Positions 1 to 63,989 are shown, numbered from the whole stretch's first letter. The stretch: DNA of 63,989 nt, filler included, from Guillardia theta CCMP2712 (GCF_000315625.1; 6 parts of 6 records of this genome joined end to end with filler, not necessarily neighbours in it); one strand, 5' to 3'. The notes: generated by a model from the sequence alone, not told the origin. Program-made: numbers and translations.

Positions 1-147
1 CTCCATCTCTTCCTCTTCCCCTCTCCCTCTTCCTCCAGAGAGTGAGCAGCAGAGGGAGAGAGTGGAAGAGGGAGAAGGGGAGGCAAAGGCAGAGAAAGAG
101 CGAGAGGAAGAGGGAAACAGAGGGGAAGAGAGGAGGAGAATAAGAGT

Positions 148-149
<2 letters not shown>

Positions 150-240
<91 letters not shown>
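150..240. repeat. (GA)n microsatellite
   Basis: Perfect AG dinucleotide run. Confidence 0.95.
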
Positions 241-244
<4 letters not shown>

Positions 245-336
245 GAGGAGGAGATCAGGAGGGAGGAGGAAGAGGAGGAGTAATGACGAGTTAGGAGGAG
301 GAGGATCATGATGATGAGGAGGAGGAGCATGATATT

Positions 337-631
337 TTACATGGTGGCTTGACGACATCTTGAAAGCTCCTCCTCCTTTTCTCCTGCCAAGTCCTCCCTG
401 CTCCGTAGCCGCAGCTGCAACGGAGAGAGCGAACGCGTCACGACACCGGTGAAAGAAGGAAGAAGGAGTTCTGATCATGTCGGAGAGTTGGTAGGAGACA
501 TTGAGGTGCTGACGTTGGTAGAGGTGGAGGAGAGGGAGGAAGAGGAGGAGGAGGAGGAAGCAAAGATGATGATGGTTGTTGTTGTTGTGGTGGTGGTGAT
601 GATGATGATGATGAGCATGATGTTGATGACG

Positions 632-668
<37 letters not shown>

Positions 669-787
669 CGACGAGGAGGAATTAGTTTCTCACTCGCGCA
701 CTAATTGGTTGACCCGATCCAGTGATGCTTGATCCTCCTCTAAACCCATGGCCAGCTCCTGCCAACATCCTCATGAGCCTCTCCTCT

Positions 788-842
<55 letters not shown>

Positions 843-3800
843 CCACTTATCCCTGCTGTTCCTGTCTCTCCTCTTCCTGCGCTCTTCCTTTGTCCCTCCT
901 CCTCCTCCTCCTCCTCCTCCTGTCTCTCCTCATACTCCTGCTCTGGCTCACCTTCATCTTCTCGTCCTCCAAGGAAGGAGCACTAGAGAGCACTTCGTCC
1001 AAGACGGTGACCATCAAGTCCGCTTGCTCTCTTCCTCAAGGGAGGGAAGTGAGGAGTAGGATGGCGAGGGGAAGAGACGAAATGATGAAGATGAACGTCA
1101 AGGGGGTTGTTGAGGAAGACACTGTGGAGCAGGGGGAGCAGGGGCAGGCGCAGGCGCAGGCGCAGGAGCAGGAGAAGGAGCAGGGGCAAGGGCAGGAGAA
1201 GGAGGAGGAGAAGGAGACAGGGAAACCTTGATAAGCAGAGAGGAGGTTTGATCTTGAGCACGTTGTTGTGAATGCCGTCGGAGCCGAGGAGAAGACCTCT
1301 ACATCTGCTCGCTTCCACTACATATGTTGTCTGCTCGCTACATGTCAGCTCGCTGTCCTGTTTCTTCCTTTTTCCACGTCCTCCTGCTGATCCAACTCCT
1401 TCCTCCTCCTTCTCCTGATCCAACTCCTTCCTCCTCCTCCTCCTGATCCTCCTCCTCCTCCTCCTCCTGATCCAACTCCTCCTCCTCCTCCTGATCCAAC
1501 TCCTTCCTCCTCCTTCTCCTGATCCAACTCCTCCTCCTCCTGATCCAACTCCTTCCTCCTCCTTCTCCTGACTCCAACTCCTACTTCCTCCTCCTCCCTC
1601 CTCCACCTCCTTCATCTNNNNNNNNNNNNNNNNNNNNNNNNNNNNNNNNNNNNNNNNNNNNNNNNNNNNNNNNNNNNNNNNNNNNNNNNNNNNNNNNNNN
1701 NNNNNNNNNNNNNNNNNTCCTTCTCCTCCTCCTCCTCCTCCTCCTCCTCCTCCTCCTCCTCTCAACTTCCCTATCTTTTCACCTCAGATCATTCATCTCC
1801 CTCCCCTTTCCCCTCTCGCTGTTCCTCCTTCCCACCCTCCATCCCCACCAGGCCAGGAGCAGGCAAGCAGGATGACTTGTCGCGAACGAATTCAAGGCCG
1901 AGAAAGAGACCTGCAGGAAGGGTAGAAGGAGGGGAAGAGAAGGAGGGGGGAAGAGAAAGGATATCCGGAAGGAGGAGGCAGACGGAGGGGAGGAGGGGAG
2001 GAGGGAAGGAAAAGAAGGGAGAAGAAATGGAGTCCAAACAGAAGGTAAGTGCAGGCAGAGGCGGAGCAGGGGCAGGGGCAGTGGCAGTGGGGCGCGGGGG
2101 TGGAAAGTTTGGCAGGTGGGCTGGGGAGAGTGGTGGTGGTTGGGTGGGGGAGGGGGGAGGAGAGGGGGGGATGACCTGAGCCTCGTACGTCACCAATACA
2201 TTCATGTCGATCCCTCAGCTTGTTCAGCTCCTTCTTGAGATGTCGCCCCACCTGCACAGAGAAATGTTCATCCCCCCCAACACCCCCCCCCCTCTCCCCG
2301 TCCTCCTCCTCTGCCCCCCTTCCTTATCCTCCTCCCTCGTCGTCCCATCCTTCTCCACTGCCCTCCTCCTCTCTTCCTCTCGGTCCCTCTTACGCCTGAT
2401 CTCCCTTCCCCCTCCACCTCCTCCTTCTCCTCCATCACTGACCTCGTCCACGTTGCGCAACACATCATCGAACACCATTGCCTTGAGAGAAAGTGAGGCA
2501 GAGAGGGGAGGAGAAGAGGAGGGGAACGCAGCTGCAGTAACAGCTGGATAGCAGAAGAGGAGGGGAACGCAGCTGCAGTAACAGCTGGATAGCAGTGAGG
2601 GTGGAGGAGGAGGAGGCGAAAGAGCAGGAGGGAGTCTTCACCTCCAGCACTGCTTGACCCACTCTCATCGCTGCAGTGCTTCCTCCGAAGGTGTTGAAAT
2701 ATTCCATGCCGTTAGCGAACGATGCTGCTAGCTGAATAAAGACTGTCAGCCTCTCTTGTGCTCCTGCTCCTGCTCCTGCTTCTGCTCGTCCTGCCCCCCG
2801 CTCCCCCCCGCTCCTCCTCCTTTCCCCCTCCCCCTCTTCCCCCCCCCTTCTCCCCCCCCCGCTCAACCTCACTTGCTCCTCTCAGCTTGTAGCTGCCGCT
2901 GTCTCCTCACCTCTTTCGTCGTGACGACTGCGGCCAGAGGGAAGCCATTTCCCATCGGCTGCACGACAAAAGATGAGGCACCGGATAGTTGGGAATGGAG
3001 GAGGAGGACGAAGGAGGGGAGAGGAGGACAAGGTCAAGGAATTGGAGAGGAGGGAAAGAGAGTAGGAGGAGGAGATCAAGGAATGGGATAGGAGGGAAGG
3101 AGCGGAGAAGAACGAGGAGAGGGGAAATAAAAACAAATGGAGGGAGCAGCTAGGCAGGAAGGGAGCGAGGGAAGTGATGGAGGAGTCGATTGTTTGACCT
3201 TTCCCAACGTGACGATGTCAGGAACAGCATCGCCCAACTCAAACCCCCACATCTTCCCTTCCCCCGCTCGCCCGAACCCACTCTGACAACATATCTCAGC
3301 TGCTTTCCAACAGAGTAGAAGGAGAAAGAAGGGGGCAGAGCTCATGGTGGTGAAAATGGAAGAACGTGACGGAGACGGAGGCAGGGACAAGGACGAGGAC
3401 AAGGAGGAGGGGGAAGGAGGAAGGGGGGGAAGGATGTGAGGTGAAAGGGGGGGGAAGTGAGAAGGAGGAGGAGGAGGAGTGAGAATGTGTGAGCAGGAGG
3501 AGTGAGCAAGTAGGAGAGAAGGAGGGAGGAGGAGGAGGAGGAAGAGGAGCTAACCTGGACCTCGTCACTTATGCAGACTCCTCCCTCCTCGCGCACGAGC
3601 TCGTAAACCTTTGAGAGAGAGTCAGGCAGGAGGAAGCTGAGGTCGAGCTGACCTGCTTGAGGTAGCGAGGAGGGAGAGGATGGTAGCCGGCAGTGCTGAG
3701 CATGCCCTCGCATATGAAGGCGGCTGGTCTCTTGCCCGAAGTTTTCATCCTGAGGGAGACGTGCAGGGAGGGGAGTGAGCTAAGAGAAAGTGGATGAGGG

Positions 3801-5761
3801 GAGGAGGGGAGGATGGGGGAGGGAGAGAGGGAGGGAGGGAGGGAGGGAGGGGGGAGCAGGAGGGGGCGGTAATATTAGGAACTGACTCACTTGTCGAGAG
3901 CTGTCTTCACATGCAGAGCATAACTTCTTGCTGGGTTTGAATCACTGCGATGATCTCCGCGGAACATGTCTGGAAATAAGAAGTTCACATCGTTTCGTTG
4001 GCATCATCATCGTCATCAACATCAACTACTGCATCTACATCTACACCAGCATCTACTTCATCCCCATCCTCATGAACATCATCAGCATCTATCATCATCA
4101 TCATCAAGAACAGCGGTGGCGGTGTCAGCAGCAGCAATCTCAACCATATCATCGTCATCTAAATCTATCCTTGCGTCAACTATCTCATCAAAACCAACTT
4201 ATACCAGGTACTGGAACTTTCCAAACATTAGCAGGCTGTGGGAACCCTCCTTTCCCATCAAATTTGTACGGTGAAATCTTGATTAATTCTACGAAAAATC
4301 GAAAACGTTAGGGACAAGGTTGAAATTCGTCGTGAAGATAACCTTCTGTATGTCCGTGGTATGCTCCTTCCATAACGATGAAATCTTGAGCTTTGGTATG
4401 GGCCCTTGCGATCCCTTGTTAAAGACAAAGATGTCACTATCATCTACATCTACATCTACATCTACATCTGCATCTACATCTACATCTGCATCTGCATCTG
4501 CATCGACTTATTCACCTACCTCTACCTCTACCTCTACCTCTACCTCTACCTCTACCTCTACCTCTACCTCTACCTCTACCTCTAAATCTACCTCTACCTC
4601 TACCTCTACCTCTACCTCTACCTCTACCTCTACAGGATCAAGTTTCTCACTCAATGCAAGGTCATTCGCTTCTGAGCCTGAGTTGACGAAGAAGCAAACA
4701 TGAAGTTTCTGCATCAATCTTGCGTGAGGAAAACATGAAGGAACGGGGGCAAGGAGAGGAGAGGAGAGGAGAGGAGACGTCACAGGACAGACCAAATAAG
4801 AGAGGAGCACAAGGAGCAGAAGCGAAGAAGCAAGGTCAAGGACAAGGACAAGGACAAGGACAAGGACGAGAAGCGGCAGGAGCAGGAGGATCTAGGACTA
4901 TCTCGACCTCCGGGAAGAGTCTCGTCAATTGCTCAGCGTAATCTGTGAGCTGAAGAGGAAAGCACAGTATCAACGTGACGCTCTAGTGGAAGGATTGAGA
5001 GCAACCTCTGCATACACGTATCTTGTGTTGGTGTTGAGTTGCGCCAGCTTCAACCATAGAGTCAGGACAAGGAGAACATGAAACAGAACGAGGAGGAGGA
5101 GGATCAGAAGTTGAAGGGAGGAGAAGGGAGGAGGAGGGAGGAGGGAGAGGATCAGAGCATAGCAAGAGGGCAAGGACAAGAAGGTGTTGTTGGTTGAAAA
5201 AGTCTCAACACGTCACTACCTGCTCGGCCGCTGCTCTCACAACATGGGGGTGACAATGTCCGAGGCTCGCAGGATTGTTGACAAAATCCAAGAATGCCTT
5301 TGATAGATCCAGCGATGTCATCGTCATCCTCAGCGACAGCACAACAACATCCAACATGCCCTCCATCGTCCTCCACGTCACCGTCATCATTTCCGNNNNN
5401 NNNNNNNNNNNNNNNNNNNNNNNNNNNNNNNNNNNNNNNNNNNNNNNNNNNNNNNNNNNNNNNNNNNNNNNNNNNNNNNNNNNNNNNNNNNNNNNNNNNN
5501 NNNNNNNNNNNNNNNNNNNNNNNNNNNNNNNNNNNNNNNNNNNNNNNNNNNNNNNNNNNNNNNNNNNNNNNNNNNNNNNNNNNNNNNNNNNNNNNNNNNN
5601 NNNNNNNNNNNNNNNNNNNNNNNNNNNNNNNNNNNNNNNNNNNNNNNNNNNNNNNNNNNNNNNNNNNNNNNNNNNNNNNNNNNNNNNNNNNNNNNNNNNN
5701 NNNNNNNNNNNACTACTACTACTACTACTCCTACCATCATCATCATCATCATCTCCATCAT

Positions 5762-5808
<47 letters not shown>

Positions 5809-6256
5809 GGAGCAGCAGCATCGTCACTGCCTACACTGCTATGAACAGAATATCAATCATCCTCATCCTCATCCTCATCCTCATCATCCTCGTCCTCGTC
5901 CTCATCGTCTGCACGCACCTGATCTCTGAAATCAATCAGGAACGTTCCTCTACCTGCCCGAATATCCTTCAACGAGACAGGCCGGCCATACTTTCACTTC
6001 TTACCTCTTTCCACTAGGATGGGGTTGTGATAATGTGTAGACCTGAGATGAAAACTTGTGTCACGCAAGTTTGTACGGTGATCCTCAACATGTTCTCACA
6101 AAGATGGGCCAAGGAAAGCCTTTCGCCGAGATATCTGATTCTCGAGCTCTTTGGATCTGTGAAACTATCACGGCAGGAAGGCAAGGTGACGTGAGAGCGG
6201 AGGGTTGAAGATTGATATCTGAGACATCTTGGTCACCTGAAAGATATCCTGCTCAT
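337..6256 (-). CDS. Class-III PLP-dependent aminotransferase (AGXT2/ETNPPL/PHYKPL-like), multi-exon, spans two gaps
   Basis: Minus-strand exons in the expected order: FLDFVNNPASLGHCHPHVV, LNTNTRY, VCFFVNSGSEANDLAL, GGVCISDEVQ-SGFGRAG, PDIVTLGK (PLP lysine), MGNGFPLAAVVTT, YFNTFGG, IGDVRG-GLFLGLEFV, HNNVLKIKPPL. Start and stop are approximate. Confidence 0.88.
1382..1580. repeat. Intronic degenerate minisatellite with core CTCCTGATCCAACTCC plus CCT runs
   Basis: The core recurs several times at roughly 24-30 bp spacing. Confidence 0.8.
4438..4632. repeat. (ACATCT)n/(ACCTCT)n hexamer arrays, intronic
   Basis: Directly visible tandem hexamers. Confidence 0.9.
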
Positions 6257-7270
6257 GGGGAGTGGACAACTGCAAGAGAAATCAAATCAATACAGAACGC
6301 CAGGGACGGAAACACGCGGTAGTAGTGTTGGTGATGTGGGGTAGTGCGATGGAGGAGGAGGAAGGGGAGGGGGTCAAGGAGGAGGGACATGAATATATAT
6401 CTGATCGTCCTACCATCACCTCCTCGATTCCTCGTGCTGAACACACGTCTACCTCCTCCTCTCCTCCCATTCTCCCTCCCCCATTGCCGCAGATTTTCGC
6501 GCTTCATATTTCTGCTCATTGGTCCCAATCTTTGCACTGAGGCAGGCTTGTGTGGTTGTTGCGGGGTGGTTTGACACCCTACAAAGTAGGGGTAGTGGTG
6601 ATCTTTAACTACCCACCCCTTTATTGACAAAAGGAAACTCAAAAGGGGGGGTATGAGTTTAACGGGTAGAGTCGGAACCGGAAAGGTTCGATGTGACTTT
6701 TCTTGGGTGGGTGGTCGAAATTGACGATTTAACCCGGTAGTAAGATGTATTTTGAGTCCTTATAAAGGTGGTGGGGGTCATTGATATCGGAGAGGGTGGG
6801 AGGGTGGGGGTTAGTGGAAACTTATATTAGATCGCTCGAAAAATAGAGTGAGGGGGTACGGGCGATGCAAATTCGGTCTCGAACCGGTCCATTTGACTAC
6901 AAATCATGGGGTGAAGATTTATTACAGTGGGTGGGGGGTACGGTGCGGTGCAAAACATGTTCGGACCGTAGTGGCGCTTTTCCTTGGGTGAACGGATCCG
7001 GCGAGAGACGCGGAACGCCAGCTACTTACCCTCCTCATCTCCTCCCTCCTCTCCTCATCTCCTCTCCCTCTCCCTCCTCATCTCCTCTCCTCTCCCTCTC
7101 CTCTCCTCATTCCCCTAGGCTCTGAAGTCTTCTAGCCTCTTCTCCTCTTGCGACTGGGACTTATACTTGCTGCAAAGAATACAGCGACAGGGCGATCGAT
7201 ATTGACGGGGAACAACGTGATCCTTCCTAGAGACCAAGAGAACCTTCACAAAGAAGCCTGAGAGGTGGAA

Positions 7271-7809
7271 ATGGGTCAAGCCTCAGACAAGTTCGCTTGC
7301 GACTTGTGCCAGCCATCAAAAAACAGTACAACGAATAGTGTGATGACGCCTCTGGAAGTCAATGCAACGGCCACGGTATCCAAACTTCGGCCGGTCTTGA
7401 AGAGAAACAGCGAAGAGGGCTTGCAGTCGAGCACTCCAGGTGACCTTGGAGGCGTCAAGTGTTGTGTGGGAGGATGTTTGACCTCGCTGCAGCTCCAGAC
7501 GATGGTGGGAAAGCTTCGTCGACCGGTAGCAGTTCGAAGGAGCTCCAAAAGATGGCCGAAGACCTCTCGGCACTCAACAAGTCGATCATGGGGCTGGAGA
7601 TCCGAAAGCTCTCTCTCCGGCAGCAGCTGGACAAACCTCGCAATCAGAACAACTTTGCAATCCGGCTGGAGCTAAAAGAGGTTGAGAGGACGATTAAGAG
7701 CCAAACAGCACAGCACAAGAAACTGACGAAGGCAAAAGAAGAACTAGAAAACAATTTGATCGCCCTGAGAAAGAATTCATTTGCTAGATTTACAGTTTCC
7801 AAAACATAA
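7271..7809 (+). CDS. Hypothetical coiled-coil protein, two exons
   Basis: A GTGACC...GCAG intron at about 7440-7491 joins MGQASDKF...STP in frame to APDDGGK...LQKMAEDLSALNKSIMGLEIRK...VSKT*. The second exon has a heptad-like pattern. Confidence 0.55.
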
Positions 7810-7841
7810 AAAAGCACAGTCTCTGCCCTTGTATCGACATG

Positions 7842-10098
7842 CTACTTGTCATCCAGGCCCCTCCGATGGTACAACCTCACATGCAACTCCCCTGTGCGAG
7901 CTCGTCAAGGGGTTGCGAGAGAGACAAGAGCGAGTCCATTACCCGACACGCGAGACTTCGGGGACCTCTTCTCGAGAGCACACCATTCGTCCTTGGTTGT
8001 CTGTGGAGGGAACAGTCACTTCCAGAGCCGAGGACAGCGAATCGTTGGTCCTCGACAAGTAACAAGGGCGGCATAAACGGAAGGAAGGCCGCCAGCAACT
8101 CACCTTGTTCTGCAACTGCGCCAAGGCCAGCTGTAACCTTCCAAGAAACTTGTCCTGGGGCAACAGGGTAAACAAGGGAACACAAGGGGGGAGGACGGAC
8201 CATGCTAAGACGCCCGCTCTTGCTCCACACTTCGATCATCAGAACATCCGCTGGCTCCGTGGCCACGAAGTCGAAGGCATTCTCCCATACAGGGTTAAGA
8301 TCGGCATGTACGACCTTGGTGCTTGCCATCCGCTTCTTTCCGAGGGAGCTGGATGAGCTGGTTCAGCGACTGAGCATGACGATGACGTCATCAGAAATCA
8401 CCTGAGCCATAGGGTACAGTACGGGTTGCTCGTGCCCCCGGTCTCCTTGCCTACAAGGTTCCTCGCCTCGATGATCGTCACCGTCAGGCTTCCCCTGTCC
8501 AACATTCCTGTCCAGTCGAAAATTCGATCGTTCTGGCAGCAAAGATGAGCGAGTCAGAATGAGCTCGAGCAAAGAGGGAGAGGAGGGCAATGTTGTGGTG
8601 CTAGAGGTACAGGAGGTCGAGGAGTTTGTGAAAGTGTGGATGGAGATAGTCGAGGAGTTGGCAATGAAGGTAGACGTGCTGGTGCTGGTGCTGTTGCTGG
8701 TGCAGTTACCTTGAGCCTGCATAGTTGAAACGTCGACCTGAACATCTCCTTGCACATTTCATAGTCCGGCTCCTCCTCGAAGGCGAGCTGCCGGGAGTAG
8801 TCTATGAACTTTTGAAAGCAAGAAGGAAGCCCCGCGCATAACTTTGTCGTAGAGATCTGCTCTTTGATCTGCCCGATTTTCTCATACTTCTCTGGCAGGT
8901 TGGCGGCTTTCACCCCCTGCCATGGCAGCCCACGACACGCCAGGTAGACCAAGACATATCCTATCGTCTCCAGGTCATCTCTTCTGCTCAGCTGAGCTCC
9001 ATGATGCGAGTTGATCGAGCAGTATCTGGCAGTGCCAACCAGGCTCGTCAGGTTTTTCTCCCTCTGCCCGATGTGTTTCCCAGTCTTCGGGTCTATGTAG
9101 AACTTCGAAAGCCCGAAGTCGACCGCATAGATCGTACCTGCATTCTCCCCTGCACGCACGTTTCAGCTCTGAAACACGGAAACAGTCACACGAGAGAGCC
9201 CACCTAGCCCCGTTAAGAAGTTGTCTGGCTTGATGTCTCGGTGCAACAGGCCACGGGAATGCATTTGCTTGCGAGTTTGTCAGCATAGCCGGAGAGCGAG
9301 GGTAAGAGGTGACAAGTGTTGCTCACCTGCGTCCTCAGCAGCATCTGATCTGCCAGTAGCAGGACAGTTTTGAGCGAAAAGCGGCCTCCACACAGCTCAA
9401 GGAGGTCTTCGATGTTGTGCCCGAGGCGGTCGATAACGATCATCTTCAGATTGTTCTCCTCTCCCTCCGCGATCAGCCTCGGGAATCCCTGCAGCAAGAG
9501 GGCAAGCATGGCTTCAGTGCCATCGCAGCTCCTCCTGACATGCTCGCTCGCCACTCACCGGCATCCCCCTCAGGTGCTTGTAGACGTTCACCTCCTGCTT
9601 CAGCTGCGGTACTTTGATGTCCCTCTTCTCTACCTTGATGGCCACCTCCTGCTGGGTGTTAATGTCTCGGGCATGAAAGATGTGCCCAAAGGATCCCTTC
9701 CCCAGCTCCCTCAGCAACTTGAACCGACCCAGCACGACCCAACCAATCAAAACTTTCGGAACCAGGGACGTAGCCGGGGCGACCTTGTCCTTCCCTTCAG
9801 TCGCAGGATTCGTGGCAACCGTTTCTCCTCTGACGGACGGCATGGTGCGAATTGGCCGCCTCCGCTCCTTGTGATCATGCTCGTGCGTCTTCCTCACCAT
9901 GCTCGTGTCCGATGAGTCGTTCACGAGCATCGAGGGCGACGCTAAGATCCCCGTCATGCCCGACGTCGGGCTCTCATGGTGCTCAGGTTGGACATCCACA
10001 TACAGCGGAGGGTCTGAAAACGCCCCTTCCCCCTCGTCACACCTAGCCTTCCTCCACTCATTCTCAGTATCGCACTGCATGTCAGGCGCTGCCTCCAT
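7842..10098 (-). CDS. Casein kinase 1 family kinase with C-terminal C2 domain
   Basis: Kinase motifs [69 protein letters not shown] and FDW. These are followed by the C2 motifs [11 protein letters not shown]...[19 protein letters not shown] and [23 protein letters not shown]. Confidence 0.9.
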
Positions 10099-10943
10099 GA
10101 CAGCGCGGGAGTCAGGGTCGCAAGAACGTATCCGACTTCATCTGGTAAGGGCTCAGCGTCTCCCTGGCAACTTGACACGAGTCAGCACGACATGATACGC
10201 GCAAAGAACATCAGAGGCAATCATCCGCTCCTCTCCTCCATCATCATTCCTCAGAAATTTTTCAACGCAAACCTGGAGCTCTACCTGCCCACACCGTTTG
10301 CATCGGCCTCTCCTAAGAGTCTCTTCCTCCCTGCCCTCCCCTTCACTATGGTTTCTTCTACTTCATCTGCTCTCCCCTCTCCTTCCCTCCTCCCTCCCTC
10401 CTCCTTTCCTCTCCCCACCGCCCTGCTTTTCTCCCGACGTAATCATCCCTGCCACCATCGTCGGACAGTTCGTTCTTCTCCGTTACAAAAATAACGGTTC
10501 TTTCGATCCGACCGTGACTGCAGGCCGCGTCGCCGGCGCCGGGCCGGGCCCGGGCCCGGTACTACGGTAGGCCGCAACTAGGCTACTACCGTACCGTACC
10601 GCCGCGTGCCGGGCCGCCAGGGCTGAGCCGGGCCCGGCTGCCAGTCGAACGGATGCAGGCCCGGCTGCCAGTCGGACGGATGCAGGCCGCGGCTGCCAGG
10701 CTCTGCCACGGAACGGCCCGGCGCGGGGCCCGGGGGCCCGTGGCCGCTGATCCCAGCACTGCGTTCGTGAACTTCCGAATCCGGATCATCCGATCATGAT
10801 AGCAGTGACTTCCTCATGATTCTACTGAATCCTCCAAGTACTAACTGTTTGCGGCTACAAGACCAACTTATGGTCAGGAAGTTTCGGAAGTTCCTCAGCC
10901 TGTCCGATCACTGTCGGAGCAGCGAAAGAAATTCAGATGGCAT

Positions 10944-13150
10944 TCAATGATTTGAAGCATGCGATGCAGCTGAAGGTGATCGGGTCGGAGTCGCCAGTGG
11001 GTGTGGATAGCTCAGGCTAAGCTGTGTGACTGAGAGGAGCACAGGGAGCAGAAGGTAGAGGAGCCTGGGTGTAGCGGAAGAAGACAAGGTCTGGATGTAC
11101 AGTGAACGTGTTTGATATAAATCATTCGCGAGCTCGGACCTCGCGCCGGCTGTGAGCTTGGGTCCCGGTGTCCTGCATCCTACCCGCTGTAAAACGGCCT
11201 TCCATGTAGCAAGAAGAGCACGACGAGGATCGCCACAAGGCCTGCCAACCCCAGGACACTGCCAGCAGACCGTGAGCAGAGCTCTTGCTGAGGTCGCGCG
11301 ACTCACCCGAGAACTCCGGCGATGATCTTGCGAGGCTTTGACTCAAAGTCCCGATTGAAACGGAGCAGGCCCATGCAAAAGCCGCACCCGAACCCTCCCG
11401 CATGACAGAAGTTGTCGACCTGTGAGACAAGAAGCTCGTCAAAGCCACTCGTCAGCGAAGAACGAGTACTCACGCGATCATGCTCAACTACTCCGATGAT
11501 CACGAGGATCAGCAGGGAGAAAAAAAGATATTTCGCCTTCGACATCCGCAACTGCAAGAGCGTTCAGCACGACCGTCAACAAGACATTTGAAGAGGCTTA
11601 CATGCGCTTGTGTCCTCTGCCAAGTCGCTATCATCTGAGAAACTTCCGCACCAATGACGCCGAGGATCGCTCCGGACGCTCCCACCGAGAGGATCTTTGT
11701 GATTCTCAGCGATATGCTCGCACGTCAACAAGCTAATCACCCCAGGCGAGAAATAGGCGGAGACGATGTTTCCAGCTAGTCCAGACACGAAGTAGATGAC
11801 AGCGATGGTGGGCGTGCCCCAGCTAAGGTGCCGTCAGCGGAAAGAGTTTCAGCCGAGCCTGAGGTCCCTCACCTTGTCTCCGAGCTATACCCGACCACTA
11901 TCTGGGCATACCTACCCAGAGAACCATCATGCTCAGCGAGTCGTCAAAGAAGAGGTCACATGTTTGCTAGGATGTGCACAACTCCCGCATGAAGGAATAT
12001 CGGGACCACGAGTCGCCAAACTTCTCCCCTGGCGGACCAGGTCAGGATGGTCCTTATAAACCCAGGACACGCTCACTGTAGGATCAAAGGAGTCCATTTT
12101 GCACCAAGTTTCAGGAAAGCTTCTCCTGATGGGCCGAGCATGTTGTTCGCACTTGGTGAAGTGAAACCATAAATCGATATTGTAACAATGAAAATTACGA
12201 TGTCTGCAAACCTGATGATGCAAGTTAGACCTCATCGCAAGAGTTGTCCGCTCTCACGTGATAAGGCTCGTGAACGGACACCTCTTCGCAGTCTCAGCAA
12301 ACGTTTGGAATGCGTAACCAACACCTTGCAAAGCAGAACCGTTACCATCCCAGTTGACCTCAAAAGCAACATACCCTTGATACAACATGGACATGTGTAC
12401 AGGACCAACGTTCCACGACAAAACCTTGCAGGGAGTCATAGAGGCAGAAATCGAACAACCATTTTTCATACCCCTTCTCTTTCAGCTCTTGTCTTGTGAT
12501 GAACATCTTGGTGTAACTGCAAGGAAGTGAGCGGATGCGTACTGACGCAGGCGCAGGCTGCTGACCCCAAGTCAATCTCCAAACCATCAATCAACCCATC
12601 CTGAGGAGGTGGCGTCACATTCGCATGCAAGACAAATTGGTTTCTCGCACCTCCATCATTGAATTGATGTTCGAGGGTTGGGTTGGCGCTACTGCATGGT
12701 CACGATTCGCACCCTACGAGAGAATCGGTCATCGCAAGCATCCCAACCTCTGTTTCTTCAGTGTATCACCGTGTTGTGGTTGTAAGATCGTACTTCAGCA
12801 GCATAAGCTTCTCGTTGCAGTGCTGCAGCACGTTGTGTTACAGAGTTGTAATCGTCTTGCGTGCGTCTTGCGTGAAGGCAACGGAAGTTTGTTACGACTG
12901 ATCAATCTTTACCTGCTTGCAAAGCTCTCGCGTACATTTCATCCTTATGAATGTCCTGCTGACTCGTCTGTGGACAGACTCATTCACCATGTATTCTTTC
13001 GATGAAAAATTGCAATACCGAGATGGTTGTGAGGTCGGCGAAATGATAATTTTCCGGCATGCTTGAAAGAGACCGAACAGACTATGTTCGCCGAAGAGCA
13101 ACTTGGACGGCAACTATTGAACGTGCGTACTGTACGAGCACAGACCGTTG
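10944..13150 (-). CDS. Rhomboid intramembrane serine protease, multi-exon, 5' end approximate
   Basis: GPS-EAFLKLGAK, GEVWRLVVPIFLHAGVVHILANM, IYFVSGLAGNIVSA, SVGASGAILG (catalytic Ser) and DNFCHAGGF (catalytic His). Confidence 0.85.
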
Positions 13151-14634
13151 ACTGCCGATCGCCTTCAAGAAAGTATTGACAGGGTGAAGCTGAGGCTGGG
13201 CGATTGGAAAGTTGAACAACCCTGAGACTTGTGCTTGGAAGGATTTGGGTAAGCCGAGCAGAAACCGACGAGCTTGGGTTTGGCAAGCGCGTTGGAGAGG
13301 AGGAGGAAGAGGAGAAGGAAGGAAAGGAAGTAGAGGGGGTCCAGTACGACAGGTAAGTTGGAGGAGGGGAGGGAGGAGGAGACCTTGAGTTGGGAGAGTT
13401 AGCAGGGCAATCCGACTCCGTCCCCATAAATGGAGGTTTATCCTGGGTTGCTTCTGATGTTGAGGGGGTCCTATATCATGACCGGTCCTGGTTACGGAAT
13501 ATCTCAAGGGGAGGAACAGGTGGGTGGTGTTCTCTCTACACCATCCGAAAGGGTAGGGTAGTCATAGACATTTTTTTGTGATGTGAGAGGGGTGGGGTAG
13601 AGACATGTGGGCAGATTAGGGGGTGACTTCAAGTAGTTTTAGTATGAGGTCAGGGGGTGCTTGTCAATGGGGTGGGGTCATGATGAGTCTCGTAGTAGGA
13701 GCGGGGGTTCTAATTCTATTAACAGAGATGGACGGCGCGGCAGACAAGGACAAACATAGGTAGGGGTGTATGGGGTGGGTTTAGGGGTGGGTAGGGGGGT
13801 TGTTACCGGGGTTGTGTCTAGGGGGGATGCAAGGGTTGGGGGTAGGTAGTGCCATTTTCCGGCAGTGGATAATGGACGGTGGGGTGGGTCCGAAAAGGAC
13901 CACAGCGGACCGACCGACAGGGTACTATTACTACACTGGTAGGTACTCGGGGTTGGACTGCTGTAGCGGCTACAATGATAGTAAAGTTTTTAAAATTGTA
14001 TAAAGTGCCCGCATTTGGAGATGAATTTGTTCAAACTCACTCTGTGGTACTGCATTCTGGTACATTTCAATTGTTGGTACTAATGATACATAGTGTACTG
14101 ATTTGGTGAAAATGTATTTTATCACAGTACTGACTAGCAATCGACTACAGGCCCCGCCGGTACAACGATTGTACTGGAGGCCGGGCCTCCGCACTTCGAC
14201 CGTATCGAACACCGGGCCGCCGGACGGCGGCTGACAGTGAGTGGCACTCAACAGCCGCCCGGCACTGAGCCTTGAAGTCTTCGAGTGACTGACTAGCATT
14301 TGAGTAAAGAAGGAAGCCACCGTGACTTTGAACTTCGGAACTCAGTTGTGCCGGAACCGTGCCGAGTCCGATCGGAGCGCGCCGCCAGTGACCGCGGTAC
14401 GGTGTACGGCTCAGCTCGCCGCCCCCCCCGGCCGCGGCCCTGGGCCACCGCCGCAGCCCGGTCCGGCGATCGCACCTGGCTCCGTGACGGTGAGCGGCCC
14501 GAAGAGGATCGGGCTCAAAGCCTTGGAGAGTCCGATAAATGATTCTATGAGTTAGTCACAGACAAGAGGGAGAGGAGTCTCGGATGGGTTGAACAGGTTC
14601 ATAACAGCAGCTCACAATCAGCGACTTTCAGTGA

Positions 14635-17600
14635 CTATGTCAAGTTTCTTGCTGTTGAGACTTTCTTGGCGAGCTCCCTCAGCTTCGAGCAACTCTCCTC
14701 GTTGTTCTCCGCCAGGTACTGCAGGGCCCGACACCCCACGTTATGCAGCAGCAAGGACATGTGGTGGGTCTGCATCGCCTCCACCACCAGCTCGATCCCT
14801 CCGTCCTCCCTGATCTTGGCCTGGCTCACCCTGTTCCTCCTCCCCAGGCGCCCCAGAGCCCGGCATCCAGCTTCCTGCACACGAGGATACATCTTGAAGG
14901 TCTTCATCGCCCTCATCACCGCGTTGATCCCTCCCATCTCTCTGATCTCCCCCTGGCTGTGCGCGTCCTCCCATCCCAGCCAGCCCAGCGCGTCGCACCC
15001 TGCCGTCACCAGGACCGCATCGCTCGCAAACATCCTCATCGCCGCTATCACCGCATCGATCCCTCCTCCCTCCTTCACCCTCGTCCGGTTGATCTCGTTG
15101 TCCTGCATCAGGGCCAAGAGGGCGTTGCAACCGGCTTCCTGCACAAGGATCGACGTGGCGTGCTCCCTCAGCACTTTGAGCACGGCCTCGATCCCTCCGA
15201 TGTCTCTCAGCATGTGGCGGAGCTCCTGGTGCTTCAGCGCAATGGTGATCAAAGTCTTCAGTCCCACCTCTACCACCTCTGGTCTGTCCGCAAGCCTCGT
15301 CATCGCTGTCACCACGGCCTTCATCCCGGCTTTCAGGCACATGCTGTTCCTGACCTCATCCACGTGTATTTTCGCCTGCAGGATCTCCATCCCGGCTACT
15401 TGCACCTCGCAGTCCTCGCCGTTGTACTCCATCACCTTGCGCAGGTAGTCCACAAGCCAGCCCCCTTCCTTGATGAGCAAGAGGTTTCTTGGCGCTACCT
15501 CCGCGAGCTTGCCTAGGAACCCCATCACTGCGTGGATCATTGGCAGGTCCTTCATGTGCAGCTTCAGCGCCGTCTGCAAGTCCTCCTGCCGCAGCTTCTG
15601 TGCTATCTCCTCCGAGCAGTCCCCGTCGTCCTCCATCAGCATCGTCAGCACCTCCAAGGCGTACCTGAGGGTCTGCCCATGCTTGTGAGCCACCTTGATT
15701 GACTCCATCAGGGCCGAGACTCCTACAGCCTTTCTGATCCTCTCCCGGCTCTCCTCGTCGTCCTTGGCAAACCTCCAGATCGCCTCACACCCCAGCCTGT
15801 GCATCGCCAGCTTGCTCTTCTGCTGCTCCATCGCCTTCACGATGGCCTCGATCCCTCCCAGAGCTCTGATAGCATGATGATTCTTGAGGTTACGACAGGA
15901 CAGCCGCAGCAGGGCCTTGCAAGCTGCCTTTTGCGCCGCCGGGTCTTTGGACATGTTGATAGTCAAGACGAGCACATCGATACCTTTCTCTTGCCTGAAG
16001 CGCTCGCTTAACCTGTCGTCTGATGTTGCAAGCACTCCAAGCAGTTTGCATCCACAAGCTGGTAAGCTATCTATGTTGAAGTTGTGTTCCAATTGCTGCG
16101 AGATTGTTGTTACCAGTACCTCGACTCCCCCTGCCTCGATCAGCCTCCTTTGGACACTCTCGCTGCCATCGGCGAGGAGAAGCATGAACCTCAAACTCTT
16201 TGAACGATCTCCCCCATATCGGATCCAACCAGGCTTTCTCGATAGCTGCACCAAAGTCTCGACTACGCCTCCTTCAACAGCCATCAGCTTCGCTTCAGGA
16301 CCAACATGTTTGACAAGCTTCCGAAGCAACATGAGACCATCAAAACAGAGTTCCTGATTGTCTTGGTGCTTCTTCACAGCCTCCAATACCGTCTTCCCCG
16401 CTCCTTGCTCGTAGAGCTTTACGCTCGTCTGGACTGACTCAGCACATCCCTTCAGTAAATTACATGCAGCGCCCATTGTTCGTGCGTCGTTCCTATGCAC
16501 CTCAAAAGTCTTCAAGATCGTCTCCACTACTCCGCAATCCGGTATGGCCGTGATAAATTCGTCTGGCTCGATCTCAGATAATTGCCTAAGCGCGTCATAT
16601 CCAGCTGCCTGTATCTTCGCATCATCCGCATTCCTCACAATCGCCTCTGTTATCCGTTTGACCCTGCTCAGCACATCTATTTCTGGCCCGATCCATAACA
16701 AGGCCTCGAAGCCTTCCTCTTGTACCTCATAACTGTCCTTATGCCGCTTCATGCACTCCACCACAGTCTCGAGGGCTTCCATGTCCTTGGAGTCATCGCC
16801 CAGACTGCCGCCCCTGTCTGCATTTATGGACAAAGCCCTGATCGCGGCATGCAGTACATGCAAATCGTCCTTGTAACTTGTCAGAAGCTCTAACACGAAG
16901 TGAAACACTTCTGGCTCGACGAGCGGGCCGTCGTCTCCCACGTCTATTAGAATGTTGAAGATCATATCACAAGCCGTCACTTGCACCCCAGCAATGTCCT
17001 TGAACGCTTTCATCCCTGCCACCACCGCGTCGATACCCCCCGCGTCTCGGATCCTCAGGCCGTTGACATCGCAGTTGTTACAAAACGTTGCCAGCGCCTT
17101 GTTGCCAGCGATCAGCACGTTCACTGCTGCCGCATGCCTCGTCATCGCCGTCGACACAGCTTCGATTCCCCCTTCTTCCACGGTCTTGTCCATGGCCTCC
17201 AGGCTGCCCTGCACCAGCAATTGCAGTGCCTCGCATCCTGCTTCTTGTACCTCAGCGTTGTCCTCCTGCTCCCGCATCTTGTGCAGTATGCTCGCAATGC
17301 TCGCTGAGCCCCTCGCTTTCGCGTCGTCCATAAACGCTCGAAAGCTCGCGGTATCCCTTGGGGCCTTCCATGGGAGTACAGGACCAGCACGGTCGTCTGA
17401 GCACGGCGAGGCAGGTGCCGGCGCCTCCCTCGCCTTGGGACTAAGCTTCCATGTGTACATGCTTGCGGGGCTTCTCGTTACAAGCTGAAGCGTCGGCCCT
17501 CCAGCGCTCGAGTCCTTCATGACCATCTCGTCCAGAGCTCGGTTCATGCCCATGTGACGGTACAGACGCTTCGAGTCCTCGACGATGCTCTCCACCTCTC

Positions 17601-18252
17601 GTGCTGAGCTAGGCAGCACCACCACCCTCACGGCCTCCCCAAGCTGCCCTGCGTGTATGACAGTCGCGCTATGATTCAGAACCAGCACCCGCAGCCGCGT
17701 CGAGCTGCTTGCCGAAGCCGTCAGCCTCTCCACGAGGACCTCGGGGGAGACTTTATCCTTCCCCAGGACCAGGCGCCCCCTCTCGTCCGGACAGTCTACC
17801 TGCAGCACGCTCGGCTGGACTCTTGTGACACTCGCTACGAGCTCCTCCAGCCCCTTGTCGCAGCACAGCTCGAAACCCACCCGCCGCGCCATGTCCGCCA
17901 CACCCGCATCGCCCGAGTCCGCTGCTCCGAGGAGGAACTGGCTCTGCATGTGCTCGAGATGCTGCCGGGGCTTGCATGAGGCTCGCTCCCTCCCGTTGGA
18001 GAACAGGAGGACCTTACCAGGCTCCTCGCAGCTGAAAATCGCGTCCTGGGGTGCCTGGTGGGCAGCTGCTGTGTTGGAGTTGGCACATGGTGCCTGGGGA
18101 GCGGCAGGCAGGAGGGCACACGAGCTGCTCTGCTGGGCCCCTGCCGAGCGGCTCCTCTTAGCATTTGTGTCAAGATTTGATCCAGCATGAGGGACGGGGG
18201 GGTCGAGAGCCGCATCTCTGCCTCTCTTTCGCTTCCCGCCATCGCCTGCCAT
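14635..18252 (-). CDS. Intronless protein of about 1205 aa: basic N-terminus, degenerate CHAT-like domain, long ARM-repeat array (copy A)
   Basis: One long ORF with ~42-aa repeats of the form GGI-AV--AM--H-----VQ-AGC-AL--L. First ATG (MAGDGGKRKRGR) is at 18252. Confidence 0.85.
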   Translation of the reverse strand: MAGDGGKRKRGRDAALDPPVPHAGSNLDTNAKRSRSAGAQQSSSCALLPAAPQAPCANSNTAAAHQAPQDAIFSCEEPGKVLLFSNGRERASCKPRQHLEHMQSQFLLGAADSGDAGVADMARRVGFELCCDKGLEELVASVTRVQPSVLQVDCPDERGRLVLGKDKVSPEVLVERLTASASSSTRLRVLVLNHSATVIHAGQLGEAVRVVVLPSSAREVESIVEDSKRLYRHMGMNRALDEMVMKDSSAGGPTLQLVTRSPASMYTWKLSPKAREAPAPASPCSDDRAGPVLPWKAPRDTASFRAFMDDAKARGSASIASILHKMREQEDNAEVQEAGCEALQLLVQGSLEAMDKTVEEGGIEAVSTAMTRHAAAVNVLIAGNKALATFCNNCDVNGLRIRDAGGIDAVVAGMKAFKDIAGVQVTACDMIFNILIDVGDDGPLVEPEVFHFVLELLTSYKDDLHVLHAAIRALSINADRGGSLGDDSKDMEALETVVECMKRHKDSYEVQEEGFEALLWIGPEIDVLSRVKRITEAIVRNADDAKIQAAGYDALRQLSEIEPDEFITAIPDCGVVETILKTFEVHRNDARTMGAACNLLKGCAESVQTSVKLYEQGAGKTVLEAVKKHQDNQELCFDGLMLLRKLVKHVGPEAKLMAVEGGVVETLVQLSRKPGWIRYGGDRSKSLRFMLLLADGSESVQRRLIEAGGVEVLVTTISQQLEHNFNIDSLPACGCKLLGVLATSDDRLSERFRQEKGIDVLVLTINMSKDPAAQKAACKALLRLSCRNLKNHHAIRALGGIEAIVKAMEQQKSKLAMHRLGCEAIWRFAKDDEESRERIRKAVGVSALMESIKVAHKHGQTLRYALEVLTMLMEDDGDCSEEIAQKLRQEDLQTALKLHMKDLPMIHAVMGFLGKLAEVAPRNLLLIKEGGWLVDYLRKVMEYNGEDCEVQVAGMEILQAKIHVDEVRNSMCLKAGMKAVVTAMTRLADRPEVVEVGLKTLITIALKHQELRHMLRDIGGIEAVLKVLREHATSILVQEAGCNALLALMQDNEINRTRVKEGGGIDAVIAAMRMFASDAVLVTAGCDALGWLGWEDAHSQGEIREMGGINAVMRAMKTFKMYPRVQEAGCRALGRLGRRNRVSQAKIREDGGIELVVEAMQTHHMSLLLHNVGCRALQYLAENNEESCSKLRELAKKVSTARNLT

Positions 18253-21200
18253 GACCCAACAGGTCACCCCACCCTCTGGAACCCAAGGAAATCATACCCC
18301 CACCCCCCTTGCCAAAATCTCCTGGTACAAATAGTTATAGTCAAATCACAATTGCGGCTGGCTTTCGCTGGGCAGCATGGAGACAAAGGTCACTGCAGAC
18401 AAGAGCCTCTCGGCAGGGGCCCAGCAGAGCCTCTCGGCAGGGGCCCAGCAGAGCAGCTCGTGTGCCCTCCTGCCTGCCGCTCCCCAGGCACCATGTGCCA
18501 ACTCCAACACAGCAGCTGCCCACCAGGCACCCCAGGACGCGATTTTCAGCTGCGAGGAGCCTGGTAAGGTCCTCCTGTTCTCCAACGGGAGGGAGCGAGC
18601 CTCATGCAAGCCCCGGCAGCATCTCGAGCACATGCAGAGCCAGTTCCTCCTCGGAGCAGCGGACTCGGGCGATGTGGGTGTGGCGGACATGGCGCGGCGG
18701 GTGGGTTTCGAGCTGTGCTGCGACAAGGGGCTGGAGGAGCTCGTAGCAAGTGTCACAAGAGTCCAGCCGAGCGTGCTGCAGGTAGACTGTCCGGACGAGA
18801 GGGGGCGCCTGGTCCTGGGGAAGGATAAAGTCTCCCCCGAGATCCTCGTGGAGAGGCTGACGGCTTCGGCAAGCAGCTCGACGCGGCTGCGGGTGCTGGT
18901 TCTGAATCATAGCGCGACTGTCATACACGCAGGGCAGCTTGGGGAGGCCGTGAGGGTGGTGGTGCTGCCTAGCTCAGCACGAGAGGTGGAGAGCATCGTC
19001 GAGGACTCGAAGCATCTGTACCGTCACATGGGCATGAACCGAGCTCTGGACGAGATGGTCATGAAGGACTCGAGCGCTGGAGGGCCGACGCTTCAGCTTG
19101 TAACGAGAAGCCCCGCAAGCATGTACACATGGAAGCTTAGTCCCAAGGCGAGGGAGGCGCCGGCACCTGCCTCGCCGTGCTCAGACGACCGTGCTGGTCC
19201 TGTACTCCCATGGAAGGCCCCAAGGGATACCGCGAGCTTTCGAGCGTTTATGGACGACGCGAAAGCGAGGGGCTCAGCGAGCATTGCGAGCATACTGCAC
19301 AAGATGCGGGAGCAGGTGGACAACGCTGAGGTACAAGAAGCAGGATGCGAGGCACTGCAATTGCTGGTGCAGGGCAGCCTGGAGGCCATGGACAAGACCG
19401 TGGAAGAAGGGGGAATCGAAGCTGTGTCGACGGCGATGACGAGGCATGCGGCAGCAGTGAACGTGCTGATCGCTGGCAACAAGGCGCTGGCAACGTTTTG
19501 TAACAGCTGCGATGTCAACGGCCTGAGGATCCGAGACGCGGGGGGTATCGACGCGGTGGTGGCAGGGATGAAAGCGTTCAAGGACGTTGCTGGGGTGCAA
19601 GTGACGGCTTGTGATATGATCTTCAACATTCTAATAGACGTGGGAGACGACGGCCCGCTCGTCGAGCCAGAAGTGTTTCACCTCGTGTTGGAGCTTCTGA
19701 CAAGTTACAAGGACGATTTGCATGTACTGCCTGCCGCGATCAGGGCTTTGTCCGTAAATGCAGACAGGGGCGGCAGTCTGGGCGATGACTCCAAGGACAT
19801 GGAAGCCCTCGAGACTGTGGTGGAGTGCATGAAGCGGCATAAGGACAGTTATGAGGTACAAGAGGAAGGCTTCGAGGCCTTGGCATGGATTGGGATTCGC
19901 ACAGATGTGCTGAGCGGGGTCAAACGGATAACAGAGGCGATTGTGAGGAATGCGGATAATGCGAAGATGCAGGCAGCTGGATATGACGCGCTTACGCAAA
20001 TGTACCAGATCAAGTATGACGAATTTATCACGGCCATACCGGATTGTGGGGTAGTGGAGACGATCTTGAAGACTTTTGAGGTGCACAGGAACGACGCACG
20101 AACAATGGGCGCTGCATGCAGTGTACTACAGGTATGTGCTGAGTCAGTCCAGACGAGCGTAAAGATCTACGAGCAAGGAGCGGGGAAGACGGTATTGGAG
20201 GCTGTGAAGAAGCACCAAGACAATCAGGAACTCTGTTTTGATGGTCTCATATTGCTTCGGAAGCTTGTCAAACATGTTGGTCCTGAAGCGAAGCTGATGG
20301 CTGTTGAAGGAGGCGTAGTCGAGACTTTGGTGCAGCTAATGAGAAAGCCTGGTTGGATCCGATATGGGGGAGATCGTTCAAAGAGTTTGAGGTTCATGCT
20401 TCTCCTCGCCGATGGCAGCGAGAGTGTCCAAAGGAGGCTGATCGAGGCAGGGGGAGTCGAGGTACTGGTAACAACAATCTCGCAGCAATTGGAACACAAC
20501 TTCAACATAGATAGCTTACCAGCTTGTGGATGCAAACTGCTTGGAGTGCTTGCAACATCAGACGACAGGTTAAGCGAGCGCTTCAGGCAAGAGAAAGGTA
20601 TCGATGTGCTCGTCTTGACTATCAACATGTCCAAAGACCCGGCGGCGCAAAAGGCAGCTTGCAAGGCCCTGCTGCGGCTGTCCTGTCGTAACCTCAAGAA
20701 TCATCATGCTATCAGAGCTCTGGGAGGGATCGAGGCCATCGTGAAGGCGATGGAGCAGCAGAAGAGCAAGCTGGCGATGCACAGGCTGGGGTGTGAGGCG
20801 ATCTGGAGGTTTGCCAAGGACGACGAGGAGAGCCGGGAGAGGATCAGAAAGGCTGTAGGAGTCTCGGCCCTGATGGAGTCAATCAAGGTGGCTCACAAGC
20901 ATGGGCAGACCCTCAGGTACGCCTTGGAGGTGCTGACGATGCTGATGGAGGACGACGGGGACTGCTCGGAGGAGATAGCACAGAAGCTGCGGCAGGAGGA
21001 CTTGCAGACGGCACTGAAGCTGCACATGAAGGACCTGCCAATGATCCACGCAGTGATGGGGTTCCTAGGCAAGCTCGCGGAGGTAGCGCCAAGAAACCTC
21101 TTGCTCATCAAGGAAGGGGGCTGGCTTGTGGACTACCTGCGCAAGGTGATGGAGTACAACGGCGAGGACTGCGAGGTGCAAGTAGCCGGGATGGAGATCC

Positions 21201-21927
21201 TGCAGGCGAAAATACACGTGGATGAGGTCAGGAACAGCATGTGCCTGAAAGCAGGGATGAAGGCCGTGGTGACAGCGATGACGAGGCTTGCGGACAGACC
21301 AGAGGTGGTAGAGGTGGGACTGAAGACCTTGATCACCATTGCGCTGAAGCACCAGGAGCTCCGCCACATGCTGAGAGACATCGGAGGGATCGAGGCCGTG
21401 CTCAAAGTGCTGAGGGAGCACGCCACGTCGATCCTTGTGCAGGAAGCCGGTTGCAACGCCCTCTTGGCCCTGATGCAGGACAACGAGATCAACCGGACGA
21501 GGGTGAAGGAGGGAGGAGGGATCGATGCGGTGATAGCGGCGATGAGGATGTTTGCGAGCGATGCGGTCCTGGTGACGGCAGGGTGCGACGCGCTGGGCTG
21601 GCTGGGATGGGAGGACGCGCACAGCCAGGGGGAGATCAGAGAGAGGGGAGGGATCAACGCGGTGATGAGGGCGATGAAGACCTTCAAGATGTATCCTCGT
21701 GTGCAGGAAGCTGGATGCCGGGCTCTGGGGCGCCTGGGGAGGAGGAACAGGGTCAGCCAGGCCAAGATCAGGGAGGACGGAGGGATCGAGCTGGTGGTGG
21801 AGGCGATGCAGACCCACCACATGTCCTTGCTGCTGCATAACGTGGGATGTCGGGCCCTGCAGTACCTGGCGGAGAACAACGAGGAGAGTTGCTCGAAGCT
21901 GAGGGAGCTCGCCAAGAAAGTCTCAAC
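14654..21927. repeat. Large inverted duplication: arms ~14654-18149 and ~18432-21927, spacer ~280 bp
   Basis: Mirror ORF coordinates sum to 36581 at the points checked (16952/19629, 14741/21840, 17977/18604), so no net indel is evident between arms. Confidence 0.95.
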
Positions 21928-21934
21928 GTCCTGA
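18377..21934 (+). CDS. Intronless 1185-aa degenerate-CHAT + ARM-repeat protein (copy B, inverted paralog)
   Basis: The ORF is colinear with copy A, with about 30 substitutions counted by eye and different N- and C-terminal tips. Confidence 0.85.
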   Translation: METKVTADKSLSAGAQQSLSAGAQQSSSCALLPAAPQAPCANSNTAAAHQAPQDAIFSCEEPGKVLLFSNGRERASCKPRQHLEHMQSQFLLGAADSGDVGVADMARRVGFELCCDKGLEELVASVTRVQPSVLQVDCPDERGRLVLGKDKVSPEILVERLTASASSSTRLRVLVLNHSATVIHAGQLGEAVRVVVLPSSAREVESIVEDSKHLYRHMGMNRALDEMVMKDSSAGGPTLQLVTRSPASMYTWKLSPKAREAPAPASPCSDDRAGPVLPWKAPRDTASFRAFMDDAKARGSASIASILHKMREQVDNAEVQEAGCEALQLLVQGSLEAMDKTVEEGGIEAVSTAMTRHAAAVNVLIAGNKALATFCNSCDVNGLRIRDAGGIDAVVAGMKAFKDVAGVQVTACDMIFNILIDVGDDGPLVEPEVFHLVLELLTSYKDDLHVLPAAIRALSVNADRGGSLGDDSKDMEALETVVECMKRHKDSYEVQEEGFEALAWIGIRTDVLSGVKRITEAIVRNADNAKMQAAGYDALTQMYQIKYDEFITAIPDCGVVETILKTFEVHRNDARTMGAACSVLQVCAESVQTSVKIYEQGAGKTVLEAVKKHQDNQELCFDGLILLRKLVKHVGPEAKLMAVEGGVVETLVQLMRKPGWIRYGGDRSKSLRFMLLLADGSESVQRRLIEAGGVEVLVTTISQQLEHNFNIDSLPACGCKLLGVLATSDDRLSERFRQEKGIDVLVLTINMSKDPAAQKAACKALLRLSCRNLKNHHAIRALGGIEAIVKAMEQQKSKLAMHRLGCEAIWRFAKDDEESRERIRKAVGVSALMESIKVAHKHGQTLRYALEVLTMLMEDDGDCSEEIAQKLRQEDLQTALKLHMKDLPMIHAVMGFLGKLAEVAPRNLLLIKEGGWLVDYLRKVMEYNGEDCEVQVAGMEILQAKIHVDEVRNSMCLKAGMKAVVTAMTRLADRPEVVEVGLKTLITIALKHQELRHMLRDIGGIEAVLKVLREHATSILVQEAGCNALLALMQDNEINRTRVKEGGGIDAVIAAMRMFASDAVLVTAGCDALGWLGWEDAHSQGEIRERGGINAVMRAMKTFKMYPRVQEAGCRALGRLGRRNRVSQAKIREDGGIELVVEAMQTHHMSLLLHNVGCRALQYLAENNEESCSKLRELAKKVSTS

Positions 21935-22895
21935 AGGAGGAGGAGAGAGCTCGAGCGGCAGGTTATAGCTCCGTCAGTAGACTTCACTGAGACGATGGAT
22001 GACTGAGGCAGCCTGGCAACTTGGCAACGTCCACTCTGGGCCACTGGGCCTCAGTGTTAGGGTCCCGGGCCCCGGAGAGCGCGGCTGGGTGGTGGAGAGG
22101 TTCCGATCATGTTCATCATGATATTGATGTGAGTCTTGGCCACCGGCGGGTCACAAGTCAGTAAATCATTGGCTTTACCAGTTTCATCACTATCAGGATT
22201 GACTGTTGCCGCAGTGCGGCAAGTCTGTTTGACTAGTAAGTCTTGGGCCAGTCACCGGGGGCTCGGCCGGGCCCCGGGCCCCGGACTCTACGGTGTCACC
22301 GGCGGCAGTGCCATTAGCCTGAGTACTACGGTACGGTACGGTAAGTCGGTCAGGTCACCGGGTCAAAGTCATCTCAGTTCCTTTGGCGCCCGGGCGAGTT
22401 CGAGCGGCCGTGGGCCCGTCATCCGATCGGCGAGTCATCGACCGATCGGGGCCGAGGCGGGCCCGGGAGGTTGACTGAATTGAATCTTGAGATGCAGCGT
22501 TTCGAATCTCCTCTACACGTTGGGGTCAGGTCATGTCTTGTTCACCCCACCCCCTCCATACAACAATCCCTGAATGTACCCTACCTTTTTACTATTAGAT
22601 CTTCGAACTTATTCTGGTAGGGTACATACCCCTACCCTACGCGTATCCTACAGTGACACCTCCGCTCCCAACCCCACCCCACCGTCATCCACCAACGCAA
22701 CTTTCTCTATTGTACCCCCTGCTTCCTGTAGTTCAGAAGGGGTCCAAGTCTGTTTTATTCACACTGTACCCCACCCCCTTTGCGATGGTTTTGTTCCCTT
22801 GAGATCGGATATCCCACCTCCTCCCTCAGTCGCCATCGCCCTGCTACCTGCGACTGCCGTTCCTCCTCTCTCACAGCTCTGTACATCGATCATCG

Positions 22896-23549
22896 GTGCC
22901 CCCCTGGCCGTGTCAACCTGCAGACCCACTGTCAGAACAAACGGGTGTCTATCTGCACAGGTGTTGCACAATGTCATCGGCTCTGCGTCAGGAATACTTT
23001 CAAAAGAAGAATCCGCACAAAACAGCATCGCAGACACACTATCAAACCAACAAGAGCTCCTGTCTTCCCTTCGCCTTTCGCTTGCCTTTCTGGAGTTCGT
23101 CCAAAAGCAACAATAACCAATTCCAATGCAATCAACCGACTACAGTCCACAGACGTGATTCAGCTCTCCATCATATTTCGATCATTCCAACAAGTACCCC
23201 TCAAAGCTCAAGTTTCAGCTCTGGCCGAACCGGCAGCTATCTGCATGTCGAGGCTGATTTGTGCCACAGGAACCAGTCCTCCCAGGCTCAAGCAGAGCTG
23301 AGCACCAATGTTTCGAATGATCGAGATCATTCAGGAGATGTTCTGCTGTTGGATCACAATTACGAAGGAAATGAGGACTGGCACAGAAAGATCATGGAAT
23401 GGAGAACATCTCCTGTACTGAGTATTGATTCGAGCAAGTCCAGGGCCCCCGGCTCAAAATCCTCAGGGAGAGCAACTCGGGCCAGGCAAGACCACAACTA
23501 CTGCTACTACTACAGCCCTTCATCCAGGAGTGCGCGGAGGTTGAGATGA
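22896..23549 (+). CDS. Possible hypothetical gene
   Basis: Overlapping plus-strand ORFs downstream of a CTACCC-rich island; no recognisable motif. Confidence 0.25.
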   Translation: MPPWPCQPADPLSEQTGVYLHRCCTMSSALRQEYFQKKNPHKTASQTHYQTNKSSCLPFAFRLPFWSSSKSNNNQFQCNQPTTVHRRDSALHHISIIPTSTPQSSSFSSGRTGSYLHVEADLCHRNQSSQAQAELSTNVSNDRDHSGDVLLLDHNYEGNEDWHRKIMEWRTSPVLSIDSSKSRAPGSKSSGRATRARQDHNYCYYYSPSSRSARRLR

Positions 23550-24710
23550 GCAGAAAAAAGTTCTGAACGTGAATGCTTGATCCTCGCGATATATTCATGC
23601 CCATTGTGAAGGGCGACGTCTTGGTCAACATCAAGTGGAATGTATGCATTGAACGACATTACGTAGCTTCACTCTCCTTTCCAAATGGAAGTTGAGAGTT
23701 GTAGAGAAGCCAAAATCTTGAATCCTACAATCAGGCGCTAGTTAAAGCACTTCGAAGGTGTTAAGTATCGAGTGAAGATTAAATGAAATCCTTCAAAAGC
23801 ATATCATTGTGATTTATCCATCTGAGTTATTTGGAAGCGTGTTTCAAGGTGATACACCACAAACGCCCATAAAAAGCCTCAATTTCTTGTGCATTCAAGC
23901 AATCAGAAATAACATGGTTCGCAACAGGCAGGCTTAGTCTTGTTCAGAGGTGAACGTACCAGTCAAATCTTGTATGACAAACAACGAGCTAGCACTGATC
24001 AGGCACCGCAAGTCAAACACATTAAGTGCGATGCTTTCTCCTCACCTAGAAAGCGAGGAGAAGAGAGTGAGTGAGTGAGGAAGGGAGGGAGGGAGGGAGG
24101 AAGGGAGGAGGGAGAGAGGGAAGGGAGGGAGGGGAGGGGANNNNNNNNNNNNNNNNNNNNNNNNNNNNNNNNNNNNNNNNNNNNNNNNNNNNNNNNNNNN
24201 NNNNNNNNNNNNNNNNNNNNNNNNNNNNNNNNNNNNNNNNNNNNNNNNNNNNNNNNNNNNNNNNNNNNNNNNNNNNNNNNNNNNNNNNNNNNNNNNNNNN
24301 NNNNNNNNNNNNNNNNNNNNNNNTGTTCAGGAAGGTGTACAGGTCGCGCTGCTCGAGATGCTGGAGCTGGAGATCTACCTGAGCTCTGTTCTCCTCCTGA
24401 GTCCTGCTGAGCTTTGATGGAGGGGGGGAGGTAGTAACTAGACTAGAGAGAGTGTAGTGTAGAGCTTCCTTTCTGAAAAATTTGACTAGCCGTTTCAAAG
24501 TACCCCACCCCCGTGATGTAGCTTCATGACCCACCCTGTTACCCCGACTTTGAACCCTGCCCTCAAAACAACTTTCGTGGTCTCATCAACTTCTCTTGCA
24601 CCCCCACCCCTCTCGGAGGTTTCGAGTACCCACCTTTACTCCCCTTTCCACCCCACCATTCATAATGGCATACCCCTACCCCACGGGGTGCGAAATCGGT
24701 CTGAGCCCTC

Positions 24711-27700
24711 ATGGCAGATGCACCGGGGGAATCTCGGCATGGGGCGATGGATATGGTGGAAGTTGGGAAGAGCAGGGAGGAGGAGAGGGAGGAAGGGCAA
24801 GGGAGGTACCTGAGGAGTGACAGCCCAGGGGACAAGTCGAAGACCTTCTACTTCGTGTCCGACCCTTTCAACCACGAGCTGAGATGGTATGCGGACAGAG
24901 GAAAATGGCAGGAGAATCTGGATCCAGTAGGAAGTCTTGACTTGACAGACTGTCGGGTGAGCGATCACGGGCACTGTGTTGAAGGATACTGCCTCCACTT
25001 GTCGAGCCATGATGGCAGGAGCATCAGGCTTTTCACGGGGGACGGTGAGAACGGGCGAGCATGGTTCCTAGCGCTTAATCATGCCGTGCGCAAGACGCGA
25101 GCGCAGGCCCCAGCGCAGCCTGCGGCAGAGACTCTACGTACGCAATGGAAGGTGCTGAAGCGCATGAAAGGAGGCATCCATGAGACTCGCATCCTCGTCT
25201 TGGACTTCGACCTTAGCCAGCTGTACAACATGTCGGAGGACGGAGTCGTCAAGAAGAAGTTCAGGTTTTCCGCCATCTCCAGGCTCACGCAGGATCCTGT
25301 CTCGAGTGTTGTGACGGTTCACTTCAACATCAGGAGGCAGAGGCCTTACCAGCTGAAGTTCGAGAATGCAAGCGATAGGAACAACTTCGTTCAGTCTATG
25401 CTGAAATTTGTCATCAAACCTTCCCACATCTCGGAGGTTGAATCCAACAGTATACATGAGCTCCTCTCCGTCGAAGAGAACGATGCTCTAATCTTTCAGC
25501 GATGGAAGAATAACATCTGCAAGGTATACCTGTCCCTGTCCTCTCCTCTCCTCTCCTCCCCTGTCCTCTCCTCTTCTCGCCTCTGCTCTGCTCTGCTCTG
25601 CTCTCCACTCCCTTTTCTGACGGCTCTCCCAGGACCCTGAGATGGTCCAGCGTCGCGATCCTCGTCTAACGACCAAGATCAAGCTTCTCCTCAACAGAAT
25701 CATCTACATCCCTAGGAACCCGGCTGAGCCCGTGATAGACGCCGAAGAAGGAGGGAACGTCATTCATCCTAGATCACCTGCCGCAATCGCTCTGGCCGCG
25801 CTCTCGGGCGTGTGCTTGCTGTACACTGTTGCGACCGCTCCCTACATCCTTGCTTTCTACTGGGACAAAGGAGCATGCACATCAAGCAATCTAGATGTGT
25901 CGGACATGTTTGTAAGACGATGGAGGGATGGGGTGAAAGATGCTGAGTGCGACTTGCAGGTCGACACGGTCTTCATGCTGGAGATTGTGATGGTGATGAG
26001 TTTGACTCTGTGCAGGAGTGTGTTCAGCTGATATGAGTGCTTGCAGTCTTTCTGCATTGGAAGATACGTGCATGGCAAATACCTATCAAAGTATGTCTGA
26101 CTTGACTTTGTGAATGATGATGTATCGAGTCGATGTTCTGTGCGTGATGACGATGGTGACATGTCATGATGATCAAGCAGATAACCTAGAAAGACGGCAG
26201 AACGAGGTTGACGAGGAAGAGGAAGATGAGGAATGATAGAGATAGAGACAGAGATAGAGATAGAGATAGAGATAGAGATAGAGATAGAGATAGAGATGAA
26301 GGATTTGATGCTAGCGATCGTGATGATAGGCTTGTTGTTTTCAAGTTGTTGATGTAGTATACAATCACAACAATGCTTGTCCGTCCTCAGTTTGATCGTC
26401 TTGATGTGATCAACCTGACCAAGACTCAGGTTTGGACTCGTCGCTCGGGACTACATCTACTCTGGCCAGCTGCTCTTTGACTGCATCACCTCCATCCCCG
26501 TCGCCTGGATCGAATACTCTCAGAGGATTCTGTGCTCAGAGGACAAGACAGGGGACGGACGTTCCGTCGTTAGCCTCCTCCGCGTCGTCCGTATCATCAA
26601 GCCGCTCCGCCTGCTCCGCCTGCTCAGAATGCTGAAGCTCTTCAATCACAGGCTGTTCAAGGCTGTGAAGGACTCGATGAGGATCAAACCTGACGCTGTG
26701 CGCGTGATCAACCTCGTGTTCATGGTCATGACGTCCTCGCACCTGTCCGCCTGCGTCTTCTGGCTAGTCAAGATCCTGTCGAACCCCGGGGAGGACGTCA
26801 ACCGCTTCCTGGAGATGAACAACCACCACGACCCCTGGTTCTGCGACTCTCCTGACCAGGTAGGGGACCTGAGCTGCAAGAGGGGGAACGTCTTCAGCGT
26901 CTACATCATGTGCATCTACTTTGCTATGACGACCATCACGACGGTGGGCTATGGCGACATCGCTGGGTCCACCACGGAGGAGCGGATAGTCTGCATGTGC
27001 ATACAGTGCTTCGGGTACGTGTGAAGGAAGGGAGGGAGGAGGGTGAGAGATGGAGGGAGGAAGAGGGAGGAGGGTGGAAGAGGGAGGAGGAAGGAGGGAG
27101 GTAGAAGGAGGGAGGTAGTTGTAGAGAGCGGATTGAGTGAAGGAGAGAAGGGGGTAGACGAGGGGAAGCGATGGAGAAAGGAGGAGAGGAGGAAGATTGG
27201 GAAAGGAAGGAGAGGAGAGGATTCTTCCTTCGAATTGTCTTACCCTGTTGCAGCTCCGTCATCTTCGCCACCATCATGTCGCAGATCTCAACGGTAGGAT
27301 ACGAATCATGTGATGCCGCAGGGTGTGACTGACCTTTCTCTCCTCCTCCTCCTCCCTACCTCCCACCCTCTCTCTCCCTTCTTCCTCTCTCTCCCGTCTC
27401 CTCTCTCTCTCTCCTCCTCCTCCTCNNNNNNNNNNNNNNNNNNNNNNNNNNNNNNNNNNNNNNNNNNNNTTAATTAATTAANNNNNNNNNNNNNNNNNNN
27501 NNNNNNNNNNNNNNNNNNNNNNNNNACCGACGAGGACAAGGTGAGGAGGGAGGAGAGGCGACGGGCTCGTGCCTGAGGGAGTGAGTGATGGCTGCAGGGT
27601 CCTCGCTGCTCTTGCACTCAATCGCCTTCCTTCGACGTCTTCTCCCCGAGCGAGATCACCTACTTCGATCAGGCCAGGAAGACCAAGACAACCTTGCGTA

Positions 27701-30203
27701 ACAAGCATCAGGTTGCCCACGTCTAGTCGCTTGTTGACTAGTTGGCAATAAACTTGAAGTAATTCAACAACCAGATGCTCTCCAAGTCAAACAAACATGT
27801 CAGGATCGCGACAGCCGACAGCATCAACAGCTACCTGCAGGACCTGCTGCTGGCCAACCAGAAGCAGGTGAGGCGAAGGCGTCAAGAGGGACGAGGACTG
27901 AAGTGAGCTTGACAGGGGAAGAACGTGGCGAAGCTGAGCACGACGATCAAGAAGCTGCAGGTAGAGGGGGAGGAGGAAGAAGGGGAGGGAGAGGGAAGGG
28001 AAGGAGGAAGAAAGAAGGGGAGGGAGAGGGAGAGTGCGTGGAGGGGCTGGGATGGTGCAGGACCGCGTGACGAGGGACCCGCNNNNNNNNNNNNNNNNNN
28101 NNNNNNNNNNNNNNNNNNNNNNNNNNNNNNNNNNNNNNNNNNNNNNNNNNNNNNNNNNNNNNNNNNNNNNNNNNNNNNNNNNNNNNNNNNNNNNNNNNNN
28201 NNNNNNNNNNNNNNNNNNNNNNNNNNNNNNNNNNNNNNNNNNNNNNNNNNNNNNNNNNNNNNNNNNNNNNNNNNNNNNNNNNNNNNNNNNNNNNNNNNNN
28301 NNNNNNNNNNNNNNNNNNNNNNNNNNNNNNNNNNNNNNNNNNNNNNNNNNNNNNNNNNNNNNNNNNNNNNNNNNNNNNNNNNNNNNNNNCATGATCGCGG
28401 TTGATGGTATGCAAACCTCTAAGAAGCATGGACGCGAGCGCGAGCTCGATGACACCAACACCCTGCACTGACGCACGCGAGAGGAGGGGGAGGGAGGGGG
28501 AGGACGGGGAGGAGGGGCGGAGGGACTTGACACGGGGTGTGGGCAGGGAGTGCTGACGGAGATTGATCGTGTGGAGATCCCGGAGCTGGACGAGGAGGAG
28601 GTAAGGGGAGGATGAGATCGAAGGAAAGGAGTGCAATTTGATTTGGGTGATGTGGCGGAGCTGGTAGAGGGGAAGGTGGAGGAGACGTCGTTGATCAAGG
28701 TGGCGGTTTTTGAAAGAGTGTGTGATGGGGAAGGGTAGAGAACTGGAGGAGGAAGAGAGGTTTAGGTTGTTGTTGGGTTGTTGTGAGAGTGGTCTCCTTG
28801 ATATGGGTTCATGTTGTAATTTCTGCTCAGAAATCTGTTCCGATGCAGCTGAAGCTTCAAAGATCGAGCAAGGTTGGTTGAGTGGAGGAGGGGAAGGAGG
28901 AGGAGGAGGAGGAGGAGGAGGAGGAGGATGAGGAGGGTGCGGTGGTTCACTTGCGCTCAGGTCCTCCCGTCCCAGCAGTCCATCCGTCTCTCCGTTTCTT
29001 CTCTCCTGCAGCATGTCAAATCTCCTGCCAAGGTCGCTAGACGCCTTCATTTAGCTGGATGGCCTGACGCCGCCCGTAGGTGTCTCACTCGCGCCGCATA
29101 GCGTCTGAGCTGCTCGCCATCGTGGACGCGCATCCTGAGGCGAGGGATCTGATCGCCGAGAAGCTCTCGAGCTACCAGCAGAGGCTCCAGCTCAGGGCCC
29201 AGCAGAAGCTCACGGACGCGGACAGCACTCACTTCCCCCCGACGCGGACGATCTCGACAACTTCTTGCAGAGTGTCATCGACGAGGTGAGATCAGGCGAG
29301 TCCCTCGCCCCCTCTGACCCGCTTGCTCCAGCTGGACCGTCAGCAGGTCCCCCAGCTGGACACAGGGGATGCGGACAAGAAGGAGGGGAAGAAGGAGCGG
29401 AAGGAGATGCTGCTGCCCATCGAATTCTCCGACCGCTTCAACCAGGCCCGCGCCAGGTCGCACGGGGAGTTTGTGGACAAGAACGAGTGGGAGAAGCATC
29501 CGTTCGATGACGTCGGCAACGACCGAGTCTCCAACAAGGACGAAGATCGCATGGCCTCCTCCTCCTCCTCCCTCGTCCATGGCGAGTCAAAAGTCCGAGA
29601 GGACGGGCACATCAACGACCCCTATGGCTTCCAAGGAAGCGCCCACGCTGAGGTTTGCGCCTGGTGCTTGAGCTGGAGATCAGCTGACTTTCTCTCAGAT
29701 TCCTGTCTCTTCTGCCAACTCTCCTGACACCAAGAACGGAGGCCTCCCTGACGGGTACGATGCAGCCCCACCTCCATCTCCACCTCCCTCCTCCTCCCTC
29801 CTTTCCCTTCCCCTTCCCTGCTCGTGTTCTCCGTCTCTTCCAGCTCCTTTCTTCCTTTCTGTATCCTTATCCTCTCCTCCTCGTCTACCCAACTCTTGTC
29901 TCCTCACTCAGCCCATCTACCTCCTTCCCCACTTTTCCCTCATCCTCTCTCAGATTTCACCTCGGAGTGGGAGCGGCGACGAGCGGCAGCCTCGACAAGG
30001 GCTCGAAGCTCTGCGGCCTGGTCAACTGCTACAGCCGCGAGGCGATTCCTCTCCCTCCCGCCGCCATCGCGCGAAGAGAATCTCTCCGACAGACCGTCTC
30101 GTCCCAGCAGGCAGCCGAGCTCAAGAGAGCTCAAGTGAACAGTCAGGCAGCCCGTAAGGGTTCAGCTGGGGCCAAGGCGTGGGGCCTCCCACTCCCCTTG
30201 TAG
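24711..30203 (+). CDS. Voltage-sensor K+ channel of the CNBD (KCNH/HCN/AKT-like) type with two N-terminal PH-like domains; multi-exon, gapped, 3' end uncertain
   Basis: PH motif LRWY...PVGSLDL...RAWFLALNHA; S4 LLRVVRIIKPLRLLRLLRMLKLF; SHLSACVFW; pore IYFAMTTITTVGYGDI; S6 VIFATIMSQI; C-linker-like exons follow. The CNBD itself is only partly visible because of gaps. Confidence 0.85.
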
Positions 30204-30321
30204 AACTTAACGAGATCTCCTTTGTTACAGAGTAAATGCGTTTGATCCTCCTCAATTTTCTCCTCCTCCTCCTCCTCCTGTCTCTGCCCACCCTGCCTCA
30301 TATTTTACACCTGATCGCTTC

Positions 30322-33216
30322 CTACTCATGCTTGGTATCTTCGTTTCCGCTCTCCCACTCCACGGCTTCAAGAGCTTCTTCAAGAGCATCCATTCCCCCT
30401 TCTCCAGCCTGTTCAAATCTCAGCCAGTCTCCTCCTCGTGTTGTCCCTCTCACCTGCCACATCGCGTGCTGTACGGCCTCAAGGAAGTTCTGTTGGCGAC
30501 CTAAAACATCCTTGTCACTAGCCATCCCGCTTTCCCTCCCTCACGCTCTCCTCTTGCCCCTCCCCTCCCTCTCTCCTCCTTCTCCTCTCCTTCCTCCCTC
30601 TCCCNNNNNNNNNNNNNNNNNNNNNNNNNNNNNNNNNNNNNNNNNNNNNNNNNNNNNNNNNNNNNNNNNNNNNNNNNNNNNNNNNNNNNNNNNNNNNNNN
30701 NNNNNNNNNNNNNNNNNNNNNNNNNNNNNNNNNNNNNNNNNNNNNNNNNNNNNNNNNNNNNNNNNNNNNNNNNNNNNNNNNNNNNNNNNNNNNNNNNNNN
30801 NNNNNNNNNNNNNNNNNNNNNNNNNNNNNNNNNNNNNNNNNNNNNNNNNNNNNNNNNNNNNNNNNNNNNNNNNNNNNNNNNNNNNNNNNNNNNNNNNNNN
30901 NNNNNNNNNNNNNNNNNNNNNNNNNNNNNNNNNNNNNNNNNNNNNNNNNNNNNNNNNNNNNNNNNNNNNNNNNNNNNNNNNNNNNNNNNNNNNNNNNNNN
31001 NNNNNNNNNNNNNNNNNNNNNNNNNNNNNNNNNNNNNNNNNNNNNNNNNNNNNNNNNNNNNNNNNNNNNNNNNNNNNNNNNNNNNNNNNNNNNNNNNNNN
31101 NNNNNNNNNNNNNNNNNNNNNNNNNNNNNNNNNNNNNNNNNNNNNNNNNNNNNNNNNNNNNNNNNNNNNNNNNNNNNNNNNNNNNNNNNNNNNNNNNNNN
31201 NNNNNNNNNNNNNNNNNNNNNNNNNNNNNNNNNNNNNNNNNNNNNNNNNNNNNNNNNNNNNNNNNNNNNNNNNNNNNNNNNNNNNNNNNNNNNNNNNNNN
31301 NNNNNNNNNNNNNNNNNNNNNNNNNNNNNNNNNNNNNNNNNNNNNNNNNNNNNNNNNNNNNNNNNNNNNNNNNNNNNNNNNNNNNNNNNNNNNNNNNNNN
31401 NNNNNNNNNNNNNNNNNNNNNNNNNNNNNNNNNNNNNNNNNNNNNNNNNNNNNNNNNNNNNNNNNNNNNNNNNNNNNNNNNNNNNNNNNNNNNNNNNNNN
31501 NNNNNNNNNNNNNNNNNNNNNNNNNNNNNNNNNNNNNNNNNNNNNNNNNNNNNNNNNNNNNNNNNNNNNNNNNNNNGAGGGGGGGTGGGGAGGAGAGGGG
31601 GAGGAAGGGGGCAGAGGGGGGCCGAAACTTCCAGAGGAAGAGTCTTCCTCCCTCTATGCATGAGTAGAGGAGAACGACCTCCCTCCTCACCTTGAGTGCG
31701 ATGAACTTCTCCGGGATGATGACGTGCATGTCTGCCACCGCCTGACGGAACATAAGGAGGAGGCAAAAACGCAGACGCGTCAGGCACCGGATGGTCGAAG
31801 TACTCGTACACCGAGAGGTCAAACTGCTCGATCTGTACAAAGAGAGTAAGCGGTGCGGCAAGGAAGGAAGAAAGCTTCAGAACGAAGGGAAAGGGAAGGC
31901 GGGAGAGAACAGGCAGGAGAGAAAAGGGATAGAAAGATAGGACAGAAGTTAGGAGTTGATCGTGGTTTTAGGAGGGACAGTGGAGGAGCAACTCAAGACT
32001 GATAGGTCTAGTACCTCTATCAATCTTTCGTTCTTCGCTTTCTCAACTCCCTGCCGCAAACCATAAGCCCACCTACCTCCACAGCTACCTGCCTCGCAGA
32101 CCTGTAGGACATCTACCACATCCAGCTAAAAGACTTTGGTCAGCCGGAATATGTCTTCGAGCTGAGAGAGTATCTCACCTTCCATGATTCCTTCTCGAAT
32201 GAAGCGTCTTGATACTGCTCGAGATAAATGATAAACTCAACACGATGAAGGATAAAAAAACAGGTAGAAAGGGAAGGGAGGGAAAGCAGGGAGCAAGGGA
32301 GAAAACAAAGGAAGTTGCTAACCTGAAGAAAAGGGTTCGAATCCTCAAAATCAAAAGGCAACCAGGCTTCCTGCATGAAGAGGTCAACGAGGGTGAATGG
32401 AAGGAGTAACGAGATAGGAGTAGGAGAAGCAGCAGTAACACAGCAACAGACGGGAATGACGCGGAGAATCTATAGACCTCTGCTGTATAGTTCTCCACAA
32501 GGATAAGGTAGCAGCCAAGTAATGTGACAGCATTGGTCCTAAGCCGCATATCCGCGCTGAAATCTAAGTGAGCAAATGACAAGAAAAGACGAGCAAGGAT
32601 GAGCAGGATGGGCGAATGGGATGCAACAGCACTGGGAAGCAACAGAACAAAAGAAGATGAGGTAGATTCTGCGACGTGCAAGTCCGAAATCTTGCCTGCA
32701 GAAATAAACAACTTTCATGTCCCTTGACAAACTCTCATCCAGCTTTGACCTGAGCAACAATCAGCAACAAGCGTGAAAACCAACTTCAACCCACTCAAGC
32801 AGTCGAGCAAACTTGTAGATACAAGCGATGTTCAACGGGCCGAAGTCCTGACATCTCTGTCAGCATGAATGGCGTCTCAGGCACCTGCTGCTCACAGCAC
32901 AGAAAGGATAGTAGAGCAGGAGATTGTCCGTCGAAAAGAAAGTCCTGGGAACCAGTAAGGTCACTTTATTGCAATGGGTCGCCCCCTCGTCTCCTCACCG
33001 GTCAGGTTTGACTCCCCTCTCTCTCGATCTCTGTGGTCCTGGTCAACCAAGAAGAGCATGCAACACATGCCGACACCTGCAGCAGCTCCTCCAACTTCGA
33101 TTCATCTCTCAGAGACATGAAGTAGAGTTGGCCTTCCTTCCAAGTCAGTGACGCCCCGCCAGTTGGTCACCAGAGCTAGCATCACCTTCCAGCACAGGAT
33201 ACTGCTTCCCCAGCAT
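30322..33216 (-). CDS. CDC14: Cdc14-family dual-specificity phosphatase; the catalytic region probably lies in the N gap
   Basis: QLYFMSL, FFSTDNLLLYYPFC-DFGPLNIACIYKF, RTNAVTLLGCYLIL, YQDAS, FDLSVYEYFDHP, DMHVIIPEKFIAL and a C-terminal QQNFL. Confidence 0.8.
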
Positions 33217-33309
33217 CCACTTCTTCGGACGAGAGACTAGTGGCAGCGCGTCCGATTGTGTTGGCAACCCTCCATCAGTTGGCACGACCGACTACAGGCC
33301 GTCCGATCA

Positions 33310-34350
33310 GTCAACAGCAAGGAGCTGAGTAGAATCCCCACATGGTTTGCATACACGCTCGAATGAATCGTCAAGTCTTCTGTTTGCCTGGAGCATCAAG
33401 CATCAGCCTAGTGGATGAATATTTGAACCTCTCCACACACCTTTTCAACAGGTTCTCTCGCTCCCTGATGGCATCTTGGCATGGCAATCAGCAACAAGTC
33501 TCCACAAGGGATAGAGTACCAGCGTTCAACTTGAACTTGCCAAACTTCTTCCTAAAAGGCGAATCGAAATCCTCCGATCCCTTTCTTTCCGAGCTATATC
33601 ATACCCGTCATCTTCGCCAACAAACCAGCCCAGCTGGCTGCTGGCTTACCTCTCGTTCGAACCAACCATTTCACCGTCACCGGCATGGTGCGACTGGAGG
33701 GAGAGGAACGGTCATGAGCTACGGCAGGACACGATTTCACGTCACCTCTCCATCAGCATGCTGGCCCATGTCCATCCTAACCAAGACAAAAAGCGACAAA
33801 GGTACCAACTACAAACAATTCGAAAAGCAAGGGGTGTACTAAAAAGATCTGCCGATGTGCCCTCTCCACGGCATGTTACATGCTTATCATAGACTTCTCC
33901 TCATTCCCATAGATCCACAAGTCTGTGACGATAACAAGAAACGGAAATGTCAGAATTTTGTTGCAAACACGACCAAAAATAATAAGGAGATTTCAGAACA
34001 AAATCCATCGAGCGGAGTTTCATCACTATGCACCAACACCCAGAAGCATTGATATGATAACTCTGTATATCCTTCTCAACAAAAAATCTAGTTGCTGTTG
34101 TAATTTTGCAGCTGTTCGAGTGCTGTTTTTACATCACCACTCACCCATTTCGTACTACCTGCTACCAGCGCGGTCTCTGGAAGATGCCCATTGCAACCAT
34201 GAAATCTACACCATTCATCCAAGAAGACAGTCTGCTTCTTGTTGACATGAGGTCCATCTTCTTCTCTTCATCTCTTCTACTTGCATGATCCTCATCCTGA
34301 ATGCTCTTCCTCGTCCTCGCCTTCCATTCTCCCAATGAACATGCTGCGAT
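33310..34350 (-). CDS. Possible short multi-exon hypothetical gene
   Basis: Coding-like minus-strand fragments such as AIRERENLLKRCVERFKYSST with splice-like signals; no motif recognised. Confidence 0.2.
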
Positions 34351-35737
34351 CCTCCATCGACATATCGAACCCCCACCCCCACTCCAGTTTTTTAGTACCC
34401 CTACCCATCAAATCTAAGTAACCACCCTACCTACTTACTTATCAATCAGCTCAGTCCAACAATTGCCCCTTTGACCCCATCCACCACAGACTTTTGAACC
34501 CCCTTTTTCCTTATTGTTTTACCCCACCTCTGAACTCCACGAGAACGCCTTTATGTACCCTCACCCCCTTAAGTCTAAGGCTATGTTCACCCTACCCACC
34601 CGAATCACCCTGGTTCGCTGAAGGGGTTACCTGACCCCACCCACAAGAATTCCTTCAAGTACCCAGTCTGCAACCCAGCTCTAGGTACCCCTGTTGAAGC
34701 CGTGCACTCTATGGTGAAGACGGGGTAGTACATTGGGCTGCTGGGGGGGTAGACCCTTCAAGAATTACTTGTAGGGTTGAAATCCTCTCGTACCGGTACC
34801 ATACAAAGAAAATATCCACAGATAATGGTGGGTAGGGTCCTCCTTCTGGAGATACGCGATGACACAAATTGGTAGGGGTAGGGAAACCATGAGTTCATAA
34901 CCCACCCCACTAAGATTGAATAGTTCAGTATGACTAGAAGGGGTGAAAATGGTGATTGGTAGTACCCTACCTACCCTTGAGCCACACTTTTTGCCCCAGA
35001 GATACCGAGTTGGCTACAAGTATTTATATAGATTTATGGTACTTTAAAAAAGCATGTTTTAGATAATTACAATAGTAAGGTATCAGAATGGTCTACCATA
35101 TAATTTTAGTTGAAGTTACTGTGATATAATTTAAAAGTGTGTTGTTGTCTCCGGTACTCTTTACAAACTTTTATCCTGGCCTCCGACATCATGCGGCTAA
35201 ATACTGAGGCCCACGGTGGTTGTATCACTGCCCGGCTCAGCTAGTAGCCTCCCCGGCGGGCCGGACTCCCGCCGGGAGTCGACAGGTCGACAGCGTCCAT
35301 GGACTCCTGCCGGGTGTCGGACAGCTGGTCACGGGTTGGACAGGCCGAGTCCGTCATCAGGCAGACGGACCGTACGGTCGGACTGAACTTGGAATGGAAT
35401 CAGGGCCGCATCAGTGATCGGATCGGGACCGGCGCCGGTAACTTGCCAACTTGGCAACCGTGACCGTGCCGCAGTGAGGCAGTACTACCGTATGTCACGC
35501 ACACTGGCCACAGGAACGGCCCATCATGGCACTCAGTGCAAGAACCTCAGCGTAGAATTGAGACCGAGTCTTGAAACCCACAGTAAAATTTTAATCATTG
35601 TCGTGTAATCAGGCAAGGACCGCGTATTTCGGTACGAGGTCAATATTAGAATACAGGCACACATTTAAGATTAAATAAGATCTAGAGGTACAGCACAACT
35701 CGTCAAGTTATCATGTGTTAACATTATGTCACAGGCT

Positions 35738-37212
35738 CTAACAGCTGATGGGCTCCATCGCTGCTGCAACATTGCAAAGTGACAACAACGATGCAACGGC
35801 ACACTCAGTCTCTCTCTTGACGTCGCTCTTGGTGTATTCGGTCTCTGGTGCGCGATTCAGGCTGAGAGCGGCGGTTGTCTTCTGAAGGATAGGAGAAAGC
35901 TTTGATCGTTTTTCTGGTGATGACGGCTGGTCTCTTGGGGTACAGACCGTCGGCGAGACAGACCCGTCGCTCTGTCGGTCGTCGTGGGTCTGCAGCTGAA
36001 ACCCGTAGCGAAGCTTCGAGGACTCCAAGGGACTATCGGCCGTACGCTTGCCAAGGAGTGATCCGATGGAGGGCATTTTTGACTCAGTGTCGCTTCCAGG
36101 CTCGGCCTTGCCGTCATCCTGACCAACGCCGGCATAGTCCGATGGGTCAAAGTTTGTGACGGTTCCCTTGCCGCGGTATTCTGAGAGGAGAGTCACTACA
36201 GGCGTAAAGCAAGTTCAGAATCTTACCGATCGCCTTCAAGTCCCACGCCTTTGCAGCTTCCTCTGCTGTCGCAAACGTTCCGAGGTGAATCTTCTGCCCA
36301 TTAACAACGATTCTAGCCTTCCAACGTCCATACGTCCCACTGGTAACGTAGAAGTCAGCTTCGAACAGTCTTGCCTCAACAAGATATAACCTGTGGTAAA
36401 CCCCGCGAAATGTCTTGTGCCCAGTTCCCGAGCCATCCTCATTCTTTCCCGCATTCGCGCTAGCGGTAACGTCCGGCTGGCATACAGTTAGAACTTGTGC
36501 GAACAAGCATCTAAGGCGGGTCTACCTTGAGAGATCCATCCGGATTGAGGTAGTCTGACAAACTAAAGTTCGTCACGGCGGCTTTGCCACGCTCTTGTAC
36601 AGCAGCTCTGTCCCAGGCCTTTGCAGCTTCTTCAGCAGTAGCGAACGTTCCCAAATGGACAGTTCGGCCACGAGTGCTGAGTTGAGCCCTCCATCGGCCA
36701 TTAAGTCCAGAACGCGACACGCCAGTATACACAGGAGCTTCCTCAGTGTGTACATTACTCTTATCCTGCGTCTTGTCGTGGTTGTGGTTGGTGCTGAGCG
36801 AAGAGGGTTTGGAGGGCGAGAAGCTCATGCGATGATCCTGTGACAGAGAGTTGTTGAAGGCGAACCGAACTTGAGGAGTTGTTGGAGTGGAGCTGGGAGG
36901 GCTTGAATCCGAGGAGCCCGATGGAGGAGGAGTGCGAAGCTCCGAGTTCTGAGCATGGGTCGCAGTATAGATGCTATTGTTTGAGGTGTTGCGAGCCTGA
37001 TTGCTCTTGGAAGCAGCGGAGAAATTCTCATTGGACCATGACATGCCTAGTAGAGTATTGAGAGGAGACGTCTGAATGGGCGCCAGTATTTGCTTCTGAA
37101 GACTCTTGGGCACTGGGAGTGACGCCAAATTCTGGATACCATGGCAAGAATTTGCAAGGCATGCAGGGGTTTGAATGGACGACAGCGACGGGAGGATTGG
37201 AGGATTCTGCAT
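35738..37212 (-). CDS. Transcription factor with two AP2/ERF DNA-binding domains
   Basis: YTGVSRSGLNGRWRAQLSTRGRTVHLGTFATAEEAAKAWDRAAVQERGKAAVTNF and FRGVYH..GRWKARIVVNGQKIHLGTFATAEEAAKAWDLKAI-EYRGKGTVTNF, with three short introns. Confidence 0.92.
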
Positions 37213-37379
37213 CTTGCGCGTGTTGGGAGAACTACTGTCAAGAAGGTACAGGAGAGGAGGGGGGGGGGCTAACTTTCAGAGTCGATGGTGGAGCAGGGAG
37301 GGAGGAGATTGGTGAAGGCAGGAGGGACGGAGGAGTCAGGATTGACGAGGGGGAAGGAAGGAGGAAAGGGGAACGGGTG

Positions 37380-39520
37380 GATCGCCACCAGGGGTGGATT
37401 CTGCAAGGGGTGGGCAGGGCGCAAAAACTGGTAGGGTTGGGTAGTGACCCCTACCCTTTTTCGACTGGTAGGCTGGGATCTTCAAGGGATACGCCTGCCT
37501 GACAAACAAAAGAAAGCAGCTGCCAAGTTGCACTCTACACACTTGTACTTTTTTGGGATCCTCAAGTGATATGCCTTGGTTTTTTTATCGACTACAAAAT
37601 CAACCCACCAGATCCCAGGGCTCATTACGCGGAGCTGGGTAGTCTTAAATTAGGCCAGACGACCTAATGGGGTAGGGGTGAGGGTGATCACAGGGGGTAC
37701 CACAGAGATGACAAAACTTTGGGCAGCAGCAGCTCGAAATCGGGGTAGGGGTACCTGTGGGACCTGTAGCAAGTGCGTGGCCCCCGACGCAGAGCCCCTA
37801 AAATCTTTTAGAACTTTTAATTGTCGAAACAACATATTTTCAAGTAATCAAGGGTGTGTATAATATTTTAACCTGATCCAAAAGACATCATTTAATCATA
37901 TTACGGCTCTTTTCGGAACGTAGCGCCCTAGAGGCTAAACACACCCGGTGATATTACCGGGATATATGTGTAATTCTGGGGGTAGGGGTAAAGGGGTGGT
38001 ATCTCGCATCAGCGTGATTGTACTGGCATGCTGGGAGGATCAGAACGAGGGAGGCTTGTGATCACCAGGATTCGGGGGTAGGGTGGTGAGTGTTTAGGGG
38101 TACACTCCTCAACAATTCAGTGGGGGGTAGTGGGGGGTATTCAGGATGGTGGAACTATTCTGGTAGTTCAGAAGCAAGGAAAATCCCAGATATTGGGAGG
38201 GTGGGGTCATAAATTTTTTCTTGATCTGAGATTGAATATGAGTAGTATGACAGCTGATGATAATCCTGCACCTATAAAATCGTGGACCTAGAGCAGTATA
38301 CTTGTCTCCAACGCTCCGCCTAGTCAAACAAGGATACAAGGGTGGGTGGTGTTGGTCTGACTGGTTGGATCTCACACGGGTGCAATCTTTTTGCATAGGT
38401 AGGGTGTTGCCAGGCAAGGAGGGGTAGTCGAAAAAGACGGGGTTAAAGATCAGTGGTGAGCATTTTCCTAGGGACCAATGGGGTGGTGAGAGGGATCAAT
38501 ACAAAGGGCTAAACCAGGAGTGATGATGACTTTCAATTAGAGGTACATACGAAAGATCTCCGATCATGAAGGTGGGGTTGCAGACTTAGATTCCCAGTGC
38601 ATCAGTTGGGGGCGCAGAGAGGCGTTGAAAGGGGGTGGTGTTAAAGTCTGGAAAAGAAAGGGGGTACGCACAGAGGTTTTCCACGGGTGCCGCTTGTGTA
38701 ATGGGGTAGGTAATATGTTTGCTCCAGAGGACGGGTGGTGGTTACGAAAGTGGTGTGCATTTGTATGAAGTCGACGGGGCCAAGGCGTAGGGGTGGGGGT
38801 GGCTCAGTGTGAGTCCTTGCTTGCGTGTCCATTGCTTAGAGCCAAGCTGAGGGGGTACAGAAATTGACACACCGGTACTTTGATGTCTCAAAATTGGGGT
38901 AGTCTCCAAAATGAGAATTAATTTTTAGGGGTGGGTGGGGGAACACTTGTAGCGACTAGGAGCAGGTACCAGGATCAACTGCTTTCGTTTCAGTACACTG
39001 AAGACCAGGGGTATTAATTCGAGCTCTACACGGGGTGGTATATCTTTGAAGAAGAGGGAAGCATGATATGCAGTTTTACCTATGGTAAGCCATATAACTT
39101 CACACTTCTTTGAATAGTTAAAACTGGAGACCTTGTTCTGGAAGGGCGTATCTCGGGTACTCGTGAGGTAGGGTAAAGGTCAGCACTGCAGGAAGAAGGT
39201 AGCAGGAGTAGGCGGATATCCAGTAAAGGGTAGAGGGTATTTGAATACCCCTTATTTTCAGCTTGAACTGATGTAAAATTTGGGGGTAGGGTGCAACCAA
39301 GGTGTAACTATGAAGGGTTAGAGGTAGTAAACTCTCCATGGGAACAACACGGAAGGTGGGGTACGAAATACTTTGGAATAGAAGGGGTAGGGTGCTTGAA
39401 CGAAGGGGGCAGTATCGTGGAGGTCAGCCTCCGCCTCAGAGAAATCATTTGGGAGTCACCACTACCTGTACCTGGTAGTCCGTAGCTCAAGCCAGGGGAA
39501 AAGCAGGGGGTAGGGTGAAG
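37380..39520. promoter_or_regulatory. Longest GGGGTAGGGT-rich non-coding island, upstream of the AP2 gene
   Basis: More than a dozen GGGTAG(GG) words and no credible ORF. The regulatory role is inferred from position only. Confidence 0.4.
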
Positions 39521-41389
39521 GCGTAATGCGAGACTCCCGGGTCTCAACTCACTGGCTGAGTCATGCAAGGCTAACGGTCGCCTGAGTTCCAAGTTCTTCC
39601 GTTGACGGTCGGACTTCTCCTTAGAGGGCCCTCCTCCCCCTGACAGTGAGGCTCCGGGACTGAGTCCCGCCCGGCGCGCGCGGTGGCGGGCCGGGCCGCC
39701 GGGCCCTGAGAGGCGGCTGAGGCCCTCAGTCCTTTACTCTCAGTTAAAACGGCGGCGTTAACTTAAGTCGGAGTACGCCCCATGCCCTGTCCTCGTACTG
39801 ATTTTTAACTTAACTTTGAGTAAAAGGTCCCCATGCCCCATGTTCATTCCGAGTCGGAGCCTCCGCCGTCGCCCTCTGCATCGAAGGAGTGATGAGCAGG
39901 GCGAGCCGCAGCAGCGATTCAATGATAGATGAGGCCAACCATGCTGATAGGCTGCGGCTGGAATACGCAAAACTCAGTCGGTGCTTTTTGTCATAACAGA
40001 GTGAACAGATTGGTGCTAAGAGATGAAGTGAGAAGATCATCGACCGGAAGCCTTTATTGATCTTGCAGTTTGCATGACTCACTGAGAAGCTCGAATGCTG
40101 TTCCAGGCATTACTGCTGCCGCTCTGCGGAAAAGGTCAGCATGGCCGGTCTGTTTCGGAGTTCATTGCCGCATCATCATGGTTTCCGCGTTGAAGGCTTA
40201 CCTCGAACTTGAAGCTTCCTTGGTGAGGGAGTTGAATCGGAGGAGACAATCTCACCCATCGGCAAGGAAGAGTACGCTGCCATGGCCGCTTGCCACGATG
40301 GCGTCAACCGTTGAACAAGTACGGTAAGAGGGTTTGCAATACCGATGCCAGTATGGCAGCGGCGGCAGAATCATCGGAGGTCGGAACGGATTGGATGAAA
40401 GGATGATCAGGCTCCGACAAATGTGCGTCGGACTCTACTTGAAGTCCCGGGCACCGCCGGGCAGACTCCGATCCGACCGACGGTACCGTACTCACCGTCT
40501 GTGATTGGATGCCGCCAATCCATATGATGACAGTGCCCGATCAGTGTCACGGTCAGTCGAAGTCGACGGCGAGGCGGCCGGGCGGCGGCCGCCGGAGGTA
40601 GTACGGTGGCGTAAACATCCGATGATCGCCGCCGACTCTGTGACTCCGAGTCACGGAGTAATGATCGGACGGGCTCCGCCGGACTCCCGGATGATACCGG
40701 CGGCGGTGGCCCCCGCAGACCATTGGACCGTGTCACCCGAAGCCCGGTGCGGCCAGGCCTGGCACACTGTGCTGCGTACGGGCTAGTAGGCCAGTGGCCG
40801 CAAGGCCAAGGATCGGATCGGATCCCGGGCCCGGCGGAGTCCTTAGATCCTGACGATGCTGACCGGCCGCCCCTGCTGTTTGTGGTCACCCCGTGTAGTA
40901 AACGGAGATCCGAAACTTGAAACGGGGGCCTGCGACCAACTACTACTGCCTCAAAGGGGAAATGATCAGTTTACAGGAGATTATGCTGATCTAGGATTGA
41001 TGCCTTTTCGTTCTTGATATGACTACCTCCGAGGCAGGCTGTGAAGAAAACAGTTTGTTTTTTTTTGCAAGAGGGTGTTGTAAACGATGTTCCTAGCGAC
41101 CAGGAGTTAAATGCCCTTGTGACCGACGACGCCAACCGTTGTGATATTCAGACAAGAAGGCCCTCAACCTCGACGATTCGTCCTAACCCACGTGACATCA
41201 GTTGAAAGGATGGCGCAACAAGAAGGGCGGGGACGTGATGAAAACGGTCGTAAGCGTTGCGAATAAATAACAACTCCTCTCTCCCTGATCCGCACCTCTC
41301 CTCCTCCCTCTCCCATCCATCACCTCCTCTTCATCCCCTCCCCCTCCGTCCATCTTTCCCTCGCATCCTTCTCCTCGATCTCCATCCCC

Positions 41390-41905
41390 ATGACGGAAAT
41401 CTTTGAATCCTCCAATAACAGGACAACAACTGCACACCGACGATGTACCCTCATCTGCCCTGATCCCTCCTCCCGCTCATTCTGTCTGGATCAACAACAG
41501 CGTCGCCGTAAAAGCTGGGCTCGAGGGTCCTTCTCAGCAAGCTGCACCAGCATCTCCCTCCCCGACTCCTCCTCCGCCCCCGTCATCACCCTCACTCATC
41601 GAGCATGCCCCGCTTGGCTCCTCGGCGTGGCGTGCATGGGCCCGCAGTTTCGATCCATCGACCAGCATGGCAGTCTGACCGACGGAGGAGCGTACGAGAG
41701 GCTGGGAAAGAGCGCCCGAGGGTCTCTAGAGAGGTCCATCAACCAGGACGGGAACTTCACGAGCGTGAGGCTCCCGACATTTCACAAGTCAGACGGCGGG
41801 AGAATCTTCACAGACCGCCGACTAGGGGAAGAGAGCCACGGAGAGGTGATGATGTATGAGGGAGAGGAGGAAAGGAGGTTGTCTGGGCGGTACTTCTTAG
41901 AGTAG
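41390..41905 (+). CDS. Hypothetical protein, 171 aa
   Basis: ATG-initiated ORF after a pyrimidine-rich leader, followed by an AT-richer 3' region. Confidence 0.45.
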   Translation: MTEIFESSNNRTTTAHRRCTLICPDPSSRSFCLDQQQRRRKSWARGSFSASCTSISLPDSSSAPVITLTHRACPAWLLGVACMGPQFRSIDQHGSLTDGGAYERLGKSARGSLERSINQDGNFTSVRLPTFHKSDGGRIFTDRRLGEESHGEVMMYEGEEERRLSGRYFLE

Positions 41906-42059
41906 AGATGTTCCTAGCACTATAAGTCAGAGTGAACATCATTAGACATGAACATTATTGTAATATACCCTGTGTATTTTCCAATCGCTTGCAAGTTCTA
42001 ATTGCATCGAAGACTTGATCACGTGGAGATGAGGGCATTGAAAAAGAACAACCTCCTTC

Positions 42060-43130
42060 CGACTTCTTCCGAAGTTCTCGCCCGAGTGACTGGCAGGCCA
42101 TACATGCCGCCGTCACTGACGCCGTGCCGCGAGGGTGGAAGGCTCGATCCGATCGGAAGTTCCGACCGAGTCATTTTTAACTCCGGGCCTGAGTCGCTTT
42201 GAGTAACCTAGTAATCATTGGGGAACCCGCAGCAACGGTTGAACCCGGACTCCAGTGAGGGTTCGGCCGACCGGGTCGGCCGCGGCGGCGGCGGCGCGGC
42301 CCGACGGTCGGACCGTACACTCAGTGTCCGGCGTCCGGCTGCCACCGTCACTCAGCAGAGTCACCCAGTTGAAGCCTCCGTAAGTTTGGGGGCGACAGCA
42401 GTCGGCAGGATTGGGTTTGGTTCCGAGGCTCGGGCCGGGCTGTCTTTTCTCTTCTCGCCGTTTGGCCTGTGCGACAGTGTCAGGGTCAAGCCTCCTCGCC
42501 GAGTCGACTATCCTGCCAAGTTGTCCTCGTACTGATTTTTCACTTCACTTTGACTCTAAAGAGTCACTCAGCCGCTCTGGTACTAGGCTCCGCTCCGCCG
42601 TCTGTCTGACAGACAGACGGCGGAAAATGTCAACGCTATGGGCGCCGGGAGCCCCGGAGGGCTGCGGCCTCCCAGGCTCCCGGACCGGGAGGCTCCGTCA
42701 CCGTCCACGGTTCGGCTGTCAACCGTGAGCGGCCGCGCGGAGCCTCGGAGGCTCGGAGCCTCCGGCGGCAGCCTACGGTGCCGGGTGGGCGCGGCCCGGG
42801 CCGCGCGGCGCCCGATCGCCGGGACCGTACAGAGTGACGCCGGTCGTCAATCCAAAATTTCGGGTGCCACGACACTCAGTTACAAGCTGCCGGGGGCCCG
42901 CCGTGCCGGCCGGGCGCTTTACGCCGCCGGAGTCTCAGGCAGTGCAGCTAAGTTCCCACGGTCCCGGGCCTGGGCGCCGCCGGCCAACTTTGCTTGGTGA
43001 CCGGCCACCAGTGACCGGCGCCAGCCAGGCCGGGCGCCCGGCCTGGCGGCCAACACCCGGTTGGGCTCGGACGGGCCGCGCCCCGGCACCAATGACCAGG
43101 CGCCGCTGCGCCGTCCGAGACTGCGGCTTT
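42060..43130. promoter_or_regulatory. Longest palindrome-dense GC island
   Basis: Saturated with CCGG, GGCC, GGGCCC, CCGATCGG, CCGTAC and GAGTCA words; no credible ORF. The role is inferred. Confidence 0.35.
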
Positions 43131-43471
43131 TACAACGGCTGGGGATTTCTGGAGCAAACGTTGATGTTTACGAAATGCCTTGATTTGACTCATTTTGACT
43201 GTCAGCATTCGACTCTTTTTGTAGTAAAGTCTAAAGGCTTGTTGAAACGTTGCGATCTAAACGGTTAGAGAGGGATGTACCCCTCTACAACCTCGTCCGA
43301 GTACCCCTCTAGAAACTGACCAGTACCCCTCTCATCTGGCTAGTGCAGAGGGTCATAGGATCTCAAGATCTTCCAGTGACTGTCAGCTTTTGTCTGGGTG
43401 GATTCGGACCTTATTATTAGTATCTCCTCCTCACAGTCCTTCCATCCTGACTTGCTCCCCACGTGCTATCC

Positions 43472-43645
43472 TACCTCCCCTCTCATCGCTACATCCTTTC
43501 CTCTTCTTCCTTCTTCCTCGTTCACCTGCTCTCCCCCCTCTCATCGCTACATCCTTTCCTTGTCTTCCTTCTTCCTCGTTCACCCGCTCTCCCCCCTCTT
43601 ATCGCTACATCTTATCCTCGTCTTCCTGCCTCTTGGTTTACCTGC
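43472..43645. repeat. ~57-bp tandem repeat, three copies
   Basis: CCCCTCT(C/T)ATCGCTACATC(C/T)TT...TCTTCCT recurs three times. Confidence 0.85.
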
Positions 43646-43689
43646 TCTAATTTCCTCTCCTCCCCTTGTTCTTATCTCGCTCACATCTC

Positions 43690-43975
43690 GTGCTCACCCA
43701 AGAACAAGATTGAACTCTCTGAATATCATCGGATGGAAATGCCTGATATCACAATTCAACAAGATTGCTGCTTGAAAATCAACCGAGACAGACTGTGCGA
43801 GCCCAGGAGGAGGCTCGTTGAGGAGCTTAAAATGGAGCGCGAGGAGGAGATGAGGAAGGCAAGACACGGGTGTCCGAAGAGGAGGAAGCAGGTTGAGTGC
43901 TTGCTCAACAGCATTCGTTTCATAGAGGAGAAGAGAGTGATTCATGACTCTCAAGGAAACATCATGACATTGTGA
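43690..43975 (+). CDS. Hypothetical protein or terminal exon
   Basis: Charged, helical-looking ORF end MEMPDITIQQDCCLKINRDRLCEPRRRLVEELKMERE...MTL*. Confidence 0.3.
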
Positions 43976-44266
43976 AGATAGAAGTTATGGATTGCTCCAC
44001 AAGAATGTTGATGTTCGAGGCGATGAAGTTGTAACTTACAGTGCGCATTCGAGATTGTAAAAGATGAACATGTAAGATTTGATATGTGGTGGGAATGAAT
44101 GTGTAGATACCTCCTTAAGATGTTAAACAAGTCGAAAAGGAATGAAAATACGGAAATGAGCTTGATATTGATGCTTGTTTACCATGCTCTCACACAAAAC
44201 GACAAGCTGCAATTCAACACAAACAACGAAACAGAAGAGATAGATGTTTCCACACGTACTCCTCCT

Positions 44267-47200
44267 CTAGCTCGATATCATCCAGGTTGACGCCGGTTTG
44301 AGCGTCTGTCCACAAGCACAGACGCAGACGCGGCCCTTGTCCTGTTCGAGGCAATCAGAGCAAGTAGAAGACGAGGAGGACGAGGAAGCTTTTTGCAGAC
44401 ATATAGGAGAACAAGAGCGAGCGGAGGAGAGGGTAGAACGATGCATCACCGAATCTGTAATGGTCTTCGCGCCATTCCAAACATCCACGTCAACACCCGC
44501 CTGCAAGCAAAGTGAGGAAGAGAAGAAGAACGAGGAGGAGAAGGGGGGGGGAGGGGGAGTAGACAAATGGTTGCGGTGATGGTGGTAGTATAGCAGAAGA
44601 GGAGGAGGAGGAGAAAGTTGGAAGAGGAGGAGAAGGAAACAGTAGGAGGAAGAGGAGGAGGAGGAGAAGGGGACGAAGGAGCAAGAGCTTTGCCTACCTT
44701 CTTGGACTTGCTGTCACATCGGAGAGTTTTGCTGCTCTGCAAAATAACTGGATGTCAGGAAACAATCCTGCTGGGACGGAGCGGGAGGAGGGAGGGAGGG
44801 AGGGAGGGAGGGAGGGGGAGGAATGAGGGAAGAAAAGAACTATAAAGCTGACAAGGATCGAACCTTTGTGTAAGAGCATCTCTTCATGCAAGTGCATCCG
44901 TAGTTGAATTTCTGCCAACTTGTGAGAAGGGAGGGAGTTGAGAAGGAGGTCAGACGATGAGAAAGAGGAGAAGCAGTAGCAGCATCGCAGCAAAGTGGAG
45001 GGTAGAAGGAGGAGGAGGAGGAGGAGGAAATTCACAGGGTCTGTGGCAGCAGCGATAAGCTCGATAGGTTTCCATTTCTGTAAGAAACATAAGAAGGTCA
45101 GAGAATGAGAGTGAGAAAACGGACATGAAGACGAGAGGGGAGAGGGGAGGAGAAAGGTAGGAGGGAAAGTAGAGGAGAAGGAAAGGGTAGAGGGCGAAGA
45201 GGAGAGTTGAGGGGAGCAGAAGAACAGGGAGGAGAGGGGACGAGAAGAGTGGAGAAGAGGAGGAGTGAAGTTGAAGTAGCTGGGGCAGTGAAGGTTTTAG
45301 ATCTGCTCACCTTATCTTCATAGCCGTTTAGACCGTGACAACTTGAGCTATCAGGATTCGCATCACACCAGGCCTGCCAATCAAACGTCAACGAGTGTCC
45401 TTTACAACATCTTTATCTTTATCTTTATCTTTATCTTAATCTTTATCTCTATGTCCATATCTATCTTTATCTTTATCTTAATCTTTATCTCTATGTCCAT
45501 ATTTATCTTTATCTTTATCTCTATCTCTATCTTTATATCTATCTTTATCTTTATCTTTATCTCTCCCTCTATCTCTTTCCCAATGTCCACCTCTATCTCT
45601 ATTCCTACCTCTACCTCTTTCTTGCGTTCCTGCGCTGCTCCTGCTCATTCTTAATCTGTTCCACTTTCATTCTTAATCTGTTCCACTTTCATTCTTAATC
45701 TGTTCCACTTTCATTCTTAATCTGTTCCACTTTCATTCTTATTCTGTTCCACTTTCATTCTTAATCTGTTCCACTTTCATTCTTATTCTGTTCCACTTTC
45801 ATTCTTATTCTGTTCCACTTTCATTCTTATTCTGTTCCACTTCCTCCATGCGATGCAACTCTCACTTCCTGCTCCCAATCCCTAGCCATTTCTAATATCA
45901 TCATATCTTCTATCATCATATCTTCTATCATCATATCTTCTATCATCATATCTTATATCATCTTATCTTGTATCATCATATCTTGTATCATCATCTCTTC
46001 ACCTGTCCACTTGGCGCATAACACAAGCGATTAGCGTCAGTCCAACGACATCCGACCTCCGGCTGTGAATTCACTCAGCAAGGAGAAGAGAAAGAAAGAA
46101 GTCAAGATGAAGAAAATGTCGAGGGCGGAGGAGAGAGGAGGAGGGAGGAAGAGAAAGAAAAGAGAGAGAGAAAAGGAGACTGAAGGAAAGTGGAAGGGGA
46201 AAGAGGGGAAGGAAGAGAAGGGAGGAGGAGGAGCATCTTGTATGGTCACCGCTAGCGCTTGTTGACAATCTTGTGACATGCACTCAGCAAGTAGCGACAT
46301 CTCGGCATCCGTCGACTTTGATACGCTTCAGTGAGCAACGATGCGAGGCAAGAGGAAGAGGAGGGAGGGAGGTGACGAGGAGCAGGAGGAAGAGAGAAAG
46401 ACGAGGAGCAGGAGGAAGAGAGAAGAGGAGAGCGAGGAAAGAGGAGGAGAGGCAGAGCAAGATGGAGACGATGAAGGAAGAGGAGGAGAGGAAGAGGAGG
46501 AGGGAGAGGAGAAGGAGGAGGAGAGGCAGAATGAAGGAGTTAGTACAGGGAGACAACATTGGAAAACGGTAGAAGGGTGGAGGTTAGGAGGGGGAAGTGG
46601 TTACCAGGATAGATCGACCATCTCTGAATTTAGCACAGTTGCTGCGAGAAAATCCTCACGTCAACTCCTCCTCCTCCTCCTCCTCCTCCTCCTCTCCTAT
46701 CTCCTATCTCCTTTTGCCTCGTGCCTCCCCTACAACCCCCGTCCTCAACTTCCCTTCCTCTTTCCCCGCCCCGCTTCCTTCGTTTTGTCCTCGTCCTCGT
46801 TTCAACTCTTACTTGTTTAAGATGGAGAGTCCTGTGGGCATTCCTGGTGCTGATCCAGCCCCGCCTACATCTCCAGCTCCAGCTCCAGCTCCAGCTCCTC
46901 CCTTTCCTCCGTCGCCTCCCTTTCCTCCGTCTCCTCCCTTTCCTCCGTCTCCTCCCTTTCCTCCGTCTCCTCCCTTTCCATTATTGTTCTTCTCCTTCTC
47001 CTCCTTCTCCTTCTCCTCCTTCTCCTTCTCCTCCTTCTCCTTCTCCTTCTCCTCTTCTTCCTCCTTCTCGATGACGCTCAGTCGTTTCCATTTCTTTCCC
47101 TTCTTCTTGTACAGCTCTGGGTACGGAGCCGCCCCGGGTGCCAGGGGAGGGACGAAGCCGTGAAGGTACACAAACTCATTGTTGGTATCAACTCCCTTGT

Positions 47201-47510
47201 ACTGAAGCTCAAGACGTCCGCCTGAGTCTGTTAAACCAGGTGAGGAGAGAAAGAGAGGGAGGAGAAGCAGAACAAAGTAGGTTAGCAGCAGCAAAAACAG
47301 CAGGAGCACGAGCAGAGGCAGAACAGGGAAGAGGAGGAGGAGGGAGAGGAGAAGGAAGAGGAGGACGAGGACGAGGGGAAGGAGGAGGACAAGGAGGAGG
47401 ACAAGGAGGAGGAAGAGGAGAAGGAGAGATATCTTACTCTTCTCGAAGAAGTCAACCTTGAAGAAGTGAAGTCCACGCATTAATCTGAACTTTCCTTGGA
47501 TCGTTCTGAG
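44267..47510 (-). CDS. PA14-like domain protein with Cys-rich C-terminal exons; 5' part probably in the gap
   Basis: GKFRLMRGLHFFKVDFFE...GGRLELQYKGVDT fits the C-terminal half of PA14. Later exons include VDGCRDVATC, WQAWCDANPDSSSCHG and VCVCACG. Confidence 0.55.
45408..45615. repeat. (ATCTTT)n hexamer array, intronic
   Basis: Directly visible tandem hexamers. Confidence 0.9.
45646..45843. repeat. 22-bp minisatellite, about nine copies (CATTCTTA(A/T)TCTGTTCCACTTT), followed by a 15-bp TATCATCATATCTTC array to ~45995
   Basis: Head-to-tail copies with no spacers. Confidence 0.92.
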
Positions 47511-48083
47511 AGGAAGTAAGAATGGAGAGTGGGAGAGCAAAAGCGAAGTGGAAAAGTAAGAAGAGGAGAAGANNNNNNNNNNNNNNNNNNNNNNNNNNNN
47601 NNNNNNNNNNNNNNNNTTAATTAATTAANNNNNNNNNNNNNNNNNNNNNNNNNNNNNNNNNNNNNNNNNNNNGGGATAAGGGAAACCGCGAAAAGTTTGG
47701 AAGAAGAACGAAATCAGCAAGAGAAAAATGAAATCAGGAGGGAAAAGAGCAGGGAAGAGGGGGACTAGCAGTGAAAGCTTCACCTGCTTGAGGGATATCA
47801 TATATCCGATCTCTGGCCTCAGCCTCCTACCACCCAACAAAATTGATGAGCAGGAGGAGGAGAGGGGAGAAAGGAGGAGGAGGAGGAGGAGGAGGAGGAG
47901 GAGGAGGAGGAGGAGGACGGAGGAGGAGGAGGACGGAGGAGGAGGAGGAGGAGGAGGAGGAGGAGGAGGAGGAGGAGGAGGAGGAGGGAGGGAGGGAGGG
48001 AAGGAAGGAGGGAGGGGAGGGGGGGGGGAGGATAAGGTGGTGGCGGCGGTGGAGGAGGAGGAGGAGGGATCTGACTTGTAACA

Positions 48084-51396
<3,313 letters not shown>

Positions 51397-51789
51397 AGGG
51401 AGGCATAGCATGTTATGTTGTGCCGGAGAGGAGAAGGGAGAGGATGGATGCGAAGAGGTGGGGGGGGAGGAGAGGAGGGAGGAGGGGAGGTGCTGCGATG
51501 AGACAATTGTAATTTTACTTTCTTGATGTCTTAATGAAACCAACAACGTGATCTCGAGCATGAAAACTGAGATGAGAATGATCGTGAAGCTAGACATCAG
51601 CACATGTGTGCTGTCACTTGTATTGAACCTTTTTCTTCCAACCCTGTATGGCTTGAGTTCGGGTTATCCTCCTCCTCCTCGTCNNNNNNNNNNNNNNNNN
51701 NNNNNNNNNNNNNNNNNNNNNNNNNNNTTAATTAATTAANNNNNNNNNNNNNNNNNNNNNNNNNNNNNNNNNNNNNNNNNNNNTGCTGC

Positions 51790-54400
51790 CTGCCCGTATT
51801 TCCTGTGCAGGACCGAGAGGAGTAGAGAAACGTCCTGTCCCGCCCCTTGATCAACTGTCGTGACAGTCAGAAAGAGGAAGGGGGAAGGGGAAGGTAGGTG
51901 TAGAGGAGGAGGAAGAAAAGGTGGTGCGGGAGAAACAGGACAAGGAGGAGAGTGGGGTGGGGGGGGAGGGAAGGGGGCTATGAATGAAGCAGCAGCAGTA
52001 GGAAAAGGAGAGCTGATTTGTCTTACTGCTCTTGGTTGACATGTCGATTATTTCTTTCACGTCTGGGTGAATTCCCTGACAAGCAGTGAGGAGATTGGCA
52101 GAAGCGGATTGAGGACAGGGAGAAAGAGGGGTACGAGAGGAGATTCAGATGACGGAGGAGGACAGAAGCAGGTGCAGGAGGTGCAGGAGAACGAGGAGCA
52201 GGGGCAGAGGAAGGGGCAGGGGCAGGGGGAGGGGGAGGAGAAGGCATATGGAGAGGATCTTCACCACTTTGATGAACTCGGCCAGCATCTTCGACATCTT
52301 CGGCCCCGGGCTGTGCAAGAATGCGACGAGAGCATTCTCAACGAAAGGAGAGAGCTGGAATCAAGAATGTTTACAATCATCCCTTGCCCACGTGATGCGC
52401 AACTTACATGTTGCAGCAATAAAAAGTGTGAGTTGGTACCATATTCCGTACTTTCAGTCGTCTGTCCATTATCGTCAGCAAAAGCAAGAGCTTGTCTTTG
52501 ATTCAAATTACCTCGTTGCTCTTGTTGCTGCATAGGAGAAGAGAGGCAAAGAGAAAGTCAAGAAGTATTCTACATTCTCCACTAGAACAAGACAAGTCTC
52601 AGTACTGAAAGGATTGAGAGAGCAGGGGAAAATACCTCTTTTCTTCAATCTCACACAGTGCAACGAGACAGTCTGGATGATAATTCATACTGCCAGATGA
52701 GATCTGTTTTTTTGCTAAACAAGAGTTTTCAGATCAAGACAAAAACAGAGCAAAGGCAGCAAGGCAAGGAGACGAGAGGAGAGGAGAGGAGAGGAGAGGA
52801 GAGGAGAGGAGAGGAGAGGAGAGGAGAGGAGAGGAGAGGAGAGGAGAGGAGAGGAGAGGAGAGGAGAGGAGAGGAGAGGAGAGGAGAGGAGAGGAGAGGA
52901 GAGGAGAGGAGATATGACACGACATGACAAGGCTCAGGCGTAAGCGACTTTGAACATTACCGATTGCGAGAATTTCTTTTGAAACATCGGAAGTGAAGAT
53001 CGCAAACGCCTGTTTGCATCCTTCTTCGCTTTCAAACTGCAAGCGAAACCGCACAGATGCTGACTTCACATCGACGTTCTCGTTCTCATCTCGAGTGTTT
53101 GAAGGCAAGACATCTTGTTCCTCAAAACAACAGGAGATGGAGAAATCCTCTACATCGAAATGTTCTTTCAGACTGGATTGCAAGGTGTGCTCGAGGCTTC
53201 TCAACAGACTTTGCTCATCCACTTGTTGATTATGCTCGAAGATGAACCGAAACGCTCCTGTGACACACATTCTTTGCATTATTATCGCCATTGCCTCTGA
53301 TATGATCCATCCGGAAGACAAGCTCTGTGGGCCAGTCGTCCACTTCGAGTTGTTCTGCAAGGCAACGAGGTACAGTGCGACATCTTGGAAGTTTGCTGAT
53401 TGTCCAACGTCCAAGTTCTTGAATGTCATCAATGACATGCTAATCAGAGACGGCTCCATCCTTGAACGGACTCTGCTTCTGACCTGACTGCTTGCAAATA
53501 CGACATCGTACAAGGACGAGAAGACGGCAGACCGCAAGAAGCGAGGCAAGACTCTCTTGGCTTCCTCCTTGCACAGATATCGAGTAGCCAGGAACATGTT
53601 GTGATCCTGTTGCAAGTTTCCAGCATCCAACCACCACAGCCCCAGCGCCAACTCTCGCTCCCCCTCCTCGCATTGCAGGGCTTGCGCGATGCGGATCAAG
53701 CTTTCCTCGAGCTGTTCCAGCACCTCCTCGACATTTTCACCTGCTCGCATCAGATACTTCCCGTTGAAGTTGCACGCCAAGTACAAGATCGCGATCCTGA
53801 GCTGCGAAAGAGAGCTGGTAGTCTTCAAAGCCTGGTAGTCGACCATGGCATCAAGAAGATCCTTCATGGTCAGCGCATGGAACTTCGCGCTGGAAAACAT
53901 CTGTGATGCATTGGTAGAGACGAGCTGATCGAAGAGGATGCTCTTGAAGTTCCTTCGGTCCTGAAGGCTCGGATCTTCGATACTCTCCTTCAGCATCTCT
54001 GCTGGAACCTCGGTCTGAACTTTCATCTTCGCAATAGACAGGGAGGCACGACGACGCAGCTCAAGTCTCTCCTTGAGCACAGATACAACATCTCCTGCAT
54101 CAGAACGTCCTGACGCCTCCACCGTGAGCCTTCGTGAGCGAGCTCGTGACACCAGAGCATCAAAGAGTTTTTCCAGCCCAACCATGATGGAGAGATCCTG
54201 CAGGGTCTGCTTGATGCTGAGAGCCACAACGTCCCTCGAGCCCAGCATTTTTGCCAGCATCTTCAAGGAAACGAGACAAGTTACCTCAAAGAACAACTAC
54301 ATCCTCTCTCCTCTCTCTCATTACCTCCTTACCCCACCGGGCTGCTTGTTGCTCGTGCATATCGCCGCACTTGTCTTCGGCACCTACCATAGCAGCAAAG
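51790..54400 (-). CDS. Large hypothetical protein, possibly with an ELYS/HOS1-type helical domain; ends approximate
   Basis: Exon of about 1.35 kb (52930-54285) containing SILFDQL...KDLLDAM...IAILYL...LALGLWWLD, reminiscent of the ELYS central domain. Further small exons lie downstream. Confidence 0.45.
52773..52911. repeat. (GAGAG)n pentamer microsatellite
   Basis: Perfect array. Confidence 0.95.
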
Positions 54401-55229
54401 GGAAGGAGAAGTCCCTCCCTGCACACCTCATGAAATATTCCTTCTCTCATCTCCTCTCTCTTCCCCAGCCCTTCCTCCACCTCCTCCAGCACCCGCCCCC
54501 GCCTCCCGCCCATTCCGCTGGCGTGCCTGCCTGAATTCATCCCCCTCATCCTCAACCCGGCCCGGGCCCGCCGCCGGGCTTCTGCCGGAGCACTGAAGTT
54601 GACCGAACCGGCCCGGGGCCCGGGGGCCCGGGGCCGACCGGGGGCCGCGGAAAGCCAAATGTGACTCAAACGTGACTACTACTGTTATAAAGAGTAAAGT
54701 AGTTATTAAAGTGGTATATCCGGTAGAGAATATTTAACAAGTATTTTATGGGTACGTATCGTACTTGATCTTGGTACCATTAGGAGAGTTTTAGTCCAAC
54801 ACTGTACTGTTAACAAATTTTATACTGTACTAAGTTGTTTTTAAAATACTACCAAGAGTGGGATCCCTGACGGGGGCGACATTTTTTGTATAAAAACTAT
54901 TTTTATCGCACCCCACCCTCTTATTCGACATTTTCTCACCCACCCAAAGGAGGTGTTGCAAGGAATTAATTGTACCCCCACCCCCTAAAAGTCCTTGAAC
55001 TGATTGGGTATTCCCTCTAAATTCCTTGTCCTACCCTCCAGGGCCAGCTCCGAGGTGACCCCACCCACGAGATGCCTCTGGTGTACGTGGGTCAAAGTCG
55101 CTAGGACCAGACTATGGCTCTTGTGAGTGTCTGTAGTACCAAGAAAGTTTTCGTAGAGGTTCTACCAACATCCTATGACCCCCTACGGCTGCTATCTTGA
55201 GATGGTACTCTTGTTTTTGTGGCTGCAAT

Positions 55230-55292
55230 CATCCTATAATCCTATAATCCTATAATCCTATAATCCTATAATCCTGTAATCCCATAATTCTA
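55230..55292. repeat. (ATCCTATA)n octamer array
   Basis: About five perfect copies followed by degenerate ones. Confidence 0.9.
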
Positions 55293-56054
55293 GGACCTCT
55301 CTAAGGAGAAGATAGGACCTGTGTGGGAGGAAATTTGGCTGGGAGCAAAATCAATTGTAGAGTGGTCCTACTAGTCACCATAGTTTGTGTCATAGGAACA
55401 GAGCAGTTAAGGTCATAGGAAATGACCTAGGCCATGGTGATATCTCACACCGGGTGGTCATACAATTGATAGGGGGGGTGATCGCAGCTGTCCTAATATG
55501 GGTGGGTGTAATTGGGCCTGATGGAGGGGGTAGGGTGGTCAACGGTATTGAATGTAAAGACAGGGTACTGACTTCTGGTGTTGAAGCGTGTTTTTGGGTG
55601 GTCACACAAGGGGGTAGGGTAGTTAGGGACACGCATTTCTCGGCCAGGGTGGGCGAGAGGCATCGAAATCCAATGAGGGTAGGGTACTCATTGATTAATA
55701 TTCTTGGGTGGGTAAGATAGACTTCGAGAAGGGGGTACTGCATAGGGGGGGTAAAGAAGTTGGAATATGTTGGTGGGTGGTTTTTTGGTAGGGTGGGGTA
55801 TAGGAGGATGGGTAGGGGTATCTGGTATTGGGACACACCAGGGGTAGGTACTTTGCATCACCTGATGGGTGGTCTGGTACTTGAGTAAAACTAGTACTGA
55901 AAGAATGATAGAGTAAACGTTTCCTGATATTCGCGAGCAATGCACAGAAGCGCTACAAAAGATGTTGTGAGAGCGAGGAGAGGCACATGGCAGAGGGCAT
56001 GGGCGGCAGGGGTCGGTGCGGGCCAGGAGGAGCAGGAGGAGCAGGAGGAGCAGG

Positions 56055-56096
<42 letters not shown>

Positions 56097-57006
56097 AAGG
56101 ATGTATGCCAGGATAAAGTAGAGCAAGACGAGTTTTAGATAGCTGAGCCTGAAGTTGGGAGCAGTGCCAAGTGACAATCGAAGGAACTGAGCAAAGAGAC
56201 AACGTGGAGGAGCAGGGAGACGAACATCTAATGAGGATCAGCAGTGGAAGTGAAGAAGCACGGGCATGTGTGAGTTATGATTATGAGCGATGTCAACATT
56301 TCAAGGGCAAGAGCCAGTCATGATATGGGACCTAAAGGAAACAGCAGGAACAGCAAAGTGGTGCAGGAGACAGGCCAGAAACTAGCTGCCCTAAGAGCAG
56401 GGTCAGTATGGTCGGTGGAGAAGCTAGGTTCCAGGCTAGTTTTTGACATAGAAATTATGGGGAGAGAAGGGCCTATCATTAGATCCAGGTGTGATTTCAA
56501 GTGACAATGTCGTATATTGCATCATGTGCAGTGCACGCTTTGTATGACAGTTGAGATACAATCAGAGAAAGGAATGCAATCAGAAAAAGAGATGCGATGA
56601 CAGATGTGTTGTTGCGTGCTGTTGCTTTGCAAATGTCGCATGTAGCTTTCATCTGGAATGATCGGAGATGTTGAATTGATTTCACGGATGCTCTAAAGAC
56701 CTGGATGGCTGTGATAATGTTCCTGTTTTGCTTTTGAGCTGAATTATTGCTGCAGGTGGTGGATCCAACAGAGTTACAACAGCCCGCTGTAAATGAGGTT
56801 TCGCTTGCTGGAGGAACGGTTGTGAAGAGGGGAGGGTACAAGCCTATGCATACGAGCGCAGTTTGGTTCAAGAGCTGTACATCCTGAATGAGCTGTGCTG
56901 GTCTTGAGCTCGTGGAAGGATAGCCAAAAGTGTGAGGCAATCTACACAAGGAAGAAAGTGAGGGAGAGAAAGTCTGCGACAAGACAAGTGACAGGAGCGA
57001 GCAGGG

Positions 57007-57513
57007 ATGGGAAACGTGTTTTCGAGCTCACAGGAGAAAGAGTTCAAGAAGCTGTGCAAGCGGAATACGCGAGTGAACCGAGAGAGATTCGCCAGCGCTG
57101 ATTTCTCCCCCTCCTCCGCGTCGCAGGACCTGGCGGGGTCACCTCGACGATCTATGAAGAGGAACTGCAGCTTTGGGAACCTAGTAACGGAGGTGCGATT
57201 TAACAGCGAGCTGCCGGCACACTTTGAGACGGAGGGAGCAGTTGATGTGGTACATGAAGACTTGATCTATCCCGACGATCAGCAGGAAGAGCATCTGGCT
57301 GATGTGGTTCCAACGACCATCCCGATAGCTCCTTTGAAAGATCTTAAACTGCCGACGAGCCACGTGCCGATGGCGGAGATCGTTAGGAAAGGGTCGCTAA
57401 CAGGGAGTTCGAGAAGTATCTTGAGGAAAGGGAGCCTGCCGTTGGAACTCGAGGTTCAAAATTATCACCTTCAAGCGTTTGCGAACAGTGAAGACGATGT
57501 CGATGGTGAGTGA
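57007..57513 (+). CDS. Hypothetical 168-aa protein with a predicted N-myristoylation site
   Basis: MGNVFSS start fits MGxxxS; the ORF also has repeated RKGSL basophilic kinase-site motifs. Confidence 0.6.
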   Translation: MGNVFSSSQEKEFKKLCKRNTRVNRERFASADFSPSSASQDLAGSPRRSMKRNCSFGNLVTEVRFNSELPAHFETEGAVDVVHEDLIYPDDQQEEHLADVVPTTIPIAPLKDLKLPTSHVPMAEIVRKGSLTGSSRSILRKGSLPLELEVQNYHLQAFANSEDDVDGE

Positions 57514-57648
57514 TATCGAGATGCGTTTGACGTGAACATGACGTTTGTGAAGATGATGACGGGAAAGAAGATATGTCAGGTCATGGAGATCAAGTACAAT
57601 ACAAACTGTGAATAACAACACGATTTTGTGGAATTCTTTCTTCTTCTT

Positions 57649-58107
57649 TCAGTCAAGGCATTTACTTGTTGCTTCTCTCTTTTATGTGATTGGACAACCT
57701 CTGGTAGAAATCAGAAACCTGCTCAAGAGACTAAGTGTATCAGAGATTGAAAGAAACATTTTTTTACCCCGTGATATCCCGGAAAGTAATTCATATCAAT
57801 CAAGAACTGCTTTCTCGTCCCTACAACAAGCACCATCGTCACGTCGATTGCAAGATCACGAGTCCCTCTTGCTCAACCTGTTTCGATGATGATGTCTACC
57901 CCGTACAAAGTCAACCCAAGTTTCTGATGTACAGGATTAAAAAAATTCAAAACTCTTGTCATGTTCCTCCTCTTCCTCCCCCTCCTCCTGTCCCTCACCT
58001 GTCTGATGATATTGTTCAGTTGTCGCACATCTTCGTCTTTCGGCCCATCGAGATTTTGTTGAGCCCCGTTGGGTTTGAAAGCACAAGATTTCTAGTGGAA
58101 GTCAGAA

Positions 58108-58151
<44 letters not shown>

Positions 58152-58908
58152 GAGGAGGAATAGGAGGGGGAGTCCTCAGGCTTCAGACAGCACCTGACTG
58201 TTGAAGGAATATGGAAGTTCAGTGTCATTCCCAACATCCTGCAATGAAGTCAGAAGGAAACAAGAGCAGAGGGGAGAGAGGGAGAGAGGGAGAGAGGGAG
58301 AGAGGGAGAGGGAGAGAGAGGGAGAGAGGGAGAGGGAGAGACAGAGAGACAGAGAGAGAGAGACAGAGAGGGAGGGAGGGAGATAGAGCGAGGGGGAGAA
58401 ACCGGGTGGAAGAGAGCAAAGGAGAGGAGAGGAACAAGAGATTGAACAACATACAAAGCTGTAACAAGAAGGGGACAAGTTCTGAACCTCTAAAGAAGGT
58501 CTGGGGAGGATGTAGAAATGTTCGCCAATCACGTAGACCTTCCAAATGACGCCTCCATGGTTGATGAAATTCTGCAGACTTTCTGAGTTAACGATGATCT
58601 TGCCTTGATGGGCAAGAAAGGGGTCTGATAGCAAGGGGTGGAGATGAAGAAGGGAGAGGAGAGGAGAAGGAGAGAGTGGGAGAGGGGGGCGGGGGGATGA
58701 GGTGAATGGTTCAATTCCACCTGGATGGAACATTCTCCGGATAAATCTTCTTTCAACTGACTCACACTAGAAGCAAGTGAGGAGACAAGAGGAGGAGGAG
58801 GAGGAGGAGGACGAGGAGGAGGACGAGGAGGACGAGGAGGACGAGGAGGACGAGGAGGACGAGGAGGAGGAGCAGCAGCAGCAGCAGCAGCAGCGTCGTC
58901 GTCGTCGT

Positions 58909-58939
<31 letters not shown>

Positions 58940-59079
58940 GTTGGTCGTCGCTCACTCGTCAAAGACTGTCATGATGTGCGCGTTGTCGACGCCACACGCA
59001 GCGTCAAGTTTGCACAAGAAAGGAGGTCGGAGGCCGAGAGCCTTGAGCCCTGCGACTGAGATGAGAGAGGCGAAGAGAG

Positions 59080-59120
<41 letters not shown>

Positions 59121-59122
59121 AG

Positions 59123-59178
<56 letters not shown>

Positions 59179-59500
59179 AAGGGAGAGGCGAGGAGAGAGA
59201 AGAGGAGAGGAGAGGAGAGGAGAGGAGAGGAGTGGAGAGGAGAGGAGAGGAGAGGAGAGGAGAGGAGAGGAGAGAGGAGAGGAGAGAGGAGAGGAGAGGA
59301 GAGGAGGAGAAAAAGCATTCAGAAAGCTCACCCTGGTTAGAGACTTTGTGCGACAGGATGTCAGCTGCAGTTAGACTTGTACAGGAAGGAGTAGAGAAAG
59401 GGAGCTGGGATGAGAGTAAGACAAGGTTTTGTCCTCAGAGTTTCGTCACGTTGTTGGACGACGAAAGTTGTTGCAACATCTCCTGTCAAACGATGTGAGA
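57649..59500 (-). CDS. ITPK1: Inositol 1,3,4-trisphosphate 5/6-kinase (ATP-grasp), 5' partial
   Basis: PFLCKLDAACGVDNAHIM, QNFINHGGVIWKVYVIG...RPSL, FNSQ, GVDIII and VLDINYFPGY. Confidence 0.85.
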
Positions 59501-59519
59501 CATCCTGATCTCTGATTTC

Positions 59520-59731
59520 TACTCTACCATCTACCATCTACCATCTACCATCTACTCTACCATCTACCATCTACCATCTACCATCTACCATCTACTCTAC
59601 CATCTACCATCTACCATCTACCATCTACCATCCTACTCTACCATCTACCATCTACCATCTACCATCTACCATCTACTCTACCAGTCTACCATCTACCATC
59701 TACCAGTCACCATCTAATCACCATCTACCAT
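59520..59731. repeat. (CTACCAT)n heptamer array running into a gap
   Basis: Directly visible tandem heptamers. Confidence 0.92.
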
Positions 59732-59889
59732 NNNNNNNNNNNNNNNNNNNNNNNNNNNNNNNNNNNNNNNNNNNNTTAATTAATTAANNNNNNNNNNNNN
59801 NNNNNNNNNNNNNNNNNNNNNNNNNNNNNNNAGAGGAGAAAGTGAGGGAAGAAAGAGGGAAGGGAAGGCAGAAGGCATATCAAGACTCC

Positions 59890-62535
59890 TACCGGGACGA
59901 TCAAGATCGACAGCGATGATGTTGGCGCCTTAATGAAAACAATTATCCTTCCTCCTCCTCCTCCTTCTCCTCCGTGTTCCTAGCTTTCTTGCTCCCTCCT
60001 CCTCCATGTTGTCGTTCCTCACTCTCCTCCCCTTACCAAGCTCCTTGAGCAGTTGGAACGGACCCATGGCACTTGTGGCTCCGAGCAGGACAAAATACTG
60101 AGACATCACAGCATCAGAACTCCTTCCTCCTCGTCCTCGTTCCTCCTCGTCTTCGTTCCTCCTCCTCCTCCTCCTCGTTCCTCCTCCTCCTCTTGGTCGT
60201 TCCTCCTCGTCTTCGCTCCTCCTCCTCCTCGTTCCTTGCCATTTCCACATTCTCAATCCCTTAGTTGCATGCTCCTTCTCCCCCTCCCCCTCCCCCTCCT
60301 CCTCACCTCCTTGGATAGATCACACCAAGACTTGTTCCTGACCACTTCCTTGATCGCTTCCCCGCAGTCAGGTTCGATGGTCCCGTACTGCACCCAGCGA
60401 TCGATCTGAGAGACTGTCAGAAGCACGCAGACACTATCGCTTTCTGCTGCTGCTGCCCTTCCTCTATCGTTCTTCCTCTCCTCCCTCCCCCTCCTTCCCC
60501 CCTCCTTCCCCGCACCTGGTCGATCAGCTCGTGACCCTCCAGCATCGTCTCCTTGCCAGTATGGAAGCACTTGTAGGGAACGCGGATGGTGAACTCGCTA
60601 GGCCTTCCCTTCCTGCCTTTGACAGTGTGCGTGTAGAAAGATCCAGTCCTCTTCGCCAGTGCATCCTTGAAGCTCATCTGCGATACGTCAGCCAAGGAGC
60701 AGAAAGTGCGAGGAGCGAGAACGGAGGAGGAGGAGGAGGAGGAGGATCGGGGGGGGGGGGAGAGAGAGAGAGAGAGGAGGAGAGAGTGGAGGAGGAGGAG
60801 GAGGAGGAGGAGGAGGAGGGGGGGGGGGGGGGTTCAAAAGGGGCCAAGGGGAAAAAAAGGCGAAAGTCGTTTATGGTAAAATTTAAGAATACCAAAACCG
60901 GTGACGCTAGGTTTAAAAAGGTGAAATTTCTCCCGGGGNNNNNNNNNNNNNNNNNNNNNNNNNNNNNNNNNNNNNNNNNNNNNNNNNNNNNNNNNNNNNN
61001 NNNNNNNNNNNNNNNNNNNNNNNNNNNNNNNNNNNNNNNNNNNNNNNNNNNNNNNNNNNNNNNNNNNNNNNNNNNNNNNNNNNNNNNNNNNNNNNNNNNN
61101 NNNNNNNNNNNNNNNNNNNNNNNNNNNNNNNNNNNNNNNNNNNNNNNNNNNNNNNNNNNNNNNNNNNNNNNNNNNNNNNNNNNNNNNNNNNNNNNNNNNN
61201 NNNNNNNNNNNNNNNNNNNNNNNNNNNNNNNNNNNNNNNNNNNNNNNNNNNNNNNNNNNNNNNNNNNNNNNNNNNNNNNNNNNNNNNNNNNNNNNNNNNN
61301 NNNNNNNNNNNNNNNNNNNNNNNNNNNNNNNNNNNNNNNNNNNNNNNNNNNNNNNNNNNNNNNNNNNNNNNNNNNNNNNNNNNNNNNNNNNNNNNNNNNN
61401 NNNNNNNNNNNNNNNNNNNNNNNNNNNNNNNNNNNNNNNNNNNNNNNNNNNNNNNNNNNNNNNNNNNNNNNNNNNNNNNNNNNNNNNNNNNNNNNAGATG
61501 ATGATGAAGATGATGATGGAGAGGAAGAGGAGGAAGAGGAAGAGGGGGAGGGGGAGGGGGAGGGGGAGGGGGAGGGGAAGGAGGAGGAAGAGGAAGAGGA
61601 GGAGGAGGAGGAGGAGGAGGAAGAAGAAGAGGGGAGGAGGAGGAGGAGGAGGAAGAGGAAGGAGGGGGAAGGAGTTTAGGGGGGAGGAGAAGGAGAAGGA
61701 TGATGAGGATGAGGATGAGGATGAGGATGAGGATGAGTAGGACAGGGCGCGATAGGAGGGGGGTAGAGGAGAACCTGGAGATGATGGCGTCGCACGCCAA
61801 GTTGACGCGCACGTGAAGCTCGCCGTCGAGGTAGGTGTATCCTCCGAGAGTGACTGCCTTCCCTCCGCATACCTGGAAGATGAAGACAAAGAGGAGGCAA
61901 CGAGGGAAAGGAGAGGAGAAAAGTGGAGAGGAGAGGAGAGGAGAGGAGACAAGTGGAGAGAGGAGGAGAGAAGAAGAGAGGAGAGGAGGGGAGAGAAGAA
62001 GAGAGGAGAGGAGGGGAGAGAAGAAGAGAGGAGAGGAGGGGAGAGAAGAAGAGAGGAGAGGAGAGGACAGGAGAATAAGCAGAGGAGGAGACGAGAGGAG
62101 AGCAGAATGAAAGGACGAGACAAACAACGGGCAGGATTGAAAGGGAAGAAAAAAAGAGGAAAAGTGAGAAAAAAGCAGAAAGAAGGAAGGAGCAGTTTCA
62201 CCTTGGGAACACACTCTTTCAACCAGTTGCAGATCTCGGGAGTCTACGGCAGATGTCAGGAGGAGGAGAGGAGAGGAGAGGAGAGGAGAGGAGAGGAGAG
62301 GAGAGGAGAGGAGAGGAGAGGAGAGGAGAGGAGAGGAGAGGGGACGAGAAGGTAGTTGGGGTTAACTCGAGAGGAGCGGAGTGGAGAGACGGGATGGAAA
62401 AGGAGACGGGGAGTCATGCGAGGGGATGACCTGGTTCATGATGTTCGCCCCGCATAGCTGATAGAGTTCGTCTCCTTGCTGACCCTTGAAGGGGCATTCT
62501 CATATGAAAGTGTGACGGTAGCGCACGAGTCCTAC
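59890..62535 (-). CDS. Uncharacterised Rossmann-like protein, fragmentary exons across gaps
   Basis: YFVLLGATSAMGPFQLLKEL-GANIIAVDLDRP, DRWVQYGTIEPDC, LPEICNWL and TLGGYTYLDGELHVRVNLACDAI. Confidence 0.55.
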
Positions 62536-62667
62536 AGGGGGCTGAGAGTGCAGGAGGAGGAGGAGGANNNNNNNNNNNNNNNNNNNNNNNNNNNNNNNNN
62601 NNNNNNNNNNNTTAATTAATTAANNNNNNNNNNNNNNNNNNNNNNNNNNNNNNNNNNNNNNNNNNNN

Positions 62668-63989
62668 AAGCGAGCGATTGGCCCCGTCTAATAAACAGCG
62701 GGGTGTAGACCCTCAGAGGGCGTGAACTCGTCCCCTCCCCGACTATGCGGAAGCTCCCGCTTGAACCTCGCAAACTCTAGCAGGTCGGGATGCGCGGCGA
62801 GGTACTGCGAGGAAGGCCAGCGGTGGTATTTCTCAAGCGCCAGGTGGACAGAGAGGTCAAAGCGACGAATCTGTGACTGGACCCGCGGGAGAAACGGAGA
62901 TGACCCCTGGAGGAAGAAGCGCAGCTTCTGGAGATGGCTCGCCCTCACCAGAAGCATAGGATTTACTGGCAGAAGGTAAAAAGTGCCTCAAGCAAAACAA
63001 AGCACACCAGCGTCTTGAACATGAAGCCATGCTGGACGAGCCCGAGCTTCGAGAGCTCTTCGTTGAGGGTAGAGACCTTCGCTCGGAGCTGACTAGCATG
63101 AAATCCATCCGTGCCGATAGGCAGGCCGCCAAGTGTAATCCCGCCAGTGACGACCTCGAAGTGAAGAAGTTGAGTCTTGAGACGGCGCTTAAGGCTCTTC
63201 TTCAGCTGCGAGAGATCAGGGTGTTGATGCCAGGAGGGGATGTAAACTTTCGACTCGCGAGGTTGAATCTCTAGCTTCAGATCAGCTACCATGTACTTCT
63301 TCATAGCGGACGTAGCTGCAACGGCATCCTCGAGTGGACCGACAAGTACGACGTTGTCAGCATAGGCCAAGACTCGAACAGAGGGAAAAAGCTCTGCGAT
63401 ATGGAGGAGCAGGGGGTGGATACTGTGGCAGAAAAACACGCTGGAGGGGACATCGCCCTGACAGACGCCCGAGGTACACTGAACGGAGGCTGACTGACTT
63501 TTGTGAAAGAGTCGAAGGTCAGCAGAGTCTCCATAGTAGCTGGAGAGGTAGGAGGCGAACAAACGGAGATGCTCGCAAGAGGGCAAGCTTGCGCCTTCAG
63601 TGATGCTCCCATCAAAGTAGTCGCGACTCGCACGTCCCTCGTTTGCATCGAAGAGAGCCTGGCGGTCGAGGGAGTTGAAGGCGTTCTTTGCATCCAAACT
63701 CCCCAGCACTGTGGGGTTGGCAACATCCTCATCATCACCGCGAGCGTGAAGGGGCAGGAGCGCTGACGCGGTTTGCGAGAACTTCAGACAGCCGTCTCGA
63801 TCGAGTCCGAACTGAATCGCTCGAGGGTGAGACGAGAGGAAGTGCTGGTCAAGAAATGAGCGAATCCCTGCCAAAGCAAGCTTCGTCGCGAGTCGACGGT
63901 GTGCGGAACCGATGACAATTGGCCGGAGACCAGGTTTATCAGCTCCCTTGGAGAGGGGAATAAATCTGCCTCCTCGACGAATGGCTGAC
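62668..63989 (-). mobile_element. Non-LTR retrotransposon reverse transcriptase, CRE-like, disrupted; runs off the window edge
   Basis: FIPLSKG..LRPIVIGSAHRRLATK, QFGL..DGC, LDAKNAFNSLDR, GVCQGD..SSVFFC, AYADNV and LGGLPIG; post-RT segment KLRFFL..RFD..V..LPHSRGG..PAVY. Confidence 0.85.

What the first reader, a model, noticed from the sequence alone, without database searches (positions are those of the whole stretch)
14635..21934. Palindromic head-to-head pair of intronless pseudo-caspase + ARM-repeat genes (candidate paired receptor system)
Seen: two ~3.6-kb intronless ORFs in an intron-dense genome form an inverted repeat, with only 124 bp between their start codons. Established: head-to-head paired receptors and caspase-like domains fused to superstructure-forming repeats are recurring designs in innate immunity, for example paired plant NLRs and CHAT-TPR proteins. 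Inference: this is a co-regulated sensor pair or diversifying receptor family in an alga, maintained by arm-to-arm gene conversion.
Basis: partly seen in the sequence, partly recalled or inferred. Interest (0 to 1): 0.8.

Follow-up and report, generated by a model that had tools for sequence, protein, structure and literature searches.

The report
Palindromic pair of dead-caspase ARM genes
Two nearly identical intronless genes sit head-to-head as a real 7.3-kb palindrome in a freshwater alga; each encodes a caspase-like (CHAT) domain that has lost its catalytic residues, fused to about 880 residues of armadillo repeats, a rare architecture otherwise found only in cryptophyte algae and of unknown function.

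Summary
Arms 14654-18154 and 18427-21927 are each exactly 3,501 nt, with 54 mismatches and no indels. They carry two intact ORFs (1,205 and 1,185 aa) whose ATGs lie 124 bp apart.

The "pseudo-caspase + ARM" call is also right. The N-terminal domain has only 11 relatives among 1.84 billion representative proteins. All the named ones are cryptophyte (Guillardia, Hanusia). The family profile hits the solved SAVED-CHAT protease (E 2.4e-11) and the model matches it best (Z 15.1). Most relatives keep the His/Cys dyad. The window copies and a collinear Hanusia ortholog have lost both residues.

Short-read contigs of a non-identical isolate reproduce the spacer and both outer junctions, with arms at about 1.6x flank depth, so an assembly artefact is unlikely.

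Divergence is mosaic: 32 of the 54 differences lie in one 251-nt patch, where dS is 0.19 against 0.009 elsewhere. That indicates gene conversion. dN/dS is about 0.67, so positive selection is not shown.

The paired-NLR analogy is not supported: the copies are 96% identical, have no NTPase domain, and two Guillardia homologs are not paired. Expression is unproven, because a raw RNA run gave 3 partial reads. An immune or regulatory role remains inference.

The parts
14635..18252 (-). Left copy CDS (ATG 18252-18250, stop 14637-14635), 1,205 aa. It has a unique N-terminal 33 aa with an Arg/Lys-rich, NLS-like stretch (KRKRGR...KRSR) and a unique C-terminal ARNLT.
   Evidence: Its N-terminus resembles that of the Hanusia ortholog P0001 (MAG..G..RGR), so this copy probably keeps the ancestral 5' end.
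18377..21934 (+). Right copy CDS, 1,185 aa. It has a unique N-terminal 17 aa and differs from the left copy in its last residues.
   Evidence: Kozak-like context at the ATG (A at -3, G at +4).
14654..18154 (-). Left arm of the inverted repeat (3,501 nt).
18427..21927 (+). Right arm of the inverted repeat (3,501 nt). It starts at codon 17/18 of the plus copy and ends 2 codons before its stop.
18155..18426 (.). Unique 272-nt spacer. It holds both start codons, both unique 5' coding ends and the 124-bp inter-ATG region (18253-18376), which is the presumed bidirectional promoter.
   Evidence: No residual homology between the spacer halves. A 344-nt short-read contig of run X1 spans it exactly.
18402..18454 (+). 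24-nt tandem duplication (2.2 copies, 100% match) at the inner edge of the right arm. It encodes SLSAGAQQ twice.
18539..19111 (+). Pseudo-CHAT (caspase-fold) domain of the right copy, aa ~55-245. The catalytic His is missing (VDC-PDE, aa 136-141, nt 18782-18799). The catalytic Cys is replaced by Ser179 (nt 18911-18913).
17470..18042 (-). Pseudo-CHAT domain of the left copy, with the same dead motifs (VDC-PDE aa 152-157, Ser195).
19274..21931 (+). ARM-repeat solenoid of the right copy, aa ~300-1185.
   Evidence: Pfam ARM_LRRK2 3e-22, Atx10homo_assoc, ZER1-like_2nd and Arm, all above cut-off. LRRK2, Vac8 and beta-catenin chains hit by sequence. All-helical model with pLDDT 86.
14654..17307 (-). 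ARM-repeat solenoid of the left copy.
19883..20133 (+). Divergent patch, aa 503-586 of the right copy. 32 of the 54 arm differences lie here (12.7% against 0.68% elsewhere). They cluster in the last turns of three successive long helices.
16448..16698 (-). Mirror position of the divergent patch in the left copy.

Best explanation
This is a genuine head-to-head inverted duplication of one intronless gene, not an artefact.

The gene belongs to a rare family, so far seen only in cryptophytes, built from an N-terminal CHAT (clan CD, caspase-fold) domain followed by an ARM-repeat solenoid. The window copies and their Hanusia ortholog form a pseudo-protease branch. The catalytic His is deleted and the catalytic Cys is Ser, yet this domain is the best-conserved part of the protein.

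The duplicated unit is almost exactly the coding sequence. The left copy keeps the ancestral-looking N-terminus. The right copy acquired a new start in the spacer.

The two copies have exchanged sequence by gene conversion. The arms are about 99.3% identical except for one 251-nt patch with 20-fold higher synonymous divergence. Either the patch escaped homogenisation or it was copied in from a third paralog.

Inferred mechanism, not shown: the ARM solenoid binds a partner or ligand, with specificity set partly by the variable patch, which lies on three adjacent H3-type helices. The dead CHAT domain acts as a non-cleaving interaction module that pairs or oligomerises with active CHAT-ARM paralogs and tunes them, in the way the pseudo-caspase cFLIP tunes caspase-8. 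The two copies would then offer two binding variants, and possibly two localisations, since only the left copy has the basic NLS-like N-terminus.
For: Structure of the locus:
- Arms, ORFs and spacer are as described.
- In run X1 a contig spans the whole spacer plus 36 nt of both arms. Two different flank contigs join the arm's outer end, and one of them reads the left copy's own 3' end. Arm depth is 103-118 against 64-71 in the flanks.
- X1 has 3 private differences at sites where both reference arms agree, so it is not simply the reference data.

Domain identity:
- The exhaustive HMMER search found 11 relatives, and the named ones are from Guillardia and Hanusia. Most carry ARM tails.
- The family profile hits 8tl0 SAVED-CHAT at E 2.4e-11, aligned through both motifs. 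The aligned His and Cys are 47 residues apart, like the published H375/C422 dyad.
- Fold: Foldseek E 2.9e-8. VIA-align Z 15.1, followed by DdvA, C11 proteases, Dronc, Csx29, caspases, separase, metacaspase, MALT1 and c-FLIP. All listed Atlas neighbour sets carry Pfam CHAT.
- Dead dyad in the window copies and in P0001; 9 of 11 relatives keep both residues.

Constraint:
- P0001 is collinear over its full length. The pseudo-CHAT domain is 50% identical, against 32-46% for the ARM parts.
- The 54 differences between the arms include no indel and no stop codon.

Conversion:
- dS is 0.187 in the patch against 0.0093 outside it, and the clustering has P = 4e-23.
- The homology boundaries are sharp, with no residual similarity beyond them.

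Host origin:
- GC3 of 0.72 lies within the range of the neighbouring exons.
- The neighbours are ordinary intron-containing kinase, C2 and PH genes.
Against: - No functional or expression evidence. The raw RNA run X22 gave only 3 partial reads at the right outer junction. The runs that hold over half of the words and are labelled 'RNA?' are guesses.
- dN/dS between the copies is about 0.65-0.69 on small counts, so relaxed constraint on one or both copies cannot be excluded.
- The presence of active CHAT-ARM paralogs in this genome was not testable. They are shown only in Hanusia and Guillardia.
- The Ser that replaces the Cys could in principle act as a nucleophile with another base. 'Dead' is a sequence prediction.
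- The spacer contig has only half the flank depth, and the right-type patch unitig has roughly two-copy depth in X1. Both are unexplained.
- Mapping of the variable residues to one surface rests on secondary structure only, because no coordinates were available.
Confidence: 0.6

Rival explanations
1. This is a young, selectively neutral inverted duplication. The 3.5-kb unit duplicated recently (dS ~0.009), the copies are redundant, and the divergent patch was pasted into one copy once from a third, ~87% identical paralog by ectopic conversion. There is no ongoing arm-to-arm homogenisation and no specialisation.
For: Divergence outside the patch is very low and the boundaries are sharp, with no older homology beyond them. 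dN/dS of ~0.65 is not clearly below 1. The right-type patch unitig has roughly two-copy depth in X1, which a third locus carrying that patch would explain. The family shows local duplication in Guillardia.
Against: No third paralog could be looked for: none lies in the window and none was found in the JGI metagenomes. Both copies keep 3.6-kb ORFs without any indel. The copies have acquired different, Kozak-compatible starts.
Confidence: 0.22
2. This is a paired immune receptor: a co-regulated sensor/helper pair analogous to head-to-head plant NLR pairs, induced by virus or stress.
For: Head-to-head arrangement with 124 bp between the ATGs. The caspase-fold domain's nearest structural relatives are bacterial conflict-system CHAT domains fused to TIR, NACHT, AAA_35 or EAD modules. 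The variable patch lies in the fastest-evolving ARM repeats.
Against: The copies are 96% identical, so there is no sensor/helper differentiation. There is no NTPase or other signalling domain. The Guillardia homologs are not paired. dN/dS in the patch is 0.67 with equally raised dS, so there is no sign of positive selection. No expression signal was seen.
Confidence: 0.1
3. One or both copies are silent and decaying: a dead-end duplicate of an already inactivated protease gene.
For: Raw RNA reads are essentially absent. dN/dS in the pseudo-CHAT part is 1.3 on very few changes. The catalytic residues are lost.
Against: The dead-dyad form is conserved and collinear in Hanusia at 41% identity, with the dead domain the best-conserved part, so loss of catalysis is old and the protein has stayed under constraint. 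The 54 differences include no stop or frameshift. Roughly one in ten neutral histories would avoid stops, and the absence of indels adds further support (my estimate). Several runs guessed to be RNA hold more than half of the words.
Confidence: 0.06
4. This is an assembly artefact: a single gene, or two alleles, folded into a false palindrome.
For: Fold-back chimeras do occur in long-read assemblies. The spacer contig has only half the flank depth in X1.
Against: An independent short-read graph contains the unique spacer joined to both arms. It also contains two different outer flanks that both join the gene's 3' end, which a single copy cannot give. Arm depth is about 1.6-1.8x the flank depth. 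Each arm has its own in-frame start and stop. The palindrome lies mid-contig, between ordinary genes.
Confidence: 0.02

Closest known systems
Bacterial CHAT proteases fused to sensor or repeat modules (SAVED-CHAT of Haliangium, PDB 8tl0; TPR-CHAT/Csx29, PDB 7zoq)
   Same: Same caspase-type fold, and the family profile aligns through both catalytic motifs. The design is the same: a CHAT domain joined to a ligand- or partner-binding module. SAVED-CHAT is switched on by oligomerisation (bioRxiv 10.1101/2023.06.23.546230).
   Different: The window protein is eukaryotic. Its partner module is ~880 aa of ARM repeats placed C-terminal to CHAT. The window proteins lack both dyad residues. There is no CRISPR or cyclic-nucleotide context.
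Active CHAT-ARM proteins of cryptophytes (Guillardia theta XP_005827433 and XP_005822416; Hanusia phi EukProt entries)
   Same: Same two-part architecture and a detectable homologous N-terminal domain (E 1e-18 to 1e-11).
   Different: They keep the HLACHGS and LNxCxSG motifs. The Guillardia genes checked are not in inverted pairs, and one has introns.
cFLIP(L), the human pseudo-caspase (PMC7586951)
   Same: A caspase-fold domain that has lost its catalytic residues and is retained under constraint alongside active paralogs. c-FLIP appears among the fold matches at Z 7.7.
   Different: No death-effector domains. ARM repeats instead. Heterodimerisation with an active partner is only inferred here.
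Separase
   Same: A large helical-repeat region combined with a clan-CD protease domain in one chain. Separases appear among the fold matches at Z 8.3-8.9.
   Different: The domain order is reversed. Separase is active, universal and single-copy, and there is no sequence relationship beyond the fold.
Gene-bearing palindromes kept alike by arm-to-arm gene conversion (primate and mouse sex-chromosome palindromes: PMC8600007, PMC8327919, bioRxiv 10.1101/800185)
   Same: Inverted arms with a unique spacer, one gene copy per arm, very high arm identity, and a mosaic pattern that points to conversion.
   Different: The arms are only 3.5 kb and cover just the coding sequence. The genes face each other across the spacer. 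The organism is an alga and no sex-chromosome context is known. Conversion is inferred from a single genome.
Head-to-head paired plant NLRs (e.g. RGA4/RGA5, RRS1/RPS4; from my own knowledge)
   Same: Divergent orientation with a very short shared upstream region.
   Different: NLR pairs are two different genes with an NB-ARC domain and sensor/helper roles. Here there are two near-identical copies without an NTPase domain.

Membership tests
CHAT domain / clan CD caspase-fold proteases | Caspase-type alpha/beta sandwich fold | tested here: met
   Model pLDDT 75, pTM 0.73. 8tl0 is the top hit by Foldseek (E 2.9e-8) and by VIA-align (Z 15.1, 171 aa, rmsd 3.2), followed by many clan-CD proteases. 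All 9 listed Atlas neighbour sets carry PF12770.
CHAT domain / clan CD caspase-fold proteases | Significant sequence similarity to CHAT | tested here: inconclusive
   The family profile A1 hits the CHAT chain 8tl0_A at E 2.4e-11. The window domain alone gets no Pfam hit. The relatives' Pfam CHAT hits (19.5-22.8 bits) stay under the 24-bit cut-off. PADLOC SAVED_CHAT scores 2.8e-5 for P0011 only. NCBIfam gives nothing.
CHAT domain / clan CD caspase-fold proteases | Catalytic His-Cys dyad | tested here: not met
   In alignment A1 the His column is a gap (VDC-PDE) and the Cys column is Ser179 in both window copies and in P0001. 9 of 11 relatives keep both residues. The equivalence to H375/C422 is supported by the identical 47-residue spacing. 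The window protein is therefore a pseudo-CHAT, not an active member.
Armadillo-repeat proteins | Tandem ~40-aa three-helix repeats forming a solenoid | tested here: met
   Pfam ARM_LRRK2 (79 bits against a cut-off of 26), Arm, Atx10homo_assoc and ZER1-like_2nd. PDB sequence hits to LRRK2 ARM, Vac8 and beta-catenin. All-helical model of aa 420-720 with pLDDT 86.
Paired (sensor/helper) NLR-type immune receptors | Head-to-head genes sharing a short upstream region | tested here: met
   124 bp between the ATGs.
Paired (sensor/helper) NLR-type immune receptors | Central NB-ARC/NACHT NTPase domain | tested here: not met
   No NTPase family hit in either protein.
Paired (sensor/helper) NLR-type immune receptors | Two divergent partners with distinct roles | tested here: not met
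   The copies are 96% identical in protein. They differ only in the termini and one ARM patch.
Palindromes maintained by arm-to-arm gene conversion | Inverted arms of very high identity around a unique spacer | tested here: met
   98.5% identity overall and 99.3% outside the patch, with a 272-nt spacer.
Palindromes maintained by arm-to-arm gene conversion | Evidence of sequence exchange between the arms | tested here: inconclusive
   A 20-fold dS contrast between the patch and the rest requires some conversion event. Whether it was arm-to-arm or came from a third paralog cannot be told from one genome. Variant phasing in short-read contigs is unreliable.
Palindromes maintained by arm-to-arm gene conversion | Palindrome conserved across species, with arms more alike within than between species | not testable with these tools
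   A lake metagenome (X12) holds 95-99% identical pieces but no spacer or junction contigs.
Pseudo-caspase regulators (cFLIP-like) | Caspase fold with lost catalytic residues, conserved under constraint | tested here: met
   (the dead domain is 50% identical to the Hanusia ortholog and is the best-conserved region).
Pseudo-caspase regulators (cFLIP-like) | Active paralog in the same genome and physical pairing with it | not testable with these tools
   Active and dead forms co-occur in Hanusia phi. This genome could not be searched, and interaction needs experiments.

The most novel reading that the evidence does not exclude
Cryptophyte algae have a lineage-specific caspase-fold/ARM system built from a CHAT domain of bacterial conflict-system type. 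In it, catalytically dead CHAT-ARM proteins act as ligand-sensing decoys or regulators of active CHAT-ARM proteases. The palindromic arrangement serves to generate and exchange variants of a ligand-binding ARM patch by gene conversion. This would be a repeat-based, NTPase-free innate-immunity or cell-death module in a secondary alga.
Probability: 0.1. Interest if true: 0.8.

Novelty: new variant of a known kind. Interest (0 to 1): 0.5.

Why it matters
CHAT and other caspase-fold proteases joined to repeat or sensor modules are central to bacterial defence and to eukaryotic cell death. Almost nothing is known about such systems in cryptophytes or other secondary algae.

This locus documents three things:
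- A rare CHAT-ARM family with both active and conserved dead members.
- A clean small-scale example of a gene palindrome with a conversion mosaic, outside animal sex chromosomes.
- A natural pair of variants differing mainly in one ARM surface patch and in an NLS-like N-terminus.

That gives concrete handles for experiments: protease assays, partner pull-downs and localisation. If the dead copies regulate active paralogs, it would be an independent invention of the cFLIP principle. If not, the locus is still a useful annotation of an uncharacterised family.

Tried and rejected
- The N-terminal domain alone against Pfam and PDB sequences gave nothing.
- The word-based homolog search on the N-terminal region gave nothing. 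On the ARM region it returned only distant generic ARM proteins, such as a Trypanosoma LRRK2-ARM-like protein. On the neighbouring PH-domain ORF, tried for taxonomy, it gave nothing. The run labels are coded, but lake and freshwater metagenomes hold the stretch.
- JGI metagenome scans gave no relatives, either with the window protein or with the active-member alignment. The first alignment was too variable for patterns.
- Rfam found no RNA family in the piece.
- Literature searches for CHAT plus cryptophyte, armadillo or Guillardia gave nothing relevant.
- NCBIfam gave no hits.
- A mobile-element or viral origin is rejected. There are no transposase, viral or other extra domains, GC3 is host-like, and the neighbours are ordinary intron-bearing genes.
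- Older homology extending beyond the arms is rejected.
- Further copies in the window are rejected.
- I first read a depth bin of 152.9 in X1 as a hidden extra contig. It is fully explained by overlaps of three listed contigs.
- Variant phasing from short-read contigs (X1, X2) was not used as evidence for conversion, because the contigs can switch arms at every identical stretch.

Full report
**1. The observation**

The piece (1-27425) contains two outstanding ORFs: 14635..18267 on the minus strand and 18377..21934 on the plus strand. No other ORF exceeds 310 aa.

The repeat finder and blastn give one inverted repeat, with arms at 14654-18154 and 18427-21927. A global alignment shows both arms are exactly 3,501 nt, with 54 mismatches and no indel. 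All other inverted matches in the piece are trinucleotide microsatellites.

The first ATG of the minus-strand ORF is at 18252 and that of the plus-strand ORF at 18377. Both ATGs have a purine at -3 and G at +4.

Homology starts at codon 17/18 of the right copy (codon 33/34 of the left) and ends 2-6 codons before the stops. Each copy therefore has its own start, its own first 17-33 residues and its own last residues. There is no residual similarity in the spacer halves or the outer flanks. A 24-nt unit at the inner edge of the right arm is tandemly duplicated.

**2. Is the palindrome real?**

I laid four runs on 17500-22700. In run X1 (DNA-like, organism A):
- A 344-nt contig matches 18119-18462 without a difference. 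That is the whole spacer plus 36 nt of each arm.
- Two different contigs attach to the arm's outer end (21898-21927). One continues into the right flank. The other continues with letters that are the reverse complement of 14635-14653, the left copy's own 3' end.
- Arm contigs have depth 103-118, against 64-71 for the two flanks.

A single-copy gene cannot have both flanks joined to its 3' end and a spacer joined at both ends to its 5' end.

X1's arm contig also carries three differences (18658, 19255, 19260) at sites where both reference arms agree. So X1 is not just the reference data replayed.

Two depth features are unexplained (note). The spacer contig has half the flank depth, which could be hairpin bias or heterozygosity. 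The right-type patch unitig 19928-20080 has roughly two-copy depth. Long reads were not available.

**3. What the genes encode**

*ARM repeats.* Residues ~300-1185 pass the Pfam cut-offs for ARM_LRRK2, Atx10homo_assoc, ZER1-like_2nd and Arm. They hit LRRK2, Vac8 and beta-catenin chains by sequence. A model of aa 420-720 is all-helical, with pLDDT 86.

*N-terminal domain.* The first ~300 residues have no Pfam or PDB sequence hit on their own. Protein-language features gave a weak CHAT lead. The exhaustive HMMER search of 1.84 billion representatives found just 11 relatives. The named ones are from the cryptophytes Guillardia theta and Hanusia phi, plus one ENA contig. Most have ARM tails. tblastn shows the 'partial' Guillardia protein P0003 is also followed by ARM repeats on the same strand.

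*The catalytic motifs.* In the alignment the relatives carry hLHLACHGS and LVVLNxCxSG. A profile of the alignment hits the solved SAVED-CHAT protease 8tl0 at E 2.4e-11, through exactly these motifs. The aligned His and Cys are 47 residues apart, as are the published catalytic H375 and C422.

*The fold.* A model built from the alignment (pLDDT 75, pTM 0.73) has 8tl0 as its best match by Foldseek (E 2.9e-8). An independent aligner agrees (Z 15.1) and then lists DdvA, C11 proteases, Dronc, Csx29, caspases, separases, metacaspases, legumain, gingipain, MALT1 and c-FLIP. All nine listed Atlas neighbour sets carry Pfam CHAT, mostly fused to TIR, NACHT, AAA_35 or EAD modules of bacterial conflict systems.

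*The dead active site.* In both window copies the His column is a one-residue gap (VDC-PDE) and the Cys column is Ser179 (Ser195 in the left copy). The same holds for P0001 of Hanusia. Nine of the 11 relatives keep both residues, and P0004 keeps His but has Ser for Cys.

**4. Age and constraint**

P0001 (1,180 aa) is collinear with the window proteins from end to end, at 41% identity. This confirms that the ORF is a complete intronless coding sequence. It also shows that the dead-dyad form predates the split of the two organisms.

The dead domain is the best-conserved part (50% identity). The central ARM region is the least conserved, at 18-32%. P0001's Arg/Gly-rich N-terminus resembles that of the left copy, so the left copy probably keeps the ancestral 5' end. 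The right copy's start appears to be new. Only the left copy has the basic KRKRGR...KRSR stretch, which looks like a nuclear localisation signal (my reading, untested).

**5. Differences between the copies**

Of the 54 differences, 32 lie in 19883-20133 (aa 503-586). That is 12.7% divergence there against 0.68% elsewhere, with P = 4e-23 for the clustering.

- NG86 estimates in the patch: dN 0.126, dS 0.187.
- NG86 estimates outside the patch: dN 0.0060, dS 0.0093.
- The ratio is about 0.65-0.69 everywhere.

Because synonymous divergence is raised 20-fold together with non-synonymous divergence, the patch has a different history rather than faster adaptive change. Either it escaped homogenisation after an older duplication, or it was copied in from a third paralog. 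Both readings involve gene conversion. Neither shows positive selection.

The variable residues sit in the last turns of three successive long helices of the model (H73-90, H110-126, H155-168, which are aa 492-509, 529-545 and 574-587). In canonical ARM proteins the H3 helices line the ligand groove (established knowledge). The same stretch is also the least conserved against the ortholog.

**6. Context**

The flanks are microsatellite-rich. They carry ordinary eukaryotic gene pieces:
- a protein-kinase domain split over at least two minus-strand ORFs, which implies introns;
- a C2 exon;
- a PH-domain ORF.

GC3 of the copies (0.72) lies within the neighbours' range. No RNA family and no further copy is present.

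In Guillardia, one homolog has introns and is followed by a tandem ARM fragment that is 61% identical to its own tail. The other is solitary. Neither locus has an inverted repeat. Pairing is therefore not a family trait on this small sample.

**7. Expression**

The only raw RNA run (X22, about 6% of it read, 19.8 million reads) gave three partial reads at 21850-22023. Twelve runs guessed to be RNA hold some of the words, and eight of those hold half or more, but their nature is uncertain. The Hanusia ortholog comes from EukProt, and I believe that dataset is a transcriptome. Transcription of the window copies is therefore open.

**8. Interpretation**

Shown:
- a real palindromic duplicate of an intronless pseudo-CHAT-ARM gene;
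- a rare family found only in cryptophytes, with active and dead members;
- a conversion mosaic between the copies.

Inferred:
- The ARM solenoid is the binding module.
- The dead CHAT domain is an interaction module that pairs with active paralogs. Caspase-fold proteases are typically switched by dimerisation or oligomerisation, as in the SAVED-CHAT filaments. The one human pseudo-caspase works by heterodimerising with caspase-8 (PMC7586951).
- The two copies provide two binding and localisation variants.

The paired-NLR reading fails two defining tests: there is no NTPase, and there are no divergent partners. The mammalian palindrome literature (PMC8600007, PMC8327919, bioRxiv 10.1101/800185) is the closest analogue for the DNA architecture, but at a much smaller scale and with the arms limited to the coding sequence.

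**9. Verdict**

The immune 'paired receptor' reading is speculation. I rate this as a new variant of known kinds (CHAT plus repeat proteins, pseudo-caspases, gene palindromes), of moderate interest.

Noticed in passing
window 7880-10098 (minus strand): Pieces of an ordinary eukaryotic gene. Protein-kinase profile positions 2-56 lie in ORF 9517-10098 and positions 135-240 in ORF 8557-9159, so at least two introns interrupt the kinase domain. A C2-domain exon lies at 7880-8329.
   Followed up: partly
window 24711-25637 (plus strand): A 309-aa ORF with PH-domain hits. The word-based search of 5.8 billion proteins found no relative, which suggests that this organism's proteome is essentially absent from the public protein collections.
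   Followed up: partly
window 51-327, 597-668, 1372-1613, 4443-4633, 5735-5808 and other sites: The flanks are dense in purine/pyrimidine and trinucleotide microsatellites: (GA)n, (TGA)n/(CAT)n, and TCTACC x32. The (TGA)n and (CAT)n tracts produce all the spurious inverted-repeat pairs I2-I25. The palindrome arms are free of such repeats.
   Followed up: no
window 18119-18462 and 19928-20080 (run X1): Depth oddities in an independent short-read run. The spacer contig has half the flank depth (35.5 against 64-71). The right-type patch unitig has about two-copy depth (119.9). Possible causes are hairpin bias, heterozygosity, conversion polymorphism or a third paralog. Unresolved.
   Followed up: partly
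L001 14555-15200 (Guillardia theta JH993031.1): About 2 kb downstream of the CHAT-ARM gene P0002, on the same strand, lies a 176-aa ARM-only gene that is 61% identical to P0002's C-terminal repeats. It is a tandem partial duplicate.
   Followed up: partly
L002 10001-12822 (Guillardia theta JH993090.1): The 'partial' 277-aa CHAT protein P0003 and the next 471-aa gene model on the same strand together look like one CHAT-ARM gene that the annotation split.
   Followed up: partly
P0004 (ENA metagenome contig, 633 aa): This family member keeps the catalytic His (HLTCHGS) but has Ser in place of the catalytic Cys (LNLSYSS). It is a second, independent or intermediate loss of the nucleophile.
   Followed up: no
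run X12 (freshwater metagenome) on window 17803-22527: A lake metagenome holds pieces that are 95-99% identical to the locus, including a junction with the left-type patch letters at 19903. A close relative of this organism therefore lives in that lake, and the left-type patch variant is seen in the wild.
   Followed up: no
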